Made by a program: the position numbers and the translations under genes. A stretch of DNA of 64,000 nucleotides from Octopus sinensis (Eukaryota): the NCBI RefSeq assembly GCF_006345805.1, contig NW_021832828.1:62001-126000 (forward strand). The letters are read 5' to 3'. The notes beneath the pieces were generated by a model, which worked only from the letters and a program-made list of their open reading frames with translations, had not been told where the DNA came from and ran no database searches. Below, one piece after another: positions 1 to 64,000 of the stretch (the first letter of the stretch is position 1; each line of letters starts with the position of its first letter).

Positions 1-1060
1 AATAGTTTTCCTGTTGTGTTGATGTGCTATTTTCTATCATTAATAAAACTGTTGGCATTTTTGCCAACACGGGTATGCTACTAATAATAATAATAATACT
101 TTCTAGTAAAGACACAAGGCCTGAAACCTTGTCAGAGGGGATAAGTCAATTACACTGACCCCAGTATTTCCCTGGTACTTAATTTATCAACCCCAAAAGA
201 ATGAAAGATAAAGTCGAACTAAAAACATAATAACAACAACAATAATAATAAAAGGTTTCCCCTCTTTGCCTTCCAATTTCACATTTTGTAATCATTCAGT
301 TCTCATTTTCCATTTACAACAATAGAACCTCATTATTTTAACATGCTCACATATTTCCTTGCTCCAGTGACATTGCAGCTAAGAGATCCGGTATCCTAAG
401 ATCTGATCACACCACTTCTTCCCATACTTTCTTTGGGTTTCCTGGGCCTTACGTACTTTCCACTGTCAGCACACCACACCTTTATTCACTCAGTACTTCA
501 CACCACATATCTATATGAGTAAAGAAATTCTATGTTGACTATGAATTCACCTCATGTTGAAATTAAAGGTAATGTATAAATAATGAAATATTAGCACCAA
601 GCAGTGTTTAGGCATAAGCAAAGTTTAGGTTAGTTAAAATATGTTTGTGTCATATGTCAACTGCGAAAAGGCAAATTCCTTGTGGTTATTGTACTGTAGA
701 GAAAATATTTCTCTTATGGTAAAAATGTGTGAAAACACCCTATTTGTTTAGTGTTTCCTTGCAATGAACTGACCACACAAGTCCACTCTGTTGCAAGGGT
801 CAGATCTCTAATCTAAAGAAACCTTTCTTAATTTCTTCCCATTAACCAAAATGTCACTTAAAAGATGACCAAGCTTTTAAAAAAATGAACAACCATCAAG
901 TCAATGAAACATCAGTATTGACCTTTGATGTGAAATACAGCACCAGACCTTACTCGGCTTCCAGAAATCTGGAAATACTGTGCAATACCATGTAATATAC
1001 TGTACCCCTACTAAAAAATATATATTAGAGACAGAGGCAGTATTAATATTAAGAGGTAAT

Positions 1061-1378
1061 ATTTATCCCCCTTTAAATATGGATGTTCAGTTAGAACAAG
1101 CTATACTGCAGTAGATACCATGAGAGAAACTCTCATATGGGATTTTGGTACAAAATGCACTCTTGTCTATATCACTAACAGGGAGATAAATCCCTGTCAT
1201 ATCCAGTGCTGAGACCACCAGATCACATGACCAAGGTAGGTCAAAATCACGTGATCTGATGGCCTTGGTGCTAGAGATGGCAGGGATTTATCTCTCCACA
1301 AGTGATAAAAATAAGAGTGCATTTTACACCAAAAGCCAATATGAGAGTAGAACATCCACATTTAAATGAGGATGAATA
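1061..1378. repeat. Old palindromic MITE-like element
   Basis: Diverged inverted arms (tttaaatatggatgttc vs gaacatccacatttaaa; gagataaatccctg vs cagggatttatctc) centred near 1238. Confidence 0.7.
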
Positions 1379-3210
1379 CTGTACCCTGTATTGAGTAAAC
1401 TGACCCTGTTTTCGAAGTTGGTTAATTTGCATACAGTGTGTTAAAAAATTATTCTAGTTTAATTTAATAACAAAGTGTGTTAGAATTTTTTCTTTTTTCA
1501 GTGGTTTGATAAAGATTAAACATGCTCTACTTTAGAATTTTCATTTGAACTTGTACCTGTTAAATAAAAATCACATTCTTTACTCTCTTCATTTATCATC
1601 CTATAAACATTTTAGTGTATGCGTGGTACAATGATATATTTTAAGAATTTTAAATGGATTACTAAATATCAAACAGACCCTGCTTTAGAAGTGTAGTAAT
1701 TTAAATACAATTTAGTTTTTTACTTTTCATAGTTTATTTTATAGTATAAATATATTAATATACTAGCTGCACTCCATGTAGATTTTACCTAGCTCCTGCA
1801 GGGATGCAAATGGGGCCCGTGTCCCAAAACTAAAGAGAGCTAAATACCATAAATATAATACATCTATAACAACTATATGCCCTGGTGATGCTTGATCAGA
1901 GGTTAAGGATGGATGAGAATTAATTCTCTAATGTAATCATTCTATTGTTCCAGTCCCAAGTTGAATTCCAATTGTTGGCCAATTTGTCCCAAAGTCCTTA
2001 TCTCAATGTAAAATAAATAAAGCAAATATCAATTATCTCTCCCTTGATCTCCGATATCATCTGACAAATGCCAGCCAAGATGAATCAGCCAAGCTTTACC
2101 TGCTAGAAATAGCAACTCAAATGCTTTTAAGTCAGATCCCAATGCTGGATGTTCAAGAACAAAATGAAGGACAGATTTTCAACCCTAGGATCGTCCTGAT
2201 TCCAAACAGGTATAATATGACTATGTGGAACAAATGTAGATTGAGAGACAGAGTTTCACTTTTATTATTATAGATTTAGGTTATCTCTCCTTCTCTTTCT
2301 CTCTCTGGCAAGGTAACCATGTATCACCTCTACAGCAAGACACCTGTTTTCTTCTCTCGGTCACTCTAACCTTTCATCATCTGACATAAGATCACCTCCT
2401 CTCAAAGATTCTTTGTCTTGCAAGTTACTTGGTGACTCTGTCAGTGCTGGTGCCACATAAAAAACATCCAGTCCACACTGTAAAGTGGTTGGAATTTAGA
2501 AGGGCATCCAGCTGTAAAAACCATGCCAAAACTGACCTCGCCTGTGCTGGTGCCATGTAAAAAGCACTCAGTCCACTCTGCGGGGTGGATGGTGTTAGGA
2601 AGGGCATCCAGCTGTAAAAACCGTGCCAAAACAGACACAGGTATCTGGTGCAGAAATCGGAGACTCTTCTGGTCCGATGCTTGCTGGATAATTGGTTCGG
2701 TTCTCTAATTAAAAAAAGAAAACACAGCTGTCAAGTGAGTTCGAGTTGGTAGCACATAACATGTTTTCACTAATTGTTTTCAGGGCTTATGAAGTCATAG
2801 AAAGATACAGGCACTCTCCCTCTGCCCTCCTGCTCTTTGACTCATTGGAACATAGAGGTTGTGACAGCAGGTGGGTCGAGAGGGTAGCACCAGTACTTGG
2901 CTAGTACTCATTTTCAGCTGAGTAGATTGGAACAACATGAAATGTGCCTGTTCTTCTCATCAGAATAACCAAGTTGCACAAGAAATGGTCTATCCCAGAA
3001 TTCTTGCTGAACAAAATACATTTCTATTAGATTTGTTCCTATTTTACATGTTGCATAATAATTTAGAATTACAAAAAATACGTAAAGTAAAGCATGAAGA
3101 TATATTTTTATAAGTCACAAAATATTAATTATCAATAAAGTCTCAATAGCCTCACACATCACAGAAACATTCCATTTCAGGTATGTATCTGTATTGCAAT
3201 AAAAAACATA

Positions 3211-3593
3211 TACTCTTTTACTTGTTTCAGTCATTTGACTGCAGCCATGCTGGAGCACCGCCTTTAGTCGAGCAAATCGACCCCAGGACTTATTCTTAGT
3301 AAGCCTAGTACTTATTCTATCGGTCTCTTTTGCCGAACCGCTAAGTTATGGGGACGTAAACATACCAGCATCGGTTGTCAAGCGATGTTGAGGGGGACAA
3401 ACACAGACACACAAACACACATATATATACGGCGGGCTTCTTTCAGTTTCCGTCTACCAAATCCACTCACAAGGCTTTGGTTGGCCCAAGGCTATTGTAA
3501 AAGACACTTGCCCAAGGTGCCACGCAGTGGGACTGAACCCGGAACTATGTGGTTGGTAAGCAAACTACTTACCACACAGTCACTCATGCGCCT
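3211..3593 (-). mobile_element. tRNA-derived SINE of the dominant local family
   Basis: Head aggcgcaggagtggctgtgtggtaag..ggttcagtccc, internal TA/TG microsatellite, tail gactgaaacaagtaaaagag. Many copies in the window. Confidence 0.8.
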
Positions 3594-3789
3594 ATGCAAA
3601 TTAATTTCATACAAAATGTACAATATAACTTGGTTAAACAAAAAAAATATTTCTACAAATTCAACTGGGCAACATCAGGTATCACTGAAAATACACACAC
3701 ACATAGTGCTCAGGTTAAATCTGACGATTTCTTTATGTCTCCCTTTTTCAAGAACAGCTTGATGTATTGGTGAACAGTCAACGGCACTG

Positions 3790-4691
3790 GAGAACATAAT
3801 GATTAAAATAATAAAATTATTGTATACAGTGTTCAGGTGCACCACAACTTGTCAGAAAGTGCATATAAAGTGTATGCTGTAATGTACAAATATCTGGAAA
3901 GCGAACAGTGTATGAGTCAGATACATGCTTGCGTGTGTATGGAGGGGAGAAAATCAGGTGTAGTGTTGGCGAATCTTAGGAAGCATGGAAGTTTTGAAGG
4001 ATGCAGTGCTCCGACAACTAACAACTGATGCCGGCAGTTTGTTCCATGCTTCAGCAACTCTCAGCGTGAAAAAAAAGTCATGGGAGCTGTGCTGTTTTCT
4101 GACTTTGTAAAGATGTCCACGGGTGTTAGACAGGTGGAGTTTGAAAAGGTGCTCAGAGTTATTGTTTGTAATATGGTTAATAATTTTATGGGTGTCTGCC
4201 AAGTTAGCTGCCAGACGTCGGAGTTTCAATGTGTCCATGCCAAGGGAAGTAAGGCGTTCAGAATATGGCAAATGCCTGATGGAGGGTATTCTTTTGGTTG
4301 CACGTCGCTGAACGGCTTCCAGACGATTGATATCCTGGGCAAGATAGGGGTTCCAGACCGGTGATGCAAATTCCAGGTGAGGTCTTACCATAGCTATATA
4401 AAGCCACAGATAGATAGCCGGAGAGCGGCTCACAAAAGATTTGGTGAGTGATGCCAAGACACCCTCAGCCTTCTTGGCAATTTTAGCGATGTGTTTTGTC
4501 CAACGCAAATCGCTGTCGACAATAACACCCAGCTCACGTTCACAAGAAGACTTTTTGAGATTAGTGTTGTGGAGGGAGTAAGTCGACGCTGGGTTTTTCC
4601 TCCCAAAATGCATGGTGGTACATTTGTCCACAGCCAGCTTGAGTTGCCAGTCCATGATCCACTGCTGCATTGTGTCCAGGTCTGATTGCAA
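3790..4691 (-). mobile_element. CR1/Jockey-group LINE 3' fragment
   Basis: ORF 3954-4691 contains MVRPHLEFASPVWNP, LEAVQRRATK and FFTLRVAEAWNKLP, typical of the RT C-terminal region. Confidence 0.85.
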
Positions 4692-5808
4692 AAATTTGTA
4701 GTTAAGAAAAAGTTAGCTGACATGGAGGAGTGGAAGCCAGCTAAATATTGGAAAAGAGTTACCTGTATCATGAAGATTTGCGCCAGGTATCAAAACGCTG
4801 ACATTACGAATGTTGCTCAATGTTCTGTGAACACTCTAAAGATTATAAGACATGACGTAAACGGCTACAATGGAGACGACAAGGCAGGTATTCTGACTGT
4901 GCCTGCAAGCCGGAATTCATCTTCAAATCTTTGAACAGAACCTTAAGCTCAATTCAGACGGCTATGTGAAACCGTTGGTGACAGTTGCTACTGGAAGGTT
5001 ATATGTGTGACAGCAAGATTCAGCTCTTTGTCATACCTCCAGAAAGAATCAGGGATCTTTTCGGTTTGAACGGCAGTTTTTAACATAATTTCAAGGTAAC
5101 TAAAAAATTTTAAACTTCGTATACTGGTAGAATGTGTTTATAAAACATCTTTTTCTCTTGGCTTTATTGAGAAAATTCTATAGTTTGTAAGATATTTGTT
5201 GTTTTTTTTCTTCAATTTCTGCAATTTCAACCAATCAATGATGTCTATTGAGCTAAAAAACATTCTGTGCCGTATGATTATGTCCCTCGTTTAAGAAACA
5301 GATTGGGTTTATTTACATTTGTGAAGAAAAAAAGATACCCTTCCCCCACCCCTAACCCTAAAACATATTGAAATGCAATAGATCGATGCAAGGGTCATAA
5401 TTATGGGTGACAATTTCATATGACACCGCTAGAAAAAACTGCCGTTCAAACCGATAAGAACCAGAATCAGAAGTGATTGCAGAACTACATCACTAACCCC
5501 AATTGTAATCCCATGGATTACTATGTGTGGAGCACGGTTGAGAAAAACACCAACAGCTCTGTCTAAGGCCGAGCTGGTGACGAAGATCAAGGAAGTATTC
5601 CATCTTCCCAGTAATACGCATGTTCCAGGTTCCGGAATCGTCTTGAGGTCGTAGTAACAGCAGAGAGCGGCTACTTTGAGTAAACTGTTATCTCCCAGCC
5701 ATAACCTAATTGATATTTCTTAATCTTTTTTTAAATACTTTTATTTTTAGATAGGATTATTATCTTTTCTTTTCCTTTTTAAGCTGTCAAATTTAGCCCG
5801 AACATGTA
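4692..5808 (+). mobile_element. Degenerate mariner/maT-like DNA transposon interrupted by a MITE
   Basis: PNCNPMDYYVWSTVEK at about 5498-5545 matches the SPDLNPxD motif. TIR-like end at 5785-5808. A homologous copy lies at 58.3-59.0 kb. Confidence 0.65.
5053..5462. mobile_element. MITE with GGATCTTTTC... TIRs of about 27 bp and an 8-bp TSD
   Basis: TSD agaatcag at 5045-5052 and 5463-5470. Confidence 0.9.
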
Positions 5809-6561
5809 CACAAATACACATCATGCATGTATGTACAAATGGCGGCAAAGATATTGGAAAGAAGTCAGTGATGTTGTTTAGATTCCTATCAACCCCTAAT
5901 AGAGTAGGTCCTATGATTAAAAATATTCCAACTGGAACCACCTCTTTTTTTTTTTAGTCAGCCTTTATTGGACTAAATTATATCGCCTCTTTCTGTGAGG
6001 AGGTAGGGTGTAATTTGCGGGTGATTTGGCTGCTATTTCTCGTAGGTCTGGCATAGTTACTCCTTTTTAAAGATGTTCACATCCAGCTTTTCTCTGACGA
6101 AGCGGCATAAAATCAAAGGCCTGCCACCCGAGACTAGTTCGTCATGTAAAGAGTACCTAAGACTATTATCATCTATTTAAGACGACAGGGTGCGGTTTGA
6201 AATACCAACAGAATCTGGGATTTCTAGCGGATGGAGCGATCACGTAGATATCTTCTTATTGGTAAGTGCCGTGTAGACCTATAGAAGATGCAAAATATGT
6301 TGGGGAAAATTAGCAAATTATATTTGCGCGCATGTATCTATGTATGTGTATCAATTTGACACATGGGCTCAACAAAGCACATATGTATACAGTGTAAGCC
6401 AGATATTATAATCATGGATAATATTATCAAAATCAGTGGATCTCAAACTCAGGATAGTTTTATAACCTGCTTAATGTGATCAACCGGGTATTGTTATCTA
6501 AAACATTTCCGTGATCACGACAAGCGGCTTCCGCTTATATACCTATAAATATGTTACATAG

Positions 6562-6830
6562 TCTGTTGTGTCTGGGAAGAGTCATTCACTTTTTGTGCCT
6601 TATAATGTAACACACCCATCGGTAAAATATCCACTTATTCCTTATTTTCCTAAAATTTTCGTTGCTTCTTGCAACCTTTTCAATAGTTTTGTGTCAAAAC
6701 TATTGAAAAGGTTGCAAGAAGCAACGAAAATTTTAGGAAAATAAAAATAAGGAATAAGTGGATATTTTACCGATGGGTGTGTTACATTATAAGGCACAAA
6801 AAGTGAATGACTCTTCCCAGACACAACAGA
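6562..6830. repeat. Near-perfect palindrome with arms of about 130 bp and a 3-nt loop
   Basis: tctgttgtgtctggg...ttttg-TGT-caaaa...cccagacacaacaga, with one 6-nt indel between the arms. Confidence 0.92.
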
Positions 6831-7000
6831 ATGTGCTTCAACACACGAACTCACATAAAGAATCTTGCAAACCAAATCCAAAAACGAAACAAAACAAAGT
6901 CGTTATCAAGAAAACAAATGAGGAAAACAAACCGAGTGATTTCCATTGACAGTGAACTGAGAGAAATGACAATAATATAAGAAATATAAGATGAACTTAC

Positions 7001-7075
7001 AGCGGGAACAGAATGGAAGGAAAGCAAACCTAAAAAAAATATAATCATAAACCGTTTTACGGTAGGGAGCCGAAT
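7001..7075 (-). other. Candidate non-coding first exon of a leftward gene; 5' end approximate
   Basis: Perfect GTAAGT donor just beyond the ETS cluster. No coding exon was identified to the left within the window. Confidence 0.35.
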
Positions 7076-7256
7076 CCGGAAGTCGGTGCACTACGTTCAG
7101 AACCGAAACCGGAAGTCGGTCTCGTCACGTTCTGTAGAGTAGCTGAAAGTCGATTTTGTCGTCGAAACCGGAAGTCGGTGCTGTTATGATCCGCGTTCAA
7201 TTGTGCTGCTAGAATAGAGTCACGTGACAATTTACTCCATTCTTTTGGAGGTAATT
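7060..7256. promoter_or_regulatory. CpG-rich housekeeping-type promoter with 3 ETS sites and an E-box
   Basis: CCGGAAGTCGGT at 7076, 7109 and 7168; GTCACGTGAC at 7219-7228. Splice donors point outward on both strands: GTAAGT on minus at 7000-6995, and GAG|GTAATT on plus at 7250/7251. Confidence 0.6.
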
Positions 7257-7722
7257 ATATCTGACTGAACAAAGAGCCTGTTGTTTATTGTTGAGTAAAT
7301 TGTTTCAGAAATAAAGAACAGAGATTAATTACTCAGAAAAACACCATCTGCATAAAAGAAACAACAGTTAAGTGTCTACATACTTATTATCGTGGACCTA
7401 AAAATGTAATTAGAAATACTGACGAGTGCATCCAAACGACTGGGCCTTTTCAGAGTCAGAAAATGATTTAGCCCCCAACTATTAATGACATTCTACAAAG
7501 TTCAGGTGAGGAACCGCAATGGAATATTGCTCCTACATTTTGAACAGTACTGCTGTTGCACACATGGCATCATGATGGCATCCAGTAAAGGGCTATCTGG
7601 CAGATTGACACAGTCCAGGCTCTAGCCCACAAGCAGGCTTTCCTATCTCTCTTCGTTTTCTGGTGCTACTGTAATAGTTCCTGTTCCTCAGATCTGGTTG
7701 GGTTTCATACTACCTCAACTTA

Positions 7723-10028
7723 GGCAGGTCGCACACATGCATTGTACAATCTACCTTTCACTCTGAGCGAGAGGCCCTTTCTCACCAGTAGGGGTAGAAG
7801 CTTTCTAAACTTTTCCCAAGTTATTCTTATTCTAGTGGTAACACTTTCTGAGTATCCACCCCCCACTACTAACTTGGTCACCTAGGTAGTGGAAGCTATC
7901 AACTACTTCTAGTTTCTCCACCTGGAGTGTGATGGAATCTGTTTTCTGAGCATGTGGTGTTTATTGCCCCTGTGCATCTGCTGCACATGAAAGTATCTTC
8001 TTGGTTAATTTTCCTTTGATATTGCTGCACCTCTTATGTGTCCATAGCTTACACTGGGTACATCTTATGGAGTTTCTACCTACACCTTTTCTACACATCG
8101 AGCAGGGTCACCTACCTGAGGGAGTGTGTGATGTGTTTGCCTTCCTACTTACTAGAACTTTGGTTTTTGCTACATTGACTCTAAGGCCTTTTGATTCTAA
8201 ACCTTGCTTCCGCACCCAAAATTTCTTTCCTAGTTCTGGTAGTGATTCTGCTATGATGGCCAGGTCATCAGCATAGAGGAGCTCCCAGGGGCAACCCGTC
8301 TTGAATTCCTCTGTTATTGCCTGGAGGACTATGATGAATAAAAGAGGACTGAGGGCTGAACCTAATGGACCCCTACTTCTACCCGGAATTCTTCACTATA
8401 CTCATTGCCAATCCTAAACTTACTAACGGCATCTCTGTATAGGGCCTGTACAGCCCTTATTAACCATTCGTCAATCCCCAGTTTCTGCATCGCCCACCAG
8501 ATAAGGGATCGGAGGACCCTGTCAAAGGCTTTCTCCAAGTCCATAAAAGCTATGTATAGGGGTTTATCTTTAGCTAGGTATTTTTCCTGCAGTTGTCGAA
8601 CCAGGAATATGGCATCAGTGTTGCTTCTACCCAGCACAAAACCGAACTGCATCTCATCTAAGCAGACTCTCTCCTTAATGAAATGGGCTATGACCCTCTC
8701 CATGACCTTAATCACCTGATCCAGCAATTTGATACCCCTGTAGTTATTTCTGTCTAGAGCATCACCTTTACCCTTGCAGCAGTTGACAATGGTGCTGCTA
8801 CGCCAGTCATTGGGTATGACTCCATCATGAACTACCTGGTTTACAATGCAGATGACTTGGCCATAGCCCACATTACCAGATATTTTAAGCATCTCAGCAG
8901 TGATTTCTGATGGTCCAGGGGATTTTCCTGGCTTCATACCCTTAATTGCTTTATCTACAAGGGAGCTGTCTTTTCAGATAGCTGGTCCCTTTACTGCGTC
9001 AACATTTGGCAGGCTCTCTTCCTCCCATTCATTCTCCACTTTCTGCAATCTTTCATAATGGATTCTCCAAACATCTTTCTTTTCCGAATCATTAAAAGCA
9101 AGTGCACCATCATCCATGCGGACACATTTCTCTCTTGTGACATCACAATTTTCTCTCACACACTGTCTTGCAATCCGAAATACCTCAGTTATTTGGTCCT
9201 CACGTCACTGGACATTGGCAAACTTCTTTTCTGCTTTACCCTAGGCTATGTATACCTGCCACCCAGCCTCCCTTTTGGCTACCTGGTACAGTTCCCTACT
9301 ACCCCCACCTTTCCAGACCTGTTTCTTTGCTCTAATGGCTTTGTCTACCATACTATTCCACCACCACATAACTCTAGGTCGGGAAGGGACTTCTCTGTGG
9401 CTGGTGACTTCAATGGGCATGTTGAACAATGGCATACATGGGGGCTATAGTTTTGGTTCCCGCAATGAGGAGGGAACCAGGATGCTGGAGTTCTGTGATG
9501 CAAATGACCTCATGGTTTGTAATACTAACTTCAGGAAACCTGCCAGTCACCTACCGATCTGGTAGACACACTAGTCAAATTGACTACATCTTCACTAGGA
9601 AACAGGAAAGATGGCTACTTATAAATGCCAAAATCTTCCCAGGTGAAGAATGCACTCCACAACATAGTTTAGTAGTTGGGGACTTCAAGATCAGGGCTAA
9701 ATGGATGACCAGCATGGAAGAGAAGGGTGTGGAAGCTTAAGGATCCTGTGAATGGACAGAGATTCAGAGACATATTACTCAAAGCTTTTGACAAAATAGA
9801 GGGGGATATAGCATCACATGATGTGGAAGACAACTACAGGTTTCTACGGGACAACCCGTTGAGGGCCACTGACCAGAGCTGTGGATGGTGCAAAGTCCCC
9901 AAGGTAACGTGGTTGTGGAACCTGTCTCCTAGCTTCCCTTCTGGCAGTCTGATACAATTCCCTGCTACCTCCGTTCTTCCAGTCCTTCCATGCCTGTTTC
10001 TTTTTCCTAGTGGCCCTGTCAACAACAT
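7723..10028. mobile_element. Rearranged RTE-clade LINE with an internal inversion, same family as the 50-kb copy
   Basis: RT on minus at 7723-9392; endonuclease end (AGDFNGHV, SQIDYI, QHSLVV) on plus at about 9393-9921; a short minus fragment at about 9922-10028. Confidence 0.85.
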
Positions 10029-10041
10029 CGCCCCTATATCC

Positions 10042-10521
10042 AAGTAGCAGAAAGATCGCCCAAAAGTGTATATAGATATTTAAATGTATTTATATATTCA
10101 TCTATACACAGATGTATGTATAATGTGTGTGTATATATTTCCATACACGTAACCATTCACTCCGCACAAAGTTTTTTAGGACGAAAATAGGATCTAAAGT
10201 TATCTCTAAGTAGCACAGAGATCGCCCAAAAGTGTATATAGATATATAAATGTATTTATATATTCATCTATGCACACATGTATGTATAACGTGTGTGTAT
10301 ATATTTCCATAGAGGTAACCATTCACTCCATACAAAGTTTTTTAGCACGAAAATAAGATCTAAAGTTATCTCTAAGAAACAGAAAGATTGCCCAAAAGTG
10401 TATATAGATATTTAAATGTATTTATATATTCATCTATACACACATGTATGTATAATGTGCGTGTATATATTTCCATACAGGTAACCATTCAATCCATACA
10501 AAGTCTTTTAGGACGAAAATA
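10042..10521. repeat. 166-bp tandem repeat, about 2.9 copies
   Basis: Units start at 10042, 10208 and 10374. Confidence 0.9.
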
Positions 10522-11366
10522 TTTATATATAAAAGAAAGGTTGTGTGTCTGTCTACTCTGATTTAGATTCCTAACTACTCCCACATTTTGCGATGTAGTT
10601 TAACCAAAACCGGGTATCTTATAGTCGTGATTCATATCGAGCCCTTTTGAGTATTAGCGCGCGTCTACGATGAGTCTATGATTTTACAAATAATTTACCA
10701 TCATTTTTTTCCATTTTAATGCATATTTTTAAAAATAAACGGAAGTAACTCTCAAACTTCACACCAATATGCGTGCTCATATGCGACGTAATATCACATC
10801 AGCAGCATTTCCTCACACCCTCCTTGCACTTGGCGAAGGCAAAATACCAGGGGATGAAAATGGTAATATTGCCATCGATTCCATTTGTACCATTGTTAAG
10901 ACGCCTTCTGATCTCAGAGATGCAGTGTTCCCAGATCTACAAGCTAATTATCAGAATATGGATTGGATTGGCAAAAAGGCTATACTGGCCCCGAGGAATA
11001 AAACTGTTCACCATATTAATGATGAAATGCTAAAACTCATTCCTGGGGAAGTCTATGTATATCAGTCTATCGATACAACTCCTGACCCAGAGGACGTCAT
11101 CAACTATCCAATAGAGGTACTCAATTCCTTTGAGCACCCCGGACTACCACCACACTTTCTCAAACTTAAAGTTGGTGCCCCTATAATGCTCATCAGAAAT
11201 TTGGTTCCCCCAAAACAATGCAATGGCACACGTTTGATCGTTAAGTCCTTATCTCCCACCGTAAGCTTATATCAATATTTGCCTGAATAATCATCATAAT
11301 TCAGTGCAATCATTAACAGTACTTTCAAGCAATTCAGCCCCGAGCAACGCCGGGCAATTCTGCTAG
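10522..11366 (+). mobile_element. Internally deleted Helitron with a PIF1-like helicase fragment (10769-11290)
   Basis: AILAPRN and GLPPHFLKLKVGAPIMLIRNL..CNGTRL motifs. 3' hairpin cccgagcaacgccggg followed by CTAG|T at 11363-11367. Confidence 0.85.
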
Positions 11367-11401
11367 TAAACCTATAAAAGTCAATAAAAATTACTATTAA
11401 T

Positions 11402-11442
<41 letters not shown>

Positions 11443-12899
11443 CAACCATGTCTGTACCAAGTACATCAATCGGACATCTACGTATCTATAAGTCTGATTA
11501 TTCTGTCCGCTTGATATTGATTATTCTAGATTGATTCGATTGGCTTATAGTTTTAAATTTGAATCACAAAAGAAATTTTACGGTTAGTTAGTCAAGAAAC
11601 GCACATACGCACATCCACAGATCAATCGCACATACATACATAATTATATGTATACACACACACATACACTCATACGCATACATATCCACAAACACCATCA
11701 AACACATAAATAAATAAATAAATAATAAAAGAGGTATAATCGTAACTATGCAGCCATCAAGCCTCCCCAAAACGACAACAATGCCACTATATTAACTAAG
11801 AAGATCCACTCACATATTTCCATAAAATATTTGTTATAAAGATACATATATTTATATATCAAGACATAGAATGTAATTTTTCGTAGGGTACACAAAGCAT
11901 ATGACACCGTTTTTTCTGTAGTCATAGTATTACATAACATAACGTTTACTGATTTCACCGTAATTTGCTATATTTTGTATAATGCCTTTGCTGTTATGTA
12001 ATGGTGTAATAAAGTATTGATTGGGTATCATCTGATGGGTGATGTTTGATTGATTTAAGTATGTTTCTCCATTTTCTAATTTTGTAGTTATATATATATA
12101 TATGTATATATTTGACATATTTGAGTGAATAAGGGGCATGTGTAGATGTATGCAGTCTCTCCTCAATGACAGTCACCAATAATGGTTGCTTGTAGGACAT
12201 GACTTATCATTGTAGTTACAGTCAATTTTAGTTATGACTACGTTGTTGTAGGTACATGTTCTTTGTCTATCTCCTTAACTTCTTGGAGATTTTAGGTATA
12301 ATTATACTAATATGTCCATCTGTTCTAATTTAATTAAATTCTATGTCTTTGTGCAGCTGAAGATTGCTCTACATTTTAAATTGATGTAATGATTGCATTG
12401 TTCAATTAAATGGAGTTGCATGAAATGATCGTGCTGCATTACCTCTGGATATCCTTGTTACTTATTTTGAAATTGTATGGATAATACCATACTAAATTCT
12501 TGTGCCTCAACTAAAGTACCATATTCATCTGAATGTATATATATATCATCATCATCATCATCGTTTAACATCCGCTTTCCATGCTAGCATGGGTTGGATG
12601 GTTTGACTGGGGTCTGGGAAGCCAGGAGGCTGCACCAGGCCCAGTCTAATCTGGCAGTGTTTCTACAGCTGGATGCCCTTCCTAACGCCAACCACTCTGT
12701 AAGTGTAGTGGGTGCTTTTTACGTGCCACCAGCATGGTGCCAGGTGAGGCTGGCAACAGCCACGATCAGTTGGTGCATTTTACGTGCCACCGGCATGGAG
12801 GCCACTCGGGGCGGCACTGGCAACAGCTACGTACGGATGGTTCTTTTACGTGCCACTGGCACTGGAATCACATCTACAATTTCAATTGACTTTTGAGCG

Positions 12900-12935
<36 letters not shown>

Positions 12936-12936
<1 letters not shown>

Positions 12937-15900
12937 TAGCGATGCATGTCAGCATTGCTCAGGTGTTATGCCCTACAGCCACATTGTATTATTTGTTTCT
13001 TTCTTATGGGCAGAATCGGCACACTAGGAGTGTGAAGCAAACAACTCTTTTTTATAAACATGTTTTTCGGTCATTTTGTGATGAACAATGCTAAAATTGT
13101 TGACACCAAAAACATGCAGAATGACAGCTTAGATTTGAAGGAAATCCTAATATTGCCACCAGAATTATCTAGACTTACGGATTTAAAGAATTGGATGACG
13201 TATGAGGATGTACAGGTATCTGTACTGCAGAAAGTAAGGTACATGGAAAGAAAGCTGCTTCACTGTGAAAAGCATCATCTCTAATGTTTGGGCAGACTGC
13301 ACACTTCAACATATGTTAAGTGAAACCGACAATGTTTCTGGGTAAAGTATGTTTTGCACAAGCCTAGTATTGATAGAATAAATATACAAGTCATCTGCAC
13401 TGCCAACTCGAGAGCATGCGATATATAGTTGTCCATAAGAAAAGCATGGTATTTGTAAATTGAGACCTACAATTTTTAAAATTTGACCCTGGGCTTTGTT
13501 GATTGTCATAGTGAAGCCTAATTACACTGGGAACTGGAGGCGCTTGAATTGAAAAGACACATTTGAGGGAACAAGGGGCATGCGTGGAATGTATGTGATC
13601 TCTCCTCGATGACAGCTGCCAATAATGGTTGCTTTTAGGACACGACTTATTGTAGTTACAGTCAATCATGTACCATTGCTTTGTCGTGGTTGGTCAAAAT
13701 TCCTCGGTGCACCTTTCTTTAGGAAAAAATAATGCGGTGCTAGTCCTGTGGGTTGTAGAGAGTCAAGAAATTCAACTGGATAGTCAACAGTGGCATGTTC
13801 GTCGATGGTAGTATCAATGGAGACAAACATTGAAGCATCTCCAGGTAGAATGTGGAGGAGTTCATGGATTACTTTATGAACGCTTTCATTCTGAGGTGTT
13901 AAAATTGCTCTCTCTGCAAACCATGCTATGTTTTTGAAGTTATCTTGCAATGTGGGAAATACCTTTTCTTTAAGCTCGGCCAGTGTAGACACCATGTGCC
14001 CACACTGCAGTACATGCTGTTGCAGGGTGTTATTCAATGGTAAAACACCATTTCCAATTAGTAGAAGTTGATGAAAGAATTCCTCAGCTAAGGGGTAATT
14101 TTAGAGATAAGTTTGCATATTAATGCTTAATGAAAGCTGATGAACAAACCTCTACAGAGGTGAAAACTTCAGACACACATAGATATCATCAGCTTGCATA
14201 CCCCGTGGTATGACTGGTAATATTTGACAGAAATCCCCTGCAAGGGCAACAGTTAAGCACCCCCCACCATAACGGCAGTACTGTTTCTGATATCCCTTAG
14301 TGACCTATCTTGGGCTTCTAGTGCACCACAGTGTGCCATCATGCATTCATCCCAGGCAAAAAGTGTAGTTTAGAGCAGAACTTCCACCGTCAGTGATTGT
14401 TTTCAAATATTACATATTTGGGCATCGCTGAAGTGAGTTTTCTTGAGCACAAATAGAGGCAGTTTTCTTTTAGGTCCTTGTTTGCAGAGATAAATGAGAA
14501 CATCTTCGTTTTGGTGGCATGGCTGAAAAGAGTGAATGATTAAGGAACATATAAAATTGAAGACATAGTAATTTGAAGTTGTGCATTGTATAATTTGATT
14601 TTCTAGTAACGAATGAAAAGATGTGGGAAAATGCATATGTCAATTTGTATACCGTCATTTTGAAAATAAGCGGTAAACTGTGAATGATTTGGCTATGCTC
14701 TGTCTTGATAAGCGTAATGCATTCTGTTAGATGATGTATAGTGGAGTGGATTACTGGCGTAATGGAAGTTATTGTTTGTCCAGAAGTGAAGTGAGGGTAC
14801 AATTTGCATGAAAGTGATTTATATTCTTAAGAAGGATCACAAACTATGTACTGTTCCATGGAATAAAAAGGGGTTAATCTGATTTTGGTCAGAAATCTTG
14901 TTTTCAAAATTATAATTTCCCCAATCCCTGCTGAAATTTTCTAATTTTCAACTGTTTTTTATGCACGTGGAAAAATACAGAGATTATGAATGTGGGAAAT
15001 ATAATTTGTTTTTGAAAATTTAATTTTTCTGAAAGATATACTGAAAGCCCTTTCCCCCACTTTGGCCACCCATCGGCAACCTGCTTTCAGGCGAAATGCA
15101 AATCTCCTTTATGTAAAACATAGGAATGTGAGTAAATTGAGGAAAGAAATAAGGGGGTGGTGTATGCAAATGTCATCTCAGACATGCTAGAAACAACGGG
15201 TAGAGGACAGGGTATCTGAGATAACTTCTTTGTAAGTTTAAATGGAAGATCAGGTTTTGAAATACGCTCATCACAAACAGGAACAACAGAATAAGAAAAG
15301 GTAATTTCCATAGGATTTGAGCTGTAATTTAGCACACAGCAAAAACATTAACATAATTCATACAGAATGTTAACTCTGTGTGTGTGTGTGAGTGTGTGTG
15401 TATGCGTATGTGTGTGCTAAAGGAAGTTCTTTTTGCATACCTTTCTTAATTCCAAAAGAAGGAAATATAGTGAAGTTGCAATATGTTAACAGTAGAAGGT
15501 CTCCGTACATTATAACGAGAAATTGAAAGAGAAAGATAATGCTTAATTCCACGCACGCGTGAAAATGACCTTAAAATTGTATGACATGACCTCATTTCTG
15601 GGGTTCTTGGCGTCCCCTTCTTTTCCGCTTTCCCCCTCTCTTTGACCATCATCTATAGAACATACAGTATCAATTTTGTGCTGGCTTTCTTGAAACATCA
15701 CCGTCTCTCTCTCTCACCCGTCTTTCAACTTCTATAGAATCTTGTTTTTCTGTCTCTCTTTCTTTCTCTTGTCTCTCCGTCTTCTTCTCATTCTGCATTT
15801 CACTTGGTCATTCCGTAAACATAAGATGTATGTATACGTGTATATGAAATGGATGTGTGTGTTGTGTGTGTGAGACAGAGAGAGTGAATGAGTGAAGCTG

Positions 15901-16162
15901 TGTGTTGTAATGATGGATGTCTTTTAAGGTACACACTCATACAGAAAATGTGACGTCCTCGTCGTTGTATAAAATGCTTACGATAGTTGAGTTATGGAAA
16001 AGATTATGATTTTAAATTTTTGTAATGGAAATATGTCAATGAAAATAAGGTTTAGTTGGTAGCCGAAATAGGACTGATCTTTTGATACCCCATACGTCAA
16101 AATTGGCAACTCAGTTTTGGAATGCATAAGGAACACACTCACAAGCACGCACATATGAACTT

Positions 16163-16170
<8 letters not shown>
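12936..16170 (-). mobile_element. Helitron with a degraded helicase (about 13306-14400)
   Basis: WDEC, AGDF.QILPV, RAILTP, MTINKAQGQ and FSYGQLYIACSRV motifs. 3' CTAG at 12936; the 5' end resembles the 10.5-kb Helitron start (tatataaaagaaag). Confidence 0.75.
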
Positions 16171-16207
<37 letters not shown>

Positions 16208-16339
16208 GTGAAATTATTAAAAGTGACAGAATAAAAGTGAAACAACATAAAAGTGTGTGGTGTTATGAGCCAGGCTGTGTTGGAAGGAAGGATTGGAAGT
16301 GAGAGAGAGGGCATGTCCTGTCGGAAGTGGGGTTGTGGA

Positions 16340-16560
16340 TCCCACTGGAAGTTCTGTGGTGGACATGCAGCATCAGCAAAGTATGAGGGGTGAGGAGATG
16401 CTGATAAAACGCTGTCTGGGAATTCTGGGCAAGCTAGCTGCCAAATTTGACCTGAGGCTGAGTGTAGTTTTTGTGTCCTCAGAGAGGAACAGAGCAGACA
16501 TCCTAACCAGAGTAAAGAAAACGTGGTTGCAGGTGCCAGAGTATCTGGAGCAAGGAGTGA
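16340..16560 (+). pseudogene. RNase H fragment of an LTR/DIRS-type retroelement
   Basis: VVFVSSERNRADILTRV matches the RNase H C-terminal NxxADxLSR motif. Confidence 0.55.
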
Positions 16561-18010
16561 GAACTATGTTAAGGGAATGCAGTCTGTGGAGTGGCCGGCC
16601 ACCTGCATGTTAATTTCACAAGCAGACTGTTCTGTTGATTGGATCAACTGGAACCCTTGTTGCAGTAACTAATGGAGTGCCAGTGTGTGTGTGTGTGTAT
16701 CCTGTCTAGATATCAAGTGATGATTGTAAATAAACATCACCACTATACAAGCAATGTTGTTTGTTTCCTGTCTTCTGTGGTGAAATATTACCTTGTTTGG
16801 AAACAAATGAGGGTTGGTGACTGACAGGAAGGATGTCCGACTGGAGAAAACCTGCCTCAATGAATTCTGTCCAACCAATGCAAGGAAGGAAAAGTTGACA
16901 TTAAAATGATGATGACGTTGATGATGTGAAGGTGGAGGAGGAGGAGGAGGGCACATGTTACCAAGTTATACTTACTCACAAGTGACAGCTGCTTGTACTA
17001 CTTATAATGTAATTTGGTTGTACTTTGTTTTCATCTCCAAATTATACACACATTCAGAAACAACTCTCAAAACATGGCTACCTGGGGTTGTTGGCATAAC
17101 AATATCAGTTGTTGCTTACTTAAATCACTTTTAACAATTTATAAGATAGAATTTAGGCAAACAGCAAAGCTGTAAGTGTGTCGGATAATTTCCTTTCCAA
17201 TAATCTTTCCAGTTCTCTGTGCTTTGAGTTTAAGTGATACTGAAGTTAACTTCCTCTCTCGTCCTTTCAGGTGTCTTATTCCTTATGTCTTTCCCGCCAA
17301 GGTTGACTTTGTCTGTCATAATTCTGAGGTCAATGAAATACAGCACCAGTGTACCGGAGTCAATTTAAGTGACATCAACATCATCATCATCATCATAATC
17401 ATCATTATTTTATGTTTGTTTCCAATGTTGGGATGGTTGGATAGTCAATAGGATCTGATAGGCTGGAAGATCACATTTGGCTTCAACGTCCCATATTTGG
17501 CATGGTTTCTACAGCTGGATGGATGCTCTTCCTAACACTCATCCTGATCACTTTTTAATCAACTATAACTATTGTTAACTACCTGTTAATATTAGTCTCT
17601 TTTTCTTTTAGGTGGCAAGCTGGCAGAATTGTTAGCAGTGGGAAAAATGCTTTGTGGCATTTTGTCTATCTTCACATTGTGTGTTCAGATTCTGCTGAGG
17701 TCACTTTTACCTTTCATCCTTTCAGTACCAGTTGAGCACTGGGATCGATGTACTTGACTTATCCTCTTCCTCAAAATTGCTGGCCTTGTGCCAAAATTTG
17801 AAATCAATATTAGTCTCTTCTTGTGAAATAGCTAAGTTATGGGGATGTTAATAAACTAACACCATCAAAAGCCAAGAGTCAAACTCTAACATACACACAC
17901 ACATACATACATGAAAAGCAAAGTTGACCTCAATTGGATTTGAAATCAGAATATAAAAGGCAGTGAATAACCACTGCAGACACTTGATACTCGAATGATT
18001 CGACTAGTCT

Positions 18011-20662
18011 TATTTCTTTATTCACCATACGGTTATACATATAAAGACAGAACATCACGAATGATTTTACGTGAATATGCGTTGGGGTCTATTAAAAATT
18101 TACAAATGATTATATAATTCGGATGATAGGACATTTTTTACACAAACAATTTCACAGATGGAGTGGGGCGGGCTTACGAACCCTGCCACGACACTAACCT
18201 TAGGTTTTTTTTTCCGGCTTACCTCGCATTCATGAGGGTCCTTTTACTCACAACATTCTTCCATCTTTCATCGAACACTTTCTTACTCAGGCCCCTCCTC
18301 TCTAGTTCTATTTGTCTTTTTAGGTGGAATTTAAAATATTCCACCAGACCAGAACCAGAGATGAAGTTGCCTGCTATCACCCCTTTCATCCTCGTCTTCC
18401 ATACTGCCTGTTTCGCAATTGAAACCACAGAGAGAAAACAATTCTTACCTTCTTTCGTTAAGAAATCCGGTGGGTCAATTTTTACAATGGATTCAGTCGA
18501 TAGCTGTACTCCTCCTCCACTTGACAACAGTTGTTCGGCAAAAACCCACATGTCTGCCACCTCCGAGCACTGCACGACCGCGTGCGAGACGGTTTCCCTG
18601 TCTCGCCCACACCTCGGACAGGTCGGGCTGACTTGGCCACCGTGCCTTGCGAGTTTATCCCGAACAGGTAAGGCTCCTCGGTAACACTGCCAAGCTAAAG
18701 ACTTCTGAAAATTATCCAGGGTCCTCGGCCCAAATGTACGTTGGAACAGACTGGCCAGCTGATTATCGTCGAAACCTAGGGTTTCCCCTAATGTATCATC
18801 GCAACCGGCCTCTACAAACCCTCTATAGAAAACAGCGGTAGAACCACTGCCGTGGGAATTGCCCGAGTGACGGAATAGTCGGAGTGCCTTGCGACACTCC
18901 GTATACCATGTATCCAACTTCGATCTGTGATTATACCAGGCTTCCTGTCCACCAAAACTGGTGAAATTGGGAAACATCTGTTTCGCCAACGGAGACCACA
19001 CCCGTTCACCATCCAGATGGAGCCACAGATGCCTTAACCTCAGCGCATTTCTGCGCATCATTAGCCACGGCATCCCTAGTCCACCCTTTAACGGCTTTTG
19101 ACAACAAACAGAGCGTCTCACAAGTGGTTTCGAGCTCTTCCACAAAAAGTGAAAGAGCTGTCTTTCCAACTTGGTCAACCACGAATCTGGGCAAGGCACG
19201 ACGGTAAGGCGGTAGGTGATCACCGATGCGATGAACACATTGGCTACCTCCGCCCTACCTTTCAGGGATAACCACCGCCAAGACCAGGTCTTGGCTACTG
19301 CAGCCACCCTGCTCGATACCTCGCTCCAGTTCTTCTCTATTTGGAGGTCTGGTCCGAACCAAACCCCGAGCAACTTAATCGAACCCTCCGTCCAACGTCC
19401 CACGACGCTGTCTGAAGGCATCGACTTGCCTCTCCAGGTGCCGAGCTGCAAGCTGACTGACTTTTCGCGATTAACTTTTGCTCCTGTCACTGTCTCGTAA
19501 ACCTCTATGGCCTTGCCTACTTTACGTAGGAGGTCCACTTCAGTCACGATGATAGTGATGTCATCTGCGTACGCCGAAACCGACATTCCACGACCTGGCT
19601 GCCTCGGGATGCCACTCAGTTTTCGCAGCAGCGGCTCAAGAGCCACTACATACAAAAGCGGGGAGAGTGGGCATCCTTGACGAACCGAGCATTTGACTCT
19701 GAACGGCTTAGAAATAAAGCCGTTCACCCGAACTACCGAGTCGACGTTATCGTACATTTCGATGATCCACCTGAGGAAGCCAAGACCCAGGCCGAACTGA
19801 GCCAGAACAGACACCAGGTAATGATGGTCGACCCTATCGAAAGCTTTTGATTGGTCTAAATGGACCACTGCCCCTCCCTTGCCGGGATCGCTATTAATTC
19901 CCTCAATAGTGTATCTAATTAGATGGAGATTATCCTGAATGGACCTGCCAGTACGGCACACGTTTGTGCCTTCCCTATTAGTCCATCCGCGACACGCGCC
20001 AATCTGTTTGATAACACTTTGGCCAAAATCTTCAGCTCTGCGTTAAGCAGAGTGATGGGCCTAAAATTATCAATGACATCCCCCTTGTCCGAGTCCTTCC
20101 TGATTAGTGTCACCACTCCCCGGCGCACAGATCTGGGAATAAACCCATTCTGCTGCCAGTTCGCGTAGATGTTCGCCAGTAAGTCCCCGAACAAGTCCGG
20201 CATACTTTTATAAAGCTCGTAAGGTAGACCATCCAGTCCTGGCGCCTTACCCACGCCGCAGTTAGCCAGGGCCTCTATTACTTCCCCAGGCATGATCGGC
20301 TCCTCACTACACTTCGCGTCCTGCTCCGAGAGGCGCGGCAGCCCGTCGAGGAGGTCCGTTAGGCCCCTCCTCCTATCCGGTCCGCCGCTTCCCCCAAAGA
20401 GCTGGGCGAAGTGGTCCTGAAAAGCCTCACACATCTCCTTGGGCTCGTTTATCAACTTACCTTGTTGGTTCGTCAAAGATCGAATTGTGGCATCGTTGCC
20501 ACGTTGGGCTTCCACCACTCGGGCCCATCTCGCGGCATTAATTCCTTCGCTCCCCATTGCACGTTGTCTAGCCCTGACAATGCAACCCATTTGTTTGGCT
20601 TCGAGGTGCTGGTTCAAAACCAGTCTCTTGACCTTCACCTGGGCTGCCGTGCCAGTTCGCAT
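18011..20662 (-). mobile_element. 5'-truncated Tx1/L1-clade non-LTR retrotransposon (ORF2: RT and C-terminal zinc finger)
   Basis: ORFs 19919-20662 and 18219-19961 are separated by one frameshift. Motifs: PGLDG, FRPITLLN, KAFD, QGCPLSP, YADD and CPRC..H..C. AATAAA near the 3' end. 15-bp TSD tgattcgactagtct at 17996-18010 and 20663-20677. Confidence 0.92.
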
Positions 20663-21189
20663 TGATTCGACTAGTCTATTTCCTGTGTTGTCTTACTGGA
20701 CTTGCAGTTGTTCAAATTTTTAAATTATTTGTCTATTTCTAACTAACAATTTCAAATAAGGGATAATGGTCTATTCTCAGGGTCTTACTAAAATTATATC
20801 TCTTATGAAATAACCAGGGCTAATATGAACAACAACAACAAAAAATTAATGAATAATATCCATCTTTTTTTTCAAAGAAAACATATTATATCAACATCTG
20901 TGTAGAATGCTTATCGTCTGTCTCCTGCTAGATCATCTTACCAGAGCTTTAGCTTCATTCAATGCAGCAGCTGCTTGCTTGTAGAGGCCTTGTGTCAGGT
21001 TCTGCACCAGATGGCTGGACATGATTGGGGAATATCTCTAGAGGCTTGACATCACCTTGGAGGATACAGAGGGGCTGGTACAGGACTACTAGCGACAGAG
21101 AGCAATAGTGGACCTAGTTAGCTCTATGCATGATGATATCTCTAGGACCACTAACCTCAGATGATCCCACCCTCATCAAGTAAGAGCAT

Positions 21190-21635
21190 AAGCGTGTAGC
21201 ATACTAAATGCAAATACGTCATTGAAAGGCAATGTTATGTTCGTCCAGAGATAATGTCACTTATGAACATGCTGTGTTTAAAAACACCATACATATCAAA
21301 AGGCAAAAGCAGTGGCTGGCAGGCTCACCTGATGCATTTCAGCCTAGTTGTGCCTTATCAATGTATTGTATTCATAACAAGCAACATACCTAAGTGACAT
21401 TTGTCACTTAGGTGACAATGGGAAGCATTGGATGAAACATTCAATGGCAGGCAAAAAGCTGCCTGTCATTGATAAAGTCCAACTTGGTCAAAGTTAGCTG
21501 CTGCCATGATTTTCATTTTCCTCCAGTATATATTGTTTTCAAACACAGCACATTCATAAGAGATGTTATCTTTGGATGAATACTGCAGTAATTTGCCTGT
21601 CAACCATGTATATTTATTAAGTATGATACATAGTT
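21190..21635. repeat. Old palindromic MITE-like element
   Basis: Centre cctaagtgaca-tt-tgtcacttagg; the outer arms are diverged but can be aligned. Confidence 0.7.
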
Positions 21636-21974
21636 GCTCGTAACAGTAATGGCTTTAGGTGCAGGCATAGTTGTATAGTTAAGCTCATTTTGCAGCCATG
21701 TAAGTTTAGGTTCAGTTCCACTGTGTGACACCTTTGGCTAGTATCTTCTATTATACCCCTGAGCTGACAAATGTCTTGTTAGTGAATTCAATTGATAGAG
21801 ACAGTGTGGGAACCTGCTATATATATATATATATATATATATCCTCGTCCTTCTGACTGTTTTGGAGTACCTGATTTATGGATTTCTTTCTCTACCTTTA
21901 GATTACATTACTTTTTAATTCATTTGGAGTATGATGACATTTCTGCACCTTTTTGATATATATATATATTATAT

Positions 21975-22636
21975 GGATGAGGACAGCTGTGTGAAGAAGT
22001 GTCACACCCTAACAGTGGAGGGAACCTGTGGAAGAGATAGTTCCAGGAAGATGTGGGATGAGGTGGTGAAGCATGACCTTTGAACATTGGGCCTCACCGA
22101 GGCAATTACAAGCAACTAAGACCTTTTGAGATATGCTATGCTTGAGAAGACCCGGCAAACCAAATGAGATCGTAGCTGTGGCTGATGCCAGTGTTGTATA
22201 ACTGGCTCGTTTAAAAGTATCCTTCAATCACAGGGCAATATGCTGTGCTTGAGAAGACCTGTTGAGTCAAGTGAAATTGTAGTTGTGGCTGATGTCAACG
22301 CTGCCTGACTAGCACCCCTGCCAGTGGCATGTAAAAAGCACAATTCGAGTGTGGCTGATGCCAGTGCCAGTGGTACATAAAACATATCATTTGAGTGTGG
22401 TTGATGCCAGTACCACTTGAGTGGCTCCTGTGCCGGTGGCATGTAAAAAGCACCATTCGAGCATTGTTGATGCCAGTAACACATAAAAAGCACCTACTAC
22501 ACTCTCGGAGTGGTTGGCGTTAGGAAGGGCAGCTGTAGATCAGACTGGAGCCTGGTGCAAACTCCTGGCTTGCCAATCCCCAGTCTAACTGTCCAAACCA
22601 TGCCAGCATGGAAAGTAGATGCTAAATGATGATGAT
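21975..22636 (+). mobile_element. 3' end of the RTE LINE family (end of ORF, 3' UTR and GAT tail)
   Basis: Similar to 52290-53170. Related 3' UTR pieces occur at about 2430-2640, 12547-12890 (minus), 23060-23290 (minus), 27000-27200, 30930-31130 and 61060-61520. Confidence 0.7.
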
Positions 22637-24048
22637 TATATATATATGTGTGTTAAGAAGCTAGACACAGATGTTGCTGGGTAGTAAGAAGCTTACTTTT
22701 CAACTACATGGCTCCAGGGTTCAGTGCCACAGTATGGCACTTTAGGCAAGTGTTTTCTACTATAGCTTTGGGCTCACCAAAGCCTTGAGAGTGGATTTGG
22801 TAGATGAAAACTGAAAGCCCATTGTGTGTGTGTATGTTTGTTCCCCATCCCACAGTGTGACAACCTGTGTTAGTGTGTTTCTGTCCCCATAACTTAGAGA
22901 GGTCGGGCAAAGAGACTGCCAGAATTAGTACCAGGCTTACGGAAAAAACCCCCAAAAAACTATGGGGTTGATTCATTTGACTGAAATTCTTCAAGGCTGT
23001 GCCCCAGCATGGCCGCAGTATCATGACTGAAACAAGATAATATATATATATATCATAACCATCATCAACATTTAACGTCAATTTTCCATGCCGGCATGGG
23101 TTAGACAGCTAGACAGTAACTGGCAAGGTCAGGGGCTGCACCAGGTTCCATTCTGTTTTGGCTTGGTTTCTATGGTTGGATGTCCTTCCTAATGCCAACC
23201 ACTTTATGGAGTGTATCGGGTGCTTTTTACGTGGCATCAGCACCAGTATTTTTTATATGGCACTAACCCCACCAATGTTTTTTTTACGTGGTATCTTGGT
23301 TTCAGGATGTTAATTGTGTTGTGGTGGACGAGTAAAAAATTCGGGAGGGGGGGTTGAAGAGAGAAAAATACATGATAAAACATGCCAAAAAAAATAAACA
23401 GTAAAAGAACTTTAAAAGGAAAAGAGTGAATGGGTAGTGATGAATTTCAGAAGCATGGAATGTTTGAAGGTAGCAAACCACAGCATACATATGTAAACAT
23501 CGTGTCCATAGACCGTAGGGATCTCGGACAATTGTCTAGTGTACTCATATCTTAAGATAGCCGACGGCTCTGCATCTACGCTAAATTGTTACATTAAAAG
23601 TAAAGATATCAGACACGCAAGGTGGTTAATTAAGTTGTGAAAAACGGGAGATGGAAATATAAGCAAGGGAGGTAATGATGGTGAACATTATATTTCAGAC
23701 ATGCGCAATGCTCTGAAATCTAATGTCGGTCAAATCCGTTCTGGACCAGTTATGGCTTTTATATTGTGTTGAACAACGTTGATGTAACTACATTCCTATC
23801 ATTTCACTCGTAAAATACTCACACACGACAATATATGTAAGCTGAGGTAATTAGAAAGAAAAAATACAGCTGTAACAATAATAATAATCCCATCAACTGA
23901 CTGAAAACGTTGGTTGATTTGCTGAAGTTGTTACAAAACAAGGATATTTTTTGTTTGTTTTTTCCTCTTCGGGTTTCTTTCCTGCTTCCATTCAGTCTTG
24001 AGTTTCTTAGTAATGAGACACTGAACTGTTTTTGGCATTGTTAGCAAC

Positions 24049-24152
24049 ATGTGTGCCGAAAGATTAAGTCGTATTTTAGCGAAATGTCAGGCCTGTGTGG
24101 ATGCTAACAACTTCTATGAGGCTCATCAGATGTACCGGACTTTATACTTCAG
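24049..24152 (+). CDS. GET4: GET4 (Golgi-to-ER traffic protein 4 / TRC35), first coding exon
   Basis: Translates MCAERLSRILAKCQACVDANNFYEAHQMYRTLYF-R, which contains the GET4 hallmark YEAHQMYRTLYFR. Ends AG|GTAAG, a phase-2 donor. Confidence 0.93.
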
Positions 24153-27100
24153 GTAAGACACAATTTCCTTAACCTTCGCTTCTTTTTTGTTTCTTTCCTA
24201 AAAAACCCAACAGAAATAAAAATATCAACAACAATAAATTCAATTCGCGTTTTGTCATATTCTAACTAAAAGCAACAACCTTTTCCTTGTCTGAATTAAT
24301 GTTTCTCTCCCAAAGTCTGTCCAACCATTCTTCATTCACTTCAATGTTCAACTGTTTCTATAACTTTACATTAACAAAAATCGTAAGATCGCCAGTTTTA
24401 AAATTGATGTCTAAAATATCCTATTCATGCATTCGTGGCTGTGATCATCACTCAGACATGCCTCTTCTTTATAATAATCTTACATCTTATTTATTCAGAT
24501 CCGTTAATAAGACCAAGTGTCACAGTCTGTCGAATTCTTCTTAAAATTTAGTTTAGGTATAAACGAAAATATTGATATAAAATTTCCGATTCCTTAAATA
24601 TTTTTTTCTGTTTAGTGTTCATTGTAATAATTCAATTGAATTTGGTTAGATAGGTAATTAAAAAAAAAAGTTTAATACTTATAATTTCAGTAACTAATTT
24701 ACGTAGTTATTTAATTTCAACTTTGCACCTCACCACAAACATATTGCTGGAGACATGCTGTACTTTTTAAGCTATTTCCGTGCAACATAACTTTGTAATT
24801 CCACTCTTTTTTTTTTATACACCAACACTTAAGTGCTTGGAATATAGTCTTTACATATTTGCTGTGATATATGTACAGAATAAGAGATCCATTGCTTCTT
24901 TCCAGATTAGATTAATTGTAGGGGTTTGATGAATTTACGTACATTTTATTTTTTACGTTAGCACGATTCCTCTTCATCAAGATAATACAGACTTGTATCT
25001 TCCCTGTTCTATGGCGATATGTTATATCAAAGACTTATAAACTAATGGTTTTCGGAGATTATTCTAGTCGTTGAGAATTTACTTTCTCGTGTATCTTCGA
25101 AACGAACATGTACAGAAACAGTTAGATTCCATATTCTATTAGATTTCTAACTGTATGAATCATTTACTAGTGCCAATATCGCATTACTATCATCACTGCA
25201 CTCGTAACATGGTGTGTGATATGAGGAGGGGGTTTAGCTGTCCTCTTACTTTCTAAAATGTTTGTCTGAAGAATTTGGTTGAGCTTACAAATGCACAAAG
25301 TAGCAGCGTTAACGACATTATGTTACGTTTGTCATTTTGTTTGTATGGGATTGAAACATCTAATATACATAAAGAACACCTTTCGTCTCTCTAATGTTTC
25401 TTTTCATCGAACAACATGTATATTTTACACGTAGATAGATTTGCCAACTCGAACTGCAGGCAGCCATGTCGTCGTCGTGTTAGACTTCCGGGCCGATGGT
25501 TCATTTCCTCTCTCTCTCTCTAAACATTATCCACAATAAAATCGCACCGAGGAGTAGATATAGCTCTCTCTTTTGGAAGTAGCAAGAGCACTGTCTAATT
25601 TATAACAAGTGTTGCATTATCAATTAAAATAGTCATTCTACAGGCAACCGGAAGCCACTCCAGGTCTCCGTTGCCTCAATAATCCACGTTTCCATTGGAT
25701 CCGGATTCTGGTTCTCACTACGCTCGGGCTGTAATGATTAGAAATACTGTCTGTTTTCCCGTTAATCTTATCCCGGCACAATGATCCATGGCTACCATTA
25801 CCACCTGGATTTTTGACACATCTTCCAGGATTGTTGCTAACTGGAAATTCTTGCCGGAGTTTTGGGGTAGCAATCCCTCGGGGTCTCGTGTCTTATGTGA
25901 AAGGAAACAGAATGTATTTTTTTAGAGTATTTCTGTGTTTCTCTTGACTGGAAATTACGATTTCGAACAGAAAAATTTCCAAGAAAAAAAAAAAAAAAAG
26001 AAAATGCTTGCCTTCCACGAGTTACAGCTATTTCGAAACTCAGTCAAATACTTCTTCACTTGGTTTCGGTATATGTGTGGTCTCATTTAGTTTTATAATT
26101 GCTTGTAATATACTGTTTTGAAAGTGATTACTTGATTTAAATACATGCTCCTCTTTATTTTGTAATGAACAAATATATATATATATATATATGCACGTGT
26201 GTGTGTGTGTTTAGTGTGTACTGCTCCAGTACAACTGTCACAATTGGACTGTTTGCCCAATTTCCTCCCCCAAGACAACCCCACTGTTCTTCATCTCTGC
26301 AATTTTTTCGTTGATATCACTAATCTTTCTCACCACTCCGGAACCATTTTACTTGATGTATATTCCTCATCCTTAATACTTTCCTCTCCATTGACATTTT
26401 ACATTGCCCCCCCTCTACGGAATCGCCATAGCGTCTCACCTTCTCTACCACCGTACATAGCATATACTGCAGCTGCCTATCTCCCTTTCTCTCTCTCCCC
26501 TTATCTGTTGTATCTTCATTACTATTCTGCCACTCTTCACTCCCCTGCATCATTGATCTCTCCCCCACTTCTTGTCCCCCATTCACTATATCCCTCTCCC
26601 CATCTTATCCGGTTATCCGGTTTACAATTGTCACCTACACTTCCTTACCTCCCCTACCTATCATCTACTCAACACTTGTTCTTTATTCATCATATGTTCA
26701 CCCCCTCACCTATTCCTGTTCCCCAGCTCTCTTCACCTCTGCCTACCTATATTCTTGCCTTTTCTCATTTTCATTTATACCCCCCCCCCCTTGAGGTCCA
26801 CACAGACACCTCATCACCACTGTTTTTATTTCTTCTCTGCCCCATGTTGATCATGACCCCTCTCTAGCCATAGCCATGTTGTAGCCCCTGGACAACAAGA
26901 AAATTGCCCTGCTCCAGTCCCTTATCGCATACATCACCCCTACCTCATCTCCTAGCATACAGCTGCCTCTTTCAGGGTTTGTAGTCTTGCGAACTACTTA
27001 CTGACCTTACCAGTGCTGGTGGCACAAAAAGAAAAACACCCAGTACACACTAAAGCAGTTGGCATTAGGAAGGGCATCCAGCCATAGAGACTATTCCAGA

Positions 27101-27457
27101 GTAGACACTGGAGCACAGTACAGTCCTCTGGTTCATCAAATCCTGTAAAACTGTTCAGCCCATGCCAGCACAGAACATGGACATTGAATGACGATGATAT
27201 ATACACACAACTATTACATTGACGAATAAACTTATATACATTTCTACTCAGTAATCAGTGAAATAAATAACTGATTAGTCATTATCATCATTATCATTAT
27301 ACGTCCATTTTCCATGCTGGCATGGGTTGGATGGTTTGACCACAGCTGCACCAGGTTCCAGTCACATCATTTAGTAAACGTCTTTAGCTTTGTCTTGGTC
27401 TATTTTTTGATTTGAAGAAGGAAGCACAGCAACCAGGACACAAATTATCTTCTGTAC

Positions 27458-27513
27458 CAGTGGTTCCCAACCTCTTTACTACCAGGATCCCTTTTAATAT
27501 GCTTATCCTTATG

Positions 27514-27565
<52 letters not shown>

Positions 27566-27765
27566 ATATAAATAAATGTGACCGCATGTGTACCGTTGGC
27601 GATTTTTTTTCCTCCGTCTTCCCTTCTTTGGATCTTTCCTTTTCCTATGTTTCTGACGAAGATCCCCGCTCGAAACGTTAAACCCTCCTTCTTTCCTTCC
27701 TGAGCGTCCAATATTTGTTCCACGTCCTCGCGTTGTTGTGTTTTCTCTTTGTGTTTTCATTGGAT

Positions 27766-27831
<66 letters not shown>

Positions 27832-27900
27832 TATGAAATTTTAAATTTAGTTCATGGATCTCCAATACTACCTTTGTGGACCACAAGTTGGGGGCCACTG
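27458..27900. mobile_element. hAT-type MITE with a Penelope-like fragment nested inside
   Basis: TIRs cagtggttcccaac / gttgggggccactg; degenerate TSD ttctgtac / ttctatcc. Confidence 0.65.
27577..27770 (+). mobile_element. Penelope-like pseudo-LTR fragment with a minimal hammerhead (27649-27683)
   Basis: GTTT-CTGACGA-AGATCCCCGCTC-GAAACGTT-AAAC, flanked by (TA)n on both sides. A homologous copy lies at 41.3-41.5 kb. Confidence 0.7.
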
Positions 27901-30426
27901 TTCTATCCATTATAATTAAGAAAAGTTCAATCAATGAATAAATCTGTATTTTGAATGGTGATGTTTAACTAATTCTTTTTCAAACTAAAGGTTTGATGGC
28001 TTAGGACTTCTGATAATTATCAATTCCAAACTTTTAAGTTGACATTTTTGATCTGTTGTTTTTGAACATGGTGTTTCTCAACCTTTTCTTATTCCACACT
28101 TTTTTTTTTATTGTATGTCCCTACCAAAAAAAAAACAAAAAAACCCTGCACTCTACTATGAATGGACAAATTTTGTTTGTTTACAAGTTTTAATTATATA
28201 TATGCAAATTTTGTTTGTTTATGAGTTTTAATTAAAACTTTATTGCAAGTTTTATTCACTTGTTGCTTATAACCCATTTTGAAGTAACCCACATCAAAAA
28301 CCTGACAAATTCCACTCGTGGGTGGTGCCCTCTTCCATCTTGAAAAACCCTGTTCTAACTTGTTGGGGTTTATCTCAGTTCATCTTAGCTTCTTTGCTGG
28401 ACATACCTCTTGGACAGAGGAAATATATTCAAGAATCTGGTAAAAGATCTCATTCAGCCTTAAATCCCTAATACAATATATTTATATTAAATGTCCTCTC
28501 CTCACTATTCCAGACATTTACCATTCTACTGAATGAAAGATTTCCTTTGTTAACCTGCTCTTTTCCATTCCCCTTTATTTATTTATTTTTTTGTAAAATC
28601 TATTTGAATAGATTAGTTCTTGCATAAAATGGTGTTTTTCAGTCCTTCCCAGAACATCAGTCCTCTGGAATTTCCTCACCAGCATGTTTACCCCTGCAGA
28701 TATTAGATGTGCTAGTCTATTCTCCAACATTTACACAACAACAATCTAGTTTTACATTTAAGTGACAATGTAAAATGTCATGCATTTGTAAAATAATCCT
28801 AAATTTATTTGAAACACATGTAATTTTATTGTATTCTGAATTCTTGTTAGGGCTTCTGTTAGTTGAAGTCAACTACATATCTAACCCTAAAAGTGCAGAT
28901 CTGGGCAAGATTTTATTTTGCTTTTGCAGAAGATTGGTTTATTTGGGCATGTGGGTATGTTATTGTTATTGTCCAAAGGAAAGGTTGGTTTTGGGTCAAT
29001 GCAGCTTGACCAATGCAGTTACAAGCATCAACAGCTTCGTCATAATTTAATATCCACTTTTCCATGCTTCCATGGGTCAGTAAAAAAAATTGTTGAGGTA
29101 AATTTTCTGGGGCCCAATGTTACCAACTCACTCCTGTTTCCAAGCAATAATAATATTTCCCCATGGAACAAACAACATTTCTTGCATGAAGGTGACTTTC
29201 AGAAACATTTCTTCACACTCACAATTACTGAAGCAGGGAATGTAGGACCTGCATCCATTGTCAACTGTCAGGAAACTGGGCTCTCAAAAATTCCATGCTT
29301 CCTGAAATTTACCTACACTGCATGTGATGAGCCTATGCACCCTTATTCTTTATGACTCTTTTAAACTGGTCATATCCAGCTGAAAATGTTTTCCCCTTTT
29401 ACATTAAAACTGGCCTAGTTCTGCTTTTCACACCTGCCTTACAATGTCAGTGTAAAAATAAACAATAATATTGAAATCTCAAACTTGTGAGATAATACCT
29501 GTGTAATTAAAAAAAACAAGTGAATAAATGAGTATTACATTTGACAGATAATCTGAATGCCAAGGGGTGAATGTTCATTTTTCTCTATTTTTGTGTTTTA
29601 TTCTGTGTACTATGTATGTATTTCTGGCTTTGTTTACTAGACTTTTATGTCTGCTGTTTCCTCTTTTAACCTTCTCCAACAAATTATATTGCACCTGAAC
29701 ACTATACAATAAAGCTCTTTATATATTGCTGTCAGACTGCAAGTGGCCAGAACTGATACTATAAGGCACTTTTACCAATGCTCTAATAGTTCTACCAATG
29801 CACCACACTAGATTGGTCACTTTATTCAATGATCCTGAGATGATTTGAACACCAGGCACAGAATCAGAACAAAAACTACGAGACATTCTATACTAAGAGT
29901 CTACCAGTTTGATACCTTAAGTTTGAAGAAATTCTTCATGACTTTTCACTATCTAGCTTCTATGGACACTAGATATGTATGTTTTAGTAAATTAATATGA
30001 TTTAAAAAGCAAATAATAATAAAAAAAGATATACATGAGAAACTATTGATGAGATTATTTTTGTCTGATTTTCTTAGATTTACATTTCATTTTGGTAAAA
30101 TCCCAAGACTCACATAATGCTAAAAAAAATCTGATATATAATTTTTTGCTTAATTTGTATTCATTTCTAGAACATAATTTAAAATATAATATTTGTAATA
30201 AATTTGCAAATATGATGGGTTAATTAATTTTTTTTTTGTGGCATCTAAAATTTGTTACAAAAATTAAGTGCAACACTGATAATATCTCTGAATCATCTAA
30301 GGGGTGGGAATTTTTTCAAGTGGCACTTGAGCGTGACTGGTTCAAAACAAATAGATGATTGTCTGTTTTGGGCTAATTTGTATGACTACAATATTGGGCA
30401 TGTCATGTTATCTGACCTGAGATTGC

Positions 30427-30473
<47 letters not shown>

Positions 30474-32037
30474 GCACACACAATCAATCATACTGTAAAT
30501 GTTGTGATGACTAATGTGTCAGTTTGGATTACTAATTAGCTTTTCCATTTAGTTAGCTGTCCTGACTCGTGTGTTGAGAACAGAAATTCTTAACTTAGGT
30601 GGGAGTGCTTCCGTGCGAGTGTTGTGTTCTCATAAAGGGTTGGTGAGTTTGTTATTTTACTTTGAAAAAAATAATTTAATCAGATTCAGTCCATAGGTTT
30701 TAAATATATTTCCAAAAGCAATTTAAAAAAAATCCTTCTCAGGATTAGAATGAATTGAATATTGTGTTATGAGTTAGCAGAAGCATGATTGATGATGTAA
30801 TGAGGTCCAATGTAATTTCATTATGTAAGTCCTCACATTTAGTAGTTTTCATAAGTTTAAAATAGGGGAAACTTATCATCTATACAAATATCTAAAAAGA
30901 AAACCTGCCCACCACAATAATTGATATCCAAAAACCAAAGTGCCACATAAAAAGCACTGGTGATGGTGTCGTGTAAAAAGCACTGTAAAGTGGTTGGTGT
31001 TTGGAAGGGCATCCAGCTGTAGAAATCAAGCCAAAATACACTACGGAACTTGGTGCAACCCCTGTTCTTGCCAGTTATTGCTGAGCTGTGCAATCCATAC
31101 CAGCATGGAAAACAGACATTAAATTTTGATGATCACGAAACACATGGTTGATTATATGGATAATAAACTATTGCTTGAAATAATTTCCATTTAATAAAAA
31201 AATTTTTTTAACCTGCAAAGAAAACATTTTAAAAATTTGTGAAACACTGATGAAAAGCAGCATTATGCTACAAAAAGTGATATTGTGTCTCAGAAGGTTA
31301 GGAAGCACTCATTTAGAAGTTCTGCTATAAATTGTTGCAAAAGTTGGCACACATAGTGTCTTTTGTTCTTCTGTATATAATGATGAGAGTTTGGCAGGCC
31401 AACAGAGAACTTCAGATTTTGAATTTAGAGGTGAAAATTGGTTATAAGCAGCTGTAGTTATGAATTTCACTGTTCATATATCTAGTGTGGATTTTCAGTT
31501 AAAGTGTTTTCATTTTGCTCCACATGTGGTTTGTAAGCATAGGTTATGTACAGTCTGTCTTGATGTCAAGATCATTGTTTTTGCACTTCATAACAATTAT
31601 TGATATTCTACAAAGCTTCAGTGATGTCCAGAACAGGGTTTTCCTGTCAAATCTGGACTGCTATTGTTGTCCACACAGACCTCCTAGATAGGAGCCACCC
31701 AACTGATTGACATAAAATCCTTTACAAACATACTCCAACCTCTTGCTCACAGCCATGCTGTTTTCTCCCTCTGACTTTTCTTTTACTACTATAATAGCCT
31801 CTGCTCCCACTGTTGACTGGGCTCATGACACCCATACTCAGGCATTCTTATCCTACTTTCCTTTGATCTTCTCCATTGTTGTGTCTAACCTCACCATGAT
31901 CCATACTAATCATTAAACTCATTCCTTTCTTCCCAGAATATTGACCCTTTGGAATTTCCTCCTGCTTGTGCCTATCCCACAGAGCGACTTCTAGAGGGTC
32001 AAGAGAAACATTAATGGCATCAATTTTACTAGTTTAA

Positions 32038-32238
32038 CCCTTTAGTCTTTAAACCAGCCACATCCTGTTTTATGTTCAAACTGACCAGCTCTGGCCTCTT
32101 ACACTTATCCTACAATGTCATTTCAAAAATGAACAAACACTTCATCGAAATTTCAAAACTGAGATAATGCATGATTAATTTTAAACAATGTGAATAAGAA
32201 AGTATTATATTTGACGAATTAATCTGAATGCTAATGGG
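32038..32238. mobile_element. piggyBac-type MITE of about 200 bp
   Basis: TTAA|CCC...GGG|TTAA ends. Relatives at 48958-49157, 57368-57554, about 29350-29570 and about 60365-60580. Confidence 0.75.
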
Positions 32239-32330
32239 TTAAGAGAACTTGTGAAGGCCATGGGCACTTTTCCATCCTCCAGACTGAGCAAAAAAGAAAA
32301 AAAAAGTTGGGAAACTGAAAGAAGCCTGTC

Positions 32331-32369
<39 letters not shown>

Positions 32370-32488
32370 ACAATCAAGGAACGGCCATAATAGGCCATTC
32401 ACCCACTAGAAATAACAGCCAAAGCTTCAACCGCAAATAAAAGTCAATTCCGTAAACAGGAGAAAATTTAAAAAAACATTACCCTGTA

Positions 32489-32595
32489 ATTTCTTATACG
32501 ATGCACCGTTTCGTCTGCTGTTTAATGGTAAACTAACCTGATTAAATTAAATCAAGCCAATCTTCCATAGGCCCTCAGATTCTTCAGTAAGAAAT
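32489..32595 (-). ncRNA. Type I hammerhead ribozyme, copy 1
   Basis: Minus strand reads AUUUCUUA-CUGAAGA-AUCUG...CAGAC-GAAAC-GGUGCAUC-GUA|UAAGAAAU. Stem I is a perfect 8 bp. Predicted cleavage between 32497 and 32496. Confidence 0.85.
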
Positions 32596-32979
32596 AGCCA
32601 CAAGTCGGAACAGATATTTTCACGAGGCATTTCCGACCCTGCCAAGTTATATCTGACCTAAAATTTTCAAATCATCGCACTCGCGCCAAATTTATCGGCA
32701 GCAAATAAATATAAGCCGTCGATTCCATTACGGAATTAACCAGAAAATTCATAATTAATCAATATAGGGTGCCAGAAAAAATTTTGTAGAATTTTTTTGC
32801 CACCAGCGGCCTAGTGGGGAAAAGATTAAATAGTCATATACCATTTTTAAGTTCAACATCAACAATCAAGGAACGGCCATAATAGGCCATTCACCCACTA
32901 GAAATAACAGCCAAGCTTCAACCGCAAATAAAAGTCAATTCCGTAAACAGGAGAAAATTTAAAAAACATTTACCCTGTA

Positions 32980-33086
32980 ATTTCTTATACGATGCACCGT
33001 TTCGTCTGCTGTTTAATGGTAAACTAACCTGATTAAATTAAATCAAGCCAATCTTCCATAGGCCCTCAGATTCTTCAGTAAGAAAT
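32980..33086 (-). ncRNA. Type I hammerhead ribozyme, copy 2
   Basis: Same motif as copy 1. Confidence 0.85.
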
Positions 33087-33469
33087 AGCCAAGTCGGAAC
33101 AGATATTTTCACGAGGCATTTCCGACCCTGCCAAGTTAATATCTGACCTAAAATTTTCAAATCATCGCACTAGCGCCAAATTTATCGGCAGCAAATAAAT
33201 ATAAGCCGTCGATTCCATTACGGAATTAACCAGAAAATTCATAATTAATCAATATAGGGTGCCAAAAAAAATTTTGCAGAATTTTTTTGCCACCAGCGGC
33301 CTAGTGGGAAAAAATTAAATAGTCATATACCATTTTTAAGTTCAACATCAACAATCAAGGAACGGCCATAATAGGCCATTCACCCACTAGAAATAACAGC
33401 CAAAGCTTCAACCGCAAATAAAAGTCAATTCCGTAAACAGGAGAAAATTTAAAAAAACATTACCCTGTA

Positions 33470-33576
33470 ATTTCTTATACGATGCACCGTTTCGTCTGCT
33501 GTTTAATGGTAAACTAACCTGATTAAATTAAATCAAGCCAATCTTCCATAGGCCCTCAGATTCTTCAGTAAGAAAT
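33470..33576 (-). ncRNA. Type I hammerhead ribozyme, copy 3
   Basis: Same motif as copy 1. Confidence 0.85.
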
Positions 33577-33959
33577 AGCCACAAGTCGGAACAGATATTT
33601 TCACGAGGCATTTCCGACCCTGCCAAGTTAATATCTGACCTAAAATTTTCAAATCATCGCACTCGCGCCAAATTATCGGCAGCAAATAAATATAAGCCGT
33701 CGATTCCATTACGGAATTAACCAGAAAATTCATAATTAATCAATATAGGGTGCCAAAAAAAATTTTGCAGAATTTTTTTGCCACCAGCGGCCTAGTGGGA
33801 AAAAATTAAATAGTCATATACCATTTTTAAGTTCAACATCAACAATCAAGGAACGGCCATAATAGGCCATTCACCCACTAGAAATAACAGCCAAAGCTTC
33901 AACCGCAAATAAAAGTCAATTCCGTAACAGGAGAAAATTTAAAAAACATTTACCCTGTA

Positions 33960-34066
33960 ATTTCTTATACGATGCACCGTTTCGTCTGCTGTTTAATGGT
34001 AAACTAACCTGATTAAATTAAATCAAGCCAATCTTCCATAGGCCCTCAGATTCTTCAGTAAGAAAT
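33960..34066 (-). ncRNA. Type I hammerhead ribozyme, copy 4
   Basis: Same motif as copy 1. Confidence 0.85.
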
Positions 34067-34451
34067 AGCCACAAGTCGGAACAGATATTTTCACGAGGCA
34101 TTTCCGACCCTGCCAAGTTAATATCTGACCTAAAATTTTCAAATCATCGCACTCGCGCCAAATTTATCGGCAGCAAATAAATATAAGCCGTCGATTCCAT
34201 TACGGAATTAACCAGAAAATTCATAATTAATCAATATAGGGTGCCAAAAAAAATTTTGTAGAATTTTTTTGCCACCAGCGGCCTAGTGGGAAAAAATTAA
34301 ATAGTCATATACCATTTTTAAGTTCAACATCAACAATCAAGGAACGGCCATAATAGGCCATTCACCCACTAGAAATAACAGCCAAAGCTTCAACCGCAAA
34401 TAAAAGTCAATTCCGTAAACAGGAGAAAATTTAAAAAACATTTACCCTGTA

Positions 34452-34558
34452 ATTTCTTATACGATGCACCGTTTCGTCTGCTGTTTAATGGTAAACTAAC
34501 CTGATTAAATTAAATCAAGCCAATCTTCCATAGGCCCTCAGATTCTTCAGTAAGAAAT
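34452..34558 (-). ncRNA. Type I hammerhead ribozyme, copy 5
   Basis: Same motif as copy 1. A sixth, truncated copy (3' half only) lies at 34943-34973. Confidence 0.85.
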
Positions 34559-34970
34559 AGCCACAAGTCGGAACAGATATTTTCACGAGGCATTTCCGAC
34601 CCTGCCAAGTTAATATCTGACCTAAAATTTTCAAATCATCGCACTCGCGCCAAATTTATCGGCAGCAAATAAATATAAGCCGTCGATTCCATTACGGAAT
34701 TAACCAGAAAATTCATAATTAATCAATATAGGGTGCCAAAAAAAATTTTGCAGAATTTTTTTGCCACCAGCGGCCTAGTGGGAAAAAATTAAATAGTCAT
34801 ATACCATTTTTAAGTTCAACATCAACAATCAAGGAACGGCCATAATAGGCCATTCACCCACTAGAAATAACAGCCAAAGCTTCAACCGCAAATAAAAGTC
34901 AATTCCGTAAACAGGAGAAAATTTAAAAACATTTACCCTGTAATTTCTTATACGATGCACCGTTTCGTCT

Positions 34971-34997
34971 GCTACTTACCACACAGCCACTCCTGCA

Positions 34998-35063
<66 letters not shown>

Positions 35064-35090
35064 TGCAGGAGTGGCTGTGTGGTAAGTAGC
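34971..35090. repeat. Perfect 120-bp palindrome at the array junction
   Basis: 30-bp arm gctacttacc...gcacct, then (AT)30, then the exact reverse complement of the arm, which is the start of the adjacent SINE. Confidence 0.95.
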
Positions 35091-35455
35091 TTGCTTATCA
35101 ACCACATGGTTCCGGGTCCAGTTCCACTGCGTGGCACCTTGGACAAATGTCTTCTACTATAGCATCGGGCTGACCAAAGCCTTGTGAGTGGATTTGGTAG
35201 ACAGAAACTGAAAGAAGCCCATCGTATGTATATATATATATGTCTGTGTGTGTGTTTGAGTGTCTGTGTTTGTCCCCCCAACATCGCTTGACAACTGATG
35301 CTGGTGTGTTTACGTCCCCGTTACTTAGCAGTTCGGCTAGAGAGAGCAATAGAATAAGTACTAGACTTACAAAGAATAAGTCTTGGGGGTCGATTTGCTT
35401 GACTAAAGGCTGTGCTCCAGCATGGCTGCAATCAAATGACTGAAACAAATTAAAG
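35061..35455 (+). mobile_element. SINE of the same family, full length
   Basis: Same head, body and tail; starts immediately after (AT)30. Confidence 0.8.
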
Positions 35456-36081
35456 AATAAATATATGTGTGTGTGTGTCTATGTTTATTCCCCAGCCATT
35501 GCTTGACAACCGATGTCCCTGTAAGTTGGTGGTTTGGCAAAAGAGACCGATAGAATAAGTACTCGTCTTACAAAGAATGAGTCGATTTCTTTGACTAAAA
35601 ACCCTTTGATGTTGTGCTCCAGCATGGCTGCGGTCAATGACTGAAACAAATAAAAGAGTAAAAGAAAGAATATTAAACAGCTCTGGCATATTCTATAATG
35701 ACTACTTTCTTGCAGTAGAAAATATCTTTTATCTTTTACTTGATTCAGTGTTGGGACTATGGCGAAGCTAGTGCACCACCTTAGAGAGTTTAGTTGAAAT
35801 GGACATAAGCAAACCAGCAGCGGTTGTCAAGACAAACACACACACATGATCTTTTACTCTTTTACTTGTTTCAGTCATTTGACTGTGGCCATGCTAGAGT
35901 ATTGCCTTAAGGGTTTTAGTCAAATAAATTGATTCCAGGACTTATTCTTTGTAAGCCTAATACTTTTTCTATTGGTCTCTTTTGCCAAACTGATAAGTTA
36001 TGGGGACATAAACACACCGGCATTGGTTGTCAAGCGATGGTGGGAGGACAAACACAGGAACACACACATCACATATATATA

Positions 36082-37212
36082 CTAGCTGAATAGGCCGTTG
36101 TTGTTGGGCAGTTTTCACAAAATGTATATAAATTTTTGTTTATTCCATGTCAGACCATGCCTTCCCCAACAGATAGGCCTCTTGATCAGGACAGATTTGT
36201 GCAATATTTTGGGAAAAACTTTGTTTGCAATCTTTTTCCATTTTAAATTATTTACATGTTTGTTTGACCGTTTCACATGAACTTATTCATTAAAAACTTA
36301 TTAAAACTTCAGAAGTTCTTACAACTTTGGTTGTTATAATGCTTTGCTTTCGTTTGTTTAATAAAAGTTCCTCCTGGTAATGATTTTGCTTTCATTTTGT
36401 GATAGACAACTTTCATGCAGAAAACACCAGCTTCCAAATCCTGTTTTCTGATTAGGTAAAGTTAATTAAACTTTAAATCCCAGTAACATTTTCCTGGGAC
36501 AAATAAATAACAAAATCGGAGTGGAAAATTTTTTCAATATACTAAATTTGAAAATTTTGATGTAATTCTAAAATTTCACAATGTGACAGCAACTGGGAAG
36601 ACCCTACAAAATTAGAGAGACAGACTGTTACACGCATTGAAAATTGAAAGATGGATTTGAACATTTTTCTGAACCATTAGAATCTTGAGATGATGTAAAA
36701 TTCCATATAAGTAGTACTGAAGGTGCAATGTAAAGAAACAACACTGAATGTTTTTATATTCTTACATCTTTTAGTGTGAGTTGTGTGTTATTTTTCAATT
36801 TGTGTTAAGAATGAATCAGTTTTAGCTATGGAATAAAATGAATGACATTATCTATAGTTTTATTGTTTCAGTACATTGGTAAAGTTCTAATAAATGTTAA
36901 TATAGTGATATGAAAACAGATATATAAACACTTTACCTTTCACTCGTTAGTTTTACATCTGTTGTTGGACATATTGTAAAAGTTTTGATTGAGTGTACAA
37001 TAGTTAATTCACTAAAATGCATGTGTTAACTGATAGGTAAAAAGTAAAGAACAAAGTATTAAAATTTGCTGTTCCCTTCATTAAACACCTTCTCCTGCTT
37101 TATCTTTGTTTCTCATTCTCCTCCCCTTCCCTGATATCAGCCACCCTCATTATGCCACCACATTTCCCTCAACCTAACACTCTTTGAGCCCTTCTCATTT
37201 TATTATATAATA
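36082..37212 (-). mobile_element. Possible non-autonomous Helitron
   Basis: Minus-strand gcccaacaacaacggcc...CTAG|T end and a tatataataaaa start; no coding remnant. Confidence 0.4.
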
Positions 37213-37519
37213 GCCCAACCACTGTAGGGGGCCCATTATTGATTTTTATTGAAATCCATTTAGCCTACAATTGAATTGGATGTTAGTTAAACATGTATGC
37301 AAAGTTTCGTGAAGACTGGTTCACTGGTATAGGCAGCAAGGTGGTATCAGACAGAAAGATAGAAATTTCCACTTATATATAAGACATATGACAGTCTTCT
37401 TTCAGTTTCCATCTACCAAATGCACCCACAAGGCTTTGGTTGGTCTGATGCTATAGTAGAAGACACTTGCCCAAGGTGCCATGTGGTTGGGAAGCAAACT
37501 TCTAACCACACGGCCACGC

Positions 37520-37559
<40 letters not shown>

Positions 37560-37632
37560 GTAAATGTAAAAAAATACAAACTGGGACAAGAACGTGAAAC
37601 ATTTAGAAGACGATACAAAAAACACGGACGGG

Positions 37633-37778
37633 ACATTCAAAGCCTTCAATCTTCAGTCAAGAACCGGATCATCTTCGCAATTTTGGCTGATTAATCTTGA
37701 GATTGTTCCAATCTGGCCAGCCCCAAAGGAAAATCTAAGCCAAGCGCATTAGATTCCTTGGAAGAAAGCCTCGAATGT
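37633..37778 (-). ncRNA. Permuted hammerhead-like structured RNA, element A (within a repeat at about 37560-38240)
   Basis: Order is CAAUC|UCAAGA...CAGCC-AAAA-UUG...UCUUGA-CUGAAGA, with a 15-bp closing stem. The stems covary with element B. Confidence 0.6.
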
Positions 37779-39448
37779 ATACAAAACAAGGGCAGAAAAC
37801 CGGACGATGTTACACGAATAAAAATATAAAAATACGTAAAAACAATAATGATAACATGAATAAGAATACAAAAATATGTAAAAACAATAATGATAATAAT
37901 AATAACAACAAAAACAGGACGTCACAGACAAGTGTCTTTTCGACAGGACAAGTAAATTTTTGAGCTGGCGTTAGAAAAAAGCCTTAGGGCAAGAGAGAGA
38001 AAAAAAATGTGTCTTGCCACAACGGCTGCTGACCACGAAGAGGCTAGCAATCAGTGGCTAGTCACGTGTGAGGGAAAGAGAGAGGAAAAGAGGGACAGAT
38101 GAAGAGAGAAAGAAGGGGAACAAGGAACAAAGGAGGAGGGGAATAGAGAGAGAGAGAGAAAGAGACAGATCAAAGTGGAGTGCAAAGTGTGAAAGGCAGA
38201 AAAATGTAGGAGAGGGAGGAAAGAGAGTGTTGTAGAGTCGTATATATGTATGTGTGTATGTATGTAAAATATGAAGGGCTTCTTTCAGTTTCTGCCTTTC
38301 AAATTCATTCCCATGGCTTTGGTCAGCCTTGGGCTATAGCAGAAGATATTCAAGGCGCTGCATAGTAGGTCTGAACCCAGGATCACATGGTTGGGAAGCA
38401 AGTTTCATAAGCAGCCCACCCCTTGAGAAAGAGAAAGAAAAATAAATTACTAAAGAGGTAGTAGACTTGCAAAACCTGTCTTTTTGGGGTTGTTTTCTAT
38501 TAGTGAAAAAGCAAAGAAAAAAATTTAACATTCTTTGGGTAAATTGTTAAGTTGTTGAATGTTTCAACATTTTGAAGTGTAAACAGCTGAATATATAGTA
38601 TATTTTAATAAAAATAGAATTACACACAAGCTAAACTTCCTTGAGCAGGTGAAAAGTTTTAATGGCTAAGGTAAAGACAGCCTGGTAGTGCAGGATGTAA
38701 CAAGAATTTTTCACATTCCATCAATGGATAAAAATGTTTAATGGCTACATAAATGTGTGTGTATGTGTGTATATCTGTATAGGCACACACACACACATAT
38801 ATAAATAAATCCTCTCTACTATAGCCACAAGGCCTGAAATTTCAGGGGGTGGGGACTAGTCAATTATATCGACCTTACTATTTTATTTGTTTCATTCATT
38901 TGACTGCAGCCATGACCCCATGACTCATTCTTTGTAAGCCTAGTACTTATTCTATCGGTCTCTTGCCGAACCGCTAAGTTATAGGGATGTAAACATACCA
39001 GCATCGGTTGTCAAGCAATGGTGGTGGGGGCAAACACACACACACAACGGGCTTCTTTCAGTTTCCATCTACCAAATCCACTCACAAGGCTTTGGTTGGC
39101 CCAAGGCTATAGTAGAAGACACTTGTCCAAGGTGCCATGCAGTTGGACTGAATCTGGAACCATGTGGTTGGTAAGCAAGCCACTTACCATACGGCCACTC
39201 CTGTGCCTATATCTGCATAAAAAGCATCCAGTACACTTTGTAAAATGGTTAGCATTGGGAAGGACATCCAGCCATAGAAACCATGCCAAATCAGACAAAC
39301 CATCATCCTCCTCATCATCATTTAACATTCGTTTTCCATGCTGGCAAGCCAGAGGGCTGCACTAGGTTCTATTTATGCTTGGTTTCTACAACTGGATGCC
39401 TATCCCAATGCCAATCACATTGCAGATTGTACTAGGTGCTTTTTATGC

Positions 39449-39480
<32 letters not shown>

Positions 39481-39482
39481 TA

Positions 39483-39527
<45 letters not shown>

Positions 39528-40283
39528 AAAAGAGACCCCCTTTGGAAATGACTGACCATGGGATTGCACCTAGAAAGTTCCTCTCAGAGGAACAGGTTCC
39601 AGCTAGGTTGTTTATGGAAGACCAGCAGTTGCCCATGCATACCAGTCTTCCCTATCTACACCACCAATGTTATCCAAGAGAAAAGCAAAGGTTGATACAG
39701 CTTGGCACCAGTGACATTGCGACTCATTTCTGCAGTCAAGTGAACTGGAGCAACATGAAATAAAGTGTCTTGCTCAAGAACACAACACACAGCTCGATCT
39801 GCGAATTGAACTCACTACCTCATGATTGTGAGCCTGACACTCTAACCACCAAGCCATGTGCCTTCACTAATATATATATATATACACTCACATATACCAC
39901 ACACACACACGCACAAGTTCCTATACAGTGTCTCTGCATCAGTTCCAGTCACAAGGCATCAGTTGGTCTGAGGCAATAACAGAAGACTTTTGCTCAGGAT
40001 GTTGCACAGTGTCATTGAACCTGGAACCATGTAGCTGTGAGGCAAACTTCTTAACCAACCAACCAACCAGACACATACACACACATGTGGCCATTAAACA
40101 TTTTGATCCAGTTTTAACTTTTCACCTGTCCAGAAAGGTTTAGCTTGTGTGTAATTCTATTTTTATGAAAATATACTATAAAGTTAATCAGGTACTTAAA
40201 GTTCAAAATGTACAGTGTGTATTGGGTGTTTTTTATGTGGCACCCAATACTTTCTTTTAAATGGTTGGTGTTAGGAAGGGTAT

Positions 40284-40828
40284 ATATATATGATATATTC
40301 GAATATATCAAGCCGTTGTTCGTACAGTACTTCTCTATGGCTGTGAAACGTGGCCTATGCGGGTGGTCGATCAACGAAGGCTGGAAGTCTTCGACAATGA
40401 CTGCCTCTGGTGCATTCTTCACTGCCGTCGGGTGGATGAAGTTCCCACCACCAATCTCCGACTTCGCCTGTCTCTATGGCCTCTTCCATCTGTCCTTCTG
40501 CAACGGCACTTCCGGTGGTTTGGCCATGCATGTAGGCGTCCGGTGGGTGAACTGAGCCGTGATGTCCTTCTCCCGACTCCACTTCCCAACTGGCGGAAAT
40601 GCGCGGGCGGGCAGCTGAAGACCTGGGTTACGACGATCAAGGAGGACCTCTCTGTGCTCACGGGTCCGCAGGTGGTCAGCCTGCGCCGATGGAACCGTGA
40701 CTGGCTTGCTATCTCCAGTGAACTGGTGCAGGACCGTCGTGTGTGGGCTGCCATGGTTTGAGATGCCTCGAGGGTGGTAGAAGAAGCCGACTCAACCCGC
40801 CCAGGGTGAATGTCGCCACAAGTACAAG
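40284..40828 (+). mobile_element. GC-rich RTE-clade LINE 3' fragment of a different family
   Basis: LYGCETW...RWFGHACRR, an (ACAAGT)2 tail, and a 12-bp TSD taggaagggtat at 40272-40283 and 40829-40840. Confidence 0.8.
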
Positions 40829-41315
40829 TAGGAAGGGTATCTAGCCATAGAAAGGGTTATAACCCAAACTGTCCTCTAGAAGCACATCTGCTTATTCCAG
40901 TATTCCAAAATTTTATAAAGATGTTATATATGTGTGATGCATGCCAAGGGTTGAAAAATACTGAGCAATATTTTTCACAGAGTAATTACGTATCAAGACA
41001 AGAGCTTGGGAAAAAAAGTTTTGATATTATTTATTCGCCATTACACATGTTTCATTTGCTAATAGGTGTTACAAAATTGTATATTTAGGAGAAACCTGCT
41101 AGATACCTCCTATTAGAAATTTTGCAGAGAATCAAATAATACACAATTTACGTTAGAATGAAGCTTTTATTTATAGTCAATAACTAGGAGTCCAGTAGAC
41201 AGGAGGAGTGGAGAATTAGGAACAATACTATTAATATAAAAAGAGAATTGGAGATGAATGTAATAAGTGCACACACATAAACATTCAAATTTAGATATAT
41301 ATATATATATATATC

Positions 41316-41510
41316 AAGTTAATCCAAACATGAAAACACAAAGAGGAAACACAACAATGCGAGGACGTGGAACAAGTATAGTATTATTGGACGCTCAGGA
41401 AAGAAGGAGCGTTTAATGTTTCGAGCGGAGCTCTTCATCAGAAACATAGGAAAAGGAAAGATCCAAAGAAGGGAAGATGGAGGAAAAAAAATTGCCAACG
41501 ATACACACAT
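41316..41510 (-). mobile_element. Second copy of the Penelope-like pseudo-LTR with a minimal hammerhead (41411-41445)
   Basis: Minus strand reads GTTT-CTGATGA-A-GAGC-TCC-GCTC-GAAACATT-AAAC and abuts (TA)n. Confidence 0.7.
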
Positions 41511-41743
41511 GCACACACATTTGCAAATACACATACACACATACATATAAACTCATACATACACATATTTATGCATGTATATATGTATGTATAAGTGAAT
41601 GTATACGCGTGTGTATATATGTTCTGTTTTGATTATATATATGAACCAAGGATAGGACAGAAAGAACATGACAAAAACAACACACAGAAAAATAGACGAT
41701 AACATAACAAACAGGAAACTGGACAAAACCAAGAAACATGGCC

Positions 41744-41886
41744 CATTCGCAGCATATTTCCTCATCAGTCAGAGTCTGGAAGATCTTCATGGTTTTGCAC
41801 ATTTTTATCCCTGAGACCACTTGAATCCAGCAAGTGCCAGAGCGTTAAGCTAAAAGCATTAAGCTTCTGGGGAAAGCAAGCGATTG
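41744..41886 (-). ncRNA. Permuted hammerhead-like structured RNA, element B (within a repeat at about 41640-42480)
   Basis: Order is GUGGUC|UCAGGG...GUGC-AAAA-CCAU...CUCUGA-CUGAUGA. Same architecture as element A with different stem sequences. Confidence 0.6.
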
Positions 41887-43858
41887 TATACAAGAATGAA
41901 AACAAGAACAAGAAAGCAAGAATTATATGCATACAACAGACAAACGCCTTCTTGCTATACCACAAAATGAAAATAATTGTACATTTACAAATGAATAAAT
42001 AACAGAAAGTGTCTTTTGACTATTAGATGAACAAACATGATGAAATAATAATACAAGTGCAACAGAAAAGGAATTAGACATATAGAATGGACAAACGCCT
42101 TTTGGCTATAAATAACAAAATGAAAATTGTACAATTATGACATAAATAACAAAAAGGGATCTTTTGTCTATCAGATGAATGTAGTAAGGATGGTGTGAAG
42201 GAGAAATGGGAGGTCTTAACAGACCAAGCAAGAGGATGGACAAACATGACTGCTGGTCAGAAAAGGGCGGACAGCAATCATGTGGTAGGAGAGGGTAAGA
42301 GTTGTAGAGGGCAGAGGGATTAAAGAATTAGAGGGAGGGGAGGAAAGAGGGACTAAGGAATAAGAGAGAGGGGAAAAGAGATCAAAGGGACTAAAGAATG
42401 AGAGGGAGGGGAAGAGAGAGAGAGAGAGAGAGAAAGGTATAAAGGAGACAACTGAAGAAGGAAAGCAGAGGGAGGAGATATATATTGCATGCACCTTCTA
42501 CTATACCTTCAATGAAAATGTTGTGAATGGATATGGTAGAGTGAAAGTGAAACTGAAAGAAGTGCATTGTATATATGTATCTGTGTCTGCATACGTCTTG
42601 TCTTTACATTGCACACTGTACCTTTTCACTGTGGTCATCCATGGGAGTTGATAAAATAAAGCATCAATCTTCTACTGGAATTGACTCTATAATTGACTCT
42701 TCATCACCCGACAAATTGTGTCTGAGTTAGAAATTATTATTATTATTAGTGATTTCTTATATAAATACAAAATTTCAAATTCAAGTCATGGGCTAAAGTC
42801 AGTTATATCGATCTTGATTTTATTGCCACTAGAAGGATGGATGGCTCAGTGGTTAGAGCATCGGGCTCACAGTCATGAGGTCATAAGTTTGATTCCTGGA
42901 TCAGGCTGTGTGTTGTGTTCTTGACCAAGACACTTTATTTAATGTTGCTCCAGTTCACTCAGCTGTAAAAATGAGTTGTGACATCACTGGTGCCATACTG
43001 TATCAGTCTTTGCCTTTCCCTTCGATAACATTGATGGTGTGGAGAGGAGAGGCTGGTCTTCCATATATAACCTTGCCTGAACTTGTGTCTTGGAGGGTAA
43101 CTTTCTATGTGCAATCCTATGGTCATTCATGACTGAAAGTGGTCTTTACTCTTGACTTGACTTTACTCTAGAAAGATGGAAGGTGAAGTTAAGCTTGGTA
43201 GGAGTTGAACTCAGAACATAATGAACTCAAATGAAATATTACAAGATATTTGTTTACAGCTCTTAATAGTTCTGCCAGCTTGCTGCTGTTTTTGCCAAAA
43301 TTCAGTTAAATTTGTGAGATGTTTTTCAGTAGGAGTCTGGTTAGTTGTACATGTTTGCTGCAGGACAATTTAATTAGCTGAGACTAGTGTTGCTTCTTAA
43401 TTGCAGTATTTTCTTTTCTTAGAAGGAAGGGGAAGGGTTTCAATTTGCATGATCTAATTAGGTGGAAGTAAAGTCCTGGAGATAATTAACAAATGTTGTT
43501 TGGTTAGAATATGGTAGAAAAGAAATTTAATGGAAAAACTCAGTCTTTGTTGATGTTTGGCAGTTCTAATAAGGCATAAATTATTTAAGCATGACAATTT
43601 GAAAGGAAGTTACTTTGAAATGAGGAGTTGTAAGGAGCAAAGATTTTAGTAAGAGCAATATTTTAGAGTAGGATAACTAGATTCATATGATTTGGATAAT
43701 CTTTGGCTCAGGTGTGGCTGTTTGATGAGAAGTTTCCTTCTTAACCACATGGTTCCAGGTTCAGTCCCACTGTATGACACCTTTGGCAGTTGTCTTCTAC
43801 TTGGACTGACAAAGACCTTATGAACGGATTTGGTAGGCAGAAACTGAAAGAAGCTTGT

Positions 43859-43911
<53 letters not shown>

Positions 43912-43913
<2 letters not shown>

Positions 43914-44302
43914 GAGTGGCTGTGTGGTAAGTAGCATGTTTACCAACCACATGGTTCCGGGTTCAGTCCCACTGCGTGGCACCTTGGGCAAGTGTCTTCT
44001 ACTATAGCTTCGGGCTGACCAAAGCCCTGTGAGTGGATTTGGTAGACGGAAACTGAAAGAAGCCCGTTGTATATATGTATGTATATATATGTATGTGTGT
44101 GTGTGTCTGTGTTTGTCCCCCAACATCACTTAACAACCGATGCTGGTGTGTTTATGTCCCCGTTACTTAGCGGTTTGGCAAAGAGACCAATAGAATAAGT
44201 ACTGGGCTTACAAAAGAATAAGACCCGGGGTCGAGTTGCTCGATTAAAGGCGGTGCTCCAGCATGGCCGCAGTCAAATGACTGAAACAAGTAAAAGAGTA
44301 AA
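43912..44302 (+). mobile_element. SINE of the same family, nested in the TA tract of an older copy
   Basis: The older copy's head is at about 43710-43860 and its body resumes at about 44350-44560. Confidence 0.75.
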
Positions 44303-45840
44303 ACATGTGTTTGTGTGTGTGTTTATGTGTGTGTATATATATATATATATGTGTGTGTGTGTCTGTGCCCCACCACTGTTTGACAACTGGTGTTGGTGTG
44401 TTTATGTCCCTGTGGTTCGGTAAAAGAAACCAATAGAATAAGTACTAGGCTTAATGGAAAAATAAGTCCTGGGATTGATTCATTTTACAAAAAATTCTTC
44501 AAGGCAGTGCTCCAGCATGGCCATGGTCTAATGACTGAAGCAAGGTAAAAGGTTAAAAGATGATTGTAGACACCAGTATGGTCGTGTCGTTTAGCAGTTT
44601 GCATCACAACTGCATGGTACATGGTGCATGTATCTTCTACTGGACCTCTAGGCTAACTAATTGCTTTGTGAGTGAATTTGTTTGCTGGAAAAGTGTGCAG
44701 GAGCCTTGTGAACGTGTGTGTGTGTATGTATGTGTCTTTGCATTGCTCTGTGTCACTCAACGACCAGTGTTGGTCTGTTGATGTTTCTCTTTTATAAAAA
44801 AAAATATAAAAAAATGAGGCTCACAGAATAAATACTAGAGTTGAAATAAGTACTGTGGTTGATTTGTTTGACTAAATCCTTCAAGATGGAACTTCAGCTT
44901 GGCACATGCAGCCTTTAATGTCTGAAACAAGTAAAAAAAAAGAAATCAGATGTGTTTATGTATTTATTCATGGATTAGCTCACAGGAAATGACATTACTC
45001 ACTATCTCTATAGGCATTCTGAGACTTTTTAAGGATATAGTTTATGTTTAGTTGGACACTGGTCAGGTCGGTTTGGAAGAAGATGATTGGTGCTGTGGAG
45101 GGTGGAAGATAAGGGAGGTGACATAGTATAGGTGCTTAGAGGAGAAAACAGGTGTGAGCTTGAAGTAGAGAAAATTTGAGAAGATGAAATATGATTTTTA
45201 TCTAATATTTGATTAAGTAAAATAGTTACTGAAAGCTGGTGTGAAATTCTTAGAAAGCTGTTCCATTTTAATGATGGAAGAAGCTGGCAGAATTGTTTGC
45301 ACACTGGGCAAAATGCTTAGTGGTATTTTGTCTGTCTGTATGTTTTCAGTTCAAATTATGCTGCGGTCGACTTTGCCTTTCATCCTTTTGGGGTTGATGA
45401 AATAATTACCAGCTGATCACTGGGGTTGATGTAGTTGGCTTACTCCCTTCCCTGAAATTTCTAGCCTTTTGCCAAAATTTTAAACCAATTGTGGAAGGAC
45501 ACAGATATGTCTAAATTTCTTCTCACAGGCACCAAAGAATAGATTTCAAAGCATATAACCAATGGAGCCTGTCTGTAACCTGACTGCCCTAAAATATTTC
45601 CGTATTGCTTTGATGTAGTCTAAAAATATCTTAGTGTTTCTTCTTTGAAGCTATGAAGAATTGTTTCGCTCCAGTTGTTGTATAGCTTTTGTTATCTAAC
45701 TTTATCTACAAGAGAAGGTGCCTCTCAGTCTAGCTGTTTATATTAAAACAGTCCACAAACATTATAATTTCTCTTTACTCATATCTGTCCCAATGTAAAT
45801 GTGATGTTACATTTATATATATATATGCATTTGTGTATGA

Positions 45841-45888
<48 letters not shown>

Positions 45889-48800
45889 GTGTGTGTGTGT
45901 GTGTGTGTGTGAGTATACATGTAGGTAAAATAGCACTTATGGAATGAGGAGATTAACAGATGGACAGTTGGACAGCATGACAAGTTACAACTGGTAAATG
46001 TAAATTCTAAAGGTGGTGGAAAAATGTAAACCTACAAAAAAATAATATAAGAAGTTGTATGCCTAATAAAAGGAAAGAAGTAGATGGACGTTTTTGATGA
46101 ATAAACAAGAAAAGAAAAGTAAAAAATACCTGCTTAAAGCATGTATGTATCTTTTGATGACATGTGCTTTAAACAGGTATTGTTGTGGTAGCCTGTCCTT
46201 GCTATGCTATGTTAATATTCTTGGAACAGTCTGGAAGGGTAAAAATTTTGGCTTTTTTCCATTCTTGAAGTCAAAGTATCTAATCACTCGTTTAGAAAAT
46301 ATTGGAGGTTACAAGATATATGGAAAAAAAAAATACTTAGAAAATATTTTGTGTACTGTTTTTGACTATCCTTTTCAGTTTTTTCGCTTGAACTGACTTT
46401 TGACATAGCTAGCTAGTTCATGTATTTAGGAACAGGCCATAGCTGTCTTGTGGTCATGTTTGTACATCCACTTATTGAGATGATACACACACACACGCTT
46501 GAAGTTGAATCATTCTTGATGTTACTCAGAACAAACGAAACAAACTTCTAAGTTCAAGTCTCACTGAGGGTTGAATTTAGAATGTAAAGAGCTGTAACCA
46601 ATACTGCAAGGTATTTTGTGTGACAGTTGAACAGTTCTGCTAATCCCCTAAGCCTCAAATTTGAGGAATGGGTATGTTTGGTTGTATTGACTCCAGTACC
46701 CAACTGGTTTTTATCATCCCTCCTCGAATTGGCTAAAGTCAAAGTTGATTTTGGCAGGATTTGAACTCAGAATGTAAAGGTACACAACTGAATACTGAAA
46801 AGCATTATATCCAAAACTCTACCGATTCTGAGAATCCACTGCTCTAATAATAAAAATGAAGACAATGATAATAGTAATTCTTTCTTCTATAGGCTTATGG
46901 TCTGAAATTTTGGAGTGAAGGGGCCAGTTGCTTACGTTGACCTTAGAGCATGATTTGTACCTATTTTATTGACCTCATAAGTATGAAAGGCAAAGTTGAC
47001 CTCTGGACTTAAAATATAAAGAGCATTGTGTTTGACTTGCCAATGATTCTACCAGTTTGCAGTTCACTACCTTATTAATAATAGTAAGAAAGTAAAGTTC
47101 CTTCCCAAGTCATATAGACTCACAGGGTTGGCTTCCTGGTTTCCCACCTGGATGAGATACCCGTGCATTGCAGGATTACTTATTTTTGCCAGGTCAAGAA
47201 CACAACACATGACTTGGTCCAGGAATAAAAAGCCACAATCTTGTGATCATGCGTCCAACACCCTAACCACCAAGCCATGTGCCTCCACTCTTGATAATAA
47301 TAATAATAATAATAATAATAATAGGGTGATCATTATCAGAATTAATAGAGTTTTGGACTAAAATGTCTCACTGTCTTTAGTTCCAGCCATTCTAACTTTA
47401 AATCTTAGTGAAGTCAAGTTTGCCCTCATTCCACAGTTGTTAAAATAGGTACCAATCAGGTACTGGAGTCAATGAAATTGTCTAAACCCTTCAATGTTCT
47501 TTTCCCAGTTGTTCACATCATTTTTTTTGTTTTAGTAAGGATGCTTGGTTATGTATTTCATTTTATCTTGGCTCTTTGGGACACTTTTCTCCATACTGTT
47601 TATTTGTCAAAAGTTCTTTTGAATTTTTTGTTTCCTTCTTGTGTGCCTCCCCTTTAACCCTTCTATTGAAGACAACCTCCTGCATGAACTCTATTCCATT
47701 TTTTGGGGGGATTAGACTTGGAGATGTATTAGGTCAACAGAGTTCAAACGGTTCAGCTTGTGATGTTTGTTGTAATGATTTACTTGTGACAACACATTCA
47801 TAATAACTACAGCTGTCATCACCAGTCTTATATATCTTTCTTGAAAACAAACATTCCATAAAAACTAGTTTTACATTATTCATTTCAAAAAAAAAAAAAG
47901 AAAAGAAAGAAAATTAAATTCTAGAACATTCTTGTATTTCCTGTTGTGTTTGCTTGGCTATATATTTTAATTTTCTTTTAATTCTTTTTTTAACTTCCTG
48001 TTCTGGATCTTGTGTTCTTGCTCCTACTTCTTTCTTCTTGATACCAGAGAACAAGATTAGTAGTAGCAGTTGCCATGGTAGTGGTGCTAGTGACAGAAGA
48101 ATGGATAGTTTGGTTGTTTTAGCACCACACAGTGTCAAAATAACTATTAGATGTATACACCCCCTTGTTTTAGCATCATGGTGTGTCGAAATAGCTGTTA
48201 GGTGATAGAATGCCATATTTATTATATGGCCTTTATAGTCATTACTTGTAATTCAGCTTTTAAATAAGTAGCCCTGAGTGTTGAACTTGTGTTTGTTTGC
48301 TGGAAGAAAGAATTGAACCAGAATACAAACTGAAACTTTTGTTATTCTTGCTGTTTGATACATAGGATCTGCATGATCCATCTAGCAGATCTCTCTAATC
48401 AAAATGGTTTCTAGATGTGAACATGTCATTCTTTTCACTCAGACACTGAATATCTAAAACACTATCAACAAATCCTTTTTTTTTAATTTTCAGTAGGGTG
48501 TGGTTCTTTGTAAGTCAAGTGACTTTAGAGAGCGTCTTTTATTTTATTGTTTCAGTGTTTTGAAAACCAAGCTGTTATCTTATAAGATGCTGTTTAGTTT
48601 CTGTTGTTGGCACTTCTATTTAGATAATTACTTTATTGTGAGGTTTTGTTCAATTACATGAAATTTCATTGCCAATGTCCTACGTTTCTATTTCTCAGTG
48701 CCTTGGGAAGGGCTATGGGGAGTCAACTTCGAAAGCAGATTGAGTGGAATATGTCAAGCAGTCTGGTGCCCTGTTTGACACTCTTCCAGCAATTCCAGGA

Positions 48801-50330
48801 TAGGTGAAGCTCTCTAGTCCTGTGAAGCAATGCACCAAGGAGAAGGCCACTCCAGCTTCCTGGTCACTACAGCTGTCTTAACCTGTTGAGTGACTGTGGT
48901 CAGACCCACAAGTCTAAAGGATGGGGGTCAGATTGCATAGGTTCACTCACACTTTAACCTTTTAACATTTAAATCAGCCATATCTGTCCCAAATATTCTG
49001 TCTGTTTTATGTTGGAACTGGCTATATTTCAGTCTCTCACACCTACCATATAATGTCATTTTAAAAATAAATAATTACATCATTGAAATTTCAACACAAA
49101 AGATAATGCAAATAAATAAGCATTTACATTGAACAAAATAATCCAAATGTTAAAGGGTTAAAACTACTAAGTGCAGGCAGGAAAACCTCTGCAGTATCAA
49201 GGATCAGTTTGCATAGCCACATGAAAGAGTGCCACTCTTTCATGTGGTCTTCAGTCATGATGAAATTGCCATCATGTTTCTGTTTGTTACAATCTGTTTT
49301 GTTGTTGAGTATCAAAAATAGAGGCATTTTATCTGGTAGTGATGTGACCCTCTGAGTGTTCTCATTAAATTTGCTGAGTTAATTGCCCCAACATTATGTA
49401 ATATCCGTTGTTAGTCTCACACCTGACAAAGAAAGAGGTGAAGGTTCAATTCTGGAGGGATGGCTGCTGATTATACCAATTGTGCTGGTGTCACATAAAA
49501 AGCACCCAACACAGTCTGTAAAACGGTTGGTGTTAGGAAGGGCATCCAGCTGTAGAAACCAAGCCAAAACAGACTAAAGAACCTGGCGTGGACCCAGCTA
49601 TTTAACCCATGTCAGCATGGAAAATGGATGTTAAATGCCAATGAATGATGATGATGTAATCTTTCTATTTTTGGCACCAGGCTAACAATTTTGAGGGTAA
49701 GGCGCAAGTCAATTACATTGACCATTCCCACTTCCCTGGACAATTGACTGGTACTTAATTTTTTTTGACTCCATAAAGATGAAAGGCAAAGTTCTCTGTG
49801 GCAGTATTTGAAATCAACTATAAAGAGCTGGAAGAAATGAAGCATTTTGTTCGACATGCAAACAGTTCTACCAACTTGTTAACTGACAGTAAAACACAAG
49901 CAAGTATTTGACAACTTCTCATCCTTCCTTGAGAGTATATTACCTTGAACATACACATCTTGAATATTCAAGAGACATCTTTAGGTCTAGTTATTGTGGC
50001 TTTGCAAGGACAAGTTTTTTTTATTTCTATCTGTAAAATACACGTGAAAAGTTTATGAAAAATTCACGTTGTTTCTGATGTAATTTTGTTTATGGCAACT
50101 GTCAGAAATTTTGGTTAGATTGTTGGAACTCTGCATTTCTGAAATTCCATCCCTGAAACACAAATATGCCACATTTTTATATATATATATATTAAACTGA
50201 ATTTTGAAGCTAGTTTTAGGGTAGCTACTGGACATGACTGACAGATTTATTGTAAAGTTTGTGTCGACTGAGACTTTACTATAAGAAAAAGTGTACATAT
50301 GTGTATGTGTGTGTATTTATATATATATAT

Positions 50331-53172
50331 ACTGGACACTTCTGACAACTGGACGCTTCTAAGGGACAACCTGCTGAAAGCTACTGACCAGATCTGTGGC
50401 TGGTGCAAAGTCCCCTCAAGACCCAAAATAACATGGTGGTGGAACAATATTGTTGACAGGGCTATTAGACAAAAGAAACAGGCTTGGAAGGACTGGAAGA
50501 ACGGTGGTAGCAGGGAAGTGTATCAGACTGCCAGAAGGGAAGCTAGGAGGCAGGTGTATTTAGCCAGAGGGGAAGCAGATAAGAAAAAACTTGCCAATGT
50601 TCTGCGCTGTGAGGATGAAAGACTTGAGGTATTTCGTGTTGCAAGACAGTGTGTGAGAGAGAATCATGACGTGGTAGGAGAGAAATGTGTTCGCAAGGAT
50701 GTCGGTTCACTTGCGCTAAATGAGGATGCAAAGAGAGAGGTTTGGAGACGCCACTATGAAAGGTTGCTGAATGAGGAAAATGAATGGGATAAAGAGAGTC
50801 TGCCGAATGTCGACCCAACAGAGGGACCAGCAATCCGAGTTAACAGTTCCTTAGTAGTTAAGGCAATTACAAGCATGAAAACAGGGAAAGCCCCAGGCCC
50901 ATCAGGAATTACTGCAGAGATGCTCAAAATATCTGGTAGTGTCGGCTATAGCCTAGTCACCCGTATAGTTAACCAGGTGATACACGAAGGAGTCATACCC
51001 AATGACTGGTGTAGCAGCATAATAGTCAACTGCTACAAAGGTAAAGGTGACGCCCTAGATACAAATAATTACAGGGGTATCAAGCTGCTGGATCAGGTAA
51101 TGAAGGTTACGGAGAGGGTTATAGCCCAACTAATTAGAGAGAGAGTTAGCTTAGACGAGATGCAGTTTGGGTTCGTGCCAGGGAAAAGTACTACTGATGC
51201 TATATTCCTGGTAAGACAGCTGCAGGAGAAATACCTAGCCAAAGATAAGCCCCTGTACCTGGCTTTTGTTGACATGGAGAAAGCCTTCGACAGGGTCCCC
51301 CAATCCCTTATCTGGTGGTCAATGAGGAAACTAGGGATAGATGAATGGTTAGTGAGAGCTGTGTGAGCCATGTACAGAGACGCTGCTAGTAAGGTGAGGG
51401 TTGGCAACGAGTACAGTGAAGAATTCCGGGTAGAGGTTGGCGTCCACCAAGGTTCAGTCCTCAGTCCCCTCCTATTTATCATAGTCCTCCAGGCAATAAC
51501 GGAGGAATTCAAGACAAGATGCCCCTGGGAGCTCCTCTATGCTGATGACCTTGCTCTAATTGCTGAGTCACTATCAGAACTGGAGAAGTTTCAGGTGTGG
51601 AATCAAGGTTTAGAATCGAAGGGCCTTAGAATCAACCTAGCCAAAACCAAAGTCCTAATAAGTAGGAAGGTAGACCAATCACAAACGCCTTCAGGTAGAT
51701 GGCCCTGCTCGATCTGTAAATAAGGCGTAGGTAGAAACTCTATAAGGTGCACCAAGTGTAAGCTATGGACACATAAGAGGTGTAGCAATGTCAAAGGAAG
51801 GCTAACTAGGAAAATAGTTTTTGTCTGTGGCAGATACTCAGGAGCAATAAACACTGAAAATGTGCAGAGACCAACTTCTACCACGTTCCAGGGAGAAAAA
51901 CTAGAAGTAGTTGATAGCTTCCGCTACCTAGGTGACCAAGTCAGTAGTGGGGGTGGGTGTGCTGAAAGTGTAACTGCTAGAGTAAGGATAGCCTGGGCAA
52001 AGTTTAGAGAGCTCTTACCCCTGCTGGTGACAAAAGGCCTCTCGCTCAGAGTAAAAGGCAGACTGTATGATGCATGTGTACGTACAGCCATGCTACATGG
52101 TAGTGAAACATGGGCTGTGACTGCTGAGGATATGCGTAAGCTCGCAAGAAATGAAGCCAGTATGCTCCGATGGATGTGTAATGTCAGTGTTCATAATCGA
52201 CAGAGTGTAAATACCTTGAGAGAAAAGTTGGACCTAAGAAGCATCAGTTTTGGTGTGCAAGAGAGACGTTTGCGCTGGTATGGTCATGTGACGAGAATAG
52301 CTGAAGATAGTTGTGTGCAAAAGTGCCACACCCTAGCAGTTGACGGAACCTGTGGACGAGGTGGTGAAGCACGACCTTCGAACTCTAGATCTCACCAGAG
52401 AAATGACTAGAGACCGAGACCTATGGAAGTATGCTGTGCACGAGAAGACCCGGCAAGACTAGTGAGACCATAACCCGTGGCCTCTACCTGGTATGTAGCC
52501 AGTTGACTTATACATACCTTTCCTTCTTGGGACACAAAACTCCACTTGTGAAGACCCGTTGAGGCAAGTGAAAATCAAAATCGAAATCAAACAAATCAAA
52601 TCAGATATCAGAAAGCAGAACCAAAATCGAAGTCGATCAACATCAATGGAAATTGCAGCTGTGATACCAGTGCCGGTGACAAGTAAGCGAACCATCCGAT
52701 TGTGGCCGTTGCCAGCTCCGCCCCGACTGGCCTCCGTGCCAGTGGCATGTAAAAAGCACCATCCGTTTGTAGCCGTTGCCAGCCTCGCCTGGCCCCCGTG
52801 CCGGTGGCACGTAAAAAGCACCATTCGTTCGTGGCCGTTGCCAGCCCCGCCTGGCCCCCGTGCCGGTGGCACGTAAAAAGCACCATCCAATCATGGCTGT
52901 TGCCAGCCTCGCCTGGCCCCCGTGCCGGTGGCACGTAAAAAGCACCATCCGTCCGTGGCCGTTTGCCAGCTCCGTCTGGCACCTGTGCGGGCAGCACGTA
53001 AAAAGCACCCACTACACTCACGGAGTGGTTGGCGTTAGGAAGGGCATCCAGCCATAGAAACACTGCCAGATCAGACTGGGCCTGATGCAGCCTTCTGGCT
53101 TCACAGACCCCAGTTGAACCGTCCAACCCATGCTAGCATGGAAAGCGGACGCTAAATGATGATGATGATGAT
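50331..53172 (+). mobile_element. 5'-truncated RTE-clade LINE with disrupted RT, a 3' UTR minisatellite and a (GAT)n tail
   Basis: Motifs NYRGIKLL, QFGF, KAFD, QGSVLSP, YADD, FRYLG, HGSETW and RLRWYGHV. In-frame stops at 51364 and 51721 and a frameshift near 51860. Confidence 0.9.
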
Positions 53173-53558
53173 ATAGTAATATGTAAAGGTAAGATTCAAG
53201 GATCAATGTGTAGGAAATTAGTAAGCTTCAAGCAGTTTGTACAAAGTATAAAAAAATAACTTTCAGGAACAATAATGGTTTATTGACGTAGAAGGTTGTA
53301 AATTTTTTCCCATATTGGAGTTTGATAAGCTGAAAAAAATTAATTTTATAGTTTACGGTTAGCAACTGGGGTTGCTGTGTATGCAAATAAAAATCCAAAA
53401 TTTGGGAATGGAGTAGATAAAATCCAGGCTACATATGTTTCATAGCTAGCAGAACCTTGAAAGTAGTTATTACCCAAACAATGGGTAATCCACTAGCTGC
53501 TCATCGAGCCAAAGATATATATCATGGGTAGAAGTTATGAAGTGACTCAAGGGTTGAG

Positions 53559-53603
<45 letters not shown>

Positions 53604-53670
53604 CGAGGGGTGTATGAAAATTCTAGAGCCTCAAAAAAAAAAGAAAACAAGGCACAAGACTTCAAGGCTC

Positions 53671-54392
53671 GGATCTTTTCCTTTTGAACGGCAGTTTTCA
53701 ACACAATTTCTAGTAAACTAAACACTTTTAAACTTCGTATACTGGTAGAATGTGTCAAAATAAAACATTTTTTCTCTTGGCTTTCTTGAGAAAATTGTAA
53801 TTTGTAAGTTTAATGTAGTTTAATTTTTCGAATTTTAACCAATCCTATGCCCTCTATTTAGCTAAAATCATTTGCTGTGTCTAAAACAGACAACATCCTG
53901 TCCCTAACCTAAATTTTAGCTTTTCGTTTTCTTTTCTTAATTGTTAAATTAATTTAATTGTTACACGTGTGTCTAAAATTATTCGTTTTGTTTTTGTTTT
54001 GAGTTTTTGCTTTCGTTTTTTTTTTCCATTGTTAAATTAAAATTATTTTCCATTGCTTTCGTTTTAGTCTTTCGTTTTTTTTCTTAATTGTTATCCTTAA
54101 ATTAATTTAACAATTAAGAAAAAAAACATGAAAGGCTAAAATTTAGGGTTAGGGTTAGTGACAGGATGTTGTCTGTTTTAGACACAGCAAATGATTTTAG
54201 CTAAATAGAGGGCATAGGATTGGTTAAAATTCGTAAAATTAAACTATGTTAAACTTACAAATTACAATTTTCTCAAGAAAGCCAAGAGAAAAAAATGTTT
54301 TATTTTGACACATTCTACCAGTATACGAAGTTTAAAAGTGTTTAGTTTACTAGAAATTGTGTTGAAAACTGCCGTTCAAAAGGAAAAGATCC
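53671..54392. mobile_element. 722-bp foldback MITE related to 5053-5462, with an 8-bp TSD
   Basis: Near-perfect inverted arms of about 245 bp. TSD caaggctc at 53663-53670 and 54393-54400. Confidence 0.92.
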
Positions 54393-55646
54393 CAAGGCTC
54401 AAAACATTTCATACATCCCGGTGCAGCCTCCTGGCTTCCCAGACCCTGGTCAAACTGTCGAACCCATGCTAGTATGGAAAACAGACATTAAGTGATGATG
54501 ATATATATATTACTATAAATGGAGAATTTTAATTTGCTTGGCTAGAGTTATTGTCTGTCCAGAAAACTACTGCTGCATTTTAGCCCCAGGCCAGCTCTCA
54601 TTTAGACCTGTGGTTCGATCAAAAGTACTCAATACATGACCATGCTGTCTTTTTTCTACCAGCAACAGTGTACTCTAGATAACATTATGCGATACTTGCT
54701 TCTTTTTAAGTGTGATATGAGGGAAATAGATTGTTATTTCTGCCAGGCCTTGTAACAATATAACGGTTCCATTGTTATTGCTATTGTATGACATAAAGTG
54801 GATTGGTAGCAGTGATGAAAATGGGTATTAAGGAACTAAGGGTACACTAAGATCCCAGGGGCTGAGGTTATATGTGACTAGTTTACTATAAGTTACTCTA
54901 CATCATGAACTGAAAAAGTTGGCGAATGCCATAGTCTTGTATTTCTTCCCACTGTTTCCATTCTTGATTGGTGGGTACTACAGTCACTCTGGTTATTGCT
55001 TATCTTAATATTCTAGTACATCAACGTATTATATCTAATATATTGAATCCATTGTCAGCTGTTTTTCTAAATACTGGTGAAAAGTTATGGTCAAGCTGAA
55101 AAACAATTGCAGACTATTTTCTTACAAAACAAAAACAAAAAGAAACATTGTATTATGAAGTCTTAGATATACAAAATGGTGGAATGGTTATGGATAAAAT
55201 ACCTGTGATTATATAAGCCTGCTTGGTCAGGGCTGACTTGGGGTTAAACAGCAATCACAATTTATTGTTCCTTCAGCTCCCTTTTGCCAGAATCTTACCA
55301 TTTTAGTTTATTAATTAAATTTGTTTCTTTCAGTATTTTTTTTAAAAATAATTTTGTAATTTGAAAGAAATATGGCAATTTTTTTTCTTTTCTACATTTA
55401 CACTTTTTCTTCCTTTGCTTCTTTTTTTCTTTCCTGTGAAGGACTACCATCTGAAATGTTAAGACACTTTTGTTTCAACTTCCTTAAACTAATACCATTT
55501 TTTGTGAAATTTTGAGCTTCCTTTGTTGTTCTTTTTAATGTTTACTCCCTGTGTGTGTGTGTGTGTGTGTGTATATATAGGTACAGATGTGACCATGTGG
55601 TTTAGAAGATTGGTTTGGAACCACATGGTTTAGCATTTGTTCCCAT

Positions 55647-55960
55647 GTGGAAGCACATAGCCTAGTGGTTAGAGCAGCGGACTCACGGTCGAGGGATCGC
55701 GGTTTCGAATCTCAGACCGGGCGATGTGTGTGTTTATGAGCGAAACACCTAAGCTCCACGCAGCTCCGGCAGAAGGTAATGGCGAAACTTCCGCTGATTC
55801 TTTCGCCACAACTTTCTCTCACTCTTTCCTTCTGCATCTTGCAGCACACTTGCGATGGACCGGTGTCTCGTCCAGGTGGGGAACCTATATGCCAAGAAAC
55901 TGGGAAACCAGCCCTTATGAGCCAGGCATGGCTTGAGAAGGAACAAACAAAAAACAAACA
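55647..55960 (+). mobile_element. Young tRNA-derived SINE of a distinct family
   Basis: A-box tagcctagtgg, B-box-like gtttcgaatc, (AAAC)n tail, and a 12-bp TSD atttgttcccat at 55635-55646 and 55961-55972. Confidence 0.85.
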
Positions 55961-56204
55961 ATTTGTTCCCATTACTTTGCATTGTCAGTTGGGTACCTTC
56001 TATGTCCACAGGCAGTCCAATGCCTTGTGTTTGAATTGGCAGACAGAAACTGTTAGAAGTCTCTCATATGTGTTTGTGTCTTCACTATGTCTTGACATTG
56101 CATGGTGATTGAAACAAACTCACTGTTAATGCAATGTTACTGTTTACAGTTTGCCATGAGGACATGCCCAACCATTTAGCTGTTCATTGATTGATAGTTT
56201 AAAG

Positions 56205-56486
56205 CAGTGGTTCTCAACTGGAGTCCACATAAGATTATGTGGGGGTACTCATATACAAAATTACATAGTAAATTGGGGCCACAATTATTATTTTAAGAGT
56301 TCATAAAAAAATTTTGCTATAGATGTATTTATTGACAAGTGAATATGTGATGAGTAAAATAGTAATTTGAAAAGAAGTACCTATAAAATCAGTTTTTAAA
56401 CTTTGAATAGCTAGGGAGAAGGTCTACCAGAATAAAATAGTAATGAAAAGGGTCCTTAAATAAAAGAAAATGGTTGAGAACCACTG
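56205..56486. mobile_element. hAT-type MITE
   Basis: TIRs cagtggttctcaac / gttgagaaccactg; 8-bp TSD gtttaaag / gtttagag. Confidence 0.85.
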
Positions 56487-57252
56487 GTTTAGAGAAAATG
56501 GCATGTAACCTTGTGGTTTGGTATTTGACTCATGATCTTAAGGTTGTGATTTCAATTCCTGGTGGTGCATTGTGTTCTTGAGCAAGACACTTTAATTCAT
56601 GTTACTGCAGTTCACTCAGCCGGTGAAAATGAATAGTACCTGTTATTTCAAAGGGCCAGCCTTGTCACATTCTGTGTCACAGTGAATCTCTCTCAGAACT
56701 AAATTATGGGTATGCATTTCTGTTGAGTGCTCAGCCACTTGTATGTTAATTTCATGAGCAAGCTGTTCTGTTGATTGGATCAACTGGAACCTTCATTGAT
56801 GTAACTGATGGAATACCAGTCAAGACGAAATATTACCTTGTTTGGAAATAGGTTAAGGTTGGTGGTAGGAGAGCTTCTGAATGTATAATATCTGCTCTAA
56901 CAAGCATGGAAATGTTAAAACATGGATGTTAAAATAACAAATGATACTCCAGCTTGATTTCCCCTTAAAGCCAATGAAGGAGTCTCTATGCAGGTGCTTG
57001 ATCTGCAGGGTATAGTAGCAGCATCTCCTTAAAGACACACTTTAGTATCTTTAAAAATTAAATGCAAGAAGGTGGTGAAGTAATCATTATGCCTGAATAA
57101 AAAAAAATCAAATACTAAGGGTCATAACTGAAAGTCATATGATCATAGGACTGCCCATTCAAGACTGATCTGGGGCTAAACAACCATTACAGTTAAAACC
57201 TAGTCTGTTGCACTTTTTCAGTTGATATTCTCTTTTCTCCATTCTTCCACAG

Positions 57253-57331
57253 ATACAATGCTCAACATAAATATGAAGATGCCCTGGAACTACTTTATAA
57301 AGGGTCAGTTACACTGCTCCAACACCGTCAG
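57253..57331 (+). CDS. GET4: GET4 second coding exon (79 nt)
   Basis: Acceptor is ttttctccattcttccacAG. The first A completes the AG-A Arg codon, then YNAQHKYEDALELLYKGSVTLLQHRQ follows, resembling the GET4 segment after RTLYFR. Ends CAG|GT. Confidence 0.88.
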
Positions 57332-57749
57332 GTTTGTGCTACTCTTTTATATGATTTTAACCCTTAACCCTTTAATCTACCTGTTTTATGTTCAGGCTGA
57401 CCAGATCCAACCTCTCACACCTACCCTACAGTGTTATTCTAAAAATATACAGACACACCTTTGAAATCTTGAAGCTACAAGGTAATGTGTGATTAATTCA
57501 AAATAAGGTGAATAAATGAGCAATACATTTGACAGAAATCTGAATGCTAAAGAGTTAATCTTTCCATTACTATCTCCTCCCATTTATTTGATTAAATTAC
57601 AAAGTCATTTTTGAATTTAGTATGAACTTCCCCTTCCCAGTCCTCTGTATTCTCTCATGTACTCACTTTTGTATCTTGAGAATATTCTCTGACAGCTTGT
57701 TACCACCATCTTTGTCTTCTTTCCAGCTACTTTTACACATCCTTATATA

Positions 57750-57983
57750 TATCTCTTTACTACCCACAAGAGGCTAAACACAGAGGGGACAAACAAGGAC
57801 AGAAAAAGGGATTGTCGATTACATCGACCCCCAGTGCGTAACTGGTACTTAATTTATCGACCACGAAAGGATGAAAGGCAAAGTCAACCTCGGCGTAATT
57901 TGAACTCACAACGTAACGGCAGACGAAATACGGCTACGCATTTCGCCCAGCATGCTAACGTTTCTGCCAGCTCACCACCTTCG
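57750..57983 (-). mobile_element. tRNA-derived SINE of a third family (gcctttcatcctttcggggtcgataaattaagtaccag core)
   Basis: 11-bp TSD atccttatata at 57739-57749 and 57984-57994. Older copies at about 100-220, 17610-17810, 45280-45490 and 62690-62905. Confidence 0.75.
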
Positions 57984-58329
57984 ATCCTTATATAATGTTC
58001 CTATAACTGGCACTCTGTCAGTTATGACAACAAGAGTTCCAGTTAATCTGATCAGTGGAACAGCCTGCTCATGAAATCAATGTGCAAGTGGCTGCATGTT
58101 CCTCAGACACGTGTAGCCTTAACATAATTCTCAGGGAGATTCAGCGTGACACCAGTGTGACAAGGCTGGCTCTTTAAGATACAGGTTCTGCTCATTTTTG
58201 CCTGCTGAGTGGACCGGAGCAATGTGAAATAAAATGTCTCACTCAAGGACACAATACATTGCTGGTAATCAAACTGACAACCTTACAATTGTGAGCCAAA
58301 TGCCCTAACCTAAAAAGTGGTTGGCTTTA

Positions 58330-59033
58330 TGAAGAGTATCCTTACTGGTAAGTAAGGTAAAATTCAGTGAAAAACAAAATAATTAAAATTTTGTTTAAAT
58401 ATCACTGTCTAAAAATTTAGTTGTAGGCAGAATGGTTGGTGTCTTTCTCAACCATGCCCCACACATAGTAATCCATGGGATTACAATTGGGGTTGGGGGA
58501 TTAGGGAGGTCCGAAATTGGATCTGTTGAAGTTGTAGAAATTCTCTAACAACCACTTCTGGCTCTTTCTGGTGATATGGCCAGGAGCCAAATCCTGCTGT
58601 TACACATGGCCTTCCAGCAGCAGCCCCTCCCAGCCAGGATTTGACTAGTCTCTAGTAGCTTAACATCGCTGTCTGAATTGAGCCCATGACCCTATTCAAA
58701 GATGTGGGGATGAATTCTGGTGTGCTGACATGATCAGAATACTGTGTCCCTTCTTGCTAGCCACAGCTTTGTAGTCTATGTTGCAGCTGTGCATGTCACA
58801 TCTTCCAATCTTTACAGTAGTGTTCACAGAGCATTGAATAGCAGTCTTGATGTTGGCAATTTGATACCCAACATAAATCATCATGAAACCTAACTCTTTT
58901 CTACATCAGCTAACATTTTCTCACAACTTTAATCTTTATGCTCTCCATTACTGTTGACTGTTCACTAGTATATCATGCTGTTCCTTGAAAAGGGAGACAT
59001 AAAAAATTGTCAAATTTAACCCAAACACCCTGT
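58330..59033 (-). mobile_element. Second remnant of the same mariner-like family
   Basis: Reverse complement of aaccccaattgtaatcccatggattactatgtgt at about 58461-58494, and a terminal cagggtgtttgggttaaatttgaca. Confidence 0.6.
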
Positions 59034-61018
59034 GTATTTATGACCAAAAAAGTTACACAAATCTTATGTAGATATATCAAAGTCCATAGTTTGTTTTTGT
59101 TTTGTTTACATTGTATAGCAATTTGTTTTTATGGAACTCTTGAATAAACAAAAGTAAATGGACAATTTGATCTTGTTCTACATTCTTTGGTGAAGCATGC
59201 TGGGAAGTAGCTTTCATTTACATTATTTTATACGTGATCATTAGTCCATGTTTTGGAAAAGCATCTTGTTTGGAAATATTTGTGTTAACAGTTTAGCTGA
59301 ATATATAAATTTACAGAACAGTATGAAAAATAGGCGTGAAAGCAAAAGTGGTATCTATGCTGTTACTCAGTATGCTAGAAGTAGTAGCTAAACTCCCTAA
59401 ACTTACACTTGCACATTGGTTAATATCGTCCTAGATACACTATGCTGAAGGTAAGATTGGATAGTCAGTCTTGACTGGAATGTCTTGTAGTCTACTGGAT
59501 CAGGACTGGTCTAGGGTTAAACAACAGTGGTGAGAAAAATCAATATTTTTATATCACTATCTTTATATATCTCAACTCAATAACTGAAAGTAAAAATTAA
59601 AGAATGTAGAGGAAAACCTCTATATTGTCACTTCCCTGCTAGAAATAGCAGCCTAATTTCCTACATATTATATACTACCCACAAAGATGGTTTTAGATAC
59701 ATGGTCTGAAAAAATAACATAGAATGATCATAGCTGTAATATCCTTTCTGATTGTAAGTCTCCTGGATCTGGAATGACCCTAGATTAAACAATCACCACC
59801 AGGTAAATTCGGAAGAAAATAATCAACCCACACATGAAATTGTTGAGATTCTTCTATCACATGGCCATCTTTGTAGAATCATGGTGATATACAAGAGTTG
59901 AAAGATGAGAGGTATTTTTGGAGCTGAATCTCTTACTTCAAGTATTCGTTGTTGTGGAAATGTTAAGTAAACAGACCAACAAGTGCCTTCACATTTGCAG
60001 GTTATTTCATTTCTCACCACTGTATAATAGAGCCTATTGTTTCAGCCAAGCCAAGGTATGTAATCTCAGTAAGCTCATTCTCTGTGCAGCTGAGGTGAAA
60101 ATGTGAACAGCTATGTTTCACACACAACTTTAAAACAAACTGTTACCTGAAACTTCTAAATTTGAATCTTGTTCTGTATCTGAACCTGGGAGTGATTGTT
60201 GTGCTGTGGTAGCTCTCAACATACGCTGTTGCATAAATCTTGCTAAGCATCTATCGACGTCCATGGCATATAGACGGCGTGAACTACTTGATTCACATAT
60301 ATTTCAATGGGTCTTTCATATTCTTCTGCACTTTGTAAACACAGCATAGCATGATATTGTTTAACCCTTTAGCATTCATTCTACTCTGTCAAATATAATG
60401 CTTATGTATTTACATTATTTTGAATTACGCATGCATTGTCTTGTTGCTTTGAGATTTCAATGATATGATTCGTTACTTTTAGAATGACATTGTAGAGTAT
60501 GTGTAAGAGGCAAAATCTGGCTAGTTTTAACGTAAAATAGGAAAAATATTTGGGCTGGATATGGCTGGTTTAAATGCCAAAATGCAAAACCTATGACATT
60601 TAATTATTTAATTTATAAAATAATAATAAAATAATATACCTTGTGAGTGATTTGTTAGATAGAAACTGAAAAAGTGTATGTGTGTGTGTGGTAAAACATC
60701 TGCTTCTCAATCACATGGTTCTGGGTTAAGTCCCACTGTGTGGCATCTTCGGCAAGAGTCTTCTGTTGTAGCCTTGGGCCAACCAAAGACTTGTGATTGG
60801 ATTTGGTTAACAGAAACTGAAAGAAGCCTGCTGTGTGTTTGCCCCCTACCACTGCTTGATAACCAGTGTTAGTGTGTTTACGTTCCCATAACAGCAGTCC
60901 AGCAAAAGAGACTGATAGAATAAGTACGAGGTTTAAAAAAAAATATTGGGTTTAATTTGTTCAATTAAAATTCTTCAGGGTGGTGTCTCAGCATGGGCAC
61001 AATCTAATAACTGAAACA

Positions 61019-61054
<36 letters not shown>

Positions 61055-61667
61055 GTTTGAAATTGAACCAATCCTATGACTGGCACCCGGCAGTTGCCAG
61101 TGCCGCTGGACTGACTCCTGTGCAGGTGGCAAGTAAAGAAACACCATTTCGACCCTGTGCTTGAGGGAACCTATTGAGTCAAGTACATCAACATCAAAAA
61201 TCAATGGAAATTGTAGTTGTGATCCCTGTGCTGGTGGCACGTAAGAAACACCGCCTTGACTAGCTTCCATGCCGGTGGCACATAAAAAGCACCAATCCGA
61301 TCGTGGCCGTTGCCAGCCTCTCCTGGCACCTGTGCGGGTGGCACGTAAAAGCACCCACTACACTCTCGGAGTGGTTGGCGTTAGGAAGGGCATCTAGCTG
61401 TAGAAACACTGCCAGATCAGACTGGAGCCTGGTGCAGCCTCCTGGCTTCCCAGACCCCGGTCAAACCTTCCAGCCCATGCTAGCATGGAAAACGGACATT
61501 AAACGATGATGATGATGATGATAGGTATAATATTGTTTGGGAATTAAGAAGGTCACTACTTCCCAACAATGTGGTTTGGGGTTCAGTCCTACTGCATGGT
61601 ACCTTGGGCAAGTGCATCTATTAAAGACTTATGAGTGGAATTGGAAAATGAAAACTGAAAGTTCATC

Positions 61668-61708
<41 letters not shown>

Positions 61709-62012
61709 AGATACACATGCGTGCATGATTACATGTATGTTTGTGTCTGCTTCTCTTGACATGATGTGATAGTTGTAAATGAATGTTATTGTTACAGAAG
61801 TGCTATCAGTTGATTGGTTGTTTCCAGTCTTCCGAGAAGGCATGTCCTGGAATGGAATGAAAACAGGTGAGTTTTAGTGACAAGAAGGGCATCTGGTTGT
61901 AGAACATGTATGTATCTCAATAAATTTTGTCTTGCCAGTGCAAGCTTGGAAAGGAGGACATTAAAAGAAAACAATTGTATGTGTGTACATAGATATACAC
62001 ATGCATAAAAAT

Positions 62013-62480
62013 ACAGGGGTTGGACAAAATAATTGGAACATGTGTTAAATTTAATGAATATTTATTTAATACAGAGTTGGTCCTCTTTTAGCTTTCTGAA
62101 CAGCTTCATTGGATCTAGGAATTGATTCATACAACTTCCTGACTTCATTGAGAGGCATCTTGAGCCATTCTTCCTGCAAAACCTGCTCCAGTTATTGTAG
62201 ACACAATAGTGGAGGGTAACGACTTCTAACTTGTCACCCCAAGATGCACCACAGATGCTCAATAATATTAAGATCTGGAGATTGAGTGGAGGGAGGGGGG
62301 CACTCCATGTGTTGTAGCTCACTACTATGCTCTTCATACCGATTCTTAACCACATAAGAAGTGTGTATTGGAGCATTGTCATCTTGGAAGCTGCACTCAC
62401 CATCAGGGAATATGGGAAGGACTTGATTTCCCAAAATATTCAGATAATCATTTCTGTTGATCCTACCATGCGGGGGCACG
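62013..62480 (-). mobile_element. Tc1-like (DD34E) transposon remnant
   Basis: FQDDNAPIH and QSPDLNIIEHLW motifs; TA|CAGGGGTTGGACAAAATAAT terminus. Confidence 0.8.
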
Positions 62481-62934
62481 ATTGGACCAAGAGAATTTCA
62501 AGAAATGTTTAACAAAAATATACCGTAGTATTTTGACAGCACACTGAAAATAACAAATTCAATGGGTACTATTCAAAGGAAATTAGTAGTAAGACTTGCA
62601 TCACATTGAAAATGTGGAGGAAGTATAGGAACCTAAGAACATGTGATGTTAGTGATGTTTGTAATAAATAAGGTAACATGAAAGAAATATTAGCTTCAAA
62701 TTTTGACACAAGGCCAGCAATTTCAGGGGAGGAGCACAGTCGATTACATTGACCCCAGTGCTCAACTTGTACCTATTTTATCGAGCCCGAAAGGTTGAAA
62801 AGCATAGTCGACCCTGGCAGAATTTGAACTCAGAATGTAAGGATGGATGAAATGCTGCTAAGCATTATGCCTGGTGTGCTAATGGCTCTGCCAGCTTGCC
62901 ATCTTGAATAAAAGAAATATTGGAATTATATACT

Positions 62935-63325
62935 CAGGAGTGGCTGTGTGGTAGGTAGCTTGCTTACCAACCACATGGTTCTGGGTTCAGTCCCACTGCG
63001 TGGCACTTTGGGCAAGTGTCTTCTACTATAGCCTCAGGCCAACCAAAGCCTTGTGAGTGGATTTGGTAGACGGAAACTGAAGGAAGCCCGTCGTATATAT
63101 GTATATGTATATACGTGTTTGTGTGTCTGTGTTTGTCCCCCAACATTGCTTGACAACCGTGCTGGTGTGTTTATGTCCCCGTAACTTAGCGGTTTGGTAA
63201 AAGATACCGATAGAATAAGTACTAGGCTTACAAAGAATAATTTCCGGGGTCGATTTGCTCGACTAAAGGCAGTGCTCCAGCATGGCCGCAGTCAAATGAC
63301 TGAAACAAGTAAAAGAGTAAAGAGA
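62935..63325 (+). mobile_element. SINE of the same family
   Basis: Same head, body and tail. Confidence 0.8.
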
Positions 63326-64000
63326 GAGTATACCACACACACACACAGTTGCAGACATGACCATGTTGTTATAAGTTTGTTTCCCATCCACATGACTTCA
63401 GGTTCAGTCTCACTATGTGGCACCTTGGTCAAGTGTCTTCTTTATTCCTGGATTGACCAAATCCTTGTAAGTGAATTTGATAGAAAGAAACTGAAAGCAC
63501 ATCGTATATTTTTTTGAAGCTCATCATATATATTTCGATGCATATTTGTGTGTATCTTTGCATTTCCAACATCATCTTGTGTTTGCTTATTAATTGTAAA
63601 CAATGGCCTTGCTAACTGTGTCATTTGTTTGCTGTAGGCTGTGAAAACGTGCGGGTTTCTTGACATGTTGCATGATTTTTCTAAACAGAAGGTTCATCCA
63701 CACAGTTTCATGTTTCCAGTTCGCCATGTTGGCACATCTGGGTTGATAGCTGTTCAGTAAACTGGGAGATTATTACCCTACTAATGAGGTCACCTTGTAA
63801 CTTACAATGAGCCCCTGTGAAGGAGATGGAGTGGATGATTTAAGCAAGGTGTTTAGAGGTTCAAATATGATGGCAGGGAGTAAGAACATGCTTATTGTTT
63901 GTGGAGAAGATTCATGGTTACTTTTGTATTTTACATGGGTGGATGGGGAAGATTGGAAGGGGGCTAATTTTTATCAATAATATTGTTTTCTGTTATCACA

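What the first reader, a model, noticed from the sequence alone, without database searches (positions are those of the whole stretch)
41744..41886. Element B: a diverged sequence with the same permuted fold, giving covariation in every stem
Seen, B versus A: stem I UCAGGG/CUCUGA vs UCAAGA/UCUUGA; stem III GUGGU/ACCAU vs CAAU/AUUG; distal stem III CUGGA/UCCAG vs AUUGGA/UCCGGU; stem II GCAC/GUGC vs GGCUGG/UCAGCC; outer stem UUUCC/GGAAA. CUGANGA, the NUC triplet, C-AAAA and a GAAGAU bulge are conserved. Compensatory changes across two subfamilies argue for a real conserved RNA. Both elements have similar low-complexity flanks and lie beside TA tracts, like Penelope pseudo-LTRs. Both have A at position 12, so a natural core variant is also possible.
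Basis: partly seen in the sequence, partly recalled or inferred. Interest (0 to 1): 0.75.

Follow-up and report, generated by a model that had tools for sequence, protein, structure and literature searches.

The report
Split-core scrambled hammerhead, decayed copy
This stretch is a worn copy of a jumping repeat whose family carries a likely self-cutting hammerhead RNA with its parts in a scrambled order and its core opened at an unusual point; the same design ends Naiad retrotransposons reported to lack such an RNA, but cutting is untested.

Summary
The stems are real. Element B (minus strand) is one old copy of a non-coding repeat family (at least 76 motif matches); element A is a young sister family (3,309). 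Across seven family consensuses, 110 of 112 positions of stems I-III pair; only the true matching of 5,040 permutations reaches this. Block order is site-GAAA-CUGAnGA (type SGC of Eckert 2023), but the 5' strand of stem II lies upstream, so A9 and G10.1 are not joined and an outer helix fills the gap. The A12 'variant' is CpG decay: families carry C-GAAA. The GAAGAU bulge is a kink-turn-like motif. The same fold follows Naiad-type RT remnants in this genome and, read by eye, ends several published Naiad consensuses described as lacking hammerheads; nematode Naiads carry type CSG. 5' ends of insertions pile up just after the predicted cut (A: 28 of 83 at 0..+13, 3 at -14..-1; also in D, weakly in B), indirect support for cleavage. 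No ORF partner was found for A or B, and this copy is probably dead. The scan already reported this fold on other DNA of this and other genomes.

The parts
41643..42478 (-). Element B: 5'-truncated, non-coding repeat unit (family unit about 1.1-1.2 kb), flanked by short TA tracts
   Evidence: (78% match to unit of L019 over 42475-41673)
41870..41886 (-). Outer helix O, 5' strand
   Evidence: helices 1-3, 86-94% of cells paired
41838..41869 (-). Hairpin H between outer helix and stem II (absent in family D)
41832..41837 (-). Stem II 5' strand (10.x), placed upstream of the cleavage block; G41837 is the inferred G10.1
   Evidence: helix 6, 91% paired; G in 7 of 7 families
41826..41830 (-).
41821..41822 (-). 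Non-bulged GA of the kink-turn-like motif; reads AA in this copy (CpG decay at 41822)
41809..41820 (-). Block S: stem III strand, GUC triplet, predicted cut between 41815 and 41814, stem I 3' strand
41789..41800 (-). Block G: stem II 3' strand, GAAA (here AAAA; G12A at 41796 by CpG decay), stem III strand
41784..41788 (-). 3-nt bulge plus GA of the kink-turn-like motif
41776..41780 (-). Helix X 3' strand
41762..41774 (-). Block C without its stem II strand: stem I 5' strand plus CUGAUGA
41744..41761 (-). Outer helix O, 3' strand, starting right after A9
37552..38242 (-). Element A: copy of a young sister family (unit about 0.77-0.85 kb); ribozyme 37778-37633, predicted cut 37701/37700, also G12A by CpG decay

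Best explanation
Element B is a decayed copy of a non-coding, TA-targeting, Penelope-like repeat whose 3' end carries a likely self-cleaving hammerhead with blocks in the order site-GAAA-CUGAnGA and with stem II's 5' strand supplied from upstream, so that the core is predicted to be open between A9 and G10.1. Shown: the repeat family, the pairings, the intact family core, the CpG decay, the TA ends, the partial tandems and the pile-up of insertion 5' ends. Inferred mechanism: the RNA enters at G10.1 and leaves at A9 through an outer helix (plus an optional hairpin) that stacks at the gap. Helix X ties the distal ends of stems I and II, and a kink-turn-like bend folds it back onto stem III. Cleavage after the NUH triplet cuts read-through or tandem transcripts into unit RNAs. 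An RT-endonuclease of an autonomous Penelope-like element (Naiad-type most likely) copies them into (TA)n tracts; linear cut RNAs give copies starting just after the cut, and partly cut or circularised RNAs give partial tandems. The window copy, with G12A and a broken kink-turn GA among 17 changes from its subfamily consensus, is probably inactive.
For: Family: 41 matches at 73-100%, 76 motif matches against 0 control. Pairing within B: 87.6% of cells paired, 19 pairs changed on both sides, above all 500 shuffles and far above slid controls. Across 7 family consensuses: 110 of 112 positions paired, 1 of 5,040 permutations reaches it; CUGAnGA and NUH in 7 of 7, C-GAAA in 6 of 7. The base after A9 is G, U or A by family, while the upstream 10.1 base is G in 7 of 7. 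Chance: 2 sites in the window against 1 in 500 shuffles. 5' ends: A 28 of 83 at 0..+13 against 3 at -14..-1 (binomial p 5e-5; largest 14-nt window in 5,000 simulations 17); D 13 of 30 at +2..+33 and none at -25..+1; B 5 independent events at +2..+14 and none at -14..-1 among 39 aligned. Same fold 1-2 kb downstream of RT remnants on the same strand and at the end of published Naiad consensuses (read by eye). TA tract within 260 nt: A 33 of 33, D 32 of 32, N 19 of 20, B 16 of 31, random stretches 759 of 1,600.
Against: No cleavage assay and no raw RNA reads. In the reviewed alignments CUGAnGA is never more than 1-2 nt from stem II (PMC10085705), so a gap at A9/G10.1 may impair catalysis. No ORF-bearing partner sharing A's, B's or D's 3' end was found among the loci L081-L146 around Naiad-type RT hits; Naiad RT copies here are decayed while A and D are young, so the mobilising enzyme is unidentified. 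The 5'-end pile-up spans 0 to +13 rather than one base and could reflect a start site or RT stalling. Families are related, so the permutation and shuffle tests overstate independence. B's own TA-end rate (16 of 31) is no higher than the random control. The GIY-YIG domain was not confirmed by Pfam in the decayed fragments scanned. Other-species Naiads were read by eye only.
Confidence: 0.75

Rival explanations
1. Contiguous-core variant: the base after A9 serves as position 10.1 (a one-pair or mismatched stem II) and the outer helix, hairpin and distal stem II form a four-way junction inside stem II. It would then be an ordinary type-SGC core with an elaborate stem II.
For: In B-type families G follows A9 and could pair with C11.1, giving a perfect four-helix junction (sequence). 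One-pair stems II and a U10.1-U11.1 start occur in natural hammerheads (PMC3088659 passages).
Against: The base after A9 is U in A and N and A in D, opposite an invariant C11.1, while the upstream G is kept in 7 of 7 families. D has no hairpin H.
Confidence: 0.12
2. A structural, non-catalytic element: a hammerhead-derived fold kept as an RT-binding, packaging or 3'-end signal. The 5'-end pile-up would come from an internal start site or from RT stalling at the pseudoknot.
For: Penelope-like elements have start sites inside pseudo-LTRs (PMC8557442 passages). Ends cluster at +9..+13, the start of the stem II 3' strand, as well as at 0..+7.
Against: All catalytic positions are kept across families whose stems differ. 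The edge of the pile-up coincides with the predicted cut in A and D. More AT-rich upstream windows show far fewer ends.
Confidence: 0.1
3. Natural A12 core variant.
For: Both window copies read C-AAAA.
Against: Family majorities read C-GAAA; CA and TG both occur, as CpG deamination on either strand predicts, at the rate of other CpG sites.
Confidence: 0.02
4. Chance pairing in a repeat with no RNA function.
For: The B copy folds no better than shuffles (z -0.15); only 5 of 29 B copies pass the relaxed descriptor.
Against: Cross-family covariation, descriptor rate 1 in 500 shuffles, all 19 young D copies tested pass the strict descriptor.
Confidence: 0.01

Closest known systems
Type-SGC and type-CSG hammerhead ribozymes (Eckert et al. 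2023, PMC10085705; seen: parts 3-5 of 8 and word searches, no supplements)
   Same: Same cyclic block order (site, GAAA, CUGAnGA), full core, short linker from stem I to stem II, and a helix that ties stems I and II.
   Different: There block C carries the stem II strand directly after CUGAnGA and the authors assume it cannot be interrupted; here the molecule opens between A9 and G10.1 with one or two inserted helices. Their examples were from metatranscriptomes and metagenomes, none from an animal genome; 'kink' and 'k-turn' do not occur in the main text.
Naiad Penelope-like retrotransposons (Craig et al. 2021, PMC8557442; seen: passages, File S1 sheet, one part of File S5, last ~330 nt of 53 of 54 consensuses)
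   Same: (TA)n targets, partial tandem pseudo-LTRs, short tail extensions; octopus Naiad consensuses end in the same fold, flagged there only as 'HHR_half_core' or not flagged.
   Different: Naiads encode GIY-YIG plus RT; A, B and D units are non-coding. The paper reports no canonical hammerhead in Naiads.
Non-LTR retrozymes (PMC7229834 passages; bioRxiv 10.64898/2026.07.22.740005 part 1 of 5 and passages)
   Same: Non-coding tandem units with one ribozyme each, regarded as non-autonomous Penelope-like derivatives.
   Different: Those carry type I hammerheads in units of about 300 bp; here units are 0.67-1.2 kb with a scrambled hammerhead; circular RNA not shown here.
Kink-turn motif (definition recalled, no call)
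   Same: 3-nt bulge followed by tandem G-A/A-G between two helices in families A, B, D and N.
   Different: Only the sequence signature was tested; by eye it is absent in the coral Naiad version and it is broken in the window copy.

Membership tests
Hammerhead ribozyme | CUGAnGA, GAAA and NUH core | tested here: met
   Family consensuses: CUGAnGA and NUH 7 of 7, C-GAAA 6 of 7, T-GAAA in the 4-copy family C. The window copy itself has G12A.
Hammerhead ribozyme | Stems I, II, III in register with the core and covarying | tested here: met
Hammerhead ribozyme | A9 joined to stem II within 0-2 nt | tested here: not met
   Stem II 5' strand lies about 20 nt upstream of U16.1; A9 leads into the outer helix. 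A one-pair alternative is possible only in B-type families.
Hammerhead ribozyme | Site-specific self-cleavage | not testable with these tools
   Indirect only: insertion 5' ends.
Type-SGC hammerhead | Block order S, G, C with short S-to-G linker | tested here: met
   Order and 2-7 nt linker in 7 families; definition.
Type-SGC hammerhead | Helix joining the other sides of stems I and II | tested here: met
   Helix X, 83% of cells paired with 3 pairs changed on both sides in B; present in A, D, N.
Type-SGC hammerhead | Block C intact (stem II strand after CUGAnGA) | tested here: not met
Naiad PLE (autonomous) | ORF with N-terminal GIY-YIG and RT | tested here: not met
   No ORF in A, B or D units. 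RT remnants precede family N only; GIY-YIG not confirmed there by Pfam.
Naiad PLE (autonomous) | (TA)n insertion bias | tested here: met
   A 33 of 33, D 32 of 32, N 19 of 20 against 47% control; B inconclusive at 16 of 31.
Naiad PLE (autonomous) | Partial tandem and inverted pseudo-LTR arrangements, short tail | tested here: met
Non-LTR retrozyme | Non-coding tandem unit with one ribozyme | tested here: met
Non-LTR retrozyme | Type I hammerhead | tested here: not met
Non-LTR retrozyme | Circular RNA intermediate | not testable with these tools
   Only assembled contigs were available.
Kink-turn | 3-nt bulge then G-A/A-G tandem between helices | tested here: met
   A: bulge letters vary while the following GA stays in nearly all copies; GA/GA in B 20 and 22 of 29, A 26 of 26, N non-bulged side 24 of 29. 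Geometry untested.

The most novel reading that the evidence does not exclude
Animal genomes hold thousands of copies of an active hammerhead whose catalytic core is discontinuous between A9 and G10.1, a seventh wiring outside the six-block scheme. With type-CSG forms in nematodes it makes scrambled hammerheads the ribozymes of many Naiad retrotransposons from ctenophores to cephalopods, processing their transposition RNAs.
Probability: 0.62. Interest if true: 0.85.

Novelty: new variant of a known kind. Interest (0 to 1): 0.74.

Why it matters
It would extend non-circularly permuted hammerheads from environmental RNA to animal genomes, break the assumption that CUGAnGA must be joined to stem II, and explain why Naiad elements seemed to lack a ribozyme: standard descriptors cannot see this strand order. 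Young families with intact cores (A, D) make cleavage, the role of the outer helix and kink-turn, and circular-RNA intermediates directly testable. Element B itself matters only as an old subfamily that adds covariation.

Tried and rejected
Rfam scan of the window: no ribozyme family among 63 matches to E 1, mostly microRNA models on TA repeats. CUGANGA alone is at chance level (35 against 29.5). Nested folding does not single out B. Search for an autonomous partner of A, B or D: loci L081-L146 around Naiad-type RT hits showed N-type ends or unlinked A-like insertions; an A-like piece 1.3 kb after an RT remnant in L134 is a separate truncated insertion; a young Neptune-like element has a minimal type I hammerhead and a different 3' end (by eye). 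A genome-wide covariance-model search could not be run on this genome, so further families may be missed. Sequencing runs: no RNA holder listed; contigs of 4 runs hold family A but cannot show ends. PMC10162972 passages gave nothing on extra helices. Snoring-out alternatives considered from sequence and rejected: C/D-box snoRNA or SECIS (no Rfam match; the GAAA, NUH and three stems in register are not explained), and a minimal type I hammerhead using the GAAA right after CUGAUGA (no stem I partner downstream; absent in A, D, N). Dropped rows: 1 of 84 A hits and 1 of 40 B hits did not align; A 'ends' near -151 and -521 are subfamily divergence or the reference limit and were not counted as ends; L179/L180 share a flank and were counted twice; three B rows share one flank and were counted once; 4 B copies could not be assigned to a subfamily.

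Full report
Observation. The finding lies on the minus strand. Every pairing named for B is present at the stated coordinates, and element A is at 37778-37633, also minus. CUGANGA alone is at chance level in the window and Rfam has no ribozyme match. A descriptor that demands core letters plus stems I, II, III and the extra helix finds exactly A and B in the window and one such site in 500 shuffled windows.

Both elements are repeats. B has 41 scored matches of 214 candidates at 73-100% identity in the 2.72-Gb own genome and 76 matches to a 22-nt motif against 0 control. A is young: 40 scored matches at 95-100% and 3,309 motif matches. Units are non-coding and CT-rich, about 0.77-0.85 kb (A) and 1.1-1.2 kb (B), and occur as 5'-truncated copies, partial tandems and inversions. 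A covariance model built from B alone finds A copies at E about 1e-8 to 1e-9. A further young family D (403 exact motif matches; 670-bp units; arrays of 8-9 units) turned up and was examined.

A12 is decay. Most copies read C-GAAA. The C11.1-G12 CpG is kept in 14 of 29 B copies and 19 of 26 A copies, within the range of other CpG sites, and both CA and TG products occur. In an A sample picked by a downstream motif it is CG in 57 of 64 readable copies. The window B copy differs from its subfamily consensus at 17 of 156 positions, five of them CpG-type, including G12A at 41796 and the kink-turn G at 41822. It is probably inactive (inference).

Architecture. The order is outer helix 5' strand, hairpin H, stem II 5' strand, helix X, block S, block G, helix X, block C, outer helix 3' strand. 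S-G-C is the type-SGC order of Eckert et al. 2023 (PMC10085705), and helix X joins the extensions of stems I and II as their interaction helix does. The difference is that the stem II strand does not follow CUGAnGA. In effect the SGC/CSG circle is opened between A9 and G10.1, a joint those authors treat as unbreakable. Within 28 B copies 87.6% of cells pair and 19 of 44 pairs change on both sides, above all 500 shuffles and above slid controls (relatedness and paired CpG decay inflate this). Across seven family consensuses (B1, B2, B3, C, A, D, N) 110 of 112 positions of stems I-III pair and only the true matching of 5,040 permutations reaches that. The upstream 10.1 base is G in all seven, while the base after A9 is G, U or A. 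D lacks hairpin H but keeps the outer helix. This lead came from earlier scan notes and was tested here.

Link to Naiads. Craig et al. 2021 (PMC8557442) report that Naiads lack canonical hammerheads but flag half cores, including two cephalopod families. The Naiad_Obim and Naiad_Ovul consensuses end in the same fold downstream of the ORF. A motif from it has 801 matches in this genome, and these N-type ends lie 1-2 kb downstream of decayed RT fragments on the same strand (weak RVT_1 at E about 1e-3). Reading the last ~330 nt of 53 of 54 consensuses by eye, the split form is recognisable in 9 (a ctenophore, three corals, two other cnidarians in part, two octopuses, one squid degenerate) and an intact type-CSG hammerhead in 6 nematode families; the other 38 showed none that I could read. 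These readings were not computed. For A, B and D no ORF-bearing partner was found, so their filing as non-autonomous Naiad-type elements is inferred from shared fold, TA targets and tandem structure.

Indirect sign of cleavage. Of 83 aligned, 28 begin at 0..+13, 3 at -14..-1 and 5 at +14..+38: hazard 0.032 against 0.004 per nt, p 5e-5, and no 14-nt window above 17 in 5,000 simulations; more AT-rich windows upstream have fewer ends. D repeats this (13 of 30 at +2..+33, none at -25..+1) and B agrees weakly (5 independent events at +2..+14, none at -14..-1, of 39). A start site or RT stalling could also produce this. No RNA reads could test ends.

Mechanism. Shown: repeat families, pairings, intact family cores, decay of this copy, TA ends, end pile-up. 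Inferred: the outer helix stacks at the A9/G10.1 gap, the kink-turn folds helix X back, the RNA cuts itself after NUH, and a Penelope-like RT-endonuclease copies linear or circular unit RNAs into TA tracts, as proposed for retrozymes (PMC7229834 passages; bioRxiv 10.64898/2026.07.22.740005). Main rivals: a one-pair stem II with a four-way junction (natural one-pair stems II exist, PMC3088659 passages), or a non-catalytic signal.

Novelty. Searches for 'non-circular permutation'+hammerhead, Penelope+hammerhead+octopus, Naiad+ribozyme, hammerhead+type-SGC, stem IV variants, kink-turn+hammerhead+retrotransposon and permuted+pseudoknot+Penelope found no description of this wiring or of scrambled hammerheads in animal retroelements; the library omits most subscription papers and the supplements of Eckert 2023 were not seen. 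The scan itself has reported the same fold on other DNA of this and other genomes; my reading of the fold and the Naiad link was recorded before that look-up. Verdict: a new variant of a known ribozyme class, well supported by comparison, untested at the bench, with element B as an old dead copy.

Noticed in passing
PMC8557442 File S5, 3' ends of Naiad-1/2/3_Nbra, Hcon, Hpol, Asuum: Nematode Naiads end in intact type-CSG hammerheads with a long stem I-II helix (read by eye); type CSG was known from two metagenomic sequences.
   Followed up: partly
PMC8557442 File S5, bivalve, hemichordate and two hydrozoan Naiad 3' ends: Two other conserved 3' motifs recur across these Naiads (one with GCTYACTC...CACCTG, one in mussels and clams); possibly other structured RNAs.
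   Followed up: no
L127:3120-3165 (minus) and L128:5060-5110: A young Neptune-like element (RT, linker, C-terminal GIY-YIG-like region) ends at a TA tract with a minimal type I hammerhead showing U3/A8 in place of C3/G8 (by eye).
   Followed up: partly
L168, L169: Family D forms arrays of 9 and 8 ribozyme-bearing units of about 670 bp.
   Followed up: partly
L164: A family D copy is inserted inside an older Penelope-like RT frame.
   Followed up: no
window 32366-34973: 491-bp tandem repeat, 5.3 copies, 98% alike; holds CTGAAGA on the minus strand but no hammerhead by the descriptor.
   Followed up: partly
window 18219-20042 (-), 50272-51366 (+), 8362-8973 (-): LINE-type RT frames (RVT_1; zf-RVT in the first), unrelated to A and B.
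   Followed up: partly
window 34971-35090: Perfect inverted repeat of a common short repeat end around a TA tract; gives spurious microRNA matches.
   Followed up: no
L066, L068, L079: Three of 20 N-family copies begin about 22 nt before the cut, at the start of the stem II 5' strand, the point where the core is opened.
   Followed up: no
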